NCBI RefSeq assembly: GCF_003018235.1
Contig: NZ_CP027437.1
Reading direction: 5' to 3' (one strand)
DNA length: 64,000 nucleotides
Source: Escherichia coli
GTDB taxonomy: Bacteria > Pseudomonadota > Gammaproteobacteria > Enterobacterales > Enterobacteriaceae
Numbering within the stretch: the first letter of the stretch is position 1; every line of letters begins with the position of its first letter. Shown piece by piece: positions 1 to 64,000 of this stretch. Under the pieces are notes generated by a model. That model worked only from the letters and a program-made list of their open reading frames with translations, had not been told where the DNA came from and did no database searches. The translations under genes and the position numbers were made by a program.

Positions 1-1320
1 AATAAAGCACACATCATCGCGATCAAAACCATTTTCGCTGTAGACGCTGGAGCGGGAGTGGGTAATCAATTCGTTATGGATGACGTCAATGACCCGATAG
101 CGTTTTCCGGGCGTGAATTGCAGGGCAAAGTCGCTGGCGGAAACTGGCTGGCGGGCAATGGTATTGCCATACGGAGGAGCTGATTGTGCCAGTCTCGCCG
201 ACTCTTCCGCCTGTAAGGTTTGCGCATCAATCGGTTCGCCTTTCACCAGTACCTGCTGCACCGTGACCTTACGCGCATCGCTCAACAGGACGATATCGGC
301 CTGCTTACCGGGTGCCAGTAAGCCGAGGTGATTCAGACCAAAGTGGCGCGCTGTCGACCAGCTGGCGACGCGATATGCCACATGCAGCGGCACACTGTGT
401 TGTTCGATCAGGCGGCGAATTAAGGCATCGATGTGTCCTTCATGGGCGATCTCCCACGGGTTACGGTCATCAGTACAGAGCATGCATTGCGGGCTGTTAA
501 ATTCGTTGATCAACGGTGCCAGAGCGTTGAGATTGCGGGCAGCGGACCCTTCGCGGATCATCAACGACATACCGAGTTGTAATTTCCGGCGTCCTTCTTC
601 CAGCTGATAACTTTCGTGGCAGTTTTCAATACCCGCAGCAATATAGGCGTTAAGTTCTTTACCAACCAAACCCGGGCAGTGACCGTCCAGCGTCAGGTGG
701 CGAAATGCATCCAGTTTATCGAGCAGCGCATTCTGCCCGCTAATTACGCCAGGGTAATCCATCATTTCTGCAAGGCCGGTAACCTGCGGATGGTCCCGCC
801 AGGCGAGCATCTGTTCAAGGGTAAAACTGGCACCGTTAACATCGCAGCCTTCCAGGGCGGGTACGCAAGAGCTGACCTGCAAGTATTGGTTTTGCCTTGC
901 CTGTTCGGCACAGCGGGCAAACCAGGCGAAACCGGCTTCGCCCATCACGTTGACGATTTCATGAGGGTCGCAAATAACGGTCGTCAGGCCGCGCGGCAGG
1001 GTAGCGGTTTCAAAGGTGACCGGCGTCATCATGCTGGATTCAATATGCAGGTGAGCATCAATAAACCCTGGCACCGCCGTTGCGCCGTGGGCATCAATCC
1101 GCTGCAAAGCCGGAGCATCAGTGTATTCTGCGCCAACACCAGCAATGTAACGTCCTTTAATCACAATTGGGCCGGAAATTTCTCCGCCATTGATCAGGTC
1201 GAGAATAGAGACATTATCAATAATATAATCGGCAACAGCGTCGCCACGGGAAACGGCTAACAATTCCTGGTATTCCGCCCGGCTAATGTGATGAAATTTA
1301 TGGTTAATAGAATTATTCAT
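1..1320 (-). CDS. ade: Adenine deaminase, N-terminal ~440 codons (gene continues beyond window start)
   Basis: Reverse-complement of 1261-1320 translates [20 protein letters not shown], which I recognise as the Ade N-terminus; ATG at 1318-1320; plus-strand ORFs at 113-1260 are antisense artefacts. Confidence 0.85.
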
Positions 1321-1494
1321 ATTTTTCTCATTTTGATTTTATCAATTTGATTATTATTTATCATAAAGAAACGTCGCGAGATTATTAAAGAATATCCATT
1401 AATGTGCAATTGAAATGTGATAATTATCACTGAACCGTTGTTGTCATTTGTTTTACAAAAGCAAGGGATTAAATCTCCTCCAATGGACAAAAAA

Positions 1495-2829
1495 ATGAAT
1501 AATGACAATACCGATTACGTGAGTAATGAATCAGGGACGCTTTCGCGATTATTTAAACTACCTCAGCATGGGACCACCGTCCGCACAGAATTGATTGCGG
1601 GGATGACCACTTTTTTAACCATGGTGTACATCGTTTTTGTGAACCCGCAAATCCTCGGCGCGGCACAAATGGACCCGAAAGTGGTGTTTGTTACCACCTG
1701 TTTGATTGCCGGTATCGGCAGTATTGCGATGGGGATATTTGCTAACTTACCCGTGGCGCTGGCTCCGGCAATGGGGCTGAACGCCTTCTTTGCGTTCGTG
1801 GTCGTGGGGGCGATGGGTATCTCCTGGCAGACCGGGATGGGCGCGATATTCTGGGGCGCAATTGGGCTATTTTTGCTCACGCTGTTTCGTATCCGTTACT
1901 GGATGATCTCCAACATTCCATTAAGTTTACGTATTGGTATCACCAGCGGAATCGGATTATTTATTGCCTTAATGGGATTAAAAAACACTGGCGTTATTGT
2001 CGCCAATAAAGACACCCTGGTGATGATTGGCGATTTAAGTTCTCACGGCGTGTTGTTAGGTATTTTAGGGTTTTTTATTATAACCGTGTTGTCATCACGT
2101 CATTTTCATGCCGCGGTGCTGGTTTCTATTGTGGTGACGTCTTGCTGTGGCTTATTTTTCGGTGATGTTCATTTTAGCGGTGTCTATTCCATTCCGCCTG
2201 ATATTAGCGGCGTCATTGGTGAAGTAGATTTGAGCGGCGCGTTAACACTTGAACTCGCCGGTATCATTTTCTCCTTTATGCTGATCAACCTATTTGATTC
2301 ATCAGGAACATTAATTGGTGTAACTGATAAAGCTGGCTTAATAGATAGTAACGGTCAATTCCCCAATATGAATAAGGCGCTGTATGTTGATAGCGTCAGT
2401 TCGGTGGCAGGCGCATTTATTGGTACCTCATCTGTTACTGCCTATATTGAAAGTACTTCTGGTGTGGCGGTCGGTGGTCGCACGGGGCTGACTGCGGTTG
2501 TGGTCGGCGTTATGTTCCTGTTGGTTATGTTCTTCTCACCGCTGGTGGCGATGGTTCCTCCTTACGCAACCGCCGGAGCGTTAATCTTTGTTGGCGTGCT
2601 GATGACTTCGAGCCTGGCGCGCGTTAACTGGGATGATTTTACCGAATCGGTGCCTGCGTTTATTACCACGGTGATGATGCCCTTTACTTTCTCGATCACC
2701 GAAGGGATTGCACTTGGCTTTATGTCGTACTGCATCATGAAAGTATGCACCGGGCGCTGGCGCGATCTGAACCTGTGTGTGGTGGTGGTCGCAGCTCTGT
2801 TTGCACTGAAGATTATTCTGGTGGATTAG
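1495..2829 (+). CDS. adeQ: Adenine permease (NCS2 family purine transporter), 444 aa
   Basis: ORF 1417-2829; conserved start MNNDNTDYVSNESG at 1495; multi-pass hydrophobic profile; divergent from ade as in E. coli. Confidence 0.85.
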   Translation: MNNDNTDYVSNESGTLSRLFKLPQHGTTVRTELIAGMTTFLTMVYIVFVNPQILGAAQMDPKVVFVTTCLIAGIGSIAMGIFANLPVALAPAMGLNAFFAFVVVGAMGISWQTGMGAIFWGAIGLFLLTLFRIRYWMISNIPLSLRIGITSGIGLFIALMGLKNTGVIVANKDTLVMIGDLSSHGVLLGILGFFIITVLSSRHFHAAVLVSIVVTSCCGLFFGDVHFSGVYSIPPDISGVIGEVDLSGALTLELAGIIFSFMLINLFDSSGTLIGVTDKAGLIDSNGQFPNMNKALYVDSVSSVAGAFIGTSSVTAYIESTSGVAVGGRTGLTAVVVGVMFLLVMFFSPLVAMVPPYATAGALIFVGVLMTSSLARVNWDDFTESVPAFITTVMMPFTFSITEGIALGFMSYCIMKVCTGRWRDLNLCVVVVAALFALKIILVD

Positions 2830-2854
2830 TAACTGGCGAGGGTTTCCAGATATC

Positions 2855-3334
2855 ATGAGTTCTGATTACGCAGGAGAACTCATGATCTGGATAATGCTCG
2901 CCACGCTGGCGGTAGTGTTTGTGGTTGGTTTTCGGGTGCTGACATCCGGGGCCAGAAAAGCGATTCGCCGTCTCAGCGATCGGCTGAACATCGATGTCGT
3001 ACCCGTGGAGTCGATGGTCGATCAAATGGGAAAGTCAGCCGGTGACGAATTTTTACGTTATTTGCATCGCCCGGATGAGTCGCACCTGCAAAACGCCGCG
3101 CAGGTGTTGCTTATCTGGCAAATTGTCATTGTCGATGGTAGCGAACAGAACCTGCTGCAATGGCATCGGATTTTACAAAAAGCCCGTCTTGCCGCGCCGA
3201 TTACCGATGCTCAGGTCAGGCTGGCGCTGGGTTTTCTGCGCGAAACCGAACCTGAAATGCAGGATATTAATGCTTTTCAGATGCGCTATAACGCGTTCTT
3301 TCAGCCTGCCGAGGGCGTTCACTGGCTGCATTAA
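2855..3334 (+). CDS. yicN: YicN family small membrane protein (DUF1198); true start may be ATG at 2882 (MIWIMLATL)
   Basis: ORF translation contains N-terminal hydrophobic helix and matches remembered YicN sequence. Confidence 0.75.
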   Translation: MSSDYAGELMIWIMLATLAVVFVVGFRVLTSGARKAIRRLSDRLNIDVVPVESMVDQMGKSAGDEFLRYLHRPDESHLQNAAQVLLIWQIVIVDGSEQNLLQWHRILQKARLAAPITDAQVRLALGFLRETEPEMQDINAFQMRYNAFFQPAEGVHWLH

Positions 3335-3337
3335 AAC

Positions 3338-3412
3338 CGCTTCGTCTTATCAGCCTACAGACCGCGCCTGACCTGTAGGGTGGATAAGGCGTTCACGCCG
3401 CATCCGGTATCG
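3338..3412. repeat. REP/BIME-type repetitive extragenic palindromic element
   Basis: Imperfect palindromes cgtcttatcagcctacag / ctgtagggtggataaggcg and gcgttcacgccgcatccggta typical of E. coli REP units, located just 3' of yicN. Confidence 0.65.
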
Positions 3413-3449
3413 GAACTGACAGTAGGTGAACGCATTATCTACGTTCTAT

Positions 3450-3773
3450 TTACAGCAGCACCTCCAGCCCGTGTTTTTGCACAATGCTGAGCAGTTTTAA
3501 TGAAATGCCATTGGGGCGTTTAGCGCCACTTTCCCATTTTTGTACAGTTGAAACGCTGGTATTGAGATAGTGAGCGAAGACGGGCTGACTCACTTTTAAT
3601 TTTTCCCGCAGTGCTTTTATCTCAACAGGTTGTAAGTCTTGCACGCTGGTCAGGCAGGCTTTGTCAAAAGTACGCATCGTTTCGGCAGAAATAGCATTGA
3701 CGCTGGACAATCCAGCCGCTGCGCTGTGAATAGCCTCAAATGCAGGACTTTTAAATTTAGTTTTTGCAGTCAT
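3450..3773 (-). CDS. HTH XRE-family antitoxin (putative addiction-module antidote), 107 aa
   Basis: C-terminal helix-turn-helix segment (LREKLKVSQPVFAHYLNTSVSTVQKWESGAKRPNGISLKLL); overlaps upstream toxin ORF by 17 nt. Confidence 0.6.
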   Translation of the reverse strand: MTAKTKFKSPAFEAIHSAAAGLSSVNAISAETMRTFDKACLTSVQDLQPVEIKALREKLKVSQPVFAHYLNTSVSTVQKWESGAKRPNGISLKLLSIVQKHGLEVLL

Positions 3774-4116
3774 AGCAGATCTCTGTCAGTTCTTTAGTGT
3801 TAATCATTGCTGTCAGTTGGGCTTTCGTCAGGAAGGCATAATGCTTTGCAAGTTCACGAAACCCAGCCAGTTCCTGACTATTAATGTTCGACATATCCTG
3901 TTTTGCATATAAAAACGTGTAAAACCAATTGCTTCCCCCTTTCGCCAGAATAATTGCACGCTCACGATTTTTGTGAAGGCGCTTTTTAAAAACGCCACCA
4001 CCAAGTACATCAGCTTTACCTTGTTCCGTTTCTAAAATGGCCCGGCACAACTCTTCATCTGTTATTGCATGAGACCTGGCTTCCCTTGCAAACCATTTGG
4101 TTTTAAACACGCGCAT
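3757..4116 (-). CDS. RelE/ParE-superfamily-like toxin (putative addiction-module killer), 119 aa
   Basis: Small basic protein encoded immediately upstream of and overlapping an XRE antitoxin (toxin-first order as in HigBA-type modules); family assignment from recalled motif pattern, not searched. Confidence 0.5.
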   Translation of the reverse strand: MRVFKTKWFAREARSHAITDEELCRAILETEQGKADVLGGGVFKKRLHKNRERAIILAKGGSNWFYTFLYAKQDMSNINSQELAGFRELAKHYAFLTKAQLTAMINTKELTEICYDCKN

Positions 4117-4343
4117 ATCGTTGAGATCCTGTTATTAAAGTATATCACCAAGTGCAATACTTTATCCCTTATTCCCAACCTAATCGCGAAAATGCATATC
4201 ACCTTGCCCTATGATTTTTATTTCTTCGAGCAGCCTCGAACTTTTCCCACAACACCGTAAAAGTTGCAAAAACGTTAAATGCGTCACACATTTCAATGTT
4301 AAAGTGGTCGGCTTTTCCCCTGAAACATGCCACGGGTAACACC

Positions 4344-5528
4344 ATGAGTGAATTTATTGCCGAAAACCGCGGCGCGGATGTCATCACCCGACCGAACTGG
4401 TCAGCCGTTTTCTCGGTGGCGTTTTGCGTCGCCTGTCTGATTATCGTTGAGTTTTTGCCCGTCAGTTTGTTGACGCCAATGGCCCAGGATTTAGGCATTT
4501 CGGAGGGGGTTGCCGGGCAATCGGTGACCGTGACCGCTTTTGTGGCAATGTTTGCCAGTTTGTTTATTACCCAGACAATTCAGGCCACTGACCGCCGCTA
4601 CGTTGTTATTTTGTTTGCCGTTTTGCTGACGCTCTCCTGCTTGCTGGTTTCCTTTGCTAACTCATTCAGTTTGCTTTTAATTGGTCGTGCCTGTCTGGGG
4701 CTGGCGCTGGGCGGGTTCTGGGCGATGTCGGCGTCGCTGACCATGCGTCTGGTGCCGCCGCGTACGGTGCCGAAGGCGCTGTCGGTGATCTTCGGCGCGG
4801 TTTCTATTGCGCTGGTGATTGCTGCGCCGTTGGGCAGTTTTTTAGGCGAGCTTATCGGTTGGCGCAATGTCTTTAATGCGGCGGCGGCGATGGGCGTGTT
4901 GTGTATTTTCTGGATTATCAAATCATTGCCTTCGCTGCCAGGCGAACCCTCGCATCAGAAACAAAATACTTTCCGCTTATTACAACGTCCGGGTGTGATG
5001 GCAGGGATGCTCGCCATCTTCATGTCTTTCGCCGGGCAGTTTGCTTTCTTCACGTATATTCGCCCGGTGTATATGAACCTGGCGGGATTCGGCGTGGATG
5101 GCTTAACGCTGGTGCTGTTGAGTTTTGGTATCGCCAGCTTTATTGGTACGTCGCTTTCGTCGTTCATTCTTAAACGTTCGGTAAAACTGGCCTTAGCAGG
5201 CGCGCCGTTAATACTGGCAGTGAGTGCGTTGGTGCTGACGTTGTGGGGAAGCGATAAAATCGTTGCTACCGGCGTGGCGATTATCTGGGGGCTAACTTTT
5301 GCATTGGTTCCTGTCGGCTGGTCAACGTGGATCACCCGCTCACTGGCCGATCAGGCAGAAAAAGCCGGGTCTATTCAGGTGGCGGTTATTCAGCTTGCTA
5401 ATACCTGTGGCGCGGCAATCGGCGGTTATGCGCTGGATAATATTGGTCTGACTTCGCCGTTGATGTTGTCCGGCACATTGATGTTGCTGACGGCGTTATT
5501 GGTCACCGCAAAGGTGAAAATGAAGTAA
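4344..5528 (+). CDS. nepI: Purine ribonucleoside efflux pump (MFS), 395 aa
   Basis: ORF 4296-5528; conserved start [12 protein letters not shown] at 4344; 12-TM MFS profile; matches remembered NepI/YicM. Confidence 0.85.
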
Positions 5529-5729
5529 CGTATTTACAGGAGGGTTATTGCTCTGGCGGGAAAGCTCTCCTGTTCTTCCCCCTGATAACCCTTGATCAGG
5601 TATTGTTCTTATCTTGTTGTTATTTCCATTATTCCGCCTGTATTCATCATTTGCTAATCATGAATCATCATTTTCTCTCATGTTAAAGAAAGGTCATTTA
5701 ATCTGAACGCATAGCGACAGGGATGACAA

Positions 5730-7041
5730 ATGGCAGGGAAAGCGCATGGGAACGGCGATCGTCGGGGCGATAACACCATATGTGGATTGGGGGATCGTTT
5801 ACGTCGTCTGACCGCCGGTATTTGCCTGATAACACAAACTATTTTCCCTGTTATGGCTGCTGCCCCTACGCATATTAATCCTGCGCATTCGGATACTGCC
5901 GCGTCACTGATCCTGCCGAACGTTAAAACTATTCCATATACCCTGGGTGCGTTGGAATCGCCACCTACGGTCGCGGCACGCTTTGGTATCACCGTTGATG
6001 AATTACGTCGCCTGAATCAGTTCCGTACCTTTGCGCGGGGCTTTGACAATGTGCGTCAGGGCGATGAAATAGATGTGCCCCTCATTAACAGTAACAGCCC
6101 TGAAGCGCGCAACCTGAAAGCAATGCAGATGGAGCGCGATGGCAAAGATCCGCAAATGCAGGTCGCGGAAGTGGCGCAGCAAAGCGGAACACTTTTAGCG
6201 CGCGATATGGACAGCGAACAGGCTGCAAGTATGGCGCGTGGCTGGGTGGCTTCTTCTGCCTCTGCGCAGGCAACGGACTGGCTCAGTCGTTGGGGAACTG
6301 CCCGGGTATCTCTTGGTGTGGATGAAGATTTCAGCCTTAAAAGCTCGTCATTTGAATTTCTCCATCCCTGGTACGAAACGCCGGATAACCTGGTCTTCAG
6401 CCAGCACACACTTCACCGTACGGATGATCGCACTCAAACCAACCACGGTATCGGCTGGCGTTATTTCACATCGAGCTGGATGTCTGGCGTCAATATGTTT
6501 ATCGATCATGACCTGACCCGCTATCACACCCGAACCGGGATGGGCGTTGAATACTGGCGCGATTACCTGAAACTGAGTGGCAACGGTTATCTGCGCCTCA
6601 GTAACTGGCGTAGTGCACCGGAACTCGACAATGACTATGAAGCACGTCCGGCGAACGGTTGGGATCTTCGCGCCGAAGGCTGGTTACCGGCCTGGCCGCA
6701 GCTGGGCGGCAAGCTGGTCTATGAACAATATTATGGCGATGAAGTGGCGCTGTTTGGTAAAGACGGGCGACAAAATGATCCTCACGCGATTACCGCAGGT
6801 TTGAGTTACACCCCCGTTCCCCTGATCTCCTTTAGTGCCGAGCAACGGCAGGGCAAACAGGGAGAAAACGACACCCGAATTGGTATGGAGTTGACGTTGC
6901 AACCCGGCCATTCACTGCAAAAACAGCTCGATCCGGCTGAAGTTGCAGCACGACGTAGCCTTGTGGGCAGTCGCTATGACCTGGTCGATCGTAATAACAA
7001 TATTGTCCTCGAATATCGCAAGAAAGAGCTGGTGCGGCTGA
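5730..7041 (+). other. Signal peptide + LysM + inverse-autotransporter beta-barrel translocation unit of the adhesin
   Basis: Signal-like segment LTAGICLITQTIFPVMAAAP; LysM-like YTLGALESPPTVAARFGITVDELRRLNQF; barrel motifs shared with intimin. Confidence 0.7.
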
Positions 7042-9170
7042 CGCTGACCGATCCGTTGAAAGGCAAGCCGGGTGAGGTTAAATCGCTGGTTTCTTCCTTA
7101 CAAACCAAATATGCGCTGAAAGGTTATGACATTGAAGCCGCCTCCCTGCAATCAGCGGGCGGAAAAGTAGCTGTTTCCGGCAAGGATATTCAGGTCACTA
7201 TTCCTCCCTACCGATTCACGGCAATGCCTGAAACCGACAACACTTACCCGATAGCGGTTACAGCGGAAGATTCGAAAGGAAATTTCTCCCGGCGTGAAGA
7301 AAGTATGGTGGTCGTGGAAAAACCCACATTAAGCCTCGCCGATTCAACGCTTTCTGTCGATCTGCAAATCCTGCTTGCTGATGGAAAATCAACCTCAACG
7401 CTGACCTATACCGCGCGAGATTCCAGCGGCAAGCCGATCCCCGGTATGACGTTAAAAACACAGGCAAAAGGTTTGCAGGATTTCGCCTTAAGCGAATGGA
7501 AAGACAACGGTAACGGAACCTATACCCAAATAGTTACCGCCGGGAAGACGTCTGGCGCGTTATCGCTGATGCCGCAATTTAACGGCGACGATATCGCTAA
7601 GACGCCAGCGCTGATTGCTATCGTGGCGAATACAGCATCCCGCGCTGACTCCACGATTGAGACAGACCAGGATAATTACGTCGCGGGTAAGCCGATAGTC
7701 GTTAAAGTGACCCTGAGAGATGATAACGGCAACGGGGTTACCGGACGAAAAGAACTTCTCAAACAAACCGTTAAAGTTGACAACACGAAGGCTGATGCCG
7801 TTAGTGCCTGGACGGAAGAAAGTGAGGGAATTTACAAAGCAAGCTATACGGCCCATCTCATTGGCGACAAATTAACGGCCCAGCTGACGATGCCCGGCTG
7901 GCAAACCAAACATTCGGATGCGTTCAGTATTGCGGGTGATAAAGATACCGCCAAAATCGCTGCGATGCAGATCACCGCGAATAACGCAGTTGCCAGACGC
8001 GATCACAATACCGTCGCTGTGACGGTCAGGGATGTGCATCAAAATTTACTGCAGGGACAAAATGTTACCTTCACGGTCGTGAATGGTGCGGCGGTTTTTG
8101 CCGATCCAAATGGCGGTATTGTGACGACAGATAAAGACGGGATTGCCAGCGTTAACCTTGCCAGTGACCAGGCGGTAAACAGTCTTATCAAGGCCGAGAC
8201 CAATGGCAGTAGTCAGTCTGTGGAAGTGAGCTTTATTACTGGCGATATCTCTCAGCTGACTTCCACCATCAAGACAGACGATGTGTCATACACCGCGGGT
8301 GGTAAGATAAAAGTGTCAGTTACCCTTATGGATGAGCAGAAAAACCTGGTGAAAGGGATGGCTTCGCTGCTGGCGGGTAGCGGTGTGGTTGAGGTGAGCG
8401 GTACAGATAAAAATGAAACGGGTAACTGGAGCGAAGAGTCTGATGGCGTTTACACCACCACCCGAACCGCGAAGATTGCTGGCGATCGCCATTACGCCAC
8501 GCTGAAACTATCGACATGGAGTAGCGCGCAGCAATCTGATGCGTATGCCATACGCGAAAGCGGAGCTGTGCTGGCTTATTCCTCCATCGTTACCGACAAA
8601 ACGGCCTACACCGCGGGCGGCGCGATAAAAGTTACGGTAACACTCAAGGATAGCTATGAAAACCTGGTCGGGGGGCAGCGAGACGCTATCAACCAGGCTA
8701 TCCAGCTGCCAAATACAAAAGCGGAAAGCATCGCCTGGAATGAAGATCAAAAAGGAATTTATACCGCAACGTATACCGCCTTACTCCCTGGCACCGGTTT
8801 AAAAGCACAGCTACAGATGTCCGGCTGGGCGAACGCTCTGACTTCAAATGATTACAGTATTAGTGGCGATGCCGCCAGTGCACAAATTGTCGCGATGCAA
8901 GTGACAACGGGTAACCCGGATGTGCTGGCGAATGGCAGCGATCGACATACGGTGAATGTCCGGGTGGAAGATCAGTTTGGCAATGTGCTGCCGGAGCAGA
9001 CCGTCACCTTTACGGTGACGAAGGGGGCGGCTGTATTTGCCAATGCAGGGCAGAGCGCAGATATCAGGACGGATGCGCATGGCATGGCAGAGGTTGATCT
9101 GAGCAGTACCGTAGCGGATGCCAGCACTGTTGAGGCTAAGGTTAATCAAAGCAGCGATAGTAAAACGGTG

Positions 9171-12100
9171 AACTTTGTTGCTGATGTTAGCACGGCGCAG
9201 GTCGCGGAGCTGGTGGTCATTAAGGATGGTTCAGAGGCGGACGGTTCGACGGCGAACACGCTGCGGGTGAAGGTCACCGATGCGTTCGGTAATACGCTTG
9301 CCGGGCAGACGGTCAGCGTGTTGGCGGACAACAGCGCAACGACTGCCCCGACGGTAATCACAGAGCCGGACGGCACGGTGGAGATCAGTGTCACCAGCCA
9401 GACGGCGGGAGCCAGTACTGTCACTGCCAGCATCAACAGCAGCAGCCTGAGCCGGACCGTGACGTTTATCGCCGATGTCAGGACGGCGCAGATCGCGGAT
9501 CTGGTAGTCACCCGGGATAACTCAGTGGCAGACGGTGCAATGGCGAATATGCTGCGGGCGAGGGTCACCGATGCGTTCGGTAATGCGCTTGCCGGGCAGA
9601 CGGTCAGCGTGATGGCAGACAACGGTGCCACGACTGCTCCGACGGTAATCACAGAGCCGGACGGCACGGTGGAGATCAGTGTCACCAGCCAGACGGCGGG
9701 CAGCAGTGCGGTCACCGCCAGCATCAACAGCAGCAGCCAGAGCCGGAACGTGACGTTTGTCGCCGATGTCAGGACGGCGCAGATCGCGGACCTGGTGGTC
9801 ATTAAGGACGACTCAGTGGCAGACGGTGCAATGGCGAATATGCTGCGGGCGAGGGTCACCGATGCGTTCGGTAATGCGCTTGCCGGGCAGACGGTCAGCG
9901 TGTTGGCAGGCAACGGTGCCACGACTGCTCCGACGGTCACCACGCAGCCGGACGGCACGGTGGAGATCTCTGTCACCAGCCAGACGGCGGGCACCAGTGC
10001 GGTCACCGCCAGCATTAACAACAGCAGCCAGAGCCGGAACGTGACGTTTATCGCCGATGTCAGCACGGCGCAGATCGCGAGTCTGGAGGTGACGCAGGAT
10101 AACGCCGTGGCAGACGGTGCGACGGCGAACACGCTGCGGGTGAGGGTGACTGATGCATTCGGTAATGCGCTTGGCGGACAGACGGTCAGCGTGATGGCAG
10201 ACAACGGTGCAACGGTGTCTCCGACGGTCAGTACAGGGCCGGACGGCACGGTGGAAATCAGTGTCACCAGCCAGACGGCAGGCACCAGTGCGGTCACTGC
10301 CAGCATTAACAGCAGCACCCTGAGCCGGAACGTCACGTTTGTCGCGGATGTCAGGACGGCGCAGATCGCGGACCTGGTGGTCATTAAGGACGACTCAGTG
10401 GCAGACGGTGCAATGGCGAATACGTTGCGGGTGAGGGTGACCGATGCGTTCGGTAATGCGCTTGCCGGACAGACGGTCAGCGTGATGGCGGACAACGGTG
10501 CAGCGGTCGCTTCGACGGTCACCACAAAGCCGGACGGCACGGTGGAGATCAGTGTCACCAGCCAGACGGCAGGAATCAGTGTGGTCACCGCCAGCATCAA
10601 CAACAGCATCCAGAGTCAGAACGTGACGTTTGTCGCGGATGTCAGGACGGCGCAGATCGCTGATCTGGTGGTGACGCAGGACGGCTCAGTGGCAGACGGT
10701 TCGACGGCGAACATGCTGCGGGTGAGGGTGACGGATGCGTTCGGTAATGCGCTTGCCGGGCAGACGGTCAGCGTGATGGCAGGCAACGGCGCAACGGTGT
10801 CTCCGACGGTCACTACAGAGCCGGACGGCACGGTGGAGATCAGTGTCACCAGTCAGACGGCGGGCACCAGTGCCGTCACTGCAACCATCAACAGCAGCAG
10901 CCAGAGCCGGGATGTGACGTTTATCGCCGATGTCAGGACGGCGCAGATAGCGAGTCTGGAGGTGACGCAGGATAACTCAGTGGCTGACGGCGCAATGGCG
11001 AACACGCTGCGGGTGAAGGTCACCGATGCGTTCGGTAATGCGCTTGCCGGGCAGACGGTCAGCGTGACGGTAGGCAACGGCGCAACGGTCGCTCCGACTG
11101 CCATCACAGGGCCGGACGGTACGGTGGAGATCAGTGTCACCAGTCAGACGGCGGGCACCAGTGCCGTCACCGCAACCATCAACAGCAGCAGCCAGAGCCG
11201 GAACGTGACGTTTATCGCCGATGTCAGGACGGCGCAGATCGCGAGTCTGGAGGTGACGCAGGATAACGCCGTGGCAGACGGTTCGACGGCGAACACGCTG
11301 CGGGCGAGGGTCACGGATGCGTTCGGTAATACGCTTGCCGGGCAGACGGTCAGCGTGTTGGCGGACAACGGTGCCACGACTGCTCCGACGGTCACCACGC
11401 AGCCGGACGGCACGGTGGAGATCATTGTCACCAGTCAGACGGCGGGAGTCAGTTCTGTCACCGCCAGCATCAACAACAGCACCCTGAGCCGGAACGTGAC
11501 GTTTGTCGCCGATGTCAGGACGGCGAAGATAGCGGACCTGGTGGTTATTAAGGACGGCTCAGTGGCAGACGGCGCGACGGCGAATACGCTGCGGGTGAAG
11601 GTCACCGATGCTAACGGTAATACGCTTGCCGGGCAGACGGTCAGCGTGACGGCAGACAACAGTGCAATGGTCGCTCTGACGGTGATTACAGAGCCGGACG
11701 GCACAGTGGAGATCAGTGTCACCAGTCAGACGGCAGGCACCAGTACAGTCACTGCCAGCATCAACAGCAGCAGCCTGAGCCGGAACGTGACGTTTGTCGC
11801 CGATGTCAGCACGGCAAAAATAGCGGATCTGGTCGTTATCCAGGATAACTCAGTGGCTGACGGCGCAATGGCGAACACGCTGCGGATGAGGGTCACGGAT
11901 GCATTCGGTAATACGCTTGGCGGACAGACGGTCAGCGTGACGGCAGACAACAGTGCAATGGTCGCTTCGACTGTCATCACAGGGCCGGACGGTACGGTGG
12001 AGATCAGTGTCACCAGCCAGACGGCGGGGATCAGTACTGTCACTGCATCCATCAACAACAGCAGCCTGAGCCGGGACGTGACGTTTGTTGCCGATGTCAG

Positions 12101-32164: not shown

Positions 32165-33718
32165 ATGCAAATGATTACCTCGCGACAAAACAGATTATTA
32201 CGATTCCTTTTACCACGAAGGGAATATACGACTATTGTTACGATTGCCGGCTATTTAAATGTTTCGGAAAAAACCATTCAACGTGATTTACGTTTACTTG
32301 AGCAATGGCTGGAACAATGGCGAATAACCGTTGAGAAGCGTGCTGGCGCAGGTGTGATGTTAGACTCGAAGAATATTACTGATTTGCTGCATCTTGATCA
32401 TTTGTTGGGAGCAGAATGTGAAGAGATTGATGGTGTAATGAATAATGCCAGGCGCGTTAAAATAGCGTCGCAGTTATTAAGTGAAACACCGAATGAAACG
32501 TCGATCAGTAAATTGTCAGAGCGCTATTTTATCAGTGGAGCCTCTATTGTTAATGACCTGAGAGTGATTGAGTCCTGGCTTGCGCCGTTGGGGTTATCAT
32601 TGATCCGCAGCCCAAGTGGTACGCATATTGAAGGTAGTGAAGGGCAAGTCCGACAGGCAATGGCATTACTGATTAACGGCATTATTAACCATAATGAGCC
32701 GCAAGGTGTCGTGTATTCACGTCTGGATCCCGGAAGTTATAAAGCATTAGTCCATTATTTTGGAGAAGAAGAGGTGTTATTTGTCCAGTCATTGTTACTG
32801 GATATGGAAAATGAATTAAGTTGGTCTTTGGGAGAGCCTTATTACGTTAACATTTTTACTCACATCCTTATTATGATGTATCGCAACACGCACGGGAATG
32901 CGTTATCCAGAGAAGAAGATCAAACCAGGCAATATGATGAAAATATCTTTAATGTTGCCAGTCAGATGATTCATAAGATAGAACAACGAATTGCACATAC
33001 ATTGCCCGATGATGAAGTCTGGTTTATTTATCAATATATCATTTCATCAGGTGTGGCGATTGATGGACAAAAAGATGTTAGCATTATTTCACATATGCAG
33101 GCCAGCAATGAAGCGCGTCTGATTACCTGGCGTTTAATTACGGTATTCAGTGACATCGTGGACTGCGATTTTAGTGAAGACAGCGCATTATATGATGGCT
33201 TATTGGTGCATATTAAGCCGCTGATTAACCGACTAAATTATCGCATTCATATCCGTAATCCATTGCTGGAAGATATTAAAGCAGAATTAGCGGATGTCTG
33301 GCGGTTGACGCAATATGTGGTGAATCAGGTATTTAAAACCTGGGGTGAGAATGCAGTGAGCGAGGATGAAGTGGGTTACCTGACCGTTCATTTTCAGGCT
33401 GCGATGGAGCGGCAAATTGCCCGTAAACGCGTATTACTGGTCTGTTCAACCGGAATCGGAACTTCGCATCTACTGAAAAGCCGTATTCTGCGAGCGTTTC
33501 CTGAATGGACGATTGTTGATGTTATTTCAGCAGCGAATTTATCACAGGTTTTGCCTGACAATATCGAACTGATTATTTCGACCATTAATTTGCCTACAGT
33601 CACTATGCCGGTCGCTTATGTTACCGCTTTTTTTAATGATGCCGATATTAAGCGGGTCACTGAAATGGTGATTACGGAAAAATTACATCATGCGACATCT
33701 CGGGTCGTTGAAATTTAA
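32165..33718 (+). CDS. PRD-domain PTS-regulatory transcriptional activator (Mga/MtlR-like, HTH + PRDs + EIIB-like C-terminus), 517 aa; frz-operon-like regulator
   Basis: N-terminal HTH (TIAGYLNVSEKTIQRDLRLL), central PRD-like region, C-terminal EIIB-like motif LLVCSTGIGTSHLLK; first gene of a PTS operon. Confidence 0.7.
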   Translation: MQMITSRQNRLLRFLLPRREYTTIVTIAGYLNVSEKTIQRDLRLLEQWLEQWRITVEKRAGAGVMLDSKNITDLLHLDHLLGAECEEIDGVMNNARRVKIASQLLSETPNETSISKLSERYFISGASIVNDLRVIESWLAPLGLSLIRSPSGTHIEGSEGQVRQAMALLINGIINHNEPQGVVYSRLDPGSYKALVHYFGEEEVLFVQSLLLDMENELSWSLGEPYYVNIFTHILIMMYRNTHGNALSREEDQTRQYDENIFNVASQMIHKIEQRIAHTLPDDEVWFIYQYIISSGVAIDGQKDVSIISHMQASNEARLITWRLITVFSDIVDCDFSEDSALYDGLLVHIKPLINRLNYRIHIRNPLLEDIKAELADVWRLTQYVVNQVFKTWGENAVSEDEVGYLTVHFQAAMERQIARKRVLLVCSTGIGTSHLLKSRILRAFPEWTIVDVISAANLSQVLPDNIELIISTINLPTVTMPVAYVTAFFNDADIKRVTEMVITEKLHHATSRVVEI

Positions 33719-33744
33719 TGTCAGAATTTTATGAGGTATGACGA

Positions 33745-34215
33745 ATGGACATAACAAAAATCCTGAATACGAATCGCGTTATTTTAGATATGCAAGCGAC
33801 GAATAAAGCGGAGGCGATTGAAGAATTAACTAATCTTCTCAAAAAAGATGGTGCGATCGATTGTCGGGAAACCTTTATTAAAGATGTCTGGCAGCGCGAA
33901 GCGGAAGGCTCGACTGGTTTTGAAAATCATATTGCGATCCCGCATGGTAAATCTTCTGCGGTAATTAATACCACGCTGGCGATCGGGCGAACCCGGCAGG
34001 ATATTCCCTGGGAAACGCTGGATGGCAGTAGCGTGCGCTGTATTATTTTATTTGCGGTACGTCTTGAAGATCAAAATACCACCCATATCCGTTTACTTTC
34101 CCAGGTCGCGGGTGCGCTGGCGGATGATGACATCATAGAACAATTGCTGGTTGAGACGAGTCCGCAAAAAATCATTGATCTCTTTAGTCAGTATGCACAA
34201 TCCGATGTCTGCTAA
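33745..34215 (+). CDS. PTS EIIA component, fructose/mannitol (type 2) family, 156 aa
   Basis: Phosphorylation-site motif HIAIPHGK; size and profile of PTS_EIIA_2. Confidence 0.8.
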   Translation: MDITKILNTNRVILDMQATNKAEAIEELTNLLKKDGAIDCRETFIKDVWQREAEGSTGFENHIAIPHGKSSAVINTTLAIGRTRQDIPWETLDGSSVRCIILFAVRLEDQNTTHIRLLSQVAGALADDDIIEQLLVETSPQKIIDLFSQYAQSDVC

Positions 34216-34232
34216 ATAACAGGGAGTATGTC

Positions 34233-34547
34233 ATGAATATTGTCTGTGTTGCCGCCTGCACGGCGGGTATTGCTCACACCTATATTGCTCGTGAAAAGTT
34301 AATTAAAGGGGCAAAAGCACTGGGCCACACCATTAAAGTTGAAACCCAGGGAACCATTGGTACAGAAAACGAATTACAGGCGGCAGAGATCTCTGCTGCT
34401 GACGTCGTGATTCTTGCTGTGGATGTGAAAATAAAAGGAGAAGAACGTTTTACCAATAAACGCATTGTGCGAGTAAAGACAGAGATCGTCATTAAATCGC
34501 CCGTTCAATTTCTTGAAAAGGTCGAAAAATCACTGGGAAATAAATGA
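34233..34547 (+). CDS. PTS EIIB component, fructose-like (type 2) family, 104 aa
   Basis: N-terminal active-site Cys motif VCVAACTAGIAHTYIA; SD-like ggag upstream. Confidence 0.8.
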   Translation: MNIVCVAACTAGIAHTYIAREKLIKGAKALGHTIKVETQGTIGTENELQAAEISAADVVILAVDVKIKGEERFTNKRIVRVKTEIVIKSPVQFLEKVEKSLGNK

Positions 34548-34571
34548 TCCTTATACTGGAGGGATCTTAAT

Positions 34572-35663
34572 ATGAAAGAAAATAAAATTCCGGTTTCACA
34601 GGAAATTAAAAAACATTTATTAACCGGCATCTCGTGGATGATACCCCTTATTGTGGCCGCCGGGATATGTATTGCGTTGGGGCAAGTTCTTGGCGGTACA
34701 GATGTTGGTGAAAAAACAGGAACAATCCCGTGGATGCTTAATCAGATTGGCGGCTGGGGAATGGGGCTGATTGTGCCGCTGATTAGCGCGGCAATTGCCT
34801 ATTCTATTGCTGATCGTCCCGGTTTTGCCCCGGGCCTGATTGTCGGCTTTCTCTGTGGGCAAATCCATACCGGATTTATTGGCGGTATGTTGGGTGGTTT
34901 CCTGGTGGGCTACACCATTTTGCTACTTAAACGCTATATCCGCCTGCCGCAGTCGATGCAAGGACTCATGCCAATCATGGTGTTACCGGTATTGAGCACC
35001 ATTATCGGTGGGCTGTTAATGATGACGCTGATTGGTAAACCCATCGCCTGGTTACAAGAAGCACTGACTCATTTGCTCGAGTCGATGCAGGGCGGATCGC
35101 GCTTCCTGATGGGGGCCATACTTGGCGCGATGGCAACCTTCGATTTCGGTGGTCCGGTCAACAAAACCATGTCGCTGTTTTCCGATGGCTTGCTGGTCAG
35201 TGGCGTCTACGGACCAGAAGCCGTGAAATTTGTCGGCTCAATCATCCCTCCGTTTGGCATCACACTTTCGTTCTTACTGACACGCCATAAATACACCCGT
35301 GCGGAGCGCGAGGCGCTGAAAGCCGCGTTTCCGATGGGGATCTGCATGATCACTGAAGGAGTCATTCCGATCGCCGCGCGTGACCTGCTGCGAGTAGTGG
35401 GATCTTGTGTGGTGGCATCGGCGGTCGCGGGCGGCTTAATCATGGTGTGGGGCGTGGAGAGTCCGGTTCCGCATGGCGGCATGTTTGTTGTGCCTCTGTT
35501 CACCCATCCTCTGCTGTTTTGCCTGGCGCTGGGTATAGGCACGGTGATTTGTGGCGTGATGCTTTCACTCTGGAAGAAACCGGTAACGGAACGCGACGAA
35601 GAGTTTGACGAACTGAGCGATCAAAAGCTGAAAGATGAAGAGATCACTTTCACCCTCGAATAA
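34572..35663 (+). CDS. PTS EIIC permease, fructose-like family, 363 aa
   Basis: Polytopic membrane protein following EIIA/EIIB genes; FrwC-like profile. Confidence 0.8.
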   Translation: MKENKIPVSQEIKKHLLTGISWMIPLIVAAGICIALGQVLGGTDVGEKTGTIPWMLNQIGGWGMGLIVPLISAAIAYSIADRPGFAPGLIVGFLCGQIHTGFIGGMLGGFLVGYTILLLKRYIRLPQSMQGLMPIMVLPVLSTIIGGLLMMTLIGKPIAWLQEALTHLLESMQGGSRFLMGAILGAMATFDFGGPVNKTMSLFSDGLLVSGVYGPEAVKFVGSIIPPFGITLSFLLTRHKYTRAEREALKAAFPMGICMITEGVIPIAARDLLRVVGSCVVASAVAGGLIMVWGVESPVPHGGMFVVPLFTHPLLFCLALGIGTVICGVMLSLWKKPVTERDEEFDELSDQKLKDEEITFTLE

Positions 35664-35674
35664 CCGGAGGCCCT

Positions 35675-36526
35675 ATGTTTGCCGATATGAAAAGTATGGT
35701 GATGAAAGCCTGGCATGAACATTACGCCTTGCTGGCGATCAACTGTATGAATCTGGAAAGTGCTCACGCAGCTATCCGCGTGGCGGAGAAGAATCGCGCT
35801 CCGATCATTCTCAATCTCTATCAGGGGCATCTGGCGCATTTTCCTGCACCCGTCGCGGCGGCAGTGGTTAAAACGCTCGCGGAATCTGCCTCAGTACCGG
35901 TCGCTCTGGCGCTTGATCATGGCAAAAATCCGGACTGTATTCGTCAGGCGTTTCGTGCTGGTTTCAGCGGATTAATGATTGATGCTTCTGCTTTTCCCCT
36001 GGAGGAAAACGTGCGCCAGACCAGGGCGGTGGTGGAACTCGCCGCCAGCGCGCAGCTCTGCGTGGAAGGCGAACTGGGCCATCTGGCAGATGCGCCGCGT
36101 TACGACCAGGCCGCCAATGCAGACCTGATGACGCAACCCACTGATGTGGAACCGTTTATCGCGCAGACAGGCATTGATCTACTGGCCGTCTCGGTAGGCA
36201 CGGCGCACGGCATGTACGCGCCTGGTGTTGTACCTGCTATTGATTTTCAGCGTCTGGCGGAGATTTTCCACTGCTCGAGCGTGCCTCTGGCATTACATGG
36301 CGGTAGCGGTACGCCGTTCGATCAGCTCCAGCTCTGTACGACGCTGGGGGTAGCAAAAATCAACGTGGGGGCGGCCATTTTTGAACGGGGGAAATCCGCG
36401 CTCCTGCATACCCTCTGTCACGATATATCCATTGAACTGGTGGACGCGCTGAAAGCTATGGAACTGGCCTTCGAAGAAGCGATTACACCGTATTTACAGG
36501 CGAGCGGCTCTATAGGCAAAGCCTGA
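35675..36526 (+). CDS. Class II ketose-bisphosphate aldolase paralogue 1 (FBA/TBA family), 283 aa
   Basis: Motifs ALDHG, VGTAHGMY, ALHGGSG corresponding to the class II aldolase metal-binding histidines; strong SD ggagg 4 nt upstream. Confidence 0.75.
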   Translation: MFADMKSMVMKAWHEHYALLAINCMNLESAHAAIRVAEKNRAPIILNLYQGHLAHFPAPVAAAVVKTLAESASVPVALALDHGKNPDCIRQAFRAGFSGLMIDASAFPLEENVRQTRAVVELAASAQLCVEGELGHLADAPRYDQAANADLMTQPTDVEPFIAQTGIDLLAVSVGTAHGMYAPGVVPAIDFQRLAEIFHCSSVPLALHGGSGTPFDQLQLCTTLGVAKINVGAAIFERGKSALLHTLCHDISIELVDALKAMELAFEEAITPYLQASGSIGKA

Positions 36527-36606
36527 TTCATTTTCTGTCATGGCCTTTATGCCAGTGCAATAACGCACCGGCAGGGCGGACTACACGCTGAAACTGGAGA
36601 TTTAAC

Positions 36607-37467
36607 ATGTTAGTTTCGATGAAAGAATTACTGCAACCTACCCGCCAGCACGGCTTTGCCATTGGCGCATTTAATGTGGCGGATAACTGTTTCCTTCGCG
36701 CAGTCGTGGATGAAGCAGAAGCGACAAATACTCCGGCGATTATTGCCATCCATCCCAGCGAACATGATTTTGTGGGCGATGCCTTTTTCGCTCACGTTCG
36801 CGAAATTACCCAGCGTAGTCCGGTCCCGTTTGTACTGCACCTCGATCATGGTGCCTCTGTAGAGCATGTTTTGCGTGCGATTCGCTGCGGATTTACCTCA
36901 GTAATGATCGACGGTTCGCTGCTGCCGTATGAAGAAAACGTGGCGCTGACCGCAGAAGTGGTTCGCCTCGCTCACGCGGTTGGAGTGTCGGTTGAGGGTG
37001 AACTGGGAACCATCGGACAAACAGGAACGTCGGTAGAAGGTGGTGTTTCACAAGTGACCTACACAGATCCGGCGCAGGCCGCCGATTTTATTGCTCGTAC
37101 AGGTGCCGACACTCTGGCTGTGGCGATTGGTACAGCGCATGGCATCTATCCAAAAGGGATGCAGCCGAAGCTGCAAATGGACATTTTGCGCGACATTGCC
37201 GGACGTATTGATATTCCGCTGGTGCTACACGGTGGTTCGGCAAACCCGGACGCGGAGATTGCTGAATCAGTTACGCTCGGCGTCGGCAAAATCAATATCT
37301 CCAGCGATATGAAATACGCCTATTTCCAGAAAGTGCGTGAAATTCTCGCTAAAGAGAGCTGGTGGGACCCGAACGTCATCTATCCGGATGCGATTAACGC
37401 GGCGCGGGAAGTCATTCGCCACAAAATGAAACTGTTCGGTTCGCTCGGTAAAGCATCACTGTACTAA
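36607..37467 (+). CDS. Class II ketose-bisphosphate aldolase paralogue 2 (FBA/TBA family), 286 aa
   Basis: Canonical HLDHG, IGTAHGIY, VLHGGS motifs; resembles GatY/KbaY-type aldolases. Confidence 0.8.
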   Translation: MLVSMKELLQPTRQHGFAIGAFNVADNCFLRAVVDEAEATNTPAIIAIHPSEHDFVGDAFFAHVREITQRSPVPFVLHLDHGASVEHVLRAIRCGFTSVMIDGSLLPYEENVALTAEVVRLAHAVGVSVEGELGTIGQTGTSVEGGVSQVTYTDPAQAADFIARTGADTLAVAIGTAHGIYPKGMQPKLQMDILRDIAGRIDIPLVLHGGSANPDAEIAESVTLGVGKINISSDMKYAYFQKVREILAKESWWDPNVIYPDAINAAREVIRHKMKLFGSLGKASLY

Positions 37468-37475
37468 GCCAGAAG

Positions 37476-37495
37476 GGCGGGGTGACCCGCCTTTT
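37476..37495 (+). terminator. Intra-operon hairpin + short U-tract between aldolase 2 and kinase (candidate attenuator/partial terminator)
   Basis: GGCGGG-gtga-CCCGCC followed by tttta, in the 47-nt gap before the kinase ATG. Confidence 0.4.
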
Positions 37496-37514
37496 ACGCA
37501 ACAAGGAACGAGAT

Positions 37515-38447
37515 ATGCACTATCTGGGGTTGGATATTGGTGGGACCAAAATCGCCGCCGTCGTCATGGATGCGCATGGCTGGGAGATTCGCCGTTACCG
37601 CTGCCCGACGCAAAAGTCGACATATCAACAATTTGTCTCATGCGTTGTGGCGTTTATCGAGCAGATTAGGCGGGACGTTCAACGACCGATGCTGACAGGG
37701 ATCGCCTTACCCGGCAGTATCTCGCCACTCACTGGCCTGATTAAAAACGCGAATATTCAGGTGATTAACGGTCATGCGTTACAGGCTGATTTGCAGCAAT
37801 TGCTTGGGCAACCGGTGGTGATAGCCAATGATGGTAACTGTTTCGCGCTATCAGAAGCTTGCGACGGTGCCGGGCAAGATTATGACGTGGTATTTGGTAT
37901 TACGCTTGGTACGGGCTGCGGCGGTGGCATTGCCATCAAGCAACGACCGTTTATAGGGGCCTGGGGAAATGCTGCCGAATGCGGTCATATCACGTTGCCA
38001 AGCTATACGGAGCAGGAAGATGGTCCATCAGTCAGTTGCTATTGCGGCAAACACAACTGCGTGGAGTCGTTTGTTTCCGGCAGCGGTTTTAGTGAACGCT
38101 ATCAACAGATGACTGCTAACTTGCTCACTCCTGCGGCGATTGTCACCCTGGCACAACGTGGTGATGCTTGTGCCATGCAGCAGGTGGCACGTTTTCGCCA
38201 ACAGCTTGCCCGCACGCTGGCAACCATCGTTAACGTTGTTGACCCTGGCGTGATTGTGATTGGCGGCGGGCTTTCGAATGTGGAACTGCTTATCACCGAT
38301 CTGAACGCAGAAGTCGCTCCACTGGTTTTCACCGACCAATTCACCACCCCCATTGTAAAAGCGCAGCACGGCGACAGTAGCGGAATGCGTGGCGCTGCCT
38401 GGCTTGCTATGCGCAACGGAGAAGCCAATGAAACGTTCACAAATTAA
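37515..38447 (+). CDS. ROK-family sugar kinase (NagK-like), 310 aa
   Basis: N-terminal ATP-binding motif LGLDIGGTKIA and ROK zinc motif CGHITLP...CYCGKHNC; start chosen at ATG 37515 (the ORF-track start 37482 is a GTG inside the hairpin). Confidence 0.75.
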   Translation: MHYLGLDIGGTKIAAVVMDAHGWEIRRYRCPTQKSTYQQFVSCVVAFIEQIRRDVQRPMLTGIALPGSISPLTGLIKNANIQVINGHALQADLQQLLGQPVVIANDGNCFALSEACDGAGQDYDVVFGITLGTGCGGGIAIKQRPFIGAWGNAAECGHITLPSYTEQEDGPSVSCYCGKHNCVESFVSGSGFSERYQQMTANLLTPAAIVTLAQRGDACAMQQVARFRQQLARTLATIVNVVDPGVIVIGGGLSNVELLITDLNAEVAPLVFTDQFTTPIVKAQHGDSSGMRGAAWLAMRNGEANETFTN

Positions 38448-39108
38448 TTATGTTATTGATAAAGCACATGCCATTGCGCAGACCTTCCGCGTTTGTTTGC
38501 CAGAGTTCGCCTATTTTACGGTGGATGACTGGCTGCAGCGGGAACGGGATAACTGGCAAGAAGTGGTCGACTTACAGCTCGGTTGGGATATCACCGATTT
38601 TGGTCGTGGTGATTTCAACCAAACGGGACTAACACTGCTAACGATGCGCAACGGCGCGCTGGGGGCGGCGGCATATCCAAAACCGTATGCTGAGAAAATG
38701 TTGCAGATCCAACAAGATCAGCAGACTCCCTGGCATTTTCACACCCACAAAATGGAAGATATCCTCAATCGGGGCGGTGGAGACTTATGCATGCAGTTGG
38801 CCTGGGCCAACGAAGCCAATCTCTGTGATGATCAACGAGTCATTACCGTGAGTGTTGATGGTCAGCGGCGTACCATGAAACCTGGTGAAACGCTGGTGCT
38901 AAAGCCGGGGCAGGGCATTTGCCTGCCGCCGCGTCTGTATCATCGCTTCTGGGCGGAAAAAGCGTTTGTTCTCGGCTGGGAAATTTCGATGGTAAATGAT
39001 GACCAACACGATAACTATTTTCTTGAGCCGGGAGGACGTTTTCCGGCGATAGAAGAAGATGAACCGGTGAAATGGTTATTGTGCAGTGAGTATGGAATTT
39101 TGCGCTAA
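38428..39108 (+). CDS. Cupin-superfamily sugar isomerase (D-lyxose/D-mannose isomerase-like), 226 aa
   Basis: Start MKRSQINYV overlapping kinase 3' end by 20 nt; cupin-like motif region TPWHFHTHKMEDILNRGGG; family call from recalled similarity, not searched. Confidence 0.6.
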   Translation: MKRSQINYVIDKAHAIAQTFRVCLPEFAYFTVDDWLQRERDNWQEVVDLQLGWDITDFGRGDFNQTGLTLLTMRNGALGAAAYPKPYAEKMLQIQQDQQTPWHFHTHKMEDILNRGGGDLCMQLAWANEANLCDDQRVITVSVDGQRRTMKPGETLVLKPGQGICLPPRLYHRFWAEKAFVLGWEISMVNDDQHDNYFLEPGGRFPAIEEDEPVKWLLCSEYGILR

Positions 39109-39114
39109 TAACGG

Positions 39115-39153
39115 GGAACGCTAGCGCTGATATCCGCTAGCGTCCTTATTTTT
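39115..39153. terminator. Bidirectional terminator between frz-like operon and yicH
   Basis: Stem ggaacgctagcg / cgctagcgtcc with 8-nt loop followed by ttattttta. Confidence 0.65.
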
Positions 39154-40861
39154 ACTGCACCGGCTCCGTCGACGTAACTTCACCACTGGAAACTACGCCC
39201 GCATTCATGGTTTGAGTCACTTGCTGCTTTGCGGCATTCACGGCATGCAATTGCCCGCTAACCGTAGGTTTCAGCGGGACATTGGCCTGAATATCGCCAC
39301 TGGCAGTAAGCTGAATATTGCCGTCGCCAGTCAACGGTAATTCAGGCCATCCCCACTGTTGCAAAATATTCACCGGCACACCGCGTCCATTCAGGCTGAT
39401 ATGGGTCTGACGTTGTGGCGTTTGTGAAACACTGGCGGTGGCTTCCAGAATGCCTTTTTCAGTAAATGCACTCAGTTCGCTGATATTCACCGTGCTGCTG
39501 TTGGCGGTCAGCGCCAGCGATGGGCGACGAACATCAACACGATTGAATGTCGCGGCGGCGGCATTCAGATTCGCCGAACCACTCCAGACGCCCCATTTAT
39601 GATCGGTAACCAGCGTCAGGTTGGTACCGTAACCATCGAGCGCGGTGAGCTGCCACGGGAAGTCAGGGTCGATATCAATGATCAGATTGCGGCTGGCGCT
39701 AAATCTCTTCAGTTGCAGGCTGTTTAACCAACCGGGTGTCGTTTCCATCCACAACTGTTGCCAGTTTTTTGGCAAGGTATATTCCAGTCCGGCAATTGCC
39801 GCATCATCAAGGAGCAACGTTTTCCCGTTGCGCAGCCAGTTCCCGGACGTTCTGACCATGCCCCCTTCCCAGCGGCTGGTGAACTGGCGCAGCGCTACGC
39901 CCTGCGGGGAAAATTCCGCGTTTATAATCGGGTCAAATAAATGCAGCGAACCATAAATGAACTCGCTGGCGTTCATCGACAGTTTGCCTTCCTGTGTCTG
40001 CCAGTCATCTTTACTGAAGGTCATGTTGCGCAAGCTGAGATCGAGGTCGGTCACCGCCCAGTCCGGACCTTGCAGGCGAGCGTCGATGACTTCCAGGCGA
40101 CCGATCTGCAACGACGGGACAGAGCGTAATGGCGCAAAGAAGTCAGTTAGCGATTTTTCGCTTTGTAGACGGATATCCGCCAGCCGCAGATTTTCCACTT
40201 GCCAGCTGCCGTCGGCGTTACGCTGCGCGTTTCCGGTTAATGTCCCGCGGGCGATGTCGGCACCCAGGTTAGTCAGCGTAACGCGATCGTTATCAATACT
40301 GCCTTCAATCAGTACATTGGTGGCAGGAACATCATTGAGAGAAAGCGATCCGGCACTAAACTGAATCTGCGCCTTCGTACCCAGCACTTTACCGGCTTCT
40401 GGTGACCACGGAACCACGCCACCATTTACCCGCTGCGCGCTCAGTTTCCATTCGCTATTCGGGCTATTAAACGCCATATCACGCAGTTGCAGACGATCGG
40501 CTTTGAACGGTAGCGGCGCGGTCTGGTCGGTGAGATTCAGCGTCCCGTTTTCCAGCAGGATGGTATCGACATGGCGTGGTTCGGTCAGTTGCCGACTGCT
40601 TAGCGCAATGTCGACACTTTTTGCCACCAGGGTCGCGGGCTGGCCATCACGGCCGAACGTGACGTTCTCCAGCACGATATGAGATGGCGCGGAAAAACGG
40701 TGATCCATCGCCCCGAAGGCCAGATGATAGTCGCTATTCTCGGAAACCCATGCGCTGATATGTTCTGCTCCCCAGCGGGTTTGCAGAAGAAAATAGAGGC
40801 CAGCGATCACCACTAACAGAGCGATGAAAATGTAGAGAAGCAGCTTCCCAATAAATTTCAT
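39152..40861 (-). CDS. yicH: AsmA-family outer-membrane assembly protein, 569 aa
   Basis: Conserved start MKFIGKLLLYIFIALLVVIAG within ORF 39152-40885. Confidence 0.85.
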   Translation of the reverse strand: MKFIGKLLLYIFIALLVVIAGLYFLLQTRWGAEHISAWVSENSDYHLAFGAMDHRFSAPSHIVLENVTFGRDGQPATLVAKSVDIALSSRQLTEPRHVDTILLENGTLNLTDQTAPLPFKADRLQLRDMAFNSPNSEWKLSAQRVNGGVVPWSPEAGKVLGTKAQIQFSAGSLSLNDVPATNVLIEGSIDNDRVTLTNLGADIARGTLTGNAQRNADGSWQVENLRLADIRLQSEKSLTDFFAPLRSVPSLQIGRLEVIDARLQGPDWAVTDLDLSLRNMTFSKDDWQTQEGKLSMNASEFIYGSLHLFDPIINAEFSPQGVALRQFTSRWEGGMVRTSGNWLRNGKTLLLDDAAIAGLEYTLPKNWQQLWMETTPGWLNSLQLKRFSASRNLIIDIDPDFPWQLTALDGYGTNLTLVTDHKWGVWSGSANLNAAAATFNRVDVRRPSLALTANSSTVNISELSAFTEKGILEATASVSQTPQRQTHISLNGRGVPVNILQQWGWPELPLTGDGNIQLTASGDIQANVPLKPTVSGQLHAVNAAKQQVTQTMNAGVVSSGEVTSTEPVQ

Positions 40862-40981
40862 GGTCTTCCATCCCGTGAAATGCACATAAGGGAGTTATGC
40901 ACGATTTACGCGCAATCCTCAAGGCGGGAATGGTGAAAGAGGTGAGACTGCGGCGGTAATTATCTTACCGCCGCCAGTGAA

Positions 40982-42373
40982 TTACTGTTTTTCTGGTGGG
41001 AAAATCAGATTCAGCACGATGGCAGTAATACCGCCTGCGGCGATCCCGGAGGAGAGCAGGTTTTTCAGCCACTCAGGGGCAAACTGCAAAATCAGCGGCT
41101 GCTGAGACACGCCCAAACCGACCGCCAGCGACAGCGCGATAATCAGAATCGCCCGACGGTTCAGCGGCTCACGAGAAACAATGCGCACACCGGAGGCGGC
41201 GATGGTGCCAAACATTACAAGCGTTGCGCCGCCCAGAACCGGTTCAGGAATGTGTTGTACAAAACCGCTCACTGCCGGGAACAGACCCAGCACGATCAAC
41301 ATCAGCGCGACGACAAAACCGACATAGCGGCTGGCAACACCGGTTAACTGGATCACTCCGTTGTTCTGCCCGAAGCAGGAGTTCGGGAAGGTGTTAAATA
41401 CCGCCGAAACAAACGAGTTCAGGCCGTTTGCCAGCACGCCGCCTTTCAGGCGTTTCATGTACAGCGGACCGGACACTGGCTGTTCGGAAACGTCAGAGGT
41501 CGCCGTGATATCGCCAATGGTTTCCAGCGAAGTGATCATAAAGACCAGCATCAGCGGCAGCAGCAGACTCCATTCAATGCCAAGGCCGTAATAGAGCGGC
41601 GTTGGTACCATAATCAGTTCTTGCGTCATCGGTTCGTTGCTTTCTGGCAACATGCCCATAAACCACGCCAGCGCATATCCGGCCGCCATCGCAATCACCA
41701 GTGAGGCCACGCGTAAGTAAGGGTTACGTTGACGGTTAAGCAGGATAATTAAGGCTAAAACCACGCCTGCCAGCAGCAGATTTTTCGGTGCGCCGAAGGT
41801 GTTATCGCTCATGGCTGCGTAACCGCCGCCAATGGAGGTCAGCCCCACCTGAATTAGCGACAGGCCGATAATCATCACCACAACGCCAGAAACCAGCGGC
41901 GTAATAATGCGGCGCGCCAGATGCAGAACGCGGGAGATCACCATCTCGGTGCAACTTGCCAGCATCAACGTGCCAAACAAAGCCGCCATCATGGTAGGAA
42001 CATCAGCACCACCGGTTTTCAGCGCGGTACCGCCCATAATCAGCGGGGCAACAAAGTTGAAGCTGGTGCCCTGAATAGACAACAGCCCGGAGCCAACCGG
42101 ACCCCAGGCCTTAATTTGAATAATCGATGCCACACCGGAGGCAAACAGCGACATACTAATAATGTGTTGCGTGTCTTGTGCCGGTAAACCCAGCGCCTGG
42201 CAGATTAATAGCGCTGGCGTGATCACCGCAACGAACATCGCCAGCAAATGCTGACAGGCGGCAAACAGAGTTTGAGGAAGCGGCGGACGATCTTCAAGAC
42301 GGTAAATCAGTTCGCTGTTTTGAGTCTGCGCAACCGGTTGCGCATTTTCTGACTCGAGGGTGGAAACAGACAT
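40982..42373 (-). CDS. xanP: Xanthine permease (NCS2 family), 463 aa
   Basis: Conserved start [16 protein letters not shown]; full-length match to XanP/YicE. Confidence 0.9.
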
Positions 42374-42651
42374 CGAAAACAATCCCGTGGTAGCAAAGCG
42401 GGCATTTTAGCTGACCGAAAGAGAAAAGCAAACGTTTGCCACATCCTCATCTAAATATTTAAATGAGATAAATGCACTTTTTTATATAACTTTTGGTATT
42501 TTTCTGCTTAAAATCCATGCCATTTGTTCATTAACAGCTGAGAATTTGACCCAGGAAAGCATAACTCGATACCCGTCATAGTTCATAAGTTGCCACTGCG
42601 CGATGAAGTATGACGAGTATGAAAGAGTGATGCGGATACAAAGGAGTAACT

Positions 42652-43857
42652 ATGTTTCATCTCGATACTTTAGCAACGCTTGTTGCCGCAACGCTGACGT
42701 TGCTGCTCGGGCGTAAGTTGGTCCATTCCGTCTCCTTTTTGAAGAAATACACCATACCGGAACCTGTTGCGGGTGGTTTGTTGGTGGCGTTAGCGCTACT
42801 GGTACTGAAAAAAAGCATGGGCTGGGAAGTCAACTTTGATATGTCCCTGCGCGATCCGTTAATGCTGGCATTCTTCGCCACCATTGGCCTGAACGCCAAC
42901 ATTGCCAGTTTGCGTGCCGGTGGGCGTGTGGTTGGCATCTTCTTGATTGTGGTTGTTGGTCTGTTGGTGATGCAAAATGCCATTGGCATTGGTATGGCTA
43001 GCCTGTTAGGGCTTGATCCGCTGATGGGGCTGTTGGCCGGTTCTATTACGCTTTCCGGCGGTCACGGTACGGGCGCTGCGTGGAGTAAATTGTTCATTGA
43101 ACGCTATGGCTTCACCAATGCGACGGAAGTGGCGATGGCCTGTGCGACGTTTGGTCTGGTGCTGGGCGGCTTGATTGGCGGTCCGGTAGCGCGCTATCTG
43201 GTGAAACACTCCACCACGCCGAACGGTATTCCGGATGACCAGGAAGTCCCGACGGCGTTCGAAAAGCCGGATGTGGGCCGCATGATCACCTCGCTGGTGC
43301 TGATTGAAACTATCGCGCTGATTGCTATCTGCCTGACGGTGGGGAAAATTGTTGCGCAACTTTTGGCTGGCACTGCTTTTGAACTGCCGACCTTCGTCTG
43401 TGTACTGTTTGTTGGCGTGATTCTGAGCAACGGTCTGTCAATGATGGGCTTTTACCGCGTCTTTGAGCGTGCGGTATCCGTGCTGGGTAACGTAAGCCTG
43501 TCGTTGTTCTTGGCGATGGCGCTGATGGGGCTGAAATTATGGGAGCTGGCTTCGCTGGCGCTGCCGATGCTGGCGATTCTGGTGGTACAGACCATCTTCA
43601 TGGCGCTGTATGCCATCTTCGTTACCTGGCGCATGATGGGCAAAAACTACGATGCGGCAGTGCTGGCTGCGGGTCACTGTGGTTTTGGCCTCGGTGCAAC
43701 GCCAACGGCAATCGCCAACATGCAGGCGATCACTGAACGTTTTGGCCCGTCGCACATGGCCTTCCTGGTCGTGCCGATGGTCGGTGCGTTCTTTATTGAT
43801 ATCGTTAACGCGCTGGTGATTAAGCTGTATTTGATGTTGCCGATTTTTGCCGGTTAA
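42652..43857 (+). CDS. gltS: Sodium/glutamate symporter, 401 aa
   Basis: Full-length match to GltS (MFHLDTLATLVAATLTLLLGRKLV...). Confidence 0.9.
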   Translation: MFHLDTLATLVAATLTLLLGRKLVHSVSFLKKYTIPEPVAGGLLVALALLVLKKSMGWEVNFDMSLRDPLMLAFFATIGLNANIASLRAGGRVVGIFLIVVVGLLVMQNAIGIGMASLLGLDPLMGLLAGSITLSGGHGTGAAWSKLFIERYGFTNATEVAMACATFGLVLGGLIGGPVARYLVKHSTTPNGIPDDQEVPTAFEKPDVGRMITSLVLIETIALIAICLTVGKIVAQLLAGTAFELPTFVCVLFVGVILSNGLSMMGFYRVFERAVSVLGNVSLSLFLAMALMGLKLWELASLALPMLAILVVQTIFMALYAIFVTWRMMGKNYDAAVLAAGHCGFGLGATPTAIANMQAITERFGPSHMAFLVVPMVGAFFIDIVNALVIKLYLMLPIFAG

Positions 43858-43859
43858 AA

Positions 43860-44726
43860 ATGAAAAAGCGTCGGAAGGAACCGGAAACGCTACGTGAACA
43901 CTGTCGCCATATTTTTGGTGACGAGCCGCCAGTGCTCTGTGTATGGGAAACGGAATTTGATTACGCAGATGCCGAACTCAAGGCGCTGGCGGCTAAAGAG
44001 TGGCAACAGATAGGCGAATGGGATTTGAGTGCTTACTATGTACTCAATCTCGTTTATAACGAACCGATGCAAATAGAGCTGTTTCGCTATCTGTTTCCGC
44101 TATGCCTGGCGCAATGGCATGAAACCGTTTTAGCTGGCGGTTATGGTGATCACTTCGAAGAATCCTTAATGAAGGCATTGCGTCGGCCCTATCTCTGGCA
44201 GGAGATGATGAATGCTTCCCAACGCCAGCAGGTACGGCAATTTTTACTGGAAACCGCGTTGCAGCGTATGGATAACGAGCGTGGTTTCAATAATGTTCTT
44301 TGCTGGCTGGCGGTGTTCAATACTCTGGGCGGGGCCGCGCCGTTAATTCATTCTCTCTGGTCACGCTGGTGGGCACTGGATACGCCGGGAAAAGCGGTGT
44401 GTGCTATTCAGTATGCCGCGCATCTAATTTATCCCATAGAAGCCAATCCGTTATGGTCGCAAGAATGGTTAGGCTGGGGGCATCCATTAGGTCATAAAGA
44501 TGGCTGGTCCTCTGAGAATCGCGCTTTTCTTCGCCAAATGTTAACACCTGAAATGATTGTGGCTGGCGTACAGGCAGCGGCTGAAATTCTGCGTGGTGAA
44601 CCGGAAGGCGCAATGGCGGCGCGAATTGCGCAGGATGCGTATGAGGCAATGGATATCATCACTATCCAGATTGAAGATTTACTGCGTGACTTGTCTTGCG
44701 ATGAGTCAGGTCATGCGTTGGAGTAA
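43860..44726 (+). CDS. Hypothetical Trp-rich protein, 288 aa, unknown function
   Basis: ATG 2 nt after gltS stop; long ORF with ordinary E. coli-like codon composition; 3' end overlaps recG stop region by 16 nt; no family recognised. Confidence 0.45.
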   Translation: MKKRRKEPETLREHCRHIFGDEPPVLCVWETEFDYADAELKALAAKEWQQIGEWDLSAYYVLNLVYNEPMQIELFRYLFPLCLAQWHETVLAGGYGDHFEESLMKALRRPYLWQEMMNASQRQQVRQFLLETALQRMDNERGFNNVLCWLAVFNTLGGAAPLIHSLWSRWWALDTPGKAVCAIQYAAHLIYPIEANPLWSQEWLGWGHPLGHKDGWSSENRAFLRQMLTPEMIVAGVQAAAEILRGEPEGAMAARIAQDAYEAMDIITIQIEDLLRDLSCDESGHALE

Positions 44727-46792
44727 CGTTCCGTTTCCGGCATCCAGCGTTCTATCAGGGCTTTTGCCTGTTGTGGGTAACGTTCGTGAATATGTCGCGC
44801 CAGGCGCTGAACTTCCGGGATCATCGCCTGATCGCGCAGTAAATCCGCCACTTTAAACTCAGCATTACCCGTCTGACGCGTACCTAACAGTTCACCCGGT
44901 CCGCGAATCTCTAAGTCTTTCTGTGCAATCACAAAACCGTCGTTGCTGTCGCGCAGTACCTGCAGGCGAATTTGCGCCGTTTTAGAGAGCGGTGTTTTGT
45001 AGAGCAACACGCAGTGAGAAGCCACCGCACCACGACCTACACGCCCGCGAAGCTGGTGCAACTGCGCCAGACCCAGACGCTCCGGGTTTTCGATAATCAT
45101 CAGGCTGGCGTTAGGCACATCAACGCCGACTTCAATAACGGTAGTGGCAACCAGCAGGTGTAACTCGCCTTGTTTAAATGATGCCATGACGGCCTGCTTC
45201 TCGGCTGGTTTCATCCGTCCGTGTACCAGACCAACATTCAACTCTGGTAGCGCCAGTTTCAACTCTTCCCAGGTAGCTTCCGCCGCCTGCGCTTCCAGTA
45301 ACTCTGACTCTTCAATGAGTGTGCACACCCAGTACGCCTGACGCCCTTCAGTCATACAGGCGTGGCGCACGCGGTCAATGATGTCGGTACGGCGAGTATC
45401 AGGAATAGCGACCGTAGTCACTGGCGTGCGGCCTGGCGGCAGTTCATCAATGACCGAGGTGTCGAGATCAGCATACGCAGTCATCGCCAGCGTGCGGGGG
45501 ATCGGCGTGGCGGTCATGATCAACTGATGAGGATGGAAGCCTTGCTGCTGGCCTTTCTCCCATAACGCCAGACGCTGATGCACGCCAAAACGATGCTGTT
45601 CGTCGATAATCACCAGCGCCAGGCCGTTAAACTGCACCTGTTCCTGGAAGATGGCGTGTGTTCCGACAATCATCTGCACCTGACCGCTGGCGATGGCTTC
45701 CTGCTGTGCCAGCCGCGCTTTACCTTTCTGCTTACCGGCGAGCCAGCCCACTTCGATACCGAGCGGTGCAAACCAGTTACGGAAGTTATTGGCGTGCTGT
45801 TCGGCGAGTAATTCGGTTGGTGCCATCAATGCCACCTGTTTGCCGTGGGCAATCGCACGCAGCGCGGCGAGGGCAGCGACCAGCGTTTTACCGGAACCTA
45901 CATCGCCCTGTACCAGGCGCATCATCGGCGCATCCAGCGCCATATCGCGCTCGATCTCCGCCACCACGCGTGCCTGTGCGCCCGTTGGCTTGAACGGTAA
46001 GGCTGCGAGGAGTTTATTTTTCAGCGCGTCATTGGCGCTAAGCGGCTGGGCATGGAAACGTTGTGCACCAGCGCGTAACGCCAACATGCTGAGGTTGTGC
46101 GCAAGCAGTTCTTCCAGAATCAGACGGCGTTGTGCTGGATGCTGCCCGGTTTCGAGATCGCTAAGCTGTAGCGTCGGCGGCGGGCGGTGCAAAGTGCGCA
46201 ACGCTTCCGGTAGCGTCATCATTCCTTGTGACAGTTCCGGCGGCAGGAGTTCTTCAATGGCGCAGGTGTCGAGCAGATCCAGCGCCTGGTCGGTTAATTT
46301 ACGCAGCGTGGCCTGCTTTACGCCTTCGGTTGTTGGATAAACCGGCGTAAGCGTTTCCTGCAACTCTGGCGTACTGAGATCGCCCTGCACGCGGTATTCC
46401 GGGTGGATCATCTCCGCGCCATATTTACCGCGCTTTACTTCTCCATAGGCCAGCACGCGGCGGCCCGTCGCCAGGCTATTTTTCATTGCCGCGTTGAAGT
46501 TGAAAAAGCGCATGGTGAGAATGCCGGAACCGTCGCTGATCTGGCAGGTCATCATCCGCCGACCGCCGAAGGAGATATTGCAGTTCAGCACTTCGCCTTC
46601 CACCGTGGCATAAACGCCCGGTAGTAGTTCTCCGATGGGGTAGAGATGGGTGCGATCTTCGTAGCGCAGGGGAAGGTGTAAGAGTAGATCCTGCACGGTA
46701 TGCAGGTTGATTTTCGCCAGCTTGTTACTGAGCGCTGCGCCAACGCCCGTTAGGGAACTGAGCGGGACAGCATCTAACAGGCGACCTTTCAT
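44711..46792 (-). CDS. recG: ATP-dependent DNA helicase RecG, 693 aa
   Basis: Conserved start MKGRLLDAVPLSSLTGVGA; Walker A GDVGSGKT and helicase motifs. Confidence 0.95.
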   Translation of the reverse strand: MKGRLLDAVPLSSLTGVGAALSNKLAKINLHTVQDLLLHLPLRYEDRTHLYPIGELLPGVYATVEGEVLNCNISFGGRRMMTCQISDGSGILTMRFFNFNAAMKNSLATGRRVLAYGEVKRGKYGAEMIHPEYRVQGDLSTPELQETLTPVYPTTEGVKQATLRKLTDQALDLLDTCAIEELLPPELSQGMMTLPEALRTLHRPPPTLQLSDLETGQHPAQRRLILEELLAHNLSMLALRAGAQRFHAQPLSANDALKNKLLAALPFKPTGAQARVVAEIERDMALDAPMMRLVQGDVGSGKTLVAALAALRAIAHGKQVALMAPTELLAEQHANNFRNWFAPLGIEVGWLAGKQKGKARLAQQEAIASGQVQMIVGTHAIFQEQVQFNGLALVIIDEQHRFGVHQRLALWEKGQQQGFHPHQLIMTATPIPRTLAMTAYADLDTSVIDELPPGRTPVTTVAIPDTRRTDIIDRVRHACMTEGRQAYWVCTLIEESELLEAQAAEATWEELKLALPELNVGLVHGRMKPAEKQAVMASFKQGELHLLVATTVIEVGVDVPNASLMIIENPERLGLAQLHQLRGRVGRGAVASHCVLLYKTPLSKTAQIRLQVLRDSNDGFVIAQKDLEIRGPGELLGTRQTGNAEFKVADLLRDQAMIPEVQRLARHIHERYPQQAKALIERWMPETERYSNA

Positions 46793-46797
46793 GGCAC

Positions 46798-47487
46798 TTA
46801 TCCTGCAGCCTGCATGGTAGCCCACCAGTCGGCATCAGCTTCGATCTCGCCTTGCTGATTGACGTGGGGGTAAGGCAGGCCTTTGCGTTTTGCGACTTTC
46901 GCCAGCACCGGATAGCCGCCTTCAAACAACAGGCGTTGTTGCTCTGCTTCCGGCAACATGCTGTTTTCACGCAGGTACATGCCCGCATTTTGCCGCTGGC
47001 GCTGGGCTTCGTAAAGAATGAGGGCTGAGGCAACGGAAACATTCAGCGATTGCACCATGCCAATCATCGGAATGATGATGTCCCGATCCGCCAGGGCCAA
47101 CGCTTCCTGCGTGATGCCTGTTTTCTCCTGTCCCATCAAAATACAGGTCGGGCGAGTGTAATCAATTTCGCGGAAATCGACAGCGTTATCAGAAAGATGG
47201 GTTGCAAGAATCTGCATGCCCTGGCCTTTCAGATGAGCGACGGCATCGCCAATGGTGCGGTGCGTTTTCACCTGTACCCAGCTGTTACTACCCGCAGCTG
47301 CCGAAGCCATGGTGCGCATCCGGCTGCCAGGCCAGACGGCATGAACTTCATGTACACCAACGGCATCTGCGGTACGAATAATCGCAGAAACGTTATGAGG
47401 TTTATGGACCTGCTCCATGCAGACGGTCAGATCAGGCTGCCGCCTGGTGAGCATTTCGCAGATGCGTGCATAACGTGTTGGGTTCAT
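46798..47487 (-). CDS. trmH: tRNA (guanosine-2'-O)-methyltransferase, 229 aa
   Basis: Full-length match to SpoU/TrmH. Confidence 0.9.
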   Translation of the reverse strand: MNPTRYARICEMLTRRQPDLTVCMEQVHKPHNVSAIIRTADAVGVHEVHAVWPGSRMRTMASAAAGSNSWVQVKTHRTIGDAVAHLKGQGMQILATHLSDNAVDFREIDYTRPTCILMGQEKTGITQEALALADRDIIIPMIGMVQSLNVSVASALILYEAQRQRQNAGMYLRENSMLPEAEQQRLLFEGGYPVLAKVAKRKGLPYPHVNQQGEIEADADWWATMQAAG

Positions 47488-47493
47488 AAAACA

Positions 47494-49602
47494 TTAATTT
47501 CGGTTTCGGGTGACTTTAATCACGTCTGGCATCACGCGGATTTTGCGCATGATATTCGCCAGATGCACACGGTCACGAGCGGTCAGACGAATAAAGGCGC
47601 TGTAGACGCGACCATCTTTCTCTTCCGTATTCAAACTTTGAATATTCGAGGTGGTGGTGTTAATTGCCGCCGTCAGGTTTGCCAGCGCACCCTGATGATT
47701 GAACATCTCCACCTTGATTTCGGTGATGAACTCCTGCGCCGTCTCTTTATCCCATTCCACAGCCATAAACTTCTCTGGCTCTTTCTGGTAGCCACGGATG
47801 TTACGGCAGGATTCATGGTGGATCACCAGACCTTTACCGGGGCTGACGTGGGCGATAATCGGGTCGCCAGGAATAGGGCGGCAGCATTTCGCAAAGGTGA
47901 TCAGCACGCCATCGGCACCTTTAATGGGCAGATGTCCGTGACTTTGGGTTGCCGGTGGAATGGAGGCGTCCCCATGTTGCAGATTTTTCGCGACCACCAC
48001 GCTCATTGCGTTACCAAGGCCGATTTCAGCCAGCAGATCGTCAAGCGTTGCCAGCTTCATGCGGTCCAGCTCGCGCTGAATATTTTCCTGCGGGATTTCA
48101 TTGAGCTTGCGGCTGCCACCCAACGCATGGTTGAGCAGACGACGGCCCAGGCTTACAGAATCATCACGCTTGAGGTTTTTCAGCAATTGACGAATTTTGG
48201 CGCGCGCTTTCGAGCTAACGACAAAGTTCAGCCACGCGGCATTCGGGCGAGCGCCAGGTGCGGTAATAATTTCAACGGTTTGACCGCTGGTAAGCGGCTG
48301 CGACAGCGGGTAAGGCTGGCGGTCGACGCGTGCGCCCACGCAGGCATGACCGATATCGGTATGCACCGCATAAGCGAAGTCGACGGGCGTTGCACCGGCA
48401 GGCAGCTCTACAATGCGCCCTTCCGGTGTGAAAACGTAAATTTCATCCGGGAAGAGATCGGATTTAACGCTCTCGATAAATTCAAACGAGCTACCGGCAC
48501 TCTGTTGCAGCTCCAGCAGGCTTTGCATCCAGCGCTGGGCGCGGATTTGTGCGGTAGTACTGGTTTCGCCGTGCTCTTTATAAGCCCAGTGCGCGGCAAC
48601 ACCCATCTCTGCCATCTGATCCATATCTTCGGTACGGATCTGGACCTCAACCGGCACGCCGTGCGGGCCAATCATCGAGGTGTGCAAAGACTGATAGCCG
48701 TTCGCTTTTGGAATGGCGATGTAGTCTTTCACGCGACCCGGACGCGGCTTGTACAGGCTATGCATTTGCCCGAGCACGCGATAACAGGTGTCGGAATCAT
48801 TGACGATCACGCGGAAGGCGTAGATGTCCATGATTGAGTGAAAACGCTGCTCTTTGAGCACCATTTTGCAGTAGATCGAATAAAGATGCTTTTCGCGACC
48901 ACTGACGCGGCACGGTATTCCCGCTTCCTGCAAACGCCCTTCGATTTCAGAAAGAATCTTCTGGATCATCTCTTTACGGTTGCCGCGCGCGGCTTTCACC
49001 ACTTCTTTAATTACGCGATAACGGTTGGGATACAGCGCCTCAAAACCCAGCTCTTCGAGTTCGGTTTTAATGTGGTGGATACCTAAACGGTGCGCCAGCG
49101 GGCTGTAAATTTCGAGTGTTTCACGGGCGATGCGGCGACGTTTGTCCGGGCGAAGTGAGCCCAGCGTGCGCATGTTGTGGGTACGGTCGGCAAGTTTGAT
49201 GAGAATGACGCGGATATCCTGCACCATCGCCATAATCATCTTGCGAAAGTTTTCGGCCTGCGCCTCTTTCTTATCGCGGAACTTGAGCTTATCAAGTTTC
49301 GACACCCCCTCTACCAGCTCGGCGACGCTTTTACCAAAAAGCTGTTCCATGTCCTGGTAGGTGGCGGGAGTATCTTCAATCACGTCATGCAGCAGTGCCG
49401 CCATTAGCGTTTCATAGTCGAGTTTCATCTCGGCCAGAATGCAGGCAACCGCCACCGGGTGCGTGATATAGGGTTCACCGCTTGAACGTGTTTGCCCCTC
49501 GTGAGCATCACGTGCAACGAGATACGCCTGCCGCAGACGCTTGATTTGGTCTTCCGGCAGGTAGGTTTGAATCAGTTGATTCAGGCTTTCAAACAGATAC
49601 AA
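47494..49602 (-). CDS. spoT: Bifunctional (p)ppGpp synthetase/hydrolase SpoT, 702 aa
   Basis: MYLFESLNQLIQTYLPEDQIKRLRQAYLVARDAHEGQTRSSGEPYITHP; HD domain; long plus-strand ORF 47050-48837 is antisense artefact. Confidence 0.95.
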   Translation of the reverse strand: MYLFESLNQLIQTYLPEDQIKRLRQAYLVARDAHEGQTRSSGEPYITHPVAVACILAEMKLDYETLMAALLHDVIEDTPATYQDMEQLFGKSVAELVEGVSKLDKLKFRDKKEAQAENFRKMIMAMVQDIRVILIKLADRTHNMRTLGSLRPDKRRRIARETLEIYSPLAHRLGIHHIKTELEELGFEALYPNRYRVIKEVVKAARGNRKEMIQKILSEIEGRLQEAGIPCRVSGREKHLYSIYCKMVLKEQRFHSIMDIYAFRVIVNDSDTCYRVLGQMHSLYKPRPGRVKDYIAIPKANGYQSLHTSMIGPHGVPVEVQIRTEDMDQMAEMGVAAHWAYKEHGETSTTAQIRAQRWMQSLLELQQSAGSSFEFIESVKSDLFPDEIYVFTPEGRIVELPAGATPVDFAYAVHTDIGHACVGARVDRQPYPLSQPLTSGQTVEIITAPGARPNAAWLNFVVSSKARAKIRQLLKNLKRDDSVSLGRRLLNHALGGSRKLNEIPQENIQRELDRMKLATLDDLLAEIGLGNAMSVVVAKNLQHGDASIPPATQSHGHLPIKGADGVLITFAKCCRPIPGDPIIAHVSPGKGLVIHHESCRNIRGYQKEPEKFMAVEWDKETAQEFITEIKVEMFNHQGALANLTAAINTTTSNIQSLNTEEKDGRVYSAFIRLTARDRVHLANIMRKIRVMPDVIKVTRNRN

Positions 49603-49620
49603 GGGCGACCCGCTTTGTGA

Positions 49621-49896
49621 TTAACGACGACCTTCAGCAATAGCGGTAACGGCTTGTAATTCAGCGGCTTCCTGCTCTTGCTGTTCCTGGCGTTCGCGAA
49701 CGTCGAGGATCTGGTTGTTGATCAGACCTTCTTCGATTTCGCGCAGCGCAATTACAGTGGTTTTATCGTTTTCTTCCGGTACCAGCGGATCCTTTCCGCC
49801 TACCTGCATCTGACGAGCGCGACGCGCGGCGACCAGTACCAGGTCAAAACGGTTACCAATTTTCTCTACAGCGTCCTGAACAGTTACGCGTGCCAT
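49621..49896 (-). CDS. rpoZ: RNA polymerase omega subunit, 91 aa
   Basis: [31 protein letters not shown]. Confidence 0.95.
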
Positions 49897-49950
49897 ACTT
49901 AAAAAGCTCCACAGGTGAAGAAATGACTGGGCATGATACTGAAATCAGGT

Positions 49951-50738
<788 letters not shown>

Positions 50739-50739
50739 C

Positions 50740-53128
<2,389 letters not shown>

Positions 53129-53418
53129 GGTTCTCTCCCTAAAAATCTGTCTGGCAGGGTAGCGATTTGTGCGCATTGTCACGATTGAGATTTTTTAAGG
53201 TGAGAGGGAATTGATAATTTTTAGTTATGTGAAATCGTTGTTTTCTGTAGCGTAGATGCATTCTTCTGACTTCTTGTCTGAGAAAATGCATAAGAAAAAG
53301 TAGGTTAAAACTGAGAGGTGGAAAAGAAAGGTGCAATGTTAGCCATTGTGTTCACTGCACCTGGACCTTGGCTTACGCATCGGGTGTCTCAATCATCAAA
53401 AAGAGTTTTTAGTTTCGG

Positions 53419-54243
53419 CTATTTTTTCTCTGTAATTTTTACACTGTTTTCCAACTGCTTGATGCTGATCTGCGGGGTCGGCAACTCCTCAGGCATGGTT
53501 CCGCCAAGTTCCTGAATGGTTTGCCTCACCTTGCGACCCACGTCAAAGTGTGTGGTGTTAGCTTGCTGTTTTGAATTCACGCCATCCCGCTTGAGTTTTT
53601 CTTCTGTTTGGGTAGCTCGAAAGAGATTAGCCGCCAGTTCTGTTGAACCCATATGATCCAGGATCTTCTGACTCTTTTTCAGCCCCTTCCGCTGATGGAT
53701 GGCTTTCTGATCTAATCCACCATACAGCCCCCGGTAACCATGATTCTGAAATATGGCGAAATCGATAGCTGTCGCTACCCCAGCTTGCTGCGCTGCCTCA
53801 ACTAATTGTTTGTTATGTTCTTTCAACTCATTTCTCAGAAAAAGACGCTTTTCGTCTTCACGAAGTTGCCTGAAAGCTTCATCGTCAGCCAGCTCCTGTC
53901 GTCGGGTCTGGATAGCAAAATAAGTTTGCCCTGCCGCAATAACCGGTTTCGCAGGGTCGCCGTTTTGTACTACCAGGTAACAGGCATAGCGGGAGAGTAC
54001 GATGTCTTTTAATGCTCTTTTGGCATTTGAGCCAATTTTGACCATATCGAGGATCTCCTCGAAATGGTCATCAATTGTGTGACCACTATTCAGACAAGCT
54101 TCTTTGGCGCGCGTTAATACAGGTATAAAGTGACGATACTCTGAATAACCCAGTAGTTTCCCAAGTTGTCTTGCTGACCATTGTTCTGCTCCGTTTGCAT
54201 TAATCAGCTTTATCTCTTCAAAAGGTTGATGATGTTCGTTCAT
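53419..54243 (-). CDS. dinD: DNA damage-inducible protein D, 274 aa
   Basis: Conserved start MNEHHQPFEEIKLINANGAEQW; LexA box upstream. Confidence 0.9.
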   Translation of the reverse strand: MNEHHQPFEEIKLINANGAEQWSARQLGKLLGYSEYRHFIPVLTRAKEACLNSGHTIDDHFEEILDMVKIGSNAKRALKDIVLSRYACYLVVQNGDPAKPVIAAGQTYFAIQTRRQELADDEAFRQLREDEKRLFLRNELKEHNKQLVEAAQQAGVATAIDFAIFQNHGYRGLYGGLDQKAIHQRKGLKKSQKILDHMGSTELAANLFRATQTEEKLKRDGVNSKQQANTTHFDVGRKVRQTIQELGGTMPEELPTPQISIKQLENSVKITEKK

Positions 54244-54288
54244 TGCCCACTCCATGTGATATCGATTGCAAGGAAAGTAAGTCTAAAA

Positions 54289-54304
54289 CTGTGTTTATAT
54301 ACAG
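54289..54304. promoter_or_regulatory. LexA (SOS) box upstream of dinD
   Basis: CTGT-gtttatat-ACAG matches CTGT-N8-ACAG consensus, 46 nt upstream of the dinD start. Confidence 0.7.
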
Positions 54305-54463
54305 TTGTGAGTATCTCACGTTCTCACTGCGCTGGGCAAAAAAACATCGCAAAATCTGGAGCAGGCACGCAAAACAGAATTGAAGTTGCGGGGAAGAAAA
54401 ATGCCGCTCTGTTTGAGTGGGCGGCATTTGTGAAGGCTGAAAAGTAAGAATTGGCGTTACGAG

Positions 54464-55327
54464 TTATTCAATGTTCTGAATCTGCTCGCGCATCTGCTCA
54501 ATCAACACTTTCAGCTCAATCGCGGAGTTTGTCACTTCGGCATTGATAGACTTCGAAGCAAGAGTGTTCGACTCGCGGTTGAACTCCTGCATCATAAAGT
54601 CCAGACGACGGCCAACCGCTTCTTTTTTCTTCAGAATGTTGTAGGTCTCTTTGACATGCGCTTCGAGGCGGTCCAGTTCTTCGGCAACATCAATTCGTTG
54701 TGCCAGCAGAACCAACTCCTGCTCCAGGCGGTTGTTTTCCAGTTGCACTTGAGCATCTTCCAGCTTCGCGACCAGACGCTCACGCTGCCATTGCAGGATT
54801 TCCGGCATATGGGCGCGGACTTTGACTACTTCGGCGGTGACGCCTTCCAGACGCTGCTCGATCAATGCTTTCAGCGCCTGACCTTCGGTTTCGCGCGCGA
54901 CGATAAAGTCGTCCAGCGCACCATCCAGCGCCGCGAGAATTTCAGCGGCTATCGCGTCGAGATCCTGCTCCTGGGCTGCCATTACGCCCGGCCAGCGCAG
55001 AATATCAACCGGGTTGATTTCCCCTTCGTCACTCTGCATTTTTACCCAGTTCGCAGCAGTAACCAGCTGTTTAGCCAGTTTTTCGTTGAGGATCAGCTCA
55101 CCTTGCGCGCTGACATCTGGCTCATAGCGCAGGGTACATTCCACTTTACCGCGCGTCAGGCGAGAACGAATACGCTCGCGAACGACAGGTTCAAGGCTAC
55201 GGAACTGCTCCGGCAGACGAAAGTAAGTTTCCAGATAACGCTGGTTTACCGAGCGCATTTCCCAGGTTGCGCTCCCCCATTCACCCTTGATTTCACGCCG
55301 GGCGTAGGCGGTCATACTGCGGATCAT
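54464..55327 (-). CDS. yicC: YicC-family stress-induced protein, 287 aa
   Basis: MIRSMTAYARREIKGEWGSATWEMRSVNQRYLE. Confidence 0.9.
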   Translation of the reverse strand: MIRSMTAYARREIKGEWGSATWEMRSVNQRYLETYFRLPEQFRSLEPVVRERIRSRLTRGKVECTLRYEPDVSAQGELILNEKLAKQLVTAANWVKMQSDEGEINPVDILRWPGVMAAQEQDLDAIAAEILAALDGALDDFIVARETEGQALKALIEQRLEGVTAEVVKVRAHMPEILQWQRERLVAKLEDAQVQLENNRLEQELVLLAQRIDVAEELDRLEAHVKETYNILKKKEAVGRRLDFMMQEFNRESNTLASKSINAEVTNSAIELKVLIEQMREQIQNIE

Positions 55328-55453
55328 AGACGTTCCTGTTTATAAAAGGAGAGGTGGAAGGATTATAGCCATCGATGCCTTGTCAGGATAGGAATAACCG
55401 CCGGAAGTCCGTATAATGCGCAGCCACATTTGTTTCAAGCCGGAGATTTCAAT

Positions 55454-56170
55454 ATGCGTCCAGCAGGCCGTAGCAATAATCAGGTGCGTCCCGTTACCCT
55501 GACTCGTAACTATACAAAACATGCAGAAGGCTCGGTGCTGGTCGAATTTGGCGATACCAAAGTGTTGTGTACCGCCTCTATTGAAGAAGGCGTGCCGCGC
55601 TTCCTGAAAGGTCAGGGCCAGGGCTGGATCACCGCAGAGTACGGCATGCTGCCACGCTCTACCCACACCCGTAACGCGCGTGAAGCGGCGAAAGGTAAGC
55701 AGGGTGGACGCACCATGGAAATCCAGCGTCTGATCGCCCGTGCTCTTCGCGCGGCAGTAGATTTGAAAGCGCTGGGTGAGTTCACCATTACGCTGGACTG
55801 CGACGTGCTTCAGGCTGATGGTGGCACTCGTACCGCGTCGATTACAGGTGCCTGCGTGGCGCTGGCAGATGCGCTACAGAAGCTGGTGGAAAACGGTAAG
55901 CTGAAAACCAATCCGATGAAAGGGATGGTAGCCGCGGTTTCTGTCGGGATTGTGAACGGCGAAGCGGTTTGCGATCTGGAATACGTTGAAGACTCTGCCG
56001 CAGAGACCGACATGAACGTAGTGATGACCGAAGACGGGCGCATCATTGAAGTGCAGGGGACGGCAGAAGGCGAACCGTTTACCCACGAAGAATTACTCAC
56101 CTTGTTGGCTCTGGCCCGAGGGGGAATCGAATCCATTGTAGCGACGCAGAAGGCGGCGCTGGCAAACTGA
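55454..56170 (+). CDS. rph: Ribonuclease PH, full length 238 aa
   Basis: [37 protein letters not shown] through ...[10 protein letters not shown]; intact C-terminus. Confidence 0.95.
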
Positions 56171-56175
56171 TTTTT

Positions 56176-56203
56176 AAGGCGACTGATGAGTCGCCTTTTT
56201 TTT
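56176..56203 (+). terminator. rph-pyrE intercistronic attenuator/terminator
   Basis: Hairpin GGCGACT-gatg-AGTCGCC followed by 8 T residues, immediately upstream of pyrE; corresponds to the classical UTP-sensitive pyrE attenuator. Confidence 0.8.
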
Positions 56204-56235
56204 GTCTGTAGAAAAGTAAGATGAGGAGCGAAGGC

Positions 56236-64000: not shown

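Follow-up and report, generated by a model that had tools for sequence, protein, structure and literature searches.

The gene pair that lies between yicN and nepI in this Escherichia coli chromosome, adjoining a REP pair, is probably a HigBA-2-type operon for a type II toxin-antitoxin system, made up of a PF06296 toxin and a HigA-2-like antitoxin, and an old resident beside nepI that K-12-like strains have lost. Its closest characterised system is Vibrio cholerae HigBA-2 (VCA0468/0469; PDB 5JAA, 5JA8 and 8A0X). RefSeq already labels the two products as a RelE/ParE-family toxin and an HTH protein in ~1,700 genomes, and searches of the literature by RefSeq accession and for work on E. coli HigB-2 turned up no experimental work on this locus or a close orthologue. 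The pair is unremarkable within a well-understood, already known family and adds little that is new for mechanism; its history in E. coli is the subject of much of what follows. The features discussed are collected in Table 1, with positions counted along the window, the whole stretch of 64,000 nucleotides that was analysed.

Table 1. Positions of the gene pair and its associated features in the window.
Feature	Position	Strand	Details
Toxin gene	3757..4116	-	119 aa, ATG start; from the ORF listing
Antitoxin gene	3450..3773	-	107 aa, ATG start; from the ORF listing
Shine-Dalgarno AGGA	4127..4130	-	10 nt 5' of the toxin ATG; read from the sequence
Predicted operator palindrome	4137..4163	-	AAAGTATTGCAC-TTG-GTGATATACTTT, core 4143-4157; inverted repeat
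Predicted extended -10 element TGaTATACT	4139..4147	-	Inside the right operator arm; read from the sequence
REP pair (BIME-like)	3343..3443		Between yicN and the antitoxin gene, whose 3' ends converge; inverted repeats
Pair-bearing stretch absent from the K-12-type allele	3410..4249		840 bp; from the K-12 alignment

The gene pair

The original prediction, of two overlapping minus-strand genes for products of 119 and 107 aa that share 17 nt, agrees exactly with the ORF listing, in which the shared segment is 3757-3773. The order of the genes, toxin first, is likewise that of the HigBA arrangement to which it had been compared. Because gene lengths and overlap are identical in pairs from seven genera, and because non-synonymous differences among these orthologues (0.08-0.26 per site) are low beside synonymous differences that are saturated (0.56-0.94), both ORFs are judged to be real genes and not chance reading frames. 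The same comparison shows purifying selection on the toxin and antitoxin genes alike.

RefSeq/PGAP starts the toxin at a GTG at 4110, giving a protein of 117 aa. The start kept in all other genera is the ATG at 4116, and codon 3 in those genera is not GTG; the sequence ACAGGATG is also kept 5' of the toxin start in nearly all related loci. The overlap of the antitoxin start with the 3' end of the toxin gene, by 17 nt, suggests translational coupling between the two.

Toxin fold and predicted active site

An HMM search, proposed with the original prediction as a check on both proteins, assigns the upstream product, as a core member and over its full length, to Pfam PF06296 ("RelE"), the HigB-2-type toxins of the RelE/ParE superfamily (E 5.5e-41, 140 bits; residues 1-113 on model positions 1-120), and all 120 toxin homologues listed carry the same family. 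The AF2 model of the toxin has a pLDDT of 87.4 and a pTM of 0.81. Its top 10 Foldseek matches in the PDB are all V. cholerae HigB2 (VcHigB2), with a probability of 1.0, TM scores of 0.54-0.61 and E about 3e-3, and these are followed by other RelE-fold toxins, namely Cami1, HigB1, YoeB and YafQ. The model thus predicts a RelE/BECR fold, a β-sheet with flanking helices, that among solved structures is nearest to HigB2.

Both the single-sequence search of the PDB with the toxin and that with a 34-sequence profile missed HigB2. Because of this, the link between the two toxins was drawn from a transitive sequence match (E 0.03), from hhalign (probability 12%) and from the fold search. VcHigB2 has itself been assigned to PF06296 (Gerdes 2025), and a VcHigB2 query, confirmed over residues 44-98, matches the family with E 3.3e-8.

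Two independent alignments place toxin residues R46, R53, Y70 and K72 on VcHigB2 R51, R64, Y82 and K84, and these four are the predicted active-site residues here. Replacement of R51, R64, Y82 or K84 by alanine lowers VcHigB2 activity by 170- to 3000-fold (Hadzi 2017). Conservation of K44, R46, R53 and K72 among 34 diverse homologues of the toxin is 90% or higher. The β2-β3 loop is 6 residues shorter than that of VcHigB2, in which replacement of the loop costs 120-fold in activity (Hadzi 2017).

The antitoxin

The same HMM search identifies the downstream product as an XRE-type HTH protein, as had been supposed, with Pfam HTH_3 at residues 52-96. Its best solved relative is VcHigA-2 (phmmer against 5JAA_A, E 8e-10, residues 46-102). 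In the antitoxin model the HTH domain superimposes on the HigA2 C-terminal domain (5J9I) with TM scores of 0.82-0.85, an rmsd of 1.0-2.0 Å and 37-40% sequence identity. NCBIfam models are matched by the HTH part alone and below their cut-offs (NF041265 NadS, 41.3 bits against 60; TIGR03830 MqsA-family, 41.0 against 61.8). Of 80 species loci, 79 have an antitoxin homologue immediately 3' of the toxin.

Residues 8-40, which precede the HTH domain, are strongly conserved. When toxin, linker and antitoxin were modelled as a single fused chain, for which AF2 gave per-residue confidence only, the N-terminal segment was helical, with a pLDDT of ~90 for residues 10-24. Superposition of the whole antitoxin chain on bound HigA2 is poor (rmsd 10.6 Å), the N-terminal segment failing to superpose.

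Operator, promoter and REP pair

A palindrome with the consensus TAGCAC-N3-GTGCTA recurs upstream of related toxins. Within 120 nt 5' of the toxin it is present exactly in 48 of 79 loci spanning several phyla, with one mismatch in 21 and with two in 7; at this tolerance it is found in 76 of the 79 upstream regions and in none of 72 control stretches. It always stands ~25 nt from the toxin Shine-Dalgarno sequence. The copy predicted here departs from the consensus at two positions, one in each half-site, and is the only match with two or fewer mismatches in the window. A second copy of the half-site occurs 54 nt further towards nepI.

Since a scan for consensus promoters and terminators gave one internal promoter-like site only, with no report of the extended -10 element and no terminator, the proposed toxin promoter was placed by conservation. 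In other genera too, the right half-site of the operator incorporates the motif TGnTAnnnT, and the element in Table 1 is a candidate extended -10 promoter; no good -35 was found for it. The footprinted VcHigA2 operator overlies the -10 region, as the palindrome overlies the predicted one here.

At the other end of the operon, the REP element that had been placed beside the pair consists of a core at 3382-3407 and an inverted second unit at 3426-3442. We take these to be REP units from the REP consensus, together with a second genomic match and a sub-threshold Rfam match to naRNA4/REP at 3378-3443. Hairpins are predicted in the fold of this region, and the REP pair is likely to form a shared hairpin 3' end for yicN and the antitoxin gene. 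A REP pattern search of the window gave one copy, and no tRNA or other RNA gene was found to mark the site.

Taken with what is known of its relatives, the locus would be expected to work as follows. The two genes form one minus-strand operon, toxin first and antitoxin second, and translation of the antitoxin would be coupled to that of the toxin. By homology, the toxin would bind the ribosomal A site and cleave mRNA as it is translated, and the N-terminal segment of the antitoxin would wrap around the toxin and block it. The antitoxin dimer would bind TAGCAC-N3-GTGCTA and so shut off the promoter of its own operon.

Comparison with known systems

With V. cholerae HigBA-2 the pair shares a PF06296 toxin, the toxin-first order and, in the model, a RelE-type fold whose predicted active site is Arg/Arg/Tyr/Lys instead of a His/Glu pair. 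Each antitoxin is ~105 aa long and has a C-terminal HTH domain of the XRE type (40% identity, rmsd ~1 Å in the model), which here too would serve for dimerisation and DNA binding, preceded by an N-terminal segment that neutralises the toxin in V. cholerae and may do so in the present pair. In both systems a single inverted-repeat operator lies over the -10 element, operator and element being predictions in the present case. The two nevertheless differ in many details. Toxin identity is just ~21-25%, invisible to a direct HMMER search, and the β2-β3 loop is the longer one in VcHigB2. The V. cholerae operator is TGTACGC-N5-GCGTACA, a different sequence and spacing from the consensus found here, and all four of the base-contacting residues R68, E71, N72 and R77 are changed, to S75, Q78, K79 and A84. 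The N-terminal segment of the antitoxin, highly conserved here and modelled as two helices, is a helix and a strand in V. cholerae, where the genes form a superintegron cassette, whereas the present pair occupies a core-genome site.

The relE-yiaG modules of E. coli combine a PF06296 toxin that has an extended, disordered N-terminus with a YiaG-like antitoxin (Gerdes 2025). In toxin family and gene order they agree with the pair described here, whose antitoxin is likewise an HTH protein related to YiaG (it matches the NF007481 model with E 1e-6, far below the cut-off). The toxin here, however, lacks such an extension (the Pfam model aligns from residue 1), the chromosomal site is another one, and HigA-2 is a closer relative of the antitoxin than YiaG is. 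TA27 (relE-1/yiaG-1 of AIEC NRG857c) was considered as a possible instance of the same locus and rejected, as it is located between yiiD and fdhE.

The HigBA systems of Rts1/Proteus vulgaris and of E. coli K-12 (PF05015/PF09907) are also toxin-first operons with an XRE HTH antitoxin and a ribosome-dependent mRNase toxin of the RelE superfamily, an activity that for the present toxin would be expected by analogy. They differ from it in the Pfam family and active-site layout of the toxin, and in an antitoxin that is without the HigA-2-type N-terminal neutralising segment; they also rank well below HigB2 and HigA2 in the Foldseek searches. MqsRA shares the toxin-first order, and the HTH of the present antitoxin matches the C-terminal domain of MqsA below threshold (41 bits against the NCBIfam cut-off of 61.8). 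The zinc-binding CxxC N-terminal domain of MqsA is absent here, though, and the toxin does not belong to PF15723.

History of the site

The interval was correctly described as empty in K-12, in which the yicN-nepI spacer is 210 bp compared with 1009 bp in the window. The pair is also separate from the large island, as O157:H7 carries the pair and is without the adhesin island. A survey of presence and absence, again suggested at the outset, found the 840-bp pair-bearing stretch in 1716 of 5426 complete E. coli genomes, where it is always whole, never partial, and always chromosomal. Its G+C content is 43%, compared with 50% for the window. An empty allele of uniform sequence is found in 3667 of the 5426 genomes (~68%).

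What did not hold is the reading of the pair as inserted at this site. The same 119- and 107-aa pair adjoins nepI (and yicN) in Citrobacter, in several Klebsiella species and in Salmonella, and in the family tree the nepI-linked alleles form the branches that are deep and long. A remnant of the toxin gene, matching at 17 of 19 nt, persists in the empty allele of E. coli, and none of 1000 random 41-mers scores as well. The K-12 alignment puts the left edge of the missing stretch after 3409, between the two REP units; the 94 nt immediately 5' of nepI are identical in the pair-bearing and empty alleles, and direct repeats flanking the 840 bp, such as would suggest an insertion, were not found. 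Given the nepI synteny, the deep branches and a uniform empty allele that retains a toxin remnant, we conclude that K-12-like lineages deleted the pair and that no insertion took place here, the "empty" K-12 site being a deletion scar and not the ancestral state.

On this account the pair would already have stood beside nepI before the divergence of Escherichia, Citrobacter, Klebsiella and Salmonella, and K-12-like E. coli would have lost it in a single deletion with its anchor at the REP pair. In other lineages of E. coli the toxin is being disarmed instead, by loss of the start codon or, in some strains, by a frameshift. A wider proposal can be offered only tentatively: that the locus is not recently mobile and that few toxin-antitoxin loci fixed in the chromosomes of Enterobacteriaceae are older, that its repressor-operator pair hardly varies over a range from Proteobacteria to Acidobacteria and Gemmatimonadetes, and that E. 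coli presents a time series of its dismantling, from intact through start codon lost and frameshifted to deleted with a 19-nt scar. The copy in E. coli HS-02 (79% identity) was considered as an intermediate in decay and rejected because its alignment is smeared at homopolymers, as is typical of a poor assembly.

Toxicity, decay and alternative roles

Damage to related loci falls mostly on the toxin. In six of them a nonsense codon interrupts the toxin gene beside an intact antitoxin gene, and a seventh has a toxin stop with the antitoxin cut off by the end of the contig; both genes are broken at one locus, and at none is the antitoxin broken while the toxin is intact. This bias is an indirect sign of toxicity.

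A rival reading is that in E. coli the toxin has been disarmed, being no longer effectively toxic or expressed. The pair would then persist mainly through the antitoxin, either as a small HTH repressor that regulates itself or as a factor that counters addiction by homologous modules when they arrive. Within the enterobacterial set the toxin of E. coli has diverged furthest, on the longest branch, with 67-71% identity to the others, which share 74-85% mutually. Five residues differ between the toxins of the window and of the O157 copies and none between the antitoxins; the ancestral ATG of the toxin has become ATA in 630 of ~1716 carriers, and ATA stands at the start of the O157 allele; one lineage has a frameshifted toxin beside an intact antitoxin; the operator is degenerate in Escherichia; and 68% of strains dispense with the locus altogether. 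With so many carriers lacking the toxin start codon, the toxin may indeed be weak or silent in E. coli. Against a general relic, the copy in the window keeps its ATG, its Shine-Dalgarno sequence, the four catalytic equivalents and every near-invariant residue of the family, the ATG version is retained by 1081 genomes, and dN/dS within E. coli is 0.34, not 1. The antitoxin, moreover, stays intact wherever the toxin is intact, as an active toxin predicts. We regard the relic explanation as unlikely, and a functional toxin-antitoxin operon as the better account of the pair.

A role in abortive infection, in which phage infection frees the toxin and translation is shut down in the infected cell, is considerably less probable still. 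RelE/ParE-superfamily toxins have been discussed as defence toxins (Gerdes 2025), the antitoxin matches the phage family phrog_2104 over its full length (E 1e-26), the toxin weakly matches phrog_5869, and one copy, in Morganella, is part of an island that carries an integrase and lies beside helicase and nuclease genes. In E. coli and its relatives, however, the pair lies between housekeeping genes and not in a defence island, and a scan of 2.9 million viral contigs with a single protein found no close relative. No model in PADLOC (PADLOC-DB 2.0) or NCBIfam claims the toxin, and the antitoxin draws generic HTH matches only from PADLOC-DB 2.0. Such a role would in any case be layered on the same mechanism and would not give the pair a different identity.

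It is very improbable that the HTH protein primarily regulates the divergent nepI (purine ribonucleoside efflux), the association being one of regulatory coupling and not addiction: the pair and nepI do have a 227-nt control region in common in Escherichia, Citrobacter, Klebsiella and Salmonella, and the second half-site lies on the nepI side, but dozens of species carry pair and operator with unrelated neighbours, the operator keeps its spacing to the toxin Shine-Dalgarno sequence and not to nepI, and nepI, its proximal 94 nt unaltered, is expressed without the pair in 68% of E. coli strains.

Implications

Read as a HigBA-2-type operon that was resident before K-12-like strains lost it, the locus carries a general caution: the empty site of K-12 is a deletion scar, and scoring presence or absence relative to K-12 therefore says little about what was inserted. 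The operator of the family is unusually invariant and could serve to find and annotate such modules. The intact, start-codon-less, frameshifted and deleted states found in E. coli provide a natural series for one resident locus, convenient for asking if selection maintains chromosomal toxin-antitoxin modules or if they are just in decay. If it is true that this is an old, fixed locus now being dismantled in E. coli, the series could be used to probe what, if anything, selects for a resident toxin-antitoxin module.

The gene pair and its neighbours

The toxin and antitoxin genes lie on the minus strand between yicN and nepI, where the ORF listing reproduces the two genes of 119 and 107 residues, overlapping by 17 nt (3757-3773), of the original prediction. 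The REP element that it placed beside them is also found, as a core and an inverted partial unit; the REP-derived Rfam family naRNA4/CssrE scores 32.9 bits on this REP pair (3378-3443), below its gathering threshold of 59.5. In every carrier examined, RefSeq labels the toxin "type II toxin-antitoxin system RelE/ParE family toxin" and the antitoxin "helix-turn-helix domain-containing protein", and some annotation pipelines give the name HigB-2/HigA-2 to an E. coli pair. No experiments on the yicN-nepI pair or a close orthologue were found in the literature; the relE-1/yiaG-1 module of AIEC strains was considered and rejected, being at a different locus.

Features of the yicN-nepI interval
Feature	Position	Strand	Remarks
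yicN	2882-3334	+	RefSeq annotation of near-identical genomes
REP core	3382-3407		between yicN stop and antitoxin stop
Inverted partial REP unit	3426-3442		between yicN stop and antitoxin stop
Antitoxin ORF	3450..3773	minus	107 aa, ATG start, ORF listing
Toxin ORF	3757..4116	minus	119 aa, ATG start, ORF listing
Inverted repeat AAAGTATTGCAC-TTG-GTGATATACTTT	4137-4163	minus	21-47 nt upstream of toxin ATG
nepI	4344-5528	+	RefSeq annotation of near-identical genomes

Both protein lengths and the 17-nt overlap are constant in Escherichia, Citrobacter, Klebsiella, Salmonella, Dickeya, Yersinia and Morganella. Across these seven genera synonymous differences per site are saturated (0.56-0.94) while non-synonymous differences are low (0.08-0.26), and both genes are therefore under purifying selection. 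A survey of one genome per species gave 80 loci, from Enterobacterales, Beta- and Alphaproteobacteria, Acidobacteria and Gemmatimonadetes; in 79 a homologue of the 107-aa protein follows directly downstream of the toxin homologue, the remaining locus being cut by a contig end. Judged from these comparisons, the two ORFs are genuine genes and form a pair. Erwinia mallotivora has two copies of the pair 13 kb apart on the same contig, one with a weaker operator (TGGCAC...). Two ~1 kb MAG contigs assigned to the actinobacterial 'Collinsella sp.' (L018, L058) carry E. coli-type and K. pneumoniae-type pairs with yicN/nepI fragments, and are almost certainly bin contamination.

Just past nepI begins a giant ORF (5730..>13016, plus strand, >2428 aa) with tandem Ig-like repeats of ~100 aa. 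It is the inverse autotransporter adhesin IatC in RefSeq, lies between nepI and yicS, and is frameshifted in strain TCM3e1. The IatC gene is missing from K-12 and O157:H7. Because O157:H7 retains the pair without it, the two polymorphisms are independent, and the pair is distinct from the large island, as had been proposed.

The toxin

The toxin matches Pfam PF06296 ("RelE") over its whole length (E 5.5e-41, 140 bits), which bears out its reading as toxin-like. This family includes V. cholerae HigB-2, has the toxin gene preceding the antitoxin gene, and degrades mRNA in a ribosome-dependent manner (PMC11980606). HigB-2 itself, with residues 44-98 of the query sequence confirmed by PDB alignment, matches PF06296 with E 3.3e-8. 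PDB sequence searches with the toxin alone or with a diverse profile of 34 homologues gave no match, and no PADLOC model matches the toxin; the toxin-family member P0252 finds HigB-2 at E 0.03, and hhalign of the family profile does so at E 0.0025.

When the AlphaFold2 model of the toxin (pLDDT 87.4, pTM 0.81) is compared with the PDB by Foldseek, the top ten matches are all HigB2 chains (probability 1.0, TM 0.54-0.61, identity 21-22%), and Cami1, M. tuberculosis HigB1, YoeB and YafQ come next. Replacement of R51, R64, Y82 or K84 of HigB2 by alanine lowers activity 170- to 3000-fold (PMC5416850). In two alignments that agree, these residues correspond with R46, R53, Y70 and K72 of the toxin, and K44, R46, R53 and K72 each show conservation of 90% or more in the toxin family. 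The single visible difference is in the beta2-beta3 loop, which is 6 residues shorter than in HigB2.

RefSeq/PGAP places the toxin start at GTG 4110 (117 aa). In all the other genera compared, however, its 5' end reads ATG-CGN-(GTA/ATT/ATC/GTC), codon 3 being GTG in Escherichia alone, and AGGA lies 10 nt upstream of ATG 4116, which this alignment identifies as the conserved start. The ATG (4114-4116) is present in 1081 complete E. coli genomes and is ATA in 630 (O157:H7, O145, O166:H15 and others); the PGAP call probably arises because the ancestral ATG has mutated to ATA in so many genomes. In the O157:H7 locus (L003) this site is at 4315-4317, with an SD sequence of AGGAC as against AGGAT.

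The antitoxin and its predicted operator

Pfam places an HTH_3 domain at residues 52-96 of the antitoxin, in keeping with the XRE-HTH assignment; NCBIfam NadS and MqsA-family models match the HTH part only, below their cut-offs. Among solved structures, HigA-2 is its nearest relative (E 8e-10, residues 46-102). In a toxin-linker-antitoxin fusion model, the HTH domain superimposes on the HigA2 C-terminal domain with TM 0.82-0.85, rmsd 1.0-2.0 Å and 37-40% identity. Residues 8-40 (KSPAFEAIHSAA...TMRxFDxxCL), nearly invariant among 33 diverse pairs, form confident helices in the same model; in HigA2, toxin neutralisation is the job of the N-terminal segment. With HigB2 as the best fold match of the toxin and HigA-2 as the nearest solved relative of the antitoxin, the proposal of a toxin-first, HigBA-like module stands.

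An alignment of the upstream regions from the seven genera shows conservation in the inverted repeat and the SD region only, with the operator consensus TATAGCAC-N3-GTGCTATA. Of the species loci, 79 extend far enough upstream to be searched for the core TAGCAC-N3-GTGCTA within 120 nt of the start; the best match has no mismatch in 48, one in 21, two in 7 and three in 3, at a median distance of 27 nt. In 72 control stretches drawn from these loci, no match has fewer than 3 mismatches. The recognition helix of the antitoxin, LNTSxSTVxKWExGxK, is as conserved as the operator core. Both hardly vary over a range that reaches from Enterobacterales to Acidobacteria and Gemmatimonadetes, a constancy that is unusual for a repressor-operator pair of this kind. 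The Escherichia operator has one mismatch per half-site, and the copy at 4137-4163 is the sole site in the window with two or fewer; since ~2 are expected by chance, this alone is not significant, and the predicted operator draws its weight from position and cross-species conservation. The right half-site has a second direct copy 54 nt towards nepI, at 4191-4203 (AATGCATATCACC; 4137-4149 reads AAAGTATATCACC).

An extended -10-like TGnTAnnnT lies within the right half-site, as TGaTATACT at 4139-4147 in the window; we infer that it is the toxin-operon promoter element. A generic promoter scan made no call for it. Given this placement, an antitoxin dimer bound to the palindrome would occlude the promoter and so block the operon. 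The predicted overlap resembles that of the footprinted HigA2 operator, TGTACGC-N5-GCGTACA, which covers a -10 element (PMC11006873). The base-contacting R68, E71, N72 and R77 of HigA2 are replaced by S75, Q78, K79 and A84 in the antitoxin, which fits with an operator differing in sequence from that of HigA2.

Toxin-biased gene disruption

In 6 of the 80 species loci (L032, L050, L066, L085, L091, L095) the toxin has an in-frame stop and the antitoxin is intact, whereas the reverse, an intact toxin next to a disrupted antitoxin, occurs in no locus. A seventh (L094) has a toxin stop with the antitoxin beyond the contig end, and in an insect symbiont (L052) both genes are broken. Given similar gene lengths, six one-sided hits out of six in the toxin have a probability of ~0.02. 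Such toxin-biased breakage would be expected if the toxin is active and held in check by the adjacent antitoxin. Within E. coli the same trend appears: the window copy and that of O157:H7 are separated by 5 substitutions in the toxin and none in the antitoxin, many genomes have the ATA start, and EC17GD31-type strains (L097, 1261-1875) have an intact antitoxin overlapping a toxin that is annotated as a pseudogene with a frameshift.

Distribution and history of the pair

Of 5426 complete E. coli genomes, 99% carry one of two alleles. The 840 bp at 3410-4249 are present whole in 1716 (97.9-99.6% identity), with no partial or plasmid-borne copies, and the K-12-type empty allele, detected with a 120-nt probe spanning the K-12 junction, is found in 3667, nearly always at 100% identity. 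K-12 itself lacks the pair. A 79%-identity copy in HS-02 (L004, NZ_CP172818, 2877-3855) was rejected as true divergence; its long T/C/G homopolymer runs, confined to the TA region, look like a consensus or assembly artefact.

The pair was originally described as a small accessory module inserted between yicN and nepI. Three observations speak against insertion. Firstly, it is flanked by a nepI-type MFS gene and yicN (DUF1198) in Citrobacter koseri and C. amalonaticus, and similarly in Klebsiella oxytoca, K. michiganensis, K. grimontii, K. indica and K. pneumoniae, a gut enterobacterium and two divergent Escherichia lineages; in Salmonella it adjoins nepI, and the K. spallanzanii locus, cut at the toxin start, shows the yicN side alone. 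Secondly, within the 41 nt specific to the empty allele, a 19-nt stretch matches toxin codons at 4013-4031 at 17/19 positions, with orientation and order preserved, and recurs in all Escherichia alleles; 0/500 shuffles and 0/1000 genuine 41-mers from the window reach its score. Thirdly, no flanking direct repeats indicative of insertion are found. The left edge of the stretch missing from K-12 falls between the two REP units, of which only the first is left in the K-12-type allele. The simplest history is of an old resident pair that would have been deleted once, at the REP pair, in the lineage that gave rise to K-12-like strains.

The contexts are unrelated in Pectobacterium, Erwinia, Serratia, Yersinia, Dickeya, Edwardsiella and Morganella, one being an integrase island. 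In a neighbour-joining tree of toxin and antitoxin, which without bootstrap support is indicative only, the nepI-linked alleles form deep, long branches, and the variable-context copies a tight crown cluster across several families, as expected from recent horizontal spread. Toxin identities depart from the species tree, C. koseri being closer to Dickeya than to Salmonella, and may have been shaped by rate differences or by recombinational allele replacement. The low G+C of the 840 bp (43%, against 50% in the window) fits with an ultimately foreign origin of the resident pair.

On sequence and model evidence, then, the pair is a bona fide, ordinary HigBA-2-type type II toxin-antitoxin operon and adds a new member, as yet uncharacterised, to a known family; its toxicity, neutralisation and operator binding are predicted by homology. 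It appears ancestral at the yicN-nepI site, the K-12 state being a deletion.

Follow-up and report, generated by a model that had tools for sequence, protein, structure and literature searches.

The frz operon between yicI and yicH of Escherichia coli: a six-gene core, an accessory kinase and isomerase, and a conserved putative promoter

The presence of eight genes between yicI and yicH in some strains of Escherichia coli raises the questions of what these genes encode, which sugar they might handle, and whether they were gained or lost at this site. We studied them in a window of 64,000 nucleotides of E. coli DNA (GCF_003018235.1, NZ_CP027437.1), in which yicI lies upstream (29552-31870; NF007940, 1428 bits) and yicH downstream, on the minus strand (39152-40861). 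The eight-gene unit originally predicted at 32165-39108 is borne out by the same-strand open reading frames and by profile searches with NCBIfam and Pfam, which gave a family for all eight products and confirmed those first proposed. The successive intergenic gaps are 26, 17, 24, 11, 80, and 47 nt, the last pair of genes overlaps by 20 nt, and every phosphorylation, zinc, and catalytic motif of the products is intact.

This unit is the frz operon, which is not new but has been described in extraintestinal pathogenic E. coli (ExPEC) of avian and human origin. It was reportedly first described by Rouquet et al. [quoted passage not shown] The assignment to frz in the original prediction holds by primer match, product, site, size, and gene content. 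The diagnostic primers frz-FP and frz-RP match with 0 mismatches at 32570-32589 (+) and 33393-33412 (-), which predicts a product of 843 bp, the published size; this amplicon (32570-33412) falls within gene 1. The marker known as 'frz orf4' is the EIIC gene, fourth in the operon. The region GR27 of BEN2908 is named 'frz operon' in PMC12928451, where it measures 7227 bp and lies between yicH and yicI, in line with the ~7.23 kb of additional DNA found here relative to the empty site. The closest sampled operon is that of the bovine strain C4 (99.6%), the other sampled frz-positive genomes being 98.2-98.9% identical.

Genes 2 to 4 encode a fructose-family PTS, the EIIA (33745..34215, +; TIGR00848, 127 bits against a cut-off of 103.5), the EIIB (34233..34547, +; TIGR00829, 99.4 against 76.85), and the EIIC (34572..35663, +; TIGR01427, 315 against 157.6) each exceeding the subfamily cut-offs. 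The phosphorylation sites are His67, in an IPHG motif of the EIIA, and Cys9, within AACTAGIAHT of the EIIB. The named model nearest to the EIIC is the FruA equivalog, yet at 300 bits the score stays far under the cut-off (793), and fructose itself is therefore not implied. Genes 5 and 6 encode class II aldolase paralogues that are 33% identical. Aldolase 2 (36607..37467, +, 286 aa) belongs to the class II ketose-bisphosphate aldolases by the family criteria (PF01116/TIGR00167; TIGR00167 score of 259.5 against 215.6) and scores 526 against a cut-off of 405 with NF006042. Aldolase 1 (35675..36526, +, 283 aa) is beneath every NCBIfam cut-off (TIGR00167, 197 against 215.6); its zinc and catalytic motifs are intact, and it has all the motifs of aldolase 2 (DH, EGELG, GTAHG, LHGGS). 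Identity with the tagatose-bisphosphate aldolases GatY/KbaY was rejected, given equivalog scores of 181-251 against cut-offs of 383-542, and we found no GatZ-type gene within the operon.

The start codons of the last two genes were reset to the RefSeq calls of near-identical genomes. Gene 7 (37515..38447, +, 310 aa; earlier start 37482) encodes a ROK-family sugar kinase with a DIGGT ATP motif and a CxCGxxxC zinc motif, in which no HTH domain was found. Its nearest relatives are the Mak fructokinase and NagK, with a score of 316 against the Mak equivalog cut-off of 443. To our knowledge, the ROK kinases characterised so far all use free sugars, a point against the reading favoured below. Gene 8 (38428..39108, +, 226 aa; earlier start 38389) encodes a cupin of the D-lyxose/D-mannose isomerase family (PF07385, Lyx_isomer) with conserved metal ligands, which matches a solved D-lyxose isomerase over its full length (PDB 3kmh/3mpb, E = 1e-64) and scores 272 against a cut-off of 350 with the D-lyxose/D-mannose isomerase equivalog NF051472. 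We take the solved protein to be Z5688 of E. coli O157:H7. Cupins of Salmonella and Yokenella that are 60-62% identical lie beside genes for an MFS transporter, a mutarotase, a class II aldolase, a PfkB kinase, and an alcohol dehydrogenase.

The original prediction found this mix of enzymes odd, because PTS uptake yields a sugar phosphate whereas ROK kinases and lyxose-type isomerases usually act on free sugars. The comparison of operons largely resolves the difficulty. Citrobacter youngae, C. gillenii, C. portucalensis, Superficieibacter, and others have no ROK gene, their aldolase 2 and cupin genes being ~53 bp apart; the gene is also missing in Izhakiella, where the gap is 528 bp, and the operons of Pantoea wallisii and [Erwinia] mediterraneensis have neither ROK nor cupin. 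Both aldolases accompany the PTS and the regulator in all enterobacterial loci that reach that far. Hence, the constant core consists of six of the eight genes (the regulator, EIIA, EIIB, EIIC, and the two aldolases), and the kinase and isomerase that made the mix look odd are outside it. Since some orthologous operons do without ROK and others without either gene, the two most plausibly form an accessory free-sugar branch that is not compulsory for each PTS import.

The reading that we favour, with about even confidence, is that frz is an old locus and an activator-driven unit that converts a ketose-1-phosphate into triose phosphates, with an optional aldose branch. The putative Frz PTS would import a fructose-like ketose as ketose-1-phosphate, a second phosphate would be added by the ROK kinase where present and, in its absence, by a housekeeping kinase (for example FruK or PfkA), and the aldolase pair would cleave the doubly phosphorylated ketose into triose phosphates. 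In the optional branch, the cupin would isomerise the corresponding free aldose, with the configuration of mannose, lyxose, or talose, to a ketose, which the Mak-like ROK kinase might phosphorylate so that it joins the main route. Such a core has a precedent, since a rare ketohexose can be handled by a fructose PTS in combination with a housekeeping kinase and a class II aldolase: two studies report that an evolved E. coli uses D-tagatose via FruA, FruK, and KbaY/GatY-type aldolases (PMC10101011), and that PfkA provides the kinase missing from the tag cluster of strain Nissle 1917 (PMC9720028). That the substrate could not be deduced, as originally stated, agrees with the literature searched, which names none from the 2009 description onward. 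D-tagatose is an unlikely candidate. All eight frz genes, catalytic motifs included, are intact in Nissle 1917 as they are here, yet this strain is tagatose-negative without its separate tag cluster, showing neither growth on D-tagatose nor consumption of it (PMC9720028). D-psicose is a weak lead.

The same enzymes could be arranged in a single line, in which an aldolase splits the ketose-1-phosphate into DHAP and a free aldose, which the cupin isomerises to a ketose for the ROK kinase to phosphorylate. The position of aldolase 1 under the family cut-offs and the presence of YdjI (PDB 6ofu) among the matches of both aldolases make such a monophosphate route conceivable, YdjI being presumably a class II family aldolase that cleaves a ketose monophosphate. 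Isomerase and kinase would then act on free sugars, as is usual for both families, and the layout around the Salmonella and Yokenella cupins fits a sequence from aldose to ketose, ketose-1-phosphate, and finally DHAP plus aldehyde. However, both aldolases are retained in the operons devoid of ROK alone or of ROK together with the cupin, and the steps after cleavage are therefore not obligatory. A hexulose, moreover, would give glyceraldehyde as the aldose product, for which we know of no substrate role among lyxose/mannose-type isomerases or ROK kinases, and the release of lyxose or mannose would demand a C8 or C9 ketose. We thus consider the single line unlikely.

The distribution of frz bears on its age. 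Among 5426 complete E. coli genomes, 1602 carry the block. K-12 and O157 are without it: EDL933 lacks it, and so does the K-12 strain BW25113, where yicI and yicH are adjacent as originally stated (52 bp between them) and the site is free of the operon. The order yicJ-yicI-frz recurs in Citrobacter spp., Klebsiella (K. aerogenes, K. michiganensis, and K. grimontii, where frz adjoins yicI), Superficieibacter, Phytobacter, Mangrovibacter, and the cryptic Escherichia sp. MOD1-EC7003. Frz proteins are 76-96% identical to those of Citrobacter and 65-94% to those of K. aerogenes, the same range of divergence as that of the flanking core proteins YicI, YicH, XanP, and GltS (82-96% and 71-93%, respectively). 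Because the same site is occupied in other genera and the divergence is core-like, the absence from K-12 resembles a loss more than the ancestral state. Hence, frz looks old on the yicI side in Enterobacteriaceae and later lost in K-12-like lineages, and the original description of the operon as inserted probably has the direction wrong, given the common yicI site in at least six other genera. Synteny by itself is no proof of vertical descent, and the module has clearly been transferred horizontally elsewhere, since one Salmonella has it in a selC island, and in Raoultella and Izhakiella its surroundings are unrelated. This mobility, the patchy presence in E. coli, and the low GC content of the 5' third of the operon (41-45% from the regulator to the EIIB gene against 50-56% in the remainder) would suit a recent horizontal insertion in ExPEC lineages, the K-12 arrangement being ancestral. 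We find such an insertion improbable in view of the yicI-adjacent position shared by many other enterobacteria, the core-like divergence, and the E. coli junctions, at which no direct repeats, IS elements, or integrase genes were found. What is new is thus a six-gene core in a locus that looks old, with losses, rather than inserted in ExPEC, yet is also mobile.

The phenotypes of frz raise the question of whether its catabolic genes matter at all. Papers citing the original study report that the operon aids fitness (under stress, in serum, and late in stationary phase) and shifts the fim switch towards ON. The phenotypes arose without a special sugar being added, which counts against a catabolic explanation. 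The operon might accordingly be chiefly sensory or regulatory, its catabolic genes cryptic or marginal, with the PRD regulator and PTS cross-talk rather than carbon gain as the cause of the phenotypes. The assays in LB, in serum, and on cell adhesion, which involved no defined Frz sugar, the shift of the fim switch, and the lack of a named substrate in the literature searched since 2009 are on the side of this explanation. It is nevertheless decidedly unlikely, as the eight genes and their catalytic motifs are intact both here and in Nissle 1917, and the enzyme genes have been retained over many genera at core-like divergence, which argues for selection on catalysis. In the original study, the activator as well as the enzymes reportedly contributed to the phenotypes, which also speaks against it.

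The frz-specific DNA begins just past the terminator hairpin of yicI (CCGGATACG...CGTATCCGG; 31885..31915, +), a homologue of which is found at the empty site of K-12. It is followed by a CRP-like site (TGCGA-N6-TCACG; 31960..31975, +), inside a block invariant across six genera, and by the equally invariant ATGTGATCTG block (31992..32001, +), possibly a second CRP half-site; both functions are predicted. The palindrome TGTCC-N7-GGACA (32044..32060, +), a single copy in the window, has invariant arms and a spacer that varies between genera, and is a candidate binding site of the operon's activator. A putative activator-dependent sigma-70 promoter (32071..32098, +) comes next, whose -35 (TTGTTG, 32071-32076) and -10 (TATATT, 32093-32098) hexamers, separated by a 16-nt spacer, are unchanged in six genera. 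As the CRP-like site, the palindrome, and both hexamers are conserved irrespective of genomic context, frz appears to carry along its promoter, a second new element, and a search with the motif returned 38 loci, almost all of frz type. From this promoter, the eight genes would be transcribed as a single activator-requiring unit, probably down to a GC-rich hairpin with a T-run (39118..39143, +) between the convergent cupin and yicH genes, the likely terminator.

The first gene (32165..33718, +) encodes a PRD-containing activator of 517 aa with two N-terminal HTH/Mga domains, two PRDs (209-294 and 324-413), and an EIIB-like domain (422-498) with Cys427; the domain search found neither an EIIA-like domain nor a CAT RNA-binding domain. 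BglG/LicT antiterminators are characterised by an N-terminal CAT domain and two PRDs in ~280 aa. The product of gene 1, at 517 aa, carries HTH_11 and Mga domains but no CAT and fits the LicT and GlcT models in the PRD region only, far under their cut-offs, so that this identity was rejected. By analogy with MtlR, LicR, and ManR, the idle Frz PTS would probably phosphorylate the EIIB-like domain and switch the regulator off, and in the absence of preferred sugars HPr would probably act via a PRD and switch it on. That TGTCC...GGACA is instead an RNA hairpin or attenuator worked by a BglG-type antiterminator is very improbable: a terminator scan picks 32044-32060 followed by GATTTTAG, and the RefSeq product name of the regulator is 'BglG family transcription antiterminator', but the protein has DNA-binding rather than RNA-binding domains, the arms of the stem do not vary and show no compensatory changes, the T-run is weak, and the invariant hexamers sit 3' of the palindrome.

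Among known systems, the frz operon of BEN2908 shows no substantive difference from the one studied here: site, ~7.2 kb size, primers and 843-bp product, and orf4 as EIIC are shared, and both are absent from K-12. The logic proposed for the core resembles that of the PTS-dependent D-tagatose pathway of K. oxytoca and Salmonella (TagTH, TagK, GatYZ) and of FruBKA, in which a class II ketose-bisphosphate aldolase acts after uptake by a fructose-family PTS and another phosphorylation step. The frz operon differs from these in lacking both a PfkB-type 1-phosphate kinase and a GatZ-type partner; in their place are a second PF01116 paralogue, the ROK kinase, and the cupin. This cupin shares PF07385 and the HxH...E...H metal ligands with the 3kmh/3mpb isomerase but is only ~50% identical to it and scores under the equivalog cut-off, so that the substrate preference is not transferable. 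The regulator has the two N-terminal HTH/Mga domains, the two PRDs, and the EIIB-like domain with a P-loop cysteine of the MtlR/LicR/ManR/Mga-type activators; it differs in lacking the C-terminal EIIA-like domain of MtlR, LicR, and ManR, in occurring in a Gram-negative organism, and in being encoded by the first gene of its own operon. Finally, two Vibrio loci encode a FrzR-like regulator 56-59% identical to that of frz and have the palindrome and promoter motif in two copies each, one 5' of the regulator gene and one 5' of the PTS genes. Their EIIC is 38% identical to that of frz and they lack the aldolases, ROK kinase, and cupin; their fructose-family PTS is associated with a D-allulose-6-phosphate 3-epimerase and a transaldolase, and thus with another predicted downstream chemistry (AlsE, Tal).

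The segment at 32165-39108 contains eight co-oriented ORFs on the plus strand, with gaps of 11 to 80 nt and one 20-nt overlap between them. It is flanked by yicJ-yicI on the plus strand and by yicH-xanP on the minus strand. Curated family models identify the first product as a PRD-containing regulator, the following three as fructose-family EIIA, EIIB, and EIIC components, each scoring above its subfamily cut-off, and the fifth and sixth as class II aldolases. For the ROK kinase, encoded by the seventh gene, the nearest model is that of the Mak fructokinase, although its score of 316 bits is below the cut-off of 443. The last product is a cupin that belongs to the D-lyxose/D-mannose isomerase family (272 bits, cut-off 350). 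The ORFs, the family models, and the flanks all agree with the original prediction of an eight-gene block between yicI and yicH. The upstream GTG starts proposed there for the ROK and cupin genes have to be corrected: the RefSeq annotation of near-identical genomes places them at 37515 and 38428.

This locus is the frz operon, described in 2009 and already known. Three lines of evidence lead to this identification, which the original prediction had also made. First, the region GR27 of the avian extraintestinal pathogenic E. coli (ExPEC) strain BEN2908 spans 7227 bp, is bounded by yicH and yicI, and corresponds to the frz operon of Rouquet et al. 2009 (PMC12928451, a genome paper of 2026). The extra DNA of the window relative to K-12 BW25113 amounts to ~7.23 kb; it begins just 3' of the hairpin that forms the conserved terminator of yicI (31885-31915) and ends at the stop codon of yicH (39152). 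Second, published diagnostic primers for frz (PMC6238794) match with zero mismatches at 32570-32589 (plus strand) and 33393-33412 (minus strand), and span 843 bp, as does the published amplicon. Third, the marker "frz orf4" of avian pathogenic strains is annotated as a PTS fructose IIC subunit, and the fourth gene of the block encodes EIIC. The block is present with a coverage of at least 80% in 1,602 of the 5,426 complete E. coli genomes, and all its eight genes are intact in Nissle 1917. It is absent from O157:H7 EDL933 and, as had been expected, from K-12, where the yicI-yicH spacer of BW25113 measures 52 bp. The operon is used as a marker for avian and human ExPEC, and roles in survival in serum and gut and in adhesion via type 1 fimbriae have been reported for it.

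No part of the operon looks decayed, judging by the residues expected of each family. EIIA has an intact phosphorylation motif (the IPHG histidine, His67) and EIIB retains its N-terminal cysteine (Cys9). The regulator comprises two HTH/Mga domains, two PRDs, both with histidines, and an EIIB-like domain with a P-loop cysteine (Cys427); a search with Pfam found no CAT RNA-binding domain in it. The two aldolases share only 33% identity, but the motifs with the zinc-binding and catalytic residues (Asp-His, EGELG, GTAHG, and LHGGS) are preserved in each of them. The presence of all these motifs argues against the first aldolase being a GatZ-like pseudo-enzyme; a heteromer of the two paralogues is possible. 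Their genes are separated by an 80-nt spacer (36527-36606), whose length is kept in other genera and which contains a small hairpin that a scan rates as terminator-like. No Rfam RNA family was matched in the frz region. The ROK protein starts with a DIGGT ATP motif, has a CxCGxxxC zinc motif, and lacks an HTH domain, which identifies it as a kinase rather than a repressor. In the cupin, the HxH...E...H ligands are conserved, and the protein matches a D-lyxose isomerase of solved structure (3kmh/3mpb) with an E-value of 1e-64.

Other features of the window lie outside the operon. The tRNA-Sec gene selC (27773-27867, minus strand) is directly upstream of yicJ and adjoins a low-GC stretch (27000-27499, 36%) in which a rhuM pseudogene fragment is annotated in a near-identical genome; this stretch may be the scar of a selC island. 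An island at ~5700-23300, between nepI and yicS, encodes a 10.5-kb inverse autotransporter adhesin (iatC), a HilA-family regulator (EilA), IpaD/SipD-like and YopB/SseC-like type III translocator proteins, and a SycD-type chaperone. Full-length copies of this island occur in only 68 of the 5,426 complete E. coli genomes, with a best identity of only 96.5%. Genes for a RelE/ParE-family toxin and an HTH antitoxin lie between yicN and nepI (minus strand, at approximately 3450-4110, from the annotation of the matching region of strain 746). Near the right end of the window, a JUMPstart element (63789-63827, plus strand; 55 bits against an Rfam gathering score of 35) presumably heads a polysaccharide or LPS-core operon.

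We aligned the DNA 5' of the regulator gene from six genera and found several blocks that are invariant irrespective of the genomic context. These are a CRP-like TGCGA-N6-TCACG (31960-31975), the block ATGTGATCTG (31992-32001), a palindrome, TGTCC-N7/8-GGACA, whose arms are invariant and whose spacer varies (32044-32060), TTGTTG (32071-32076), TATATT (32093-32098), placed 16-17 nt from the former, and the ribosome-binding site. The blocks are suggestive of a putative activator-dependent sigma-70 promoter with a weak -35 element, a candidate operator for the regulator just upstream of it, and an input of CRP further upstream. A simple promoter scan gave this putative promoter no score. The conserved promoter/operator could serve as a reporter in inducer screens. 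A degenerate pattern combining the palindrome and the -35 block, run on species-representative genomes, retrieved 38 loci, which we tabulated by tblastn.

Homologues of the cupin with 70-82% identity occur in many Enterobacterales, and in Citrobacter and Klebsiella aerogenes the same eight genes have yicI on one side and yicH, an AsmA-family gene, on the other. The yicJ-yicI-frz linkage extends to many Citrobacter species, K. michiganensis, K. grimontii, Superficieibacter, Phytobacter, Mangrovibacter, and Escherichia sp. MOD1-EC7003. Wherever an enterobacterial locus extends far enough, the regulator, EIIA, EIIB, EIIC, and both aldolases are present. Natural variants lack ROK, or ROK and the cupin (loci L021, L027, L029, L030, L037, L050; L014; L036, L038). 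Several Citrobacter species and Superficieibacter lack ROK through a clean deletion that leaves ~53 bp between the second aldolase gene and the cupin gene; Izhakiella also lacks it and has a 528-bp gap there; Pantoea wallisii and [Erwinia] mediterraneensis lack both genes and have unrelated genes downstream. By this comparison, the essential unit consists of the regulator, the PTS proteins, and both aldolases, with the kinase and the isomerase being optional. In K. aerogenes (L005/L006, 10747-14910), genes for an RpiR-type regulator, a GH4 glycosidase, and an alpha-glucoside-type PTS EIICB lie between frz and yicH. A cupin 60-62% identical to that of frz is found in a different seven-gene cluster in Salmonella (L007, 7598-14541), where the cluster adjoins an integrase gene, and in Yokenella (L010, 7622-14434). 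The partners of this cupin are an MFS sugar transporter, a mutarotase, a class II aldolase, a PfkB kinase, a zinc alcohol dehydrogenase, and a DeoR regulator, and the cluster looks like an uncharacterised free-aldose pathway. Because frz and the alpha-xylosidase operon yicJI are side by side in many genera, we considered a functional tie between them; however, frz is located elsewhere in Raoultella, Izhakiella, Pantoea, and Kosakonia, and the operator palindrome does not recur upstream of yicJ.

The original prediction described the operon as inserted in E. coli. The comparison favours instead an old origin of the locus and its loss from K-12-like lineages, because the synteny is wide, the junctions are clean, and identities are similar within and around the operon. 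Frz proteins are 76-96% identical to those of Citrobacter and 65-94% to those of K. aerogenes, and the flanking YicI, YicH, XanP, and GltS are 82-96% and 71-93% identical, respectively. The frz junctions in the window are free of direct repeats, IS elements, and integrase genes. A recent insertion into E. coli is rather unlikely. The operon is nevertheless mobile. A Salmonella enterica contig (L013, 3726-11124) has a complete eight-gene frz on the other side of yicJI, upstream of yicJ and not downstream of yicI; it is flanked by fragments of a transposase and of an integrase and adjoins tRNA-Sec, which places it inside a selC island. In Raoultella and Izhakiella, the operon is in unrelated contexts. 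There is also a GC step within the operon, from 41-45% (GC3 38-44%) in the regulator-to-EIIB segment (32165-34547) to 50-56% in the rest (34572-39108), which suggests a mosaic origin. The evidence for the age of the locus and for its loss in K-12-like lineages changes how its association with virulence is to be read; this association may largely be phylogroup history.

By analogy with MtlR, LicR, and ManR, an idle Frz PTS would inactivate the regulator via the cysteine of its EIIB-like domain, and HPr would activate it through a PRD. The sugar would enter as a ketose-1-phosphate, the usual product of fructose-family PTSs, would receive a second phosphate from the ROK kinase or from a housekeeping kinase, and the resulting bisphosphate would be cleaved by the aldolase pair. 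The nearest characterised relatives of the ROK kinase and the cupin act on free mannose, fructose, and lyxose. Since these two proteins are also dispensable in natural variants, they fit best as a side branch that would bring in the matching free aldose. The enzyme mix had been regarded as odd; an optional side branch would account for it with no need for the kinase or the isomerase to act on sugar phosphates. There are experimental precedents in which a fructose PTS and a class II aldolase, together with a housekeeping kinase, handle a rare ketohexose: evolved E. coli uses D-tagatose via FruA, FruK, and KbaY/GatY-type aldolases (PMC10101011), and PfkA completes the tag pathway of Nissle (PMC9720028). 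The main rival to cleavage of a bisphosphate is direct cleavage of the ketose-1-phosphate, followed by salvage of the aldose product. It draws support from the presence among the aldolase matches of YdjI (PDB 6ofu), an enzyme that cleaves a ketose monophosphate, and from the Salmonella and Yokenella cluster, where a related cupin accompanies transporter, mutarotase, aldolase, kinase, and dehydrogenase genes.

The literature searched names no substrate for frz, in line with the earlier view that the substrate could not be deduced. Fructose itself is not supported, as the EIIC scores far below the FruA equivalog cut-off. D-tagatose was considered in view of the similarity of the aldolases to GatY and KbaY and of the known conversion of talose to tagatose by lyxose isomerases. 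In Nissle 1917, which has an intact frz, deletion of the separate ABC-type tag cluster ends growth on D-tagatose and its consumption, both aerobically and anaerobically (PMC9720028). We thus consider this sugar an unlikely substrate; frz might be uninduced under those conditions. D-psicose (D-allulose), now sold as a sweetener, is the sole candidate supported here, and it is a weak lead, as each hint has other explanations. It is among the 12 Biolog carbon sources on which Nissle 1917 grows and K-12 does not, and the authors of that study assigned this growth to no gene cluster. The Raoultella frz abuts a cluster with AlsE (allulose-6-phosphate epimerase), AlsK, and an ABC transporter, and AlsE also occurs in the Frz-type regulon of Vibrio. 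That frz serves specifically for the uptake and cleavage of a rare ketose, with D-psicose as the candidate, is a long shot, and it would imply an unusual specificity of the divergent aldolase pair, either for a psicose-type bisphosphate or for a ketose-1-phosphate. If true, it would connect a sugar of the diet with the fitness of ExPEC in the gut and at extraintestinal sites.

Relative to the literature read, four points may be new: how old the linkage to yicI is, a core of six genes to which ROK and the cupin are optional additions, the conserved operator/promoter, and the Vibrio relatives. These comparative points make the substrate question somewhat easier to test, and leave the kind of system unchanged. 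The Vibrio relatives, which appear to be an uncharacterised Frz-type system, were found in two genomes (Vibrio salinus and Vibrio sp. MEBiC08052; L023, 1612-8443, and L048). Their regulator is 56-59% identical to that of frz, whereas their EIIC is only 38% identical. Each locus has two copies of the frz motif, one 5' of the regulator gene and another 5' of the EIIA-EIIB-EIIC set, which is followed by a D-allulose-6-phosphate 3-epimerase (340 bits, cut-off 271) and a transaldolase. The motif copies appear to control the genes of this fructose-family PTS and of the epimerase and transaldolase.

What the first reader, a model, noticed from the sequence alone, without database searches (positions are those of the whole stretch)
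37468..37514. Terminator-like hairpin inside the frz-like operon
A GC-rich 6-bp stem with 4-nt loop followed by UUUUA lies in the 47-nt gap between aldolase 2 and the kinase. It may partially terminate transcription, so that the kinase and isomerase are expressed at a lower level than the PTS and aldolase genes, or it may stabilise the upstream mRNA.
Basis: seen in the sequence. Interest (0 to 1): 0.3.

Follow-up and report, generated by a model that had tools for sequence, protein, structure and literature searches.

The report
Conserved hairpin inside the frz operon
A small, very stable RNA hairpin sits just after the second aldolase gene of the E. coli frz sugar operon and is kept almost unchanged across several bacterial genera, so it probably lowers expression of the downstream kinase and isomerase genes; this is a well-known kind of operon fine-tuning, not a new mechanism.

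Summary
In the 47-nt gap 37468-37514 there is a stem GGCGGG/CCCGCC (37476-37481/37486-37491), a loop GUGA and then UUUUA. It folds with probability about 1.0 and gives z = -3.0 on the + strand only.

With my own terminator score it ranks 2nd of 285 candidates in the 64-kb window, just behind the rph-pyrE attenuator, which is also in the window. The locus is the ExPEC frz operon, present in 1605 of 5426 complete E. coli genomes.

The stem is under strong purifying selection. It is identical in Escherichia, Citrobacter, Klebsiella aerogenes, Izhakiella and metagenomic relatives, while synonymous sites in the adjacent aldolase gene are 52-59% diverged. The loop changes freely but mostly between GNRA and UNCG tetraloops. 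One relative has a C-to-U change that keeps pairing only in + strand RNA.

The U-rich tail exists only in the Escherichia/Citrobacter clade. The genes after the hairpin (ROK kinase, cupin isomerase) are gained, lost or decayed repeatedly.

Best reading: a conserved intercistronic RNA hairpin marks and protects the 3' edge of the core transcript. In E. coli it is also a weak, leaky intrinsic terminator, probably damped by the ribosome stopping 7-8 nt upstream.

It is a new member of a known kind. No expression data could be obtained.

The parts
36607..37467 (+). aldolase 2 (class II ketose-bisphosphate aldolase), the last gene of the conserved core of the frz operon; stop TAA at 37465-37467
   Evidence: ORF list, Pfam PF01116, RefSeq annotation of the 99.6% identical locus
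37472..37475 (+). 5' extension of the stem (GAAG), pairing with the U-run through two A-U and two G.U pairs; variable between species
   Evidence: MFE structure; these extension pairs show double changes across species
37476..37481 (+). 5' arm of the core stem, GGCGGG
   Evidence: invariant in all reliable alleles
37482..37485 (+). tetraloop GUGA (GNRA class); this is where E. coli alleles vary (AUGA, GCAA, GCGA)
   Evidence: loops in other taxa are GAGA, GUAA, GAAA, UUCG, UACG and UUUG
37486..37491 (+). 3' arm of the core stem, CCCGCC
   Evidence: the only reliable change is C to U (G-C to G.U) in ENA/Logan contigs L140 and L142
37492..37496 (+). short U-run UUUUA; a U-rich tail (UYUUU) is kept only in Escherichia, Citrobacter and a related MAG clade
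37503..37508 (+). Shine-Dalgarno AAGGAA of the ROK kinase, 6 nt before the ATG, unpaired in the predicted fold
   Evidence: conserved in alignment A1
37515..38447 (+). ROK-family sugar kinase, the first accessory gene, reachable only by read-through of the hairpin
   Evidence: no promoter-like site nearby on the + strand
38428..39108 (+). cupin D-lyxose/D-mannose-type isomerase, the second accessory gene, overlapping the ROK 3' end by 20 nt
39118..39143 (+). terminal terminator of the operon (9-bp stem, then CCTTATTTTT); not sequence-conserved in Citrobacter

Best explanation
The element is a conserved intercistronic RNA hairpin on the + strand transcript. It sits 7-8 nt after the aldolase-2 stop codon, at the boundary between the stable core of the frz operon (regulator, PTS IIA/IIB/IIC, two aldolases) and an evolutionarily labile accessory module (ROK kinase, cupin isomerase). 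Shown: the hairpin is real, very stable and strand-specific. Its stem is under strong purifying selection and its loop is held to hyperstable tetraloop classes. The downstream genes have no promoter of their own. Inferred: the hairpin defines and protects a 3' end for the core transcript. It would block 3'-to-5' exonucleases after downstream cleavage, as in the malE-malF and puf models. In Escherichia and Citrobacter, where a short U-run follows it, it would also release a fraction of RNA polymerases as a weak intrinsic terminator. Either route gives less kinase and isomerase mRNA than PTS and aldolase mRNA. Termination is expected to be inefficient and dependent on how closely ribosomes follow the polymerase, because a ribosome at the stop codon covers the first bases of the 5' arm.
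For: Structure: -20.5 kcal/mol, z = -3.0 on the + strand against -0.7 on the - strand; core pair probabilities 1.0. Terminator-like quality: rank 2 of 285 in the window. The top six include the rph-pyrE attenuator (rank 1) and hairpins lying just after the ends of long ORFs, at 16296 and 52491. Selection: 12 of 12 stem columns are invariant against 10 of 36 other spacer columns, Fisher p = 9e-6. Four-fold sites of aldolase 2 differ by 52-59% between E. coli and Citrobacter/MAG, and only 29 of 141 are invariant in all four, so 12 neutral sites would all stay invariant with P about 6e-9. E. coli population: 1394 of 1605 genomes have an identical junction; the four variant genomes sampled change the loop (two also change bases 3' of the U-run), never the stem. 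RNA level: loops are GUGA, GCGA, GAGA, GCAA, GUAA and GAAA (GNRA), UUCG and UACG (UNCG), plus UUUG and AUGA. The core change C to U in L140/L142 and the G.U pairs of the extension pair only in + strand RNA. 83.5% of cells are paired against at most 62.5% when partners are slid, and 4 extension pairs show double changes. Boundary role: after the hairpin come ROK+cupin (E. coli, Citrobacter FP75, K. aerogenes), ROK alone (Gibbsiella, L135), cupin alone (C. werkmanii, Buttiauxella) or a ROK remnant plus cupin (Izhakiella). The operon ends after aldolase 2 in Pectobacterium, Brenneria, Acerihabitans, Sodalis and Erwinia. In the Escherichia/Citrobacter/MAG clade the 3' T-run is conserved while its 5' pairing partner is not, so the T-run is kept for its own sake. 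Known mechanisms of this kind are reviewed in PMC5927463.
Against: No transcript 3'-end, coverage or half-life data for this locus could be found, and the original frz paper is not held. The U-run is only 4 nt and fails the tool's terminator rule. The U-run is absent from five hairpin-bearing lineages, so termination cannot be the conserved function. With the stop codon 7-8 nt upstream, published constructs show termination efficiency below about 10% while the upstream gene is translated (PMC4824070). The core stem shows no compensatory changes, so the support there is invariance rather than covariation. No RNase E site was identified downstream that would feed a decay-barrier mechanism.
Confidence: 0.5

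Rival explanations
1. Ribosome-gated attenuator. The hairpin plus U-run is a conditional terminator. It fires only when aldolase-2 translation lags behind RNA polymerase, which ties kinase and isomerase expression to transcription-translation coupling, as at the rph-pyrE attenuator.
For: The stop codon lies 7-8 nt before the core stem, and 4 nt before the extended stem. The rph stop lies 5 nt before the pyrE attenuator hairpin in this same window, with the same layout of stop, A-rich run, GC stem, 4-nt loop, U-run, SD and ATG. In the spacers printed the hairpin starts a few to about 12 nt after the stop codon in the other hairpin-bearing lineages. Experiments show that stop-codon proximity represses a terminator and that uncoupling translation restores it (PMC4824070).
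Against: There are only 4 U here against 8 or more at pyrE. There is no upstream U-rich pause region. Most lineages have no U-run at all. Many ordinary terminators also lie close to stop codons, including the operon's own at 9 nt, so proximity alone does not show design.
Confidence: 0.15
2. The hairpin serves the downstream gene. It would be a 5' protective structure after RNase E cleavage, as in papBA, or an insulator that keeps the ribosome-binding site of the next gene free. The U-run would then be an S1-binding translation enhancer.
For: The hairpin always lies 4-19 nt upstream of the SD of whichever gene follows, whether ROK or cupin. It was retained together with the SD when ROK was precisely deleted in C. 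werkmanii. The SD is unpaired in all folds. The papBA-type model is established (PMC5927463).
Against: Only 4-8 nt separate the stop codon from the stem and they contain no RN|WUU-like RNase E motif, as read directly from the sequence. Terminal hairpins occur at the same place in lineages with no downstream gene. Acerihabitans has GGGCGGGC...GCCCGCCC 6 nt after the stop, which points to an upstream-directed role.
Confidence: 0.15
3. The hairpin is an evolutionary relic. It was the former operon-end terminator of a core operon that later acquired ROK and cupin downstream, and it now has no function.
For: Related operons in Pectobacteriaceae, Sodalis and Erwinia end after aldolase 2 with a hairpin. 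The Acerihabitans hairpin shares both arms with the E. coli one.
Against: Neutral sites nearby are saturated, yet the stem is identical in five genera (P about 6e-9). The loop is held to GNRA/UNCG classes. The true terminal terminator of the same operon is not sequence-conserved between E. coli and Citrobacter.
Confidence: 0.05
4. The element acts at the DNA level. The 6-4-6 inverted repeat would be an operator for a DNA-binding regulator, or the target of a PRD-type RNA antiterminator.
For: The stem is conserved in sequence, not merely in structure. The first gene of the operon is annotated as a 'BglG family transcription antiterminator'.
Against: FrzR has HTH_11, Mga, PRD and PTS_IIB domains and no CAT RNA-binding domain. 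There is no room for a RAT element between the stop codon and the stem. The G.U pairs, the strand asymmetry of folding and the GNRA/UNCG loop bias have no meaning for a DNA operator. The position at the distal end of the operon is atypical for an operator.
Confidence: 0.04
5. The hairpin is an efficient terminator, and ROK and cupin are transcribed from a separate internal promoter.
For: The hairpin/U-tail score is high, rank 2 in the window.
Against: There is no promoter-like site on the + strand between 32874 and 38738. Only 23 nt lie between the hairpin and the ROK ATG. A promoter inside aldolase 2 would still have to read through the hairpin. There are only 4 U.
Confidence: 0.02

Closest known systems
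Intercistronic mRNA decay barriers (malE-malF REP hairpins of E. coli; puf operon stem-loop of Rhodobacter capsulatus), as summarised by Dar and Sorek 2018 (PMC5927463)
   Same: A stable stem-loop lies directly 3' of the gene or genes to be kept abundant. It sits inside a polycistronic transcript, needs no U-tract and is conserved in evolution. The predicted outcome is upstream mRNA exceeding downstream mRNA.
   Different: It is not a REP element: it is single-copy, has no Rfam match and has a much shorter 6-10 bp stem. Differential decay has not been measured here. Most protective structures found by Dar and Sorek lie inside the downstream coding region, whereas this one is in the spacer.
Leaky intra-operon intrinsic terminators (the rplL-rpoB attenuator and the rpsU-dnaG terminator of E. 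coli, cited from my own knowledge; internal terminators of clostridial ABC-transporter operons, PMC9045158, seen)
   Same: A GC-rich hairpin followed by U residues lies between two cistrons, and the downstream genes depend on read-through.
   Different: The U-run is only 4 nt and is missing in most orthologous hairpins. Termination has not been demonstrated.
rph-pyrE attenuator (present in this window at 56176-56203)
   Same: It has the same layout: upstream stop codon, about 5-8 nt, A-rich run, GC stem, 4-nt loop, U-run, SD and ATG of the next gene.
   Different: pyrE has an 8-10 U tract and UTP-sensitive coupling; frz has 4 U and no known signal. This is a resemblance in how it may work, not family membership.
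papBA-type 5' protective hairpin after RNase E cleavage (PMC5927463)
   Same: An intercistronic hairpin lies close upstream of the ribosome-binding site of the next gene, in a pathogenic E. coli operon.
   Different: No cleavage motif fits in the 4-8 nt before the stem. Related hairpins exist where no downstream gene follows.

Membership tests
Canonical intrinsic (Rho-independent) terminator | GC-rich stem of about 5-14 bp with a short loop on the sense strand, just downstream of a gene | tested here: met
   There is a 6-bp all-GC core (7-10 bp with the extension) and a 4-nt loop, 8 nt after the stop codon. It ranks first in the window for stem energy per nucleotide.
Canonical intrinsic (Rho-independent) terminator | U-tract of about 7-9 nt, rich in U, immediately 3' of the stem | tested here: not met
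   The tail is UUUUACGC, with 4 U in 8. The tail score of 3.5-4.1 is at the low end of the candidates.
Canonical intrinsic (Rho-independent) terminator | The hairpin and the U-tract are conserved together in orthologous positions | tested here: inconclusive
   A UYUUU tail is kept in the Escherichia/Citrobacter/MAG clade. It is absent in K. aerogenes, Izhakiella, Buttiauxella, Gibbsiella, L135 and L140 although the hairpin is kept.
Canonical intrinsic (Rho-independent) terminator | Transcript 3' ends form at the U-tract in vivo or in vitro | not testable with these tools
   No Term-seq or RNA-seq data for frz-carrying strains were found.
Intercistronic mRNA decay barrier (malE-malF / puf type) | A stable stem-loop in the spacer directly 3' of the stabilised cistron | tested here: met
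Intercistronic mRNA decay barrier (malE-malF / puf type) | The structure is conserved independently of a U-tract | tested here: met
   The stem is identical in five genera, with related hairpins in three more lineages. Loops are restricted to GNRA/UNCG classes.
Intercistronic mRNA decay barrier (malE-malF / puf type) | The upstream segment has a longer half-life than the downstream segment, and this depends on the hairpin | not testable with these tools
   This needs a rifampicin chase with and without hairpin mutations.
REP/BIME repeated extragenic palindromes | A multi-copy family with a REP consensus | tested here: not met
   There is a single match in the window even with 3 mismatches allowed. 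Each frz-carrying E. coli genome has one place only. Rfam gives nothing.
Translation-coupled attenuator (pyrE / pyrBI type) | The terminator hairpin starts within about 10 nt of the stop codon of a translated upstream ORF | tested here: met
   There are 7-8 nt to the core stem and 4 nt to the extended stem, compared with 5 nt for rph-pyrE in the same window.
Translation-coupled attenuator (pyrE / pyrBI type) | A long U-tract and U-rich pause region that make read-through sensitive to UTP | tested here: not met
   There are 4 U only, and no U-rich run in the last 100 nt of aldolase 2.
PRD antiterminator / RAT-terminator switch (BglG, LicT, SacY) | The regulator has a CAT RNA-binding domain, and a RAT sequence overlaps the 5' arm of the terminator | tested here: not met
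   FrzR has HTH_11, Mga, two PRD stretches and PTS_IIB, with no CAT domain. Only 7-8 nt of non-coding sequence precede the stem.
Any Rfam family | A match to a curated covariance model | tested here: not met
   cmscan of 31000-40000 at E up to 10 gave four weak chance hits, none at 37468-37514.

The most novel reading that the evidence does not exclude
The hairpin may be more than a passive barrier. Its stem is frozen in sequence across at least five genera, while the operon's own terminal terminator turns over. Its loop alternates between GNRA and UNCG tetraloops. Aldolase 2 is bracketed by this hairpin and by a second conserved structure in the aldolase 1-aldolase 2 spacer. Together these could form a dedicated processing and stabilisation system that excises a long-lived aldolase-2 mRNA segment. 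Alternatively, the hairpin could be a ribosome-gated switch that couples expression of the swappable accessory genes to translation of the core genes.
Probability: 0.12. Interest if true: 0.45.

Novelty: new member of a known kind. Interest (0 to 1): 0.28.

Why it matters
The frz operon is an ExPEC-associated fitness locus whose substrate and internal regulation are still unknown. Knowing that a strongly selected RNA hairpin separates a conserved core (transport plus aldolases) from a labile accessory branch (kinase plus isomerase) predicts unequal expression of the two parts. It also explains how the accessory genes can be swapped or lost without touching the core. It gives a compact natural test case, in which a hairpin occurs with a U-run in some genera and without one in others, for separating termination from mRNA stabilisation. 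It does not change any general concept.

Tried and rejected
- **Rfam scan of the operon:** nothing was found at the site.
- **Repeat or REP element:** the hairpin is single-copy in the window and in each E. coli genome.
- **Minus-strand terminator:** folding is not better than shuffles (z = -0.7), the tail is CUUCUGGC, and no gene on that strand needs it.
- **Alternative kinase start at GTG 37482, the ORF listed:** this GTG is the hairpin loop and is lost in loop alleles GCAA and UUCG. RefSeq and all orthologs use the ATG at 37515, which has an SD.
- **Internal promoter for the kinase:** none is predicted and there is no room for one.
- **Antiterminator alternative structure:** core pair probabilities stay at 1.0 with up to about 200 nt of flanking sequence on each side, so no competing fold appears.
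- **FrzR as an RNA-binding antiterminator:** it has no CAT domain.
- **Covariation in the core stem:** none can be shown because the core is invariant. Only the extension pairs covary.
- **Literature:** the original frz paper (Rouquet et al. 2009) is not held. No Term-seq data exist for frz-carrying strains in the library. Other papers that mention frz say nothing about its transcripts.
- **Mangrovibacter:** the spacer is 233 nt with three different hairpins and is not alignable with the E. coli spacer, so I left it out of the alignments.

Full report
**1. What is there**

The window is an E. coli chromosome segment carrying the frz operon of extraintestinal pathogenic strains, inserted between yicI and yicH.
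- A 1.9-kb query around the site matches 1605 of 5426 complete E. coli genomes at 95-100% identity, always on the chromosome.
- RefSeq annotation of a 99.6% identical locus lists a PRD-containing regulator, PTS IIA, IIB and IIC, two class II aldolases, a ROK-family protein and a D-lyxose/D-mannose-type isomerase.
- Pfam confirms these assignments.
- This is the locus called frz in the literature (PMC12928451). Its description as eight genes including a ROK kinase and a cupin protein is from my own memory of Rouquet et al. 2009, which is not held in the library.

**2.

- Aldolase 2 ends with TAA at 37465-37467. The kinase starts at ATG 37515, preceded by AAGGAA at 37503-37508.
- In the 47-nt gap, GGCGGG (37476-37481) pairs with CCCGCC (37486-37491) around the loop GUGA, followed by UUUUA.
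- The MFE fold extends the stem to ten pairs by using the U-run: -20.5 kcal/mol, z = -3.0, with 1 of 200 shuffles as good.
- The opposite strand is unremarkable, z = -0.7.
- The six core pairs have probability 1.0 in contexts up to 393 nt, so no competing structure exists.
- The built-in terminator scan misses the site because it requires 5 T in 8.
- I scored every hairpin-plus-T-rich-tail candidate on both strands of the window, using my own implementation of a score in the style of d'Aubenton-Carafa and Kingsford, with the formula taken from memory. The site ranks 2nd of 285 overall and 1st for stem energy per nucleotide.
- Rank 1 is the rph-pyrE attenuator at 56176-56203, which happens to lie in this window. 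Ranks 3 and 4 lie just after the ends of long ORFs. The frz operon's own terminal terminator is rank 9. The score therefore places the site alongside bona fide terminators.

**3. The hairpin is under selection**

*Within E. coli.* 1394 of 1605 genomes have an identical 59-nt junction, 206 differ at 1-2 positions and 5 at 3-4. Four variant genomes were sampled. All four carry loop changes (GUGA to AUGA in two, GUGA to GCAA in two), and one of the GCAA genomes also has two changes 3' of the U-run. None touches the stem.

*Across taxa, first round.* A scan of species-representative genomes with the aldolase-2 protein, and a metagenome scan anchored only on the 3' coding end of aldolase 2 and therefore blind to the hairpin, gave 14 reliable distinct spacer alleles from Escherichia, Citrobacter and a related MAG clade.
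- All 12 stem columns are invariant, against 10 of 36 other spacer columns (Fisher p = 9e-6).
- Four-fold degenerate sites of aldolase 2 differ by 52-59% between E. coli and these relatives, and only 29 of 141 are invariant in all four genomes. The chance that 12 neutral sites all stay invariant is about 6e-9.
- Three further singleton alleles come from single contigs, at least two of them of very low coverage. One has a stem mismatch. I did not count them.

*Across taxa, second round.* More distant orthologs were obtained through a protein search and contig look-ups. Their spacers are printed.

| Lineage | Hairpin | Following bases |
|---|---|---|
| K. aerogenes | GAAGGCGGG-UACG-CCCGCCUUC | CAAUCGG |
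| Izhakiella | AGGCGGG-GUAA-CCCGCCU | GCUGG |
| ENA/Logan contigs L140, L142 | GGCGGGGCGGG-GAAA-CCUGCCUCGCU | AUGAAUA |
| Buttiauxella | GGGGCGG-CUUUGU-CCGCCUC | AAAUCG |
| Logan contig L135 | GGGCGG-CUUUGU-CCGCCC | ACUGU |
| Gibbsiella | AGGGCAGGC-AGGCUC-GCCUGCCCU | CCACAGG |

- On a 16-sequence structural alignment, 83.5% of cells are paired against at most 62.5% when partners are slid.
- Four extension pairs show changes on both sides. The core is invariant except for one G-C to G.U change.
- The covariation score is 0.189 against 0.145 for shuffles, reached by 12 of 500 shuffles.
- Support for the core therefore rests on invariance, and support for the extension on modest covariation.

*Three features point to an RNA-level role on the + strand.*
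- The fold is strand-asymmetric.
- The G.U pairs, including the core C-to-U change in L140/L142, would be A.C mismatches on the other strand.
- Of ten distinct tetraloops, six are GNRA (GUGA, GCGA, GAGA, GCAA, GUAA, GAAA) and two are UNCG (UUCG, UACG). These classes make up about 5% of random tetraloops. The alleles are related by descent, so this is not a formal probability.

*Contrast with the operon end.* The terminal terminator of the same operon is not conserved in sequence between E. coli (CGCTAGCG...) and Citrobacter (GCCCGGT...), although both abut yicH.

**4. What the hairpin separates**

The core (regulator, IIA, IIB, IIC, aldolase 1, aldolase 2) is collinear from Firmicutes to Enterobacterales. 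What follows aldolase 2 is labile.

| Genes after aldolase 2 | Lineages |
|---|---|
| ROK + cupin | E. coli, Citrobacter sp. FP75, K. aerogenes |
| ROK + a 30-codon cupin remnant | MAG L002 |
| ROK only | Gibbsiella, L135 |
| Cupin only | Buttiauxella; C. werkmanii and two metagenomic groups, where ROK is precisely deleted but the hairpin and the SD are kept |
| ROK remnant + cupin | Izhakiella |
| Split ROK + cupin | L142 |
| Nothing | Pectobacterium, Brenneria, Acerihabitans, Sodalis, Erwinia persicina, one JGI contig |

- Where the operon ends at aldolase 2, a hairpin still follows the stop codon.
- The Acerihabitans hairpin (GGGCGGGC-GUCGAUU-GCCCGCCC, 6 nt after the stop) shares both arms with the E. 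coli hairpin. This suggests the element is old and belongs to the 3' end of the core.

**5. Terminator or stabiliser**

*The U-rich tail.* It is confined to the Escherichia/Citrobacter/MAG clade (UUUUA, UCUUUC, UUUUUC) and absent from the other hairpin-bearing lineages. The function shared by all lineages therefore cannot be canonical intrinsic termination. It fits the established class of intercistronic hairpins that block 3'-to-5' exonucleases and stabilise the upstream segment: malE-malF, puf and the genome-wide cases in PMC5927463.

*Within the Escherichia/Citrobacter clade.* The T-run is conserved while the bases that could pair with it are not (AGAAG, AUGCA, AUUGA and GUGCU). So it is kept for its own sake. 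This is consistent with a weak terminator, or alternatively with a U-rich translation enhancer.

*Expected strength in E. coli.* Termination should be inefficient for two reasons.
- The U-run has only four residues.
- The stop codon lies 7-8 nt before the stem. In E. coli reporter constructs, the tR2 terminator was almost fully repressed at such distances (below 10% at 5 bp, about 12% at 17 bp in one series), and it regained about 90% efficiency when translation was uncoupled (PMC4824070).

*Read-through is required.* The kinase and isomerase have no promoter of their own. There is no predicted site on the + strand between 32874 and 38738, and only 23 nt separate the hairpin from the ATG. They remain intact genes in the E. 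coli records examined, so read-through must be the rule.

**6. Conclusion and rivals**

*Conclusion.* I conclude that this is a conserved intercistronic RNA hairpin that marks and protects the 3' edge of the core frz transcript. In E. coli it also acts as a leaky intrinsic terminator. The net effect is lower kinase and isomerase mRNA than PTS and aldolase mRNA (confidence about 0.5 for this combined mechanism; about 0.85 that the hairpin is a functional RNA element at all).

*Rivals.*
- A ribosome-gated attenuator of the pyrE type: 0.15.
- A role for the downstream gene, as a 5' protection or RBS insulator: 0.15.
- A functionless relic: 0.05, contradicted by the conservation.
- A DNA operator or PRD antiterminator target: 0.04. 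FrzR lacks a CAT domain.
- A strong terminator with a separate promoter: 0.02.

**7. Novelty**

Internal partial terminators and protective intercistronic hairpins are textbook devices. This instance appears undescribed in the accessible literature, so it is a new member of a known kind. Three points lift it slightly above routine:
- the unusual sequence-level conservation of the stem compared with the operon's terminal terminator;
- the alternation of the loop between GNRA and UNCG classes;
- its position at a boundary where genes are repeatedly swapped.

No transcript data were available, so the functional claims remain inferences.

Noticed in passing
window 36527-36606: The spacer between aldolase 1 and aldolase 2 is about 80 nt and keeps a length of 78-95 nt in all Enterobacterales orthologs. 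It holds a second conserved structure, TGCC-(about 16 variable nt)-GGCAGGGC, followed by the conserved CTACACCCTGAAACTGGAGAAT. The consensus has 9 pairs and no double changes. Aldolase 2 is therefore bracketed by two conserved hairpins, which might define a stable mRNA segment.
   Followed up: partly
window 56168-56238: The classical rph-pyrE intercistronic attenuator is present: hairpin at 56176-56197, U-run to 56203, and an intact rph stop at 56168-56170 only 5 nt before the hairpin. It is the top-scoring terminator-like site in the window and a built-in comparator for the frz hairpin.
   Followed up: partly
window 39118-39143; L004 8505-8553; L003 7586-7630: The terminal terminator of the frz operon has a different stem sequence in Citrobacter, although the flanking genes (cupin, yicH) are the same. 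The internal hairpin stem, by contrast, is identical in five genera.
   Followed up: yes
L003 6862-6912; L131 4362-4888; L142 2384-3249; L002 7824-7913: The accessory genes decay repeatedly. ROK is precisely deleted in C. werkmanii with the hairpin and SD kept. Izhakiella has a ROK remnant, one Logan contig has a ROK split into two ORFs, and one MAG has a cupin remnant.
   Followed up: partly
L127 and L128, equivalent to window 37482-37484: A common E. coli allele changes the loop GTGA to ATGA. This creates an in-frame ATG 11 codons upstream of the kinase start, inside the hairpin and without an SD. It is probably not used.
   Followed up: no
L005 6862-7094: Mangrovibacter has a 233-nt spacer between aldolase 2 and ROK with three hairpins. 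One is a perfect bidirectional terminator (AAAAAGAAGGAAAAA...TTTTTCCTTCTTTTT). Another, GUGGCGUGC-UGAU-GCACGCCGC followed by UUUU, lies 19 nt before the ROK ATG.
   Followed up: partly
window 5730-16280: There is a 2428-aa inverse autotransporter (IAT_beta domain plus 16 Big_1 repeats). It is followed 40 nt later by a 1074-aa ORF made of Big_1/invasin repeats with no beta domain.
   Followed up: no
window 27773-27867 (-): tRNA-Sec (selC) lies about 4 kb upstream of the frz operon.
   Followed up: no
L056 6474-6956: In Marinilactibacillus a short 160-aa cupin follows aldolase 2 after only 18 nt. An isomerase partner of this operon may therefore be ancient, in a different form.
   Followed up: no
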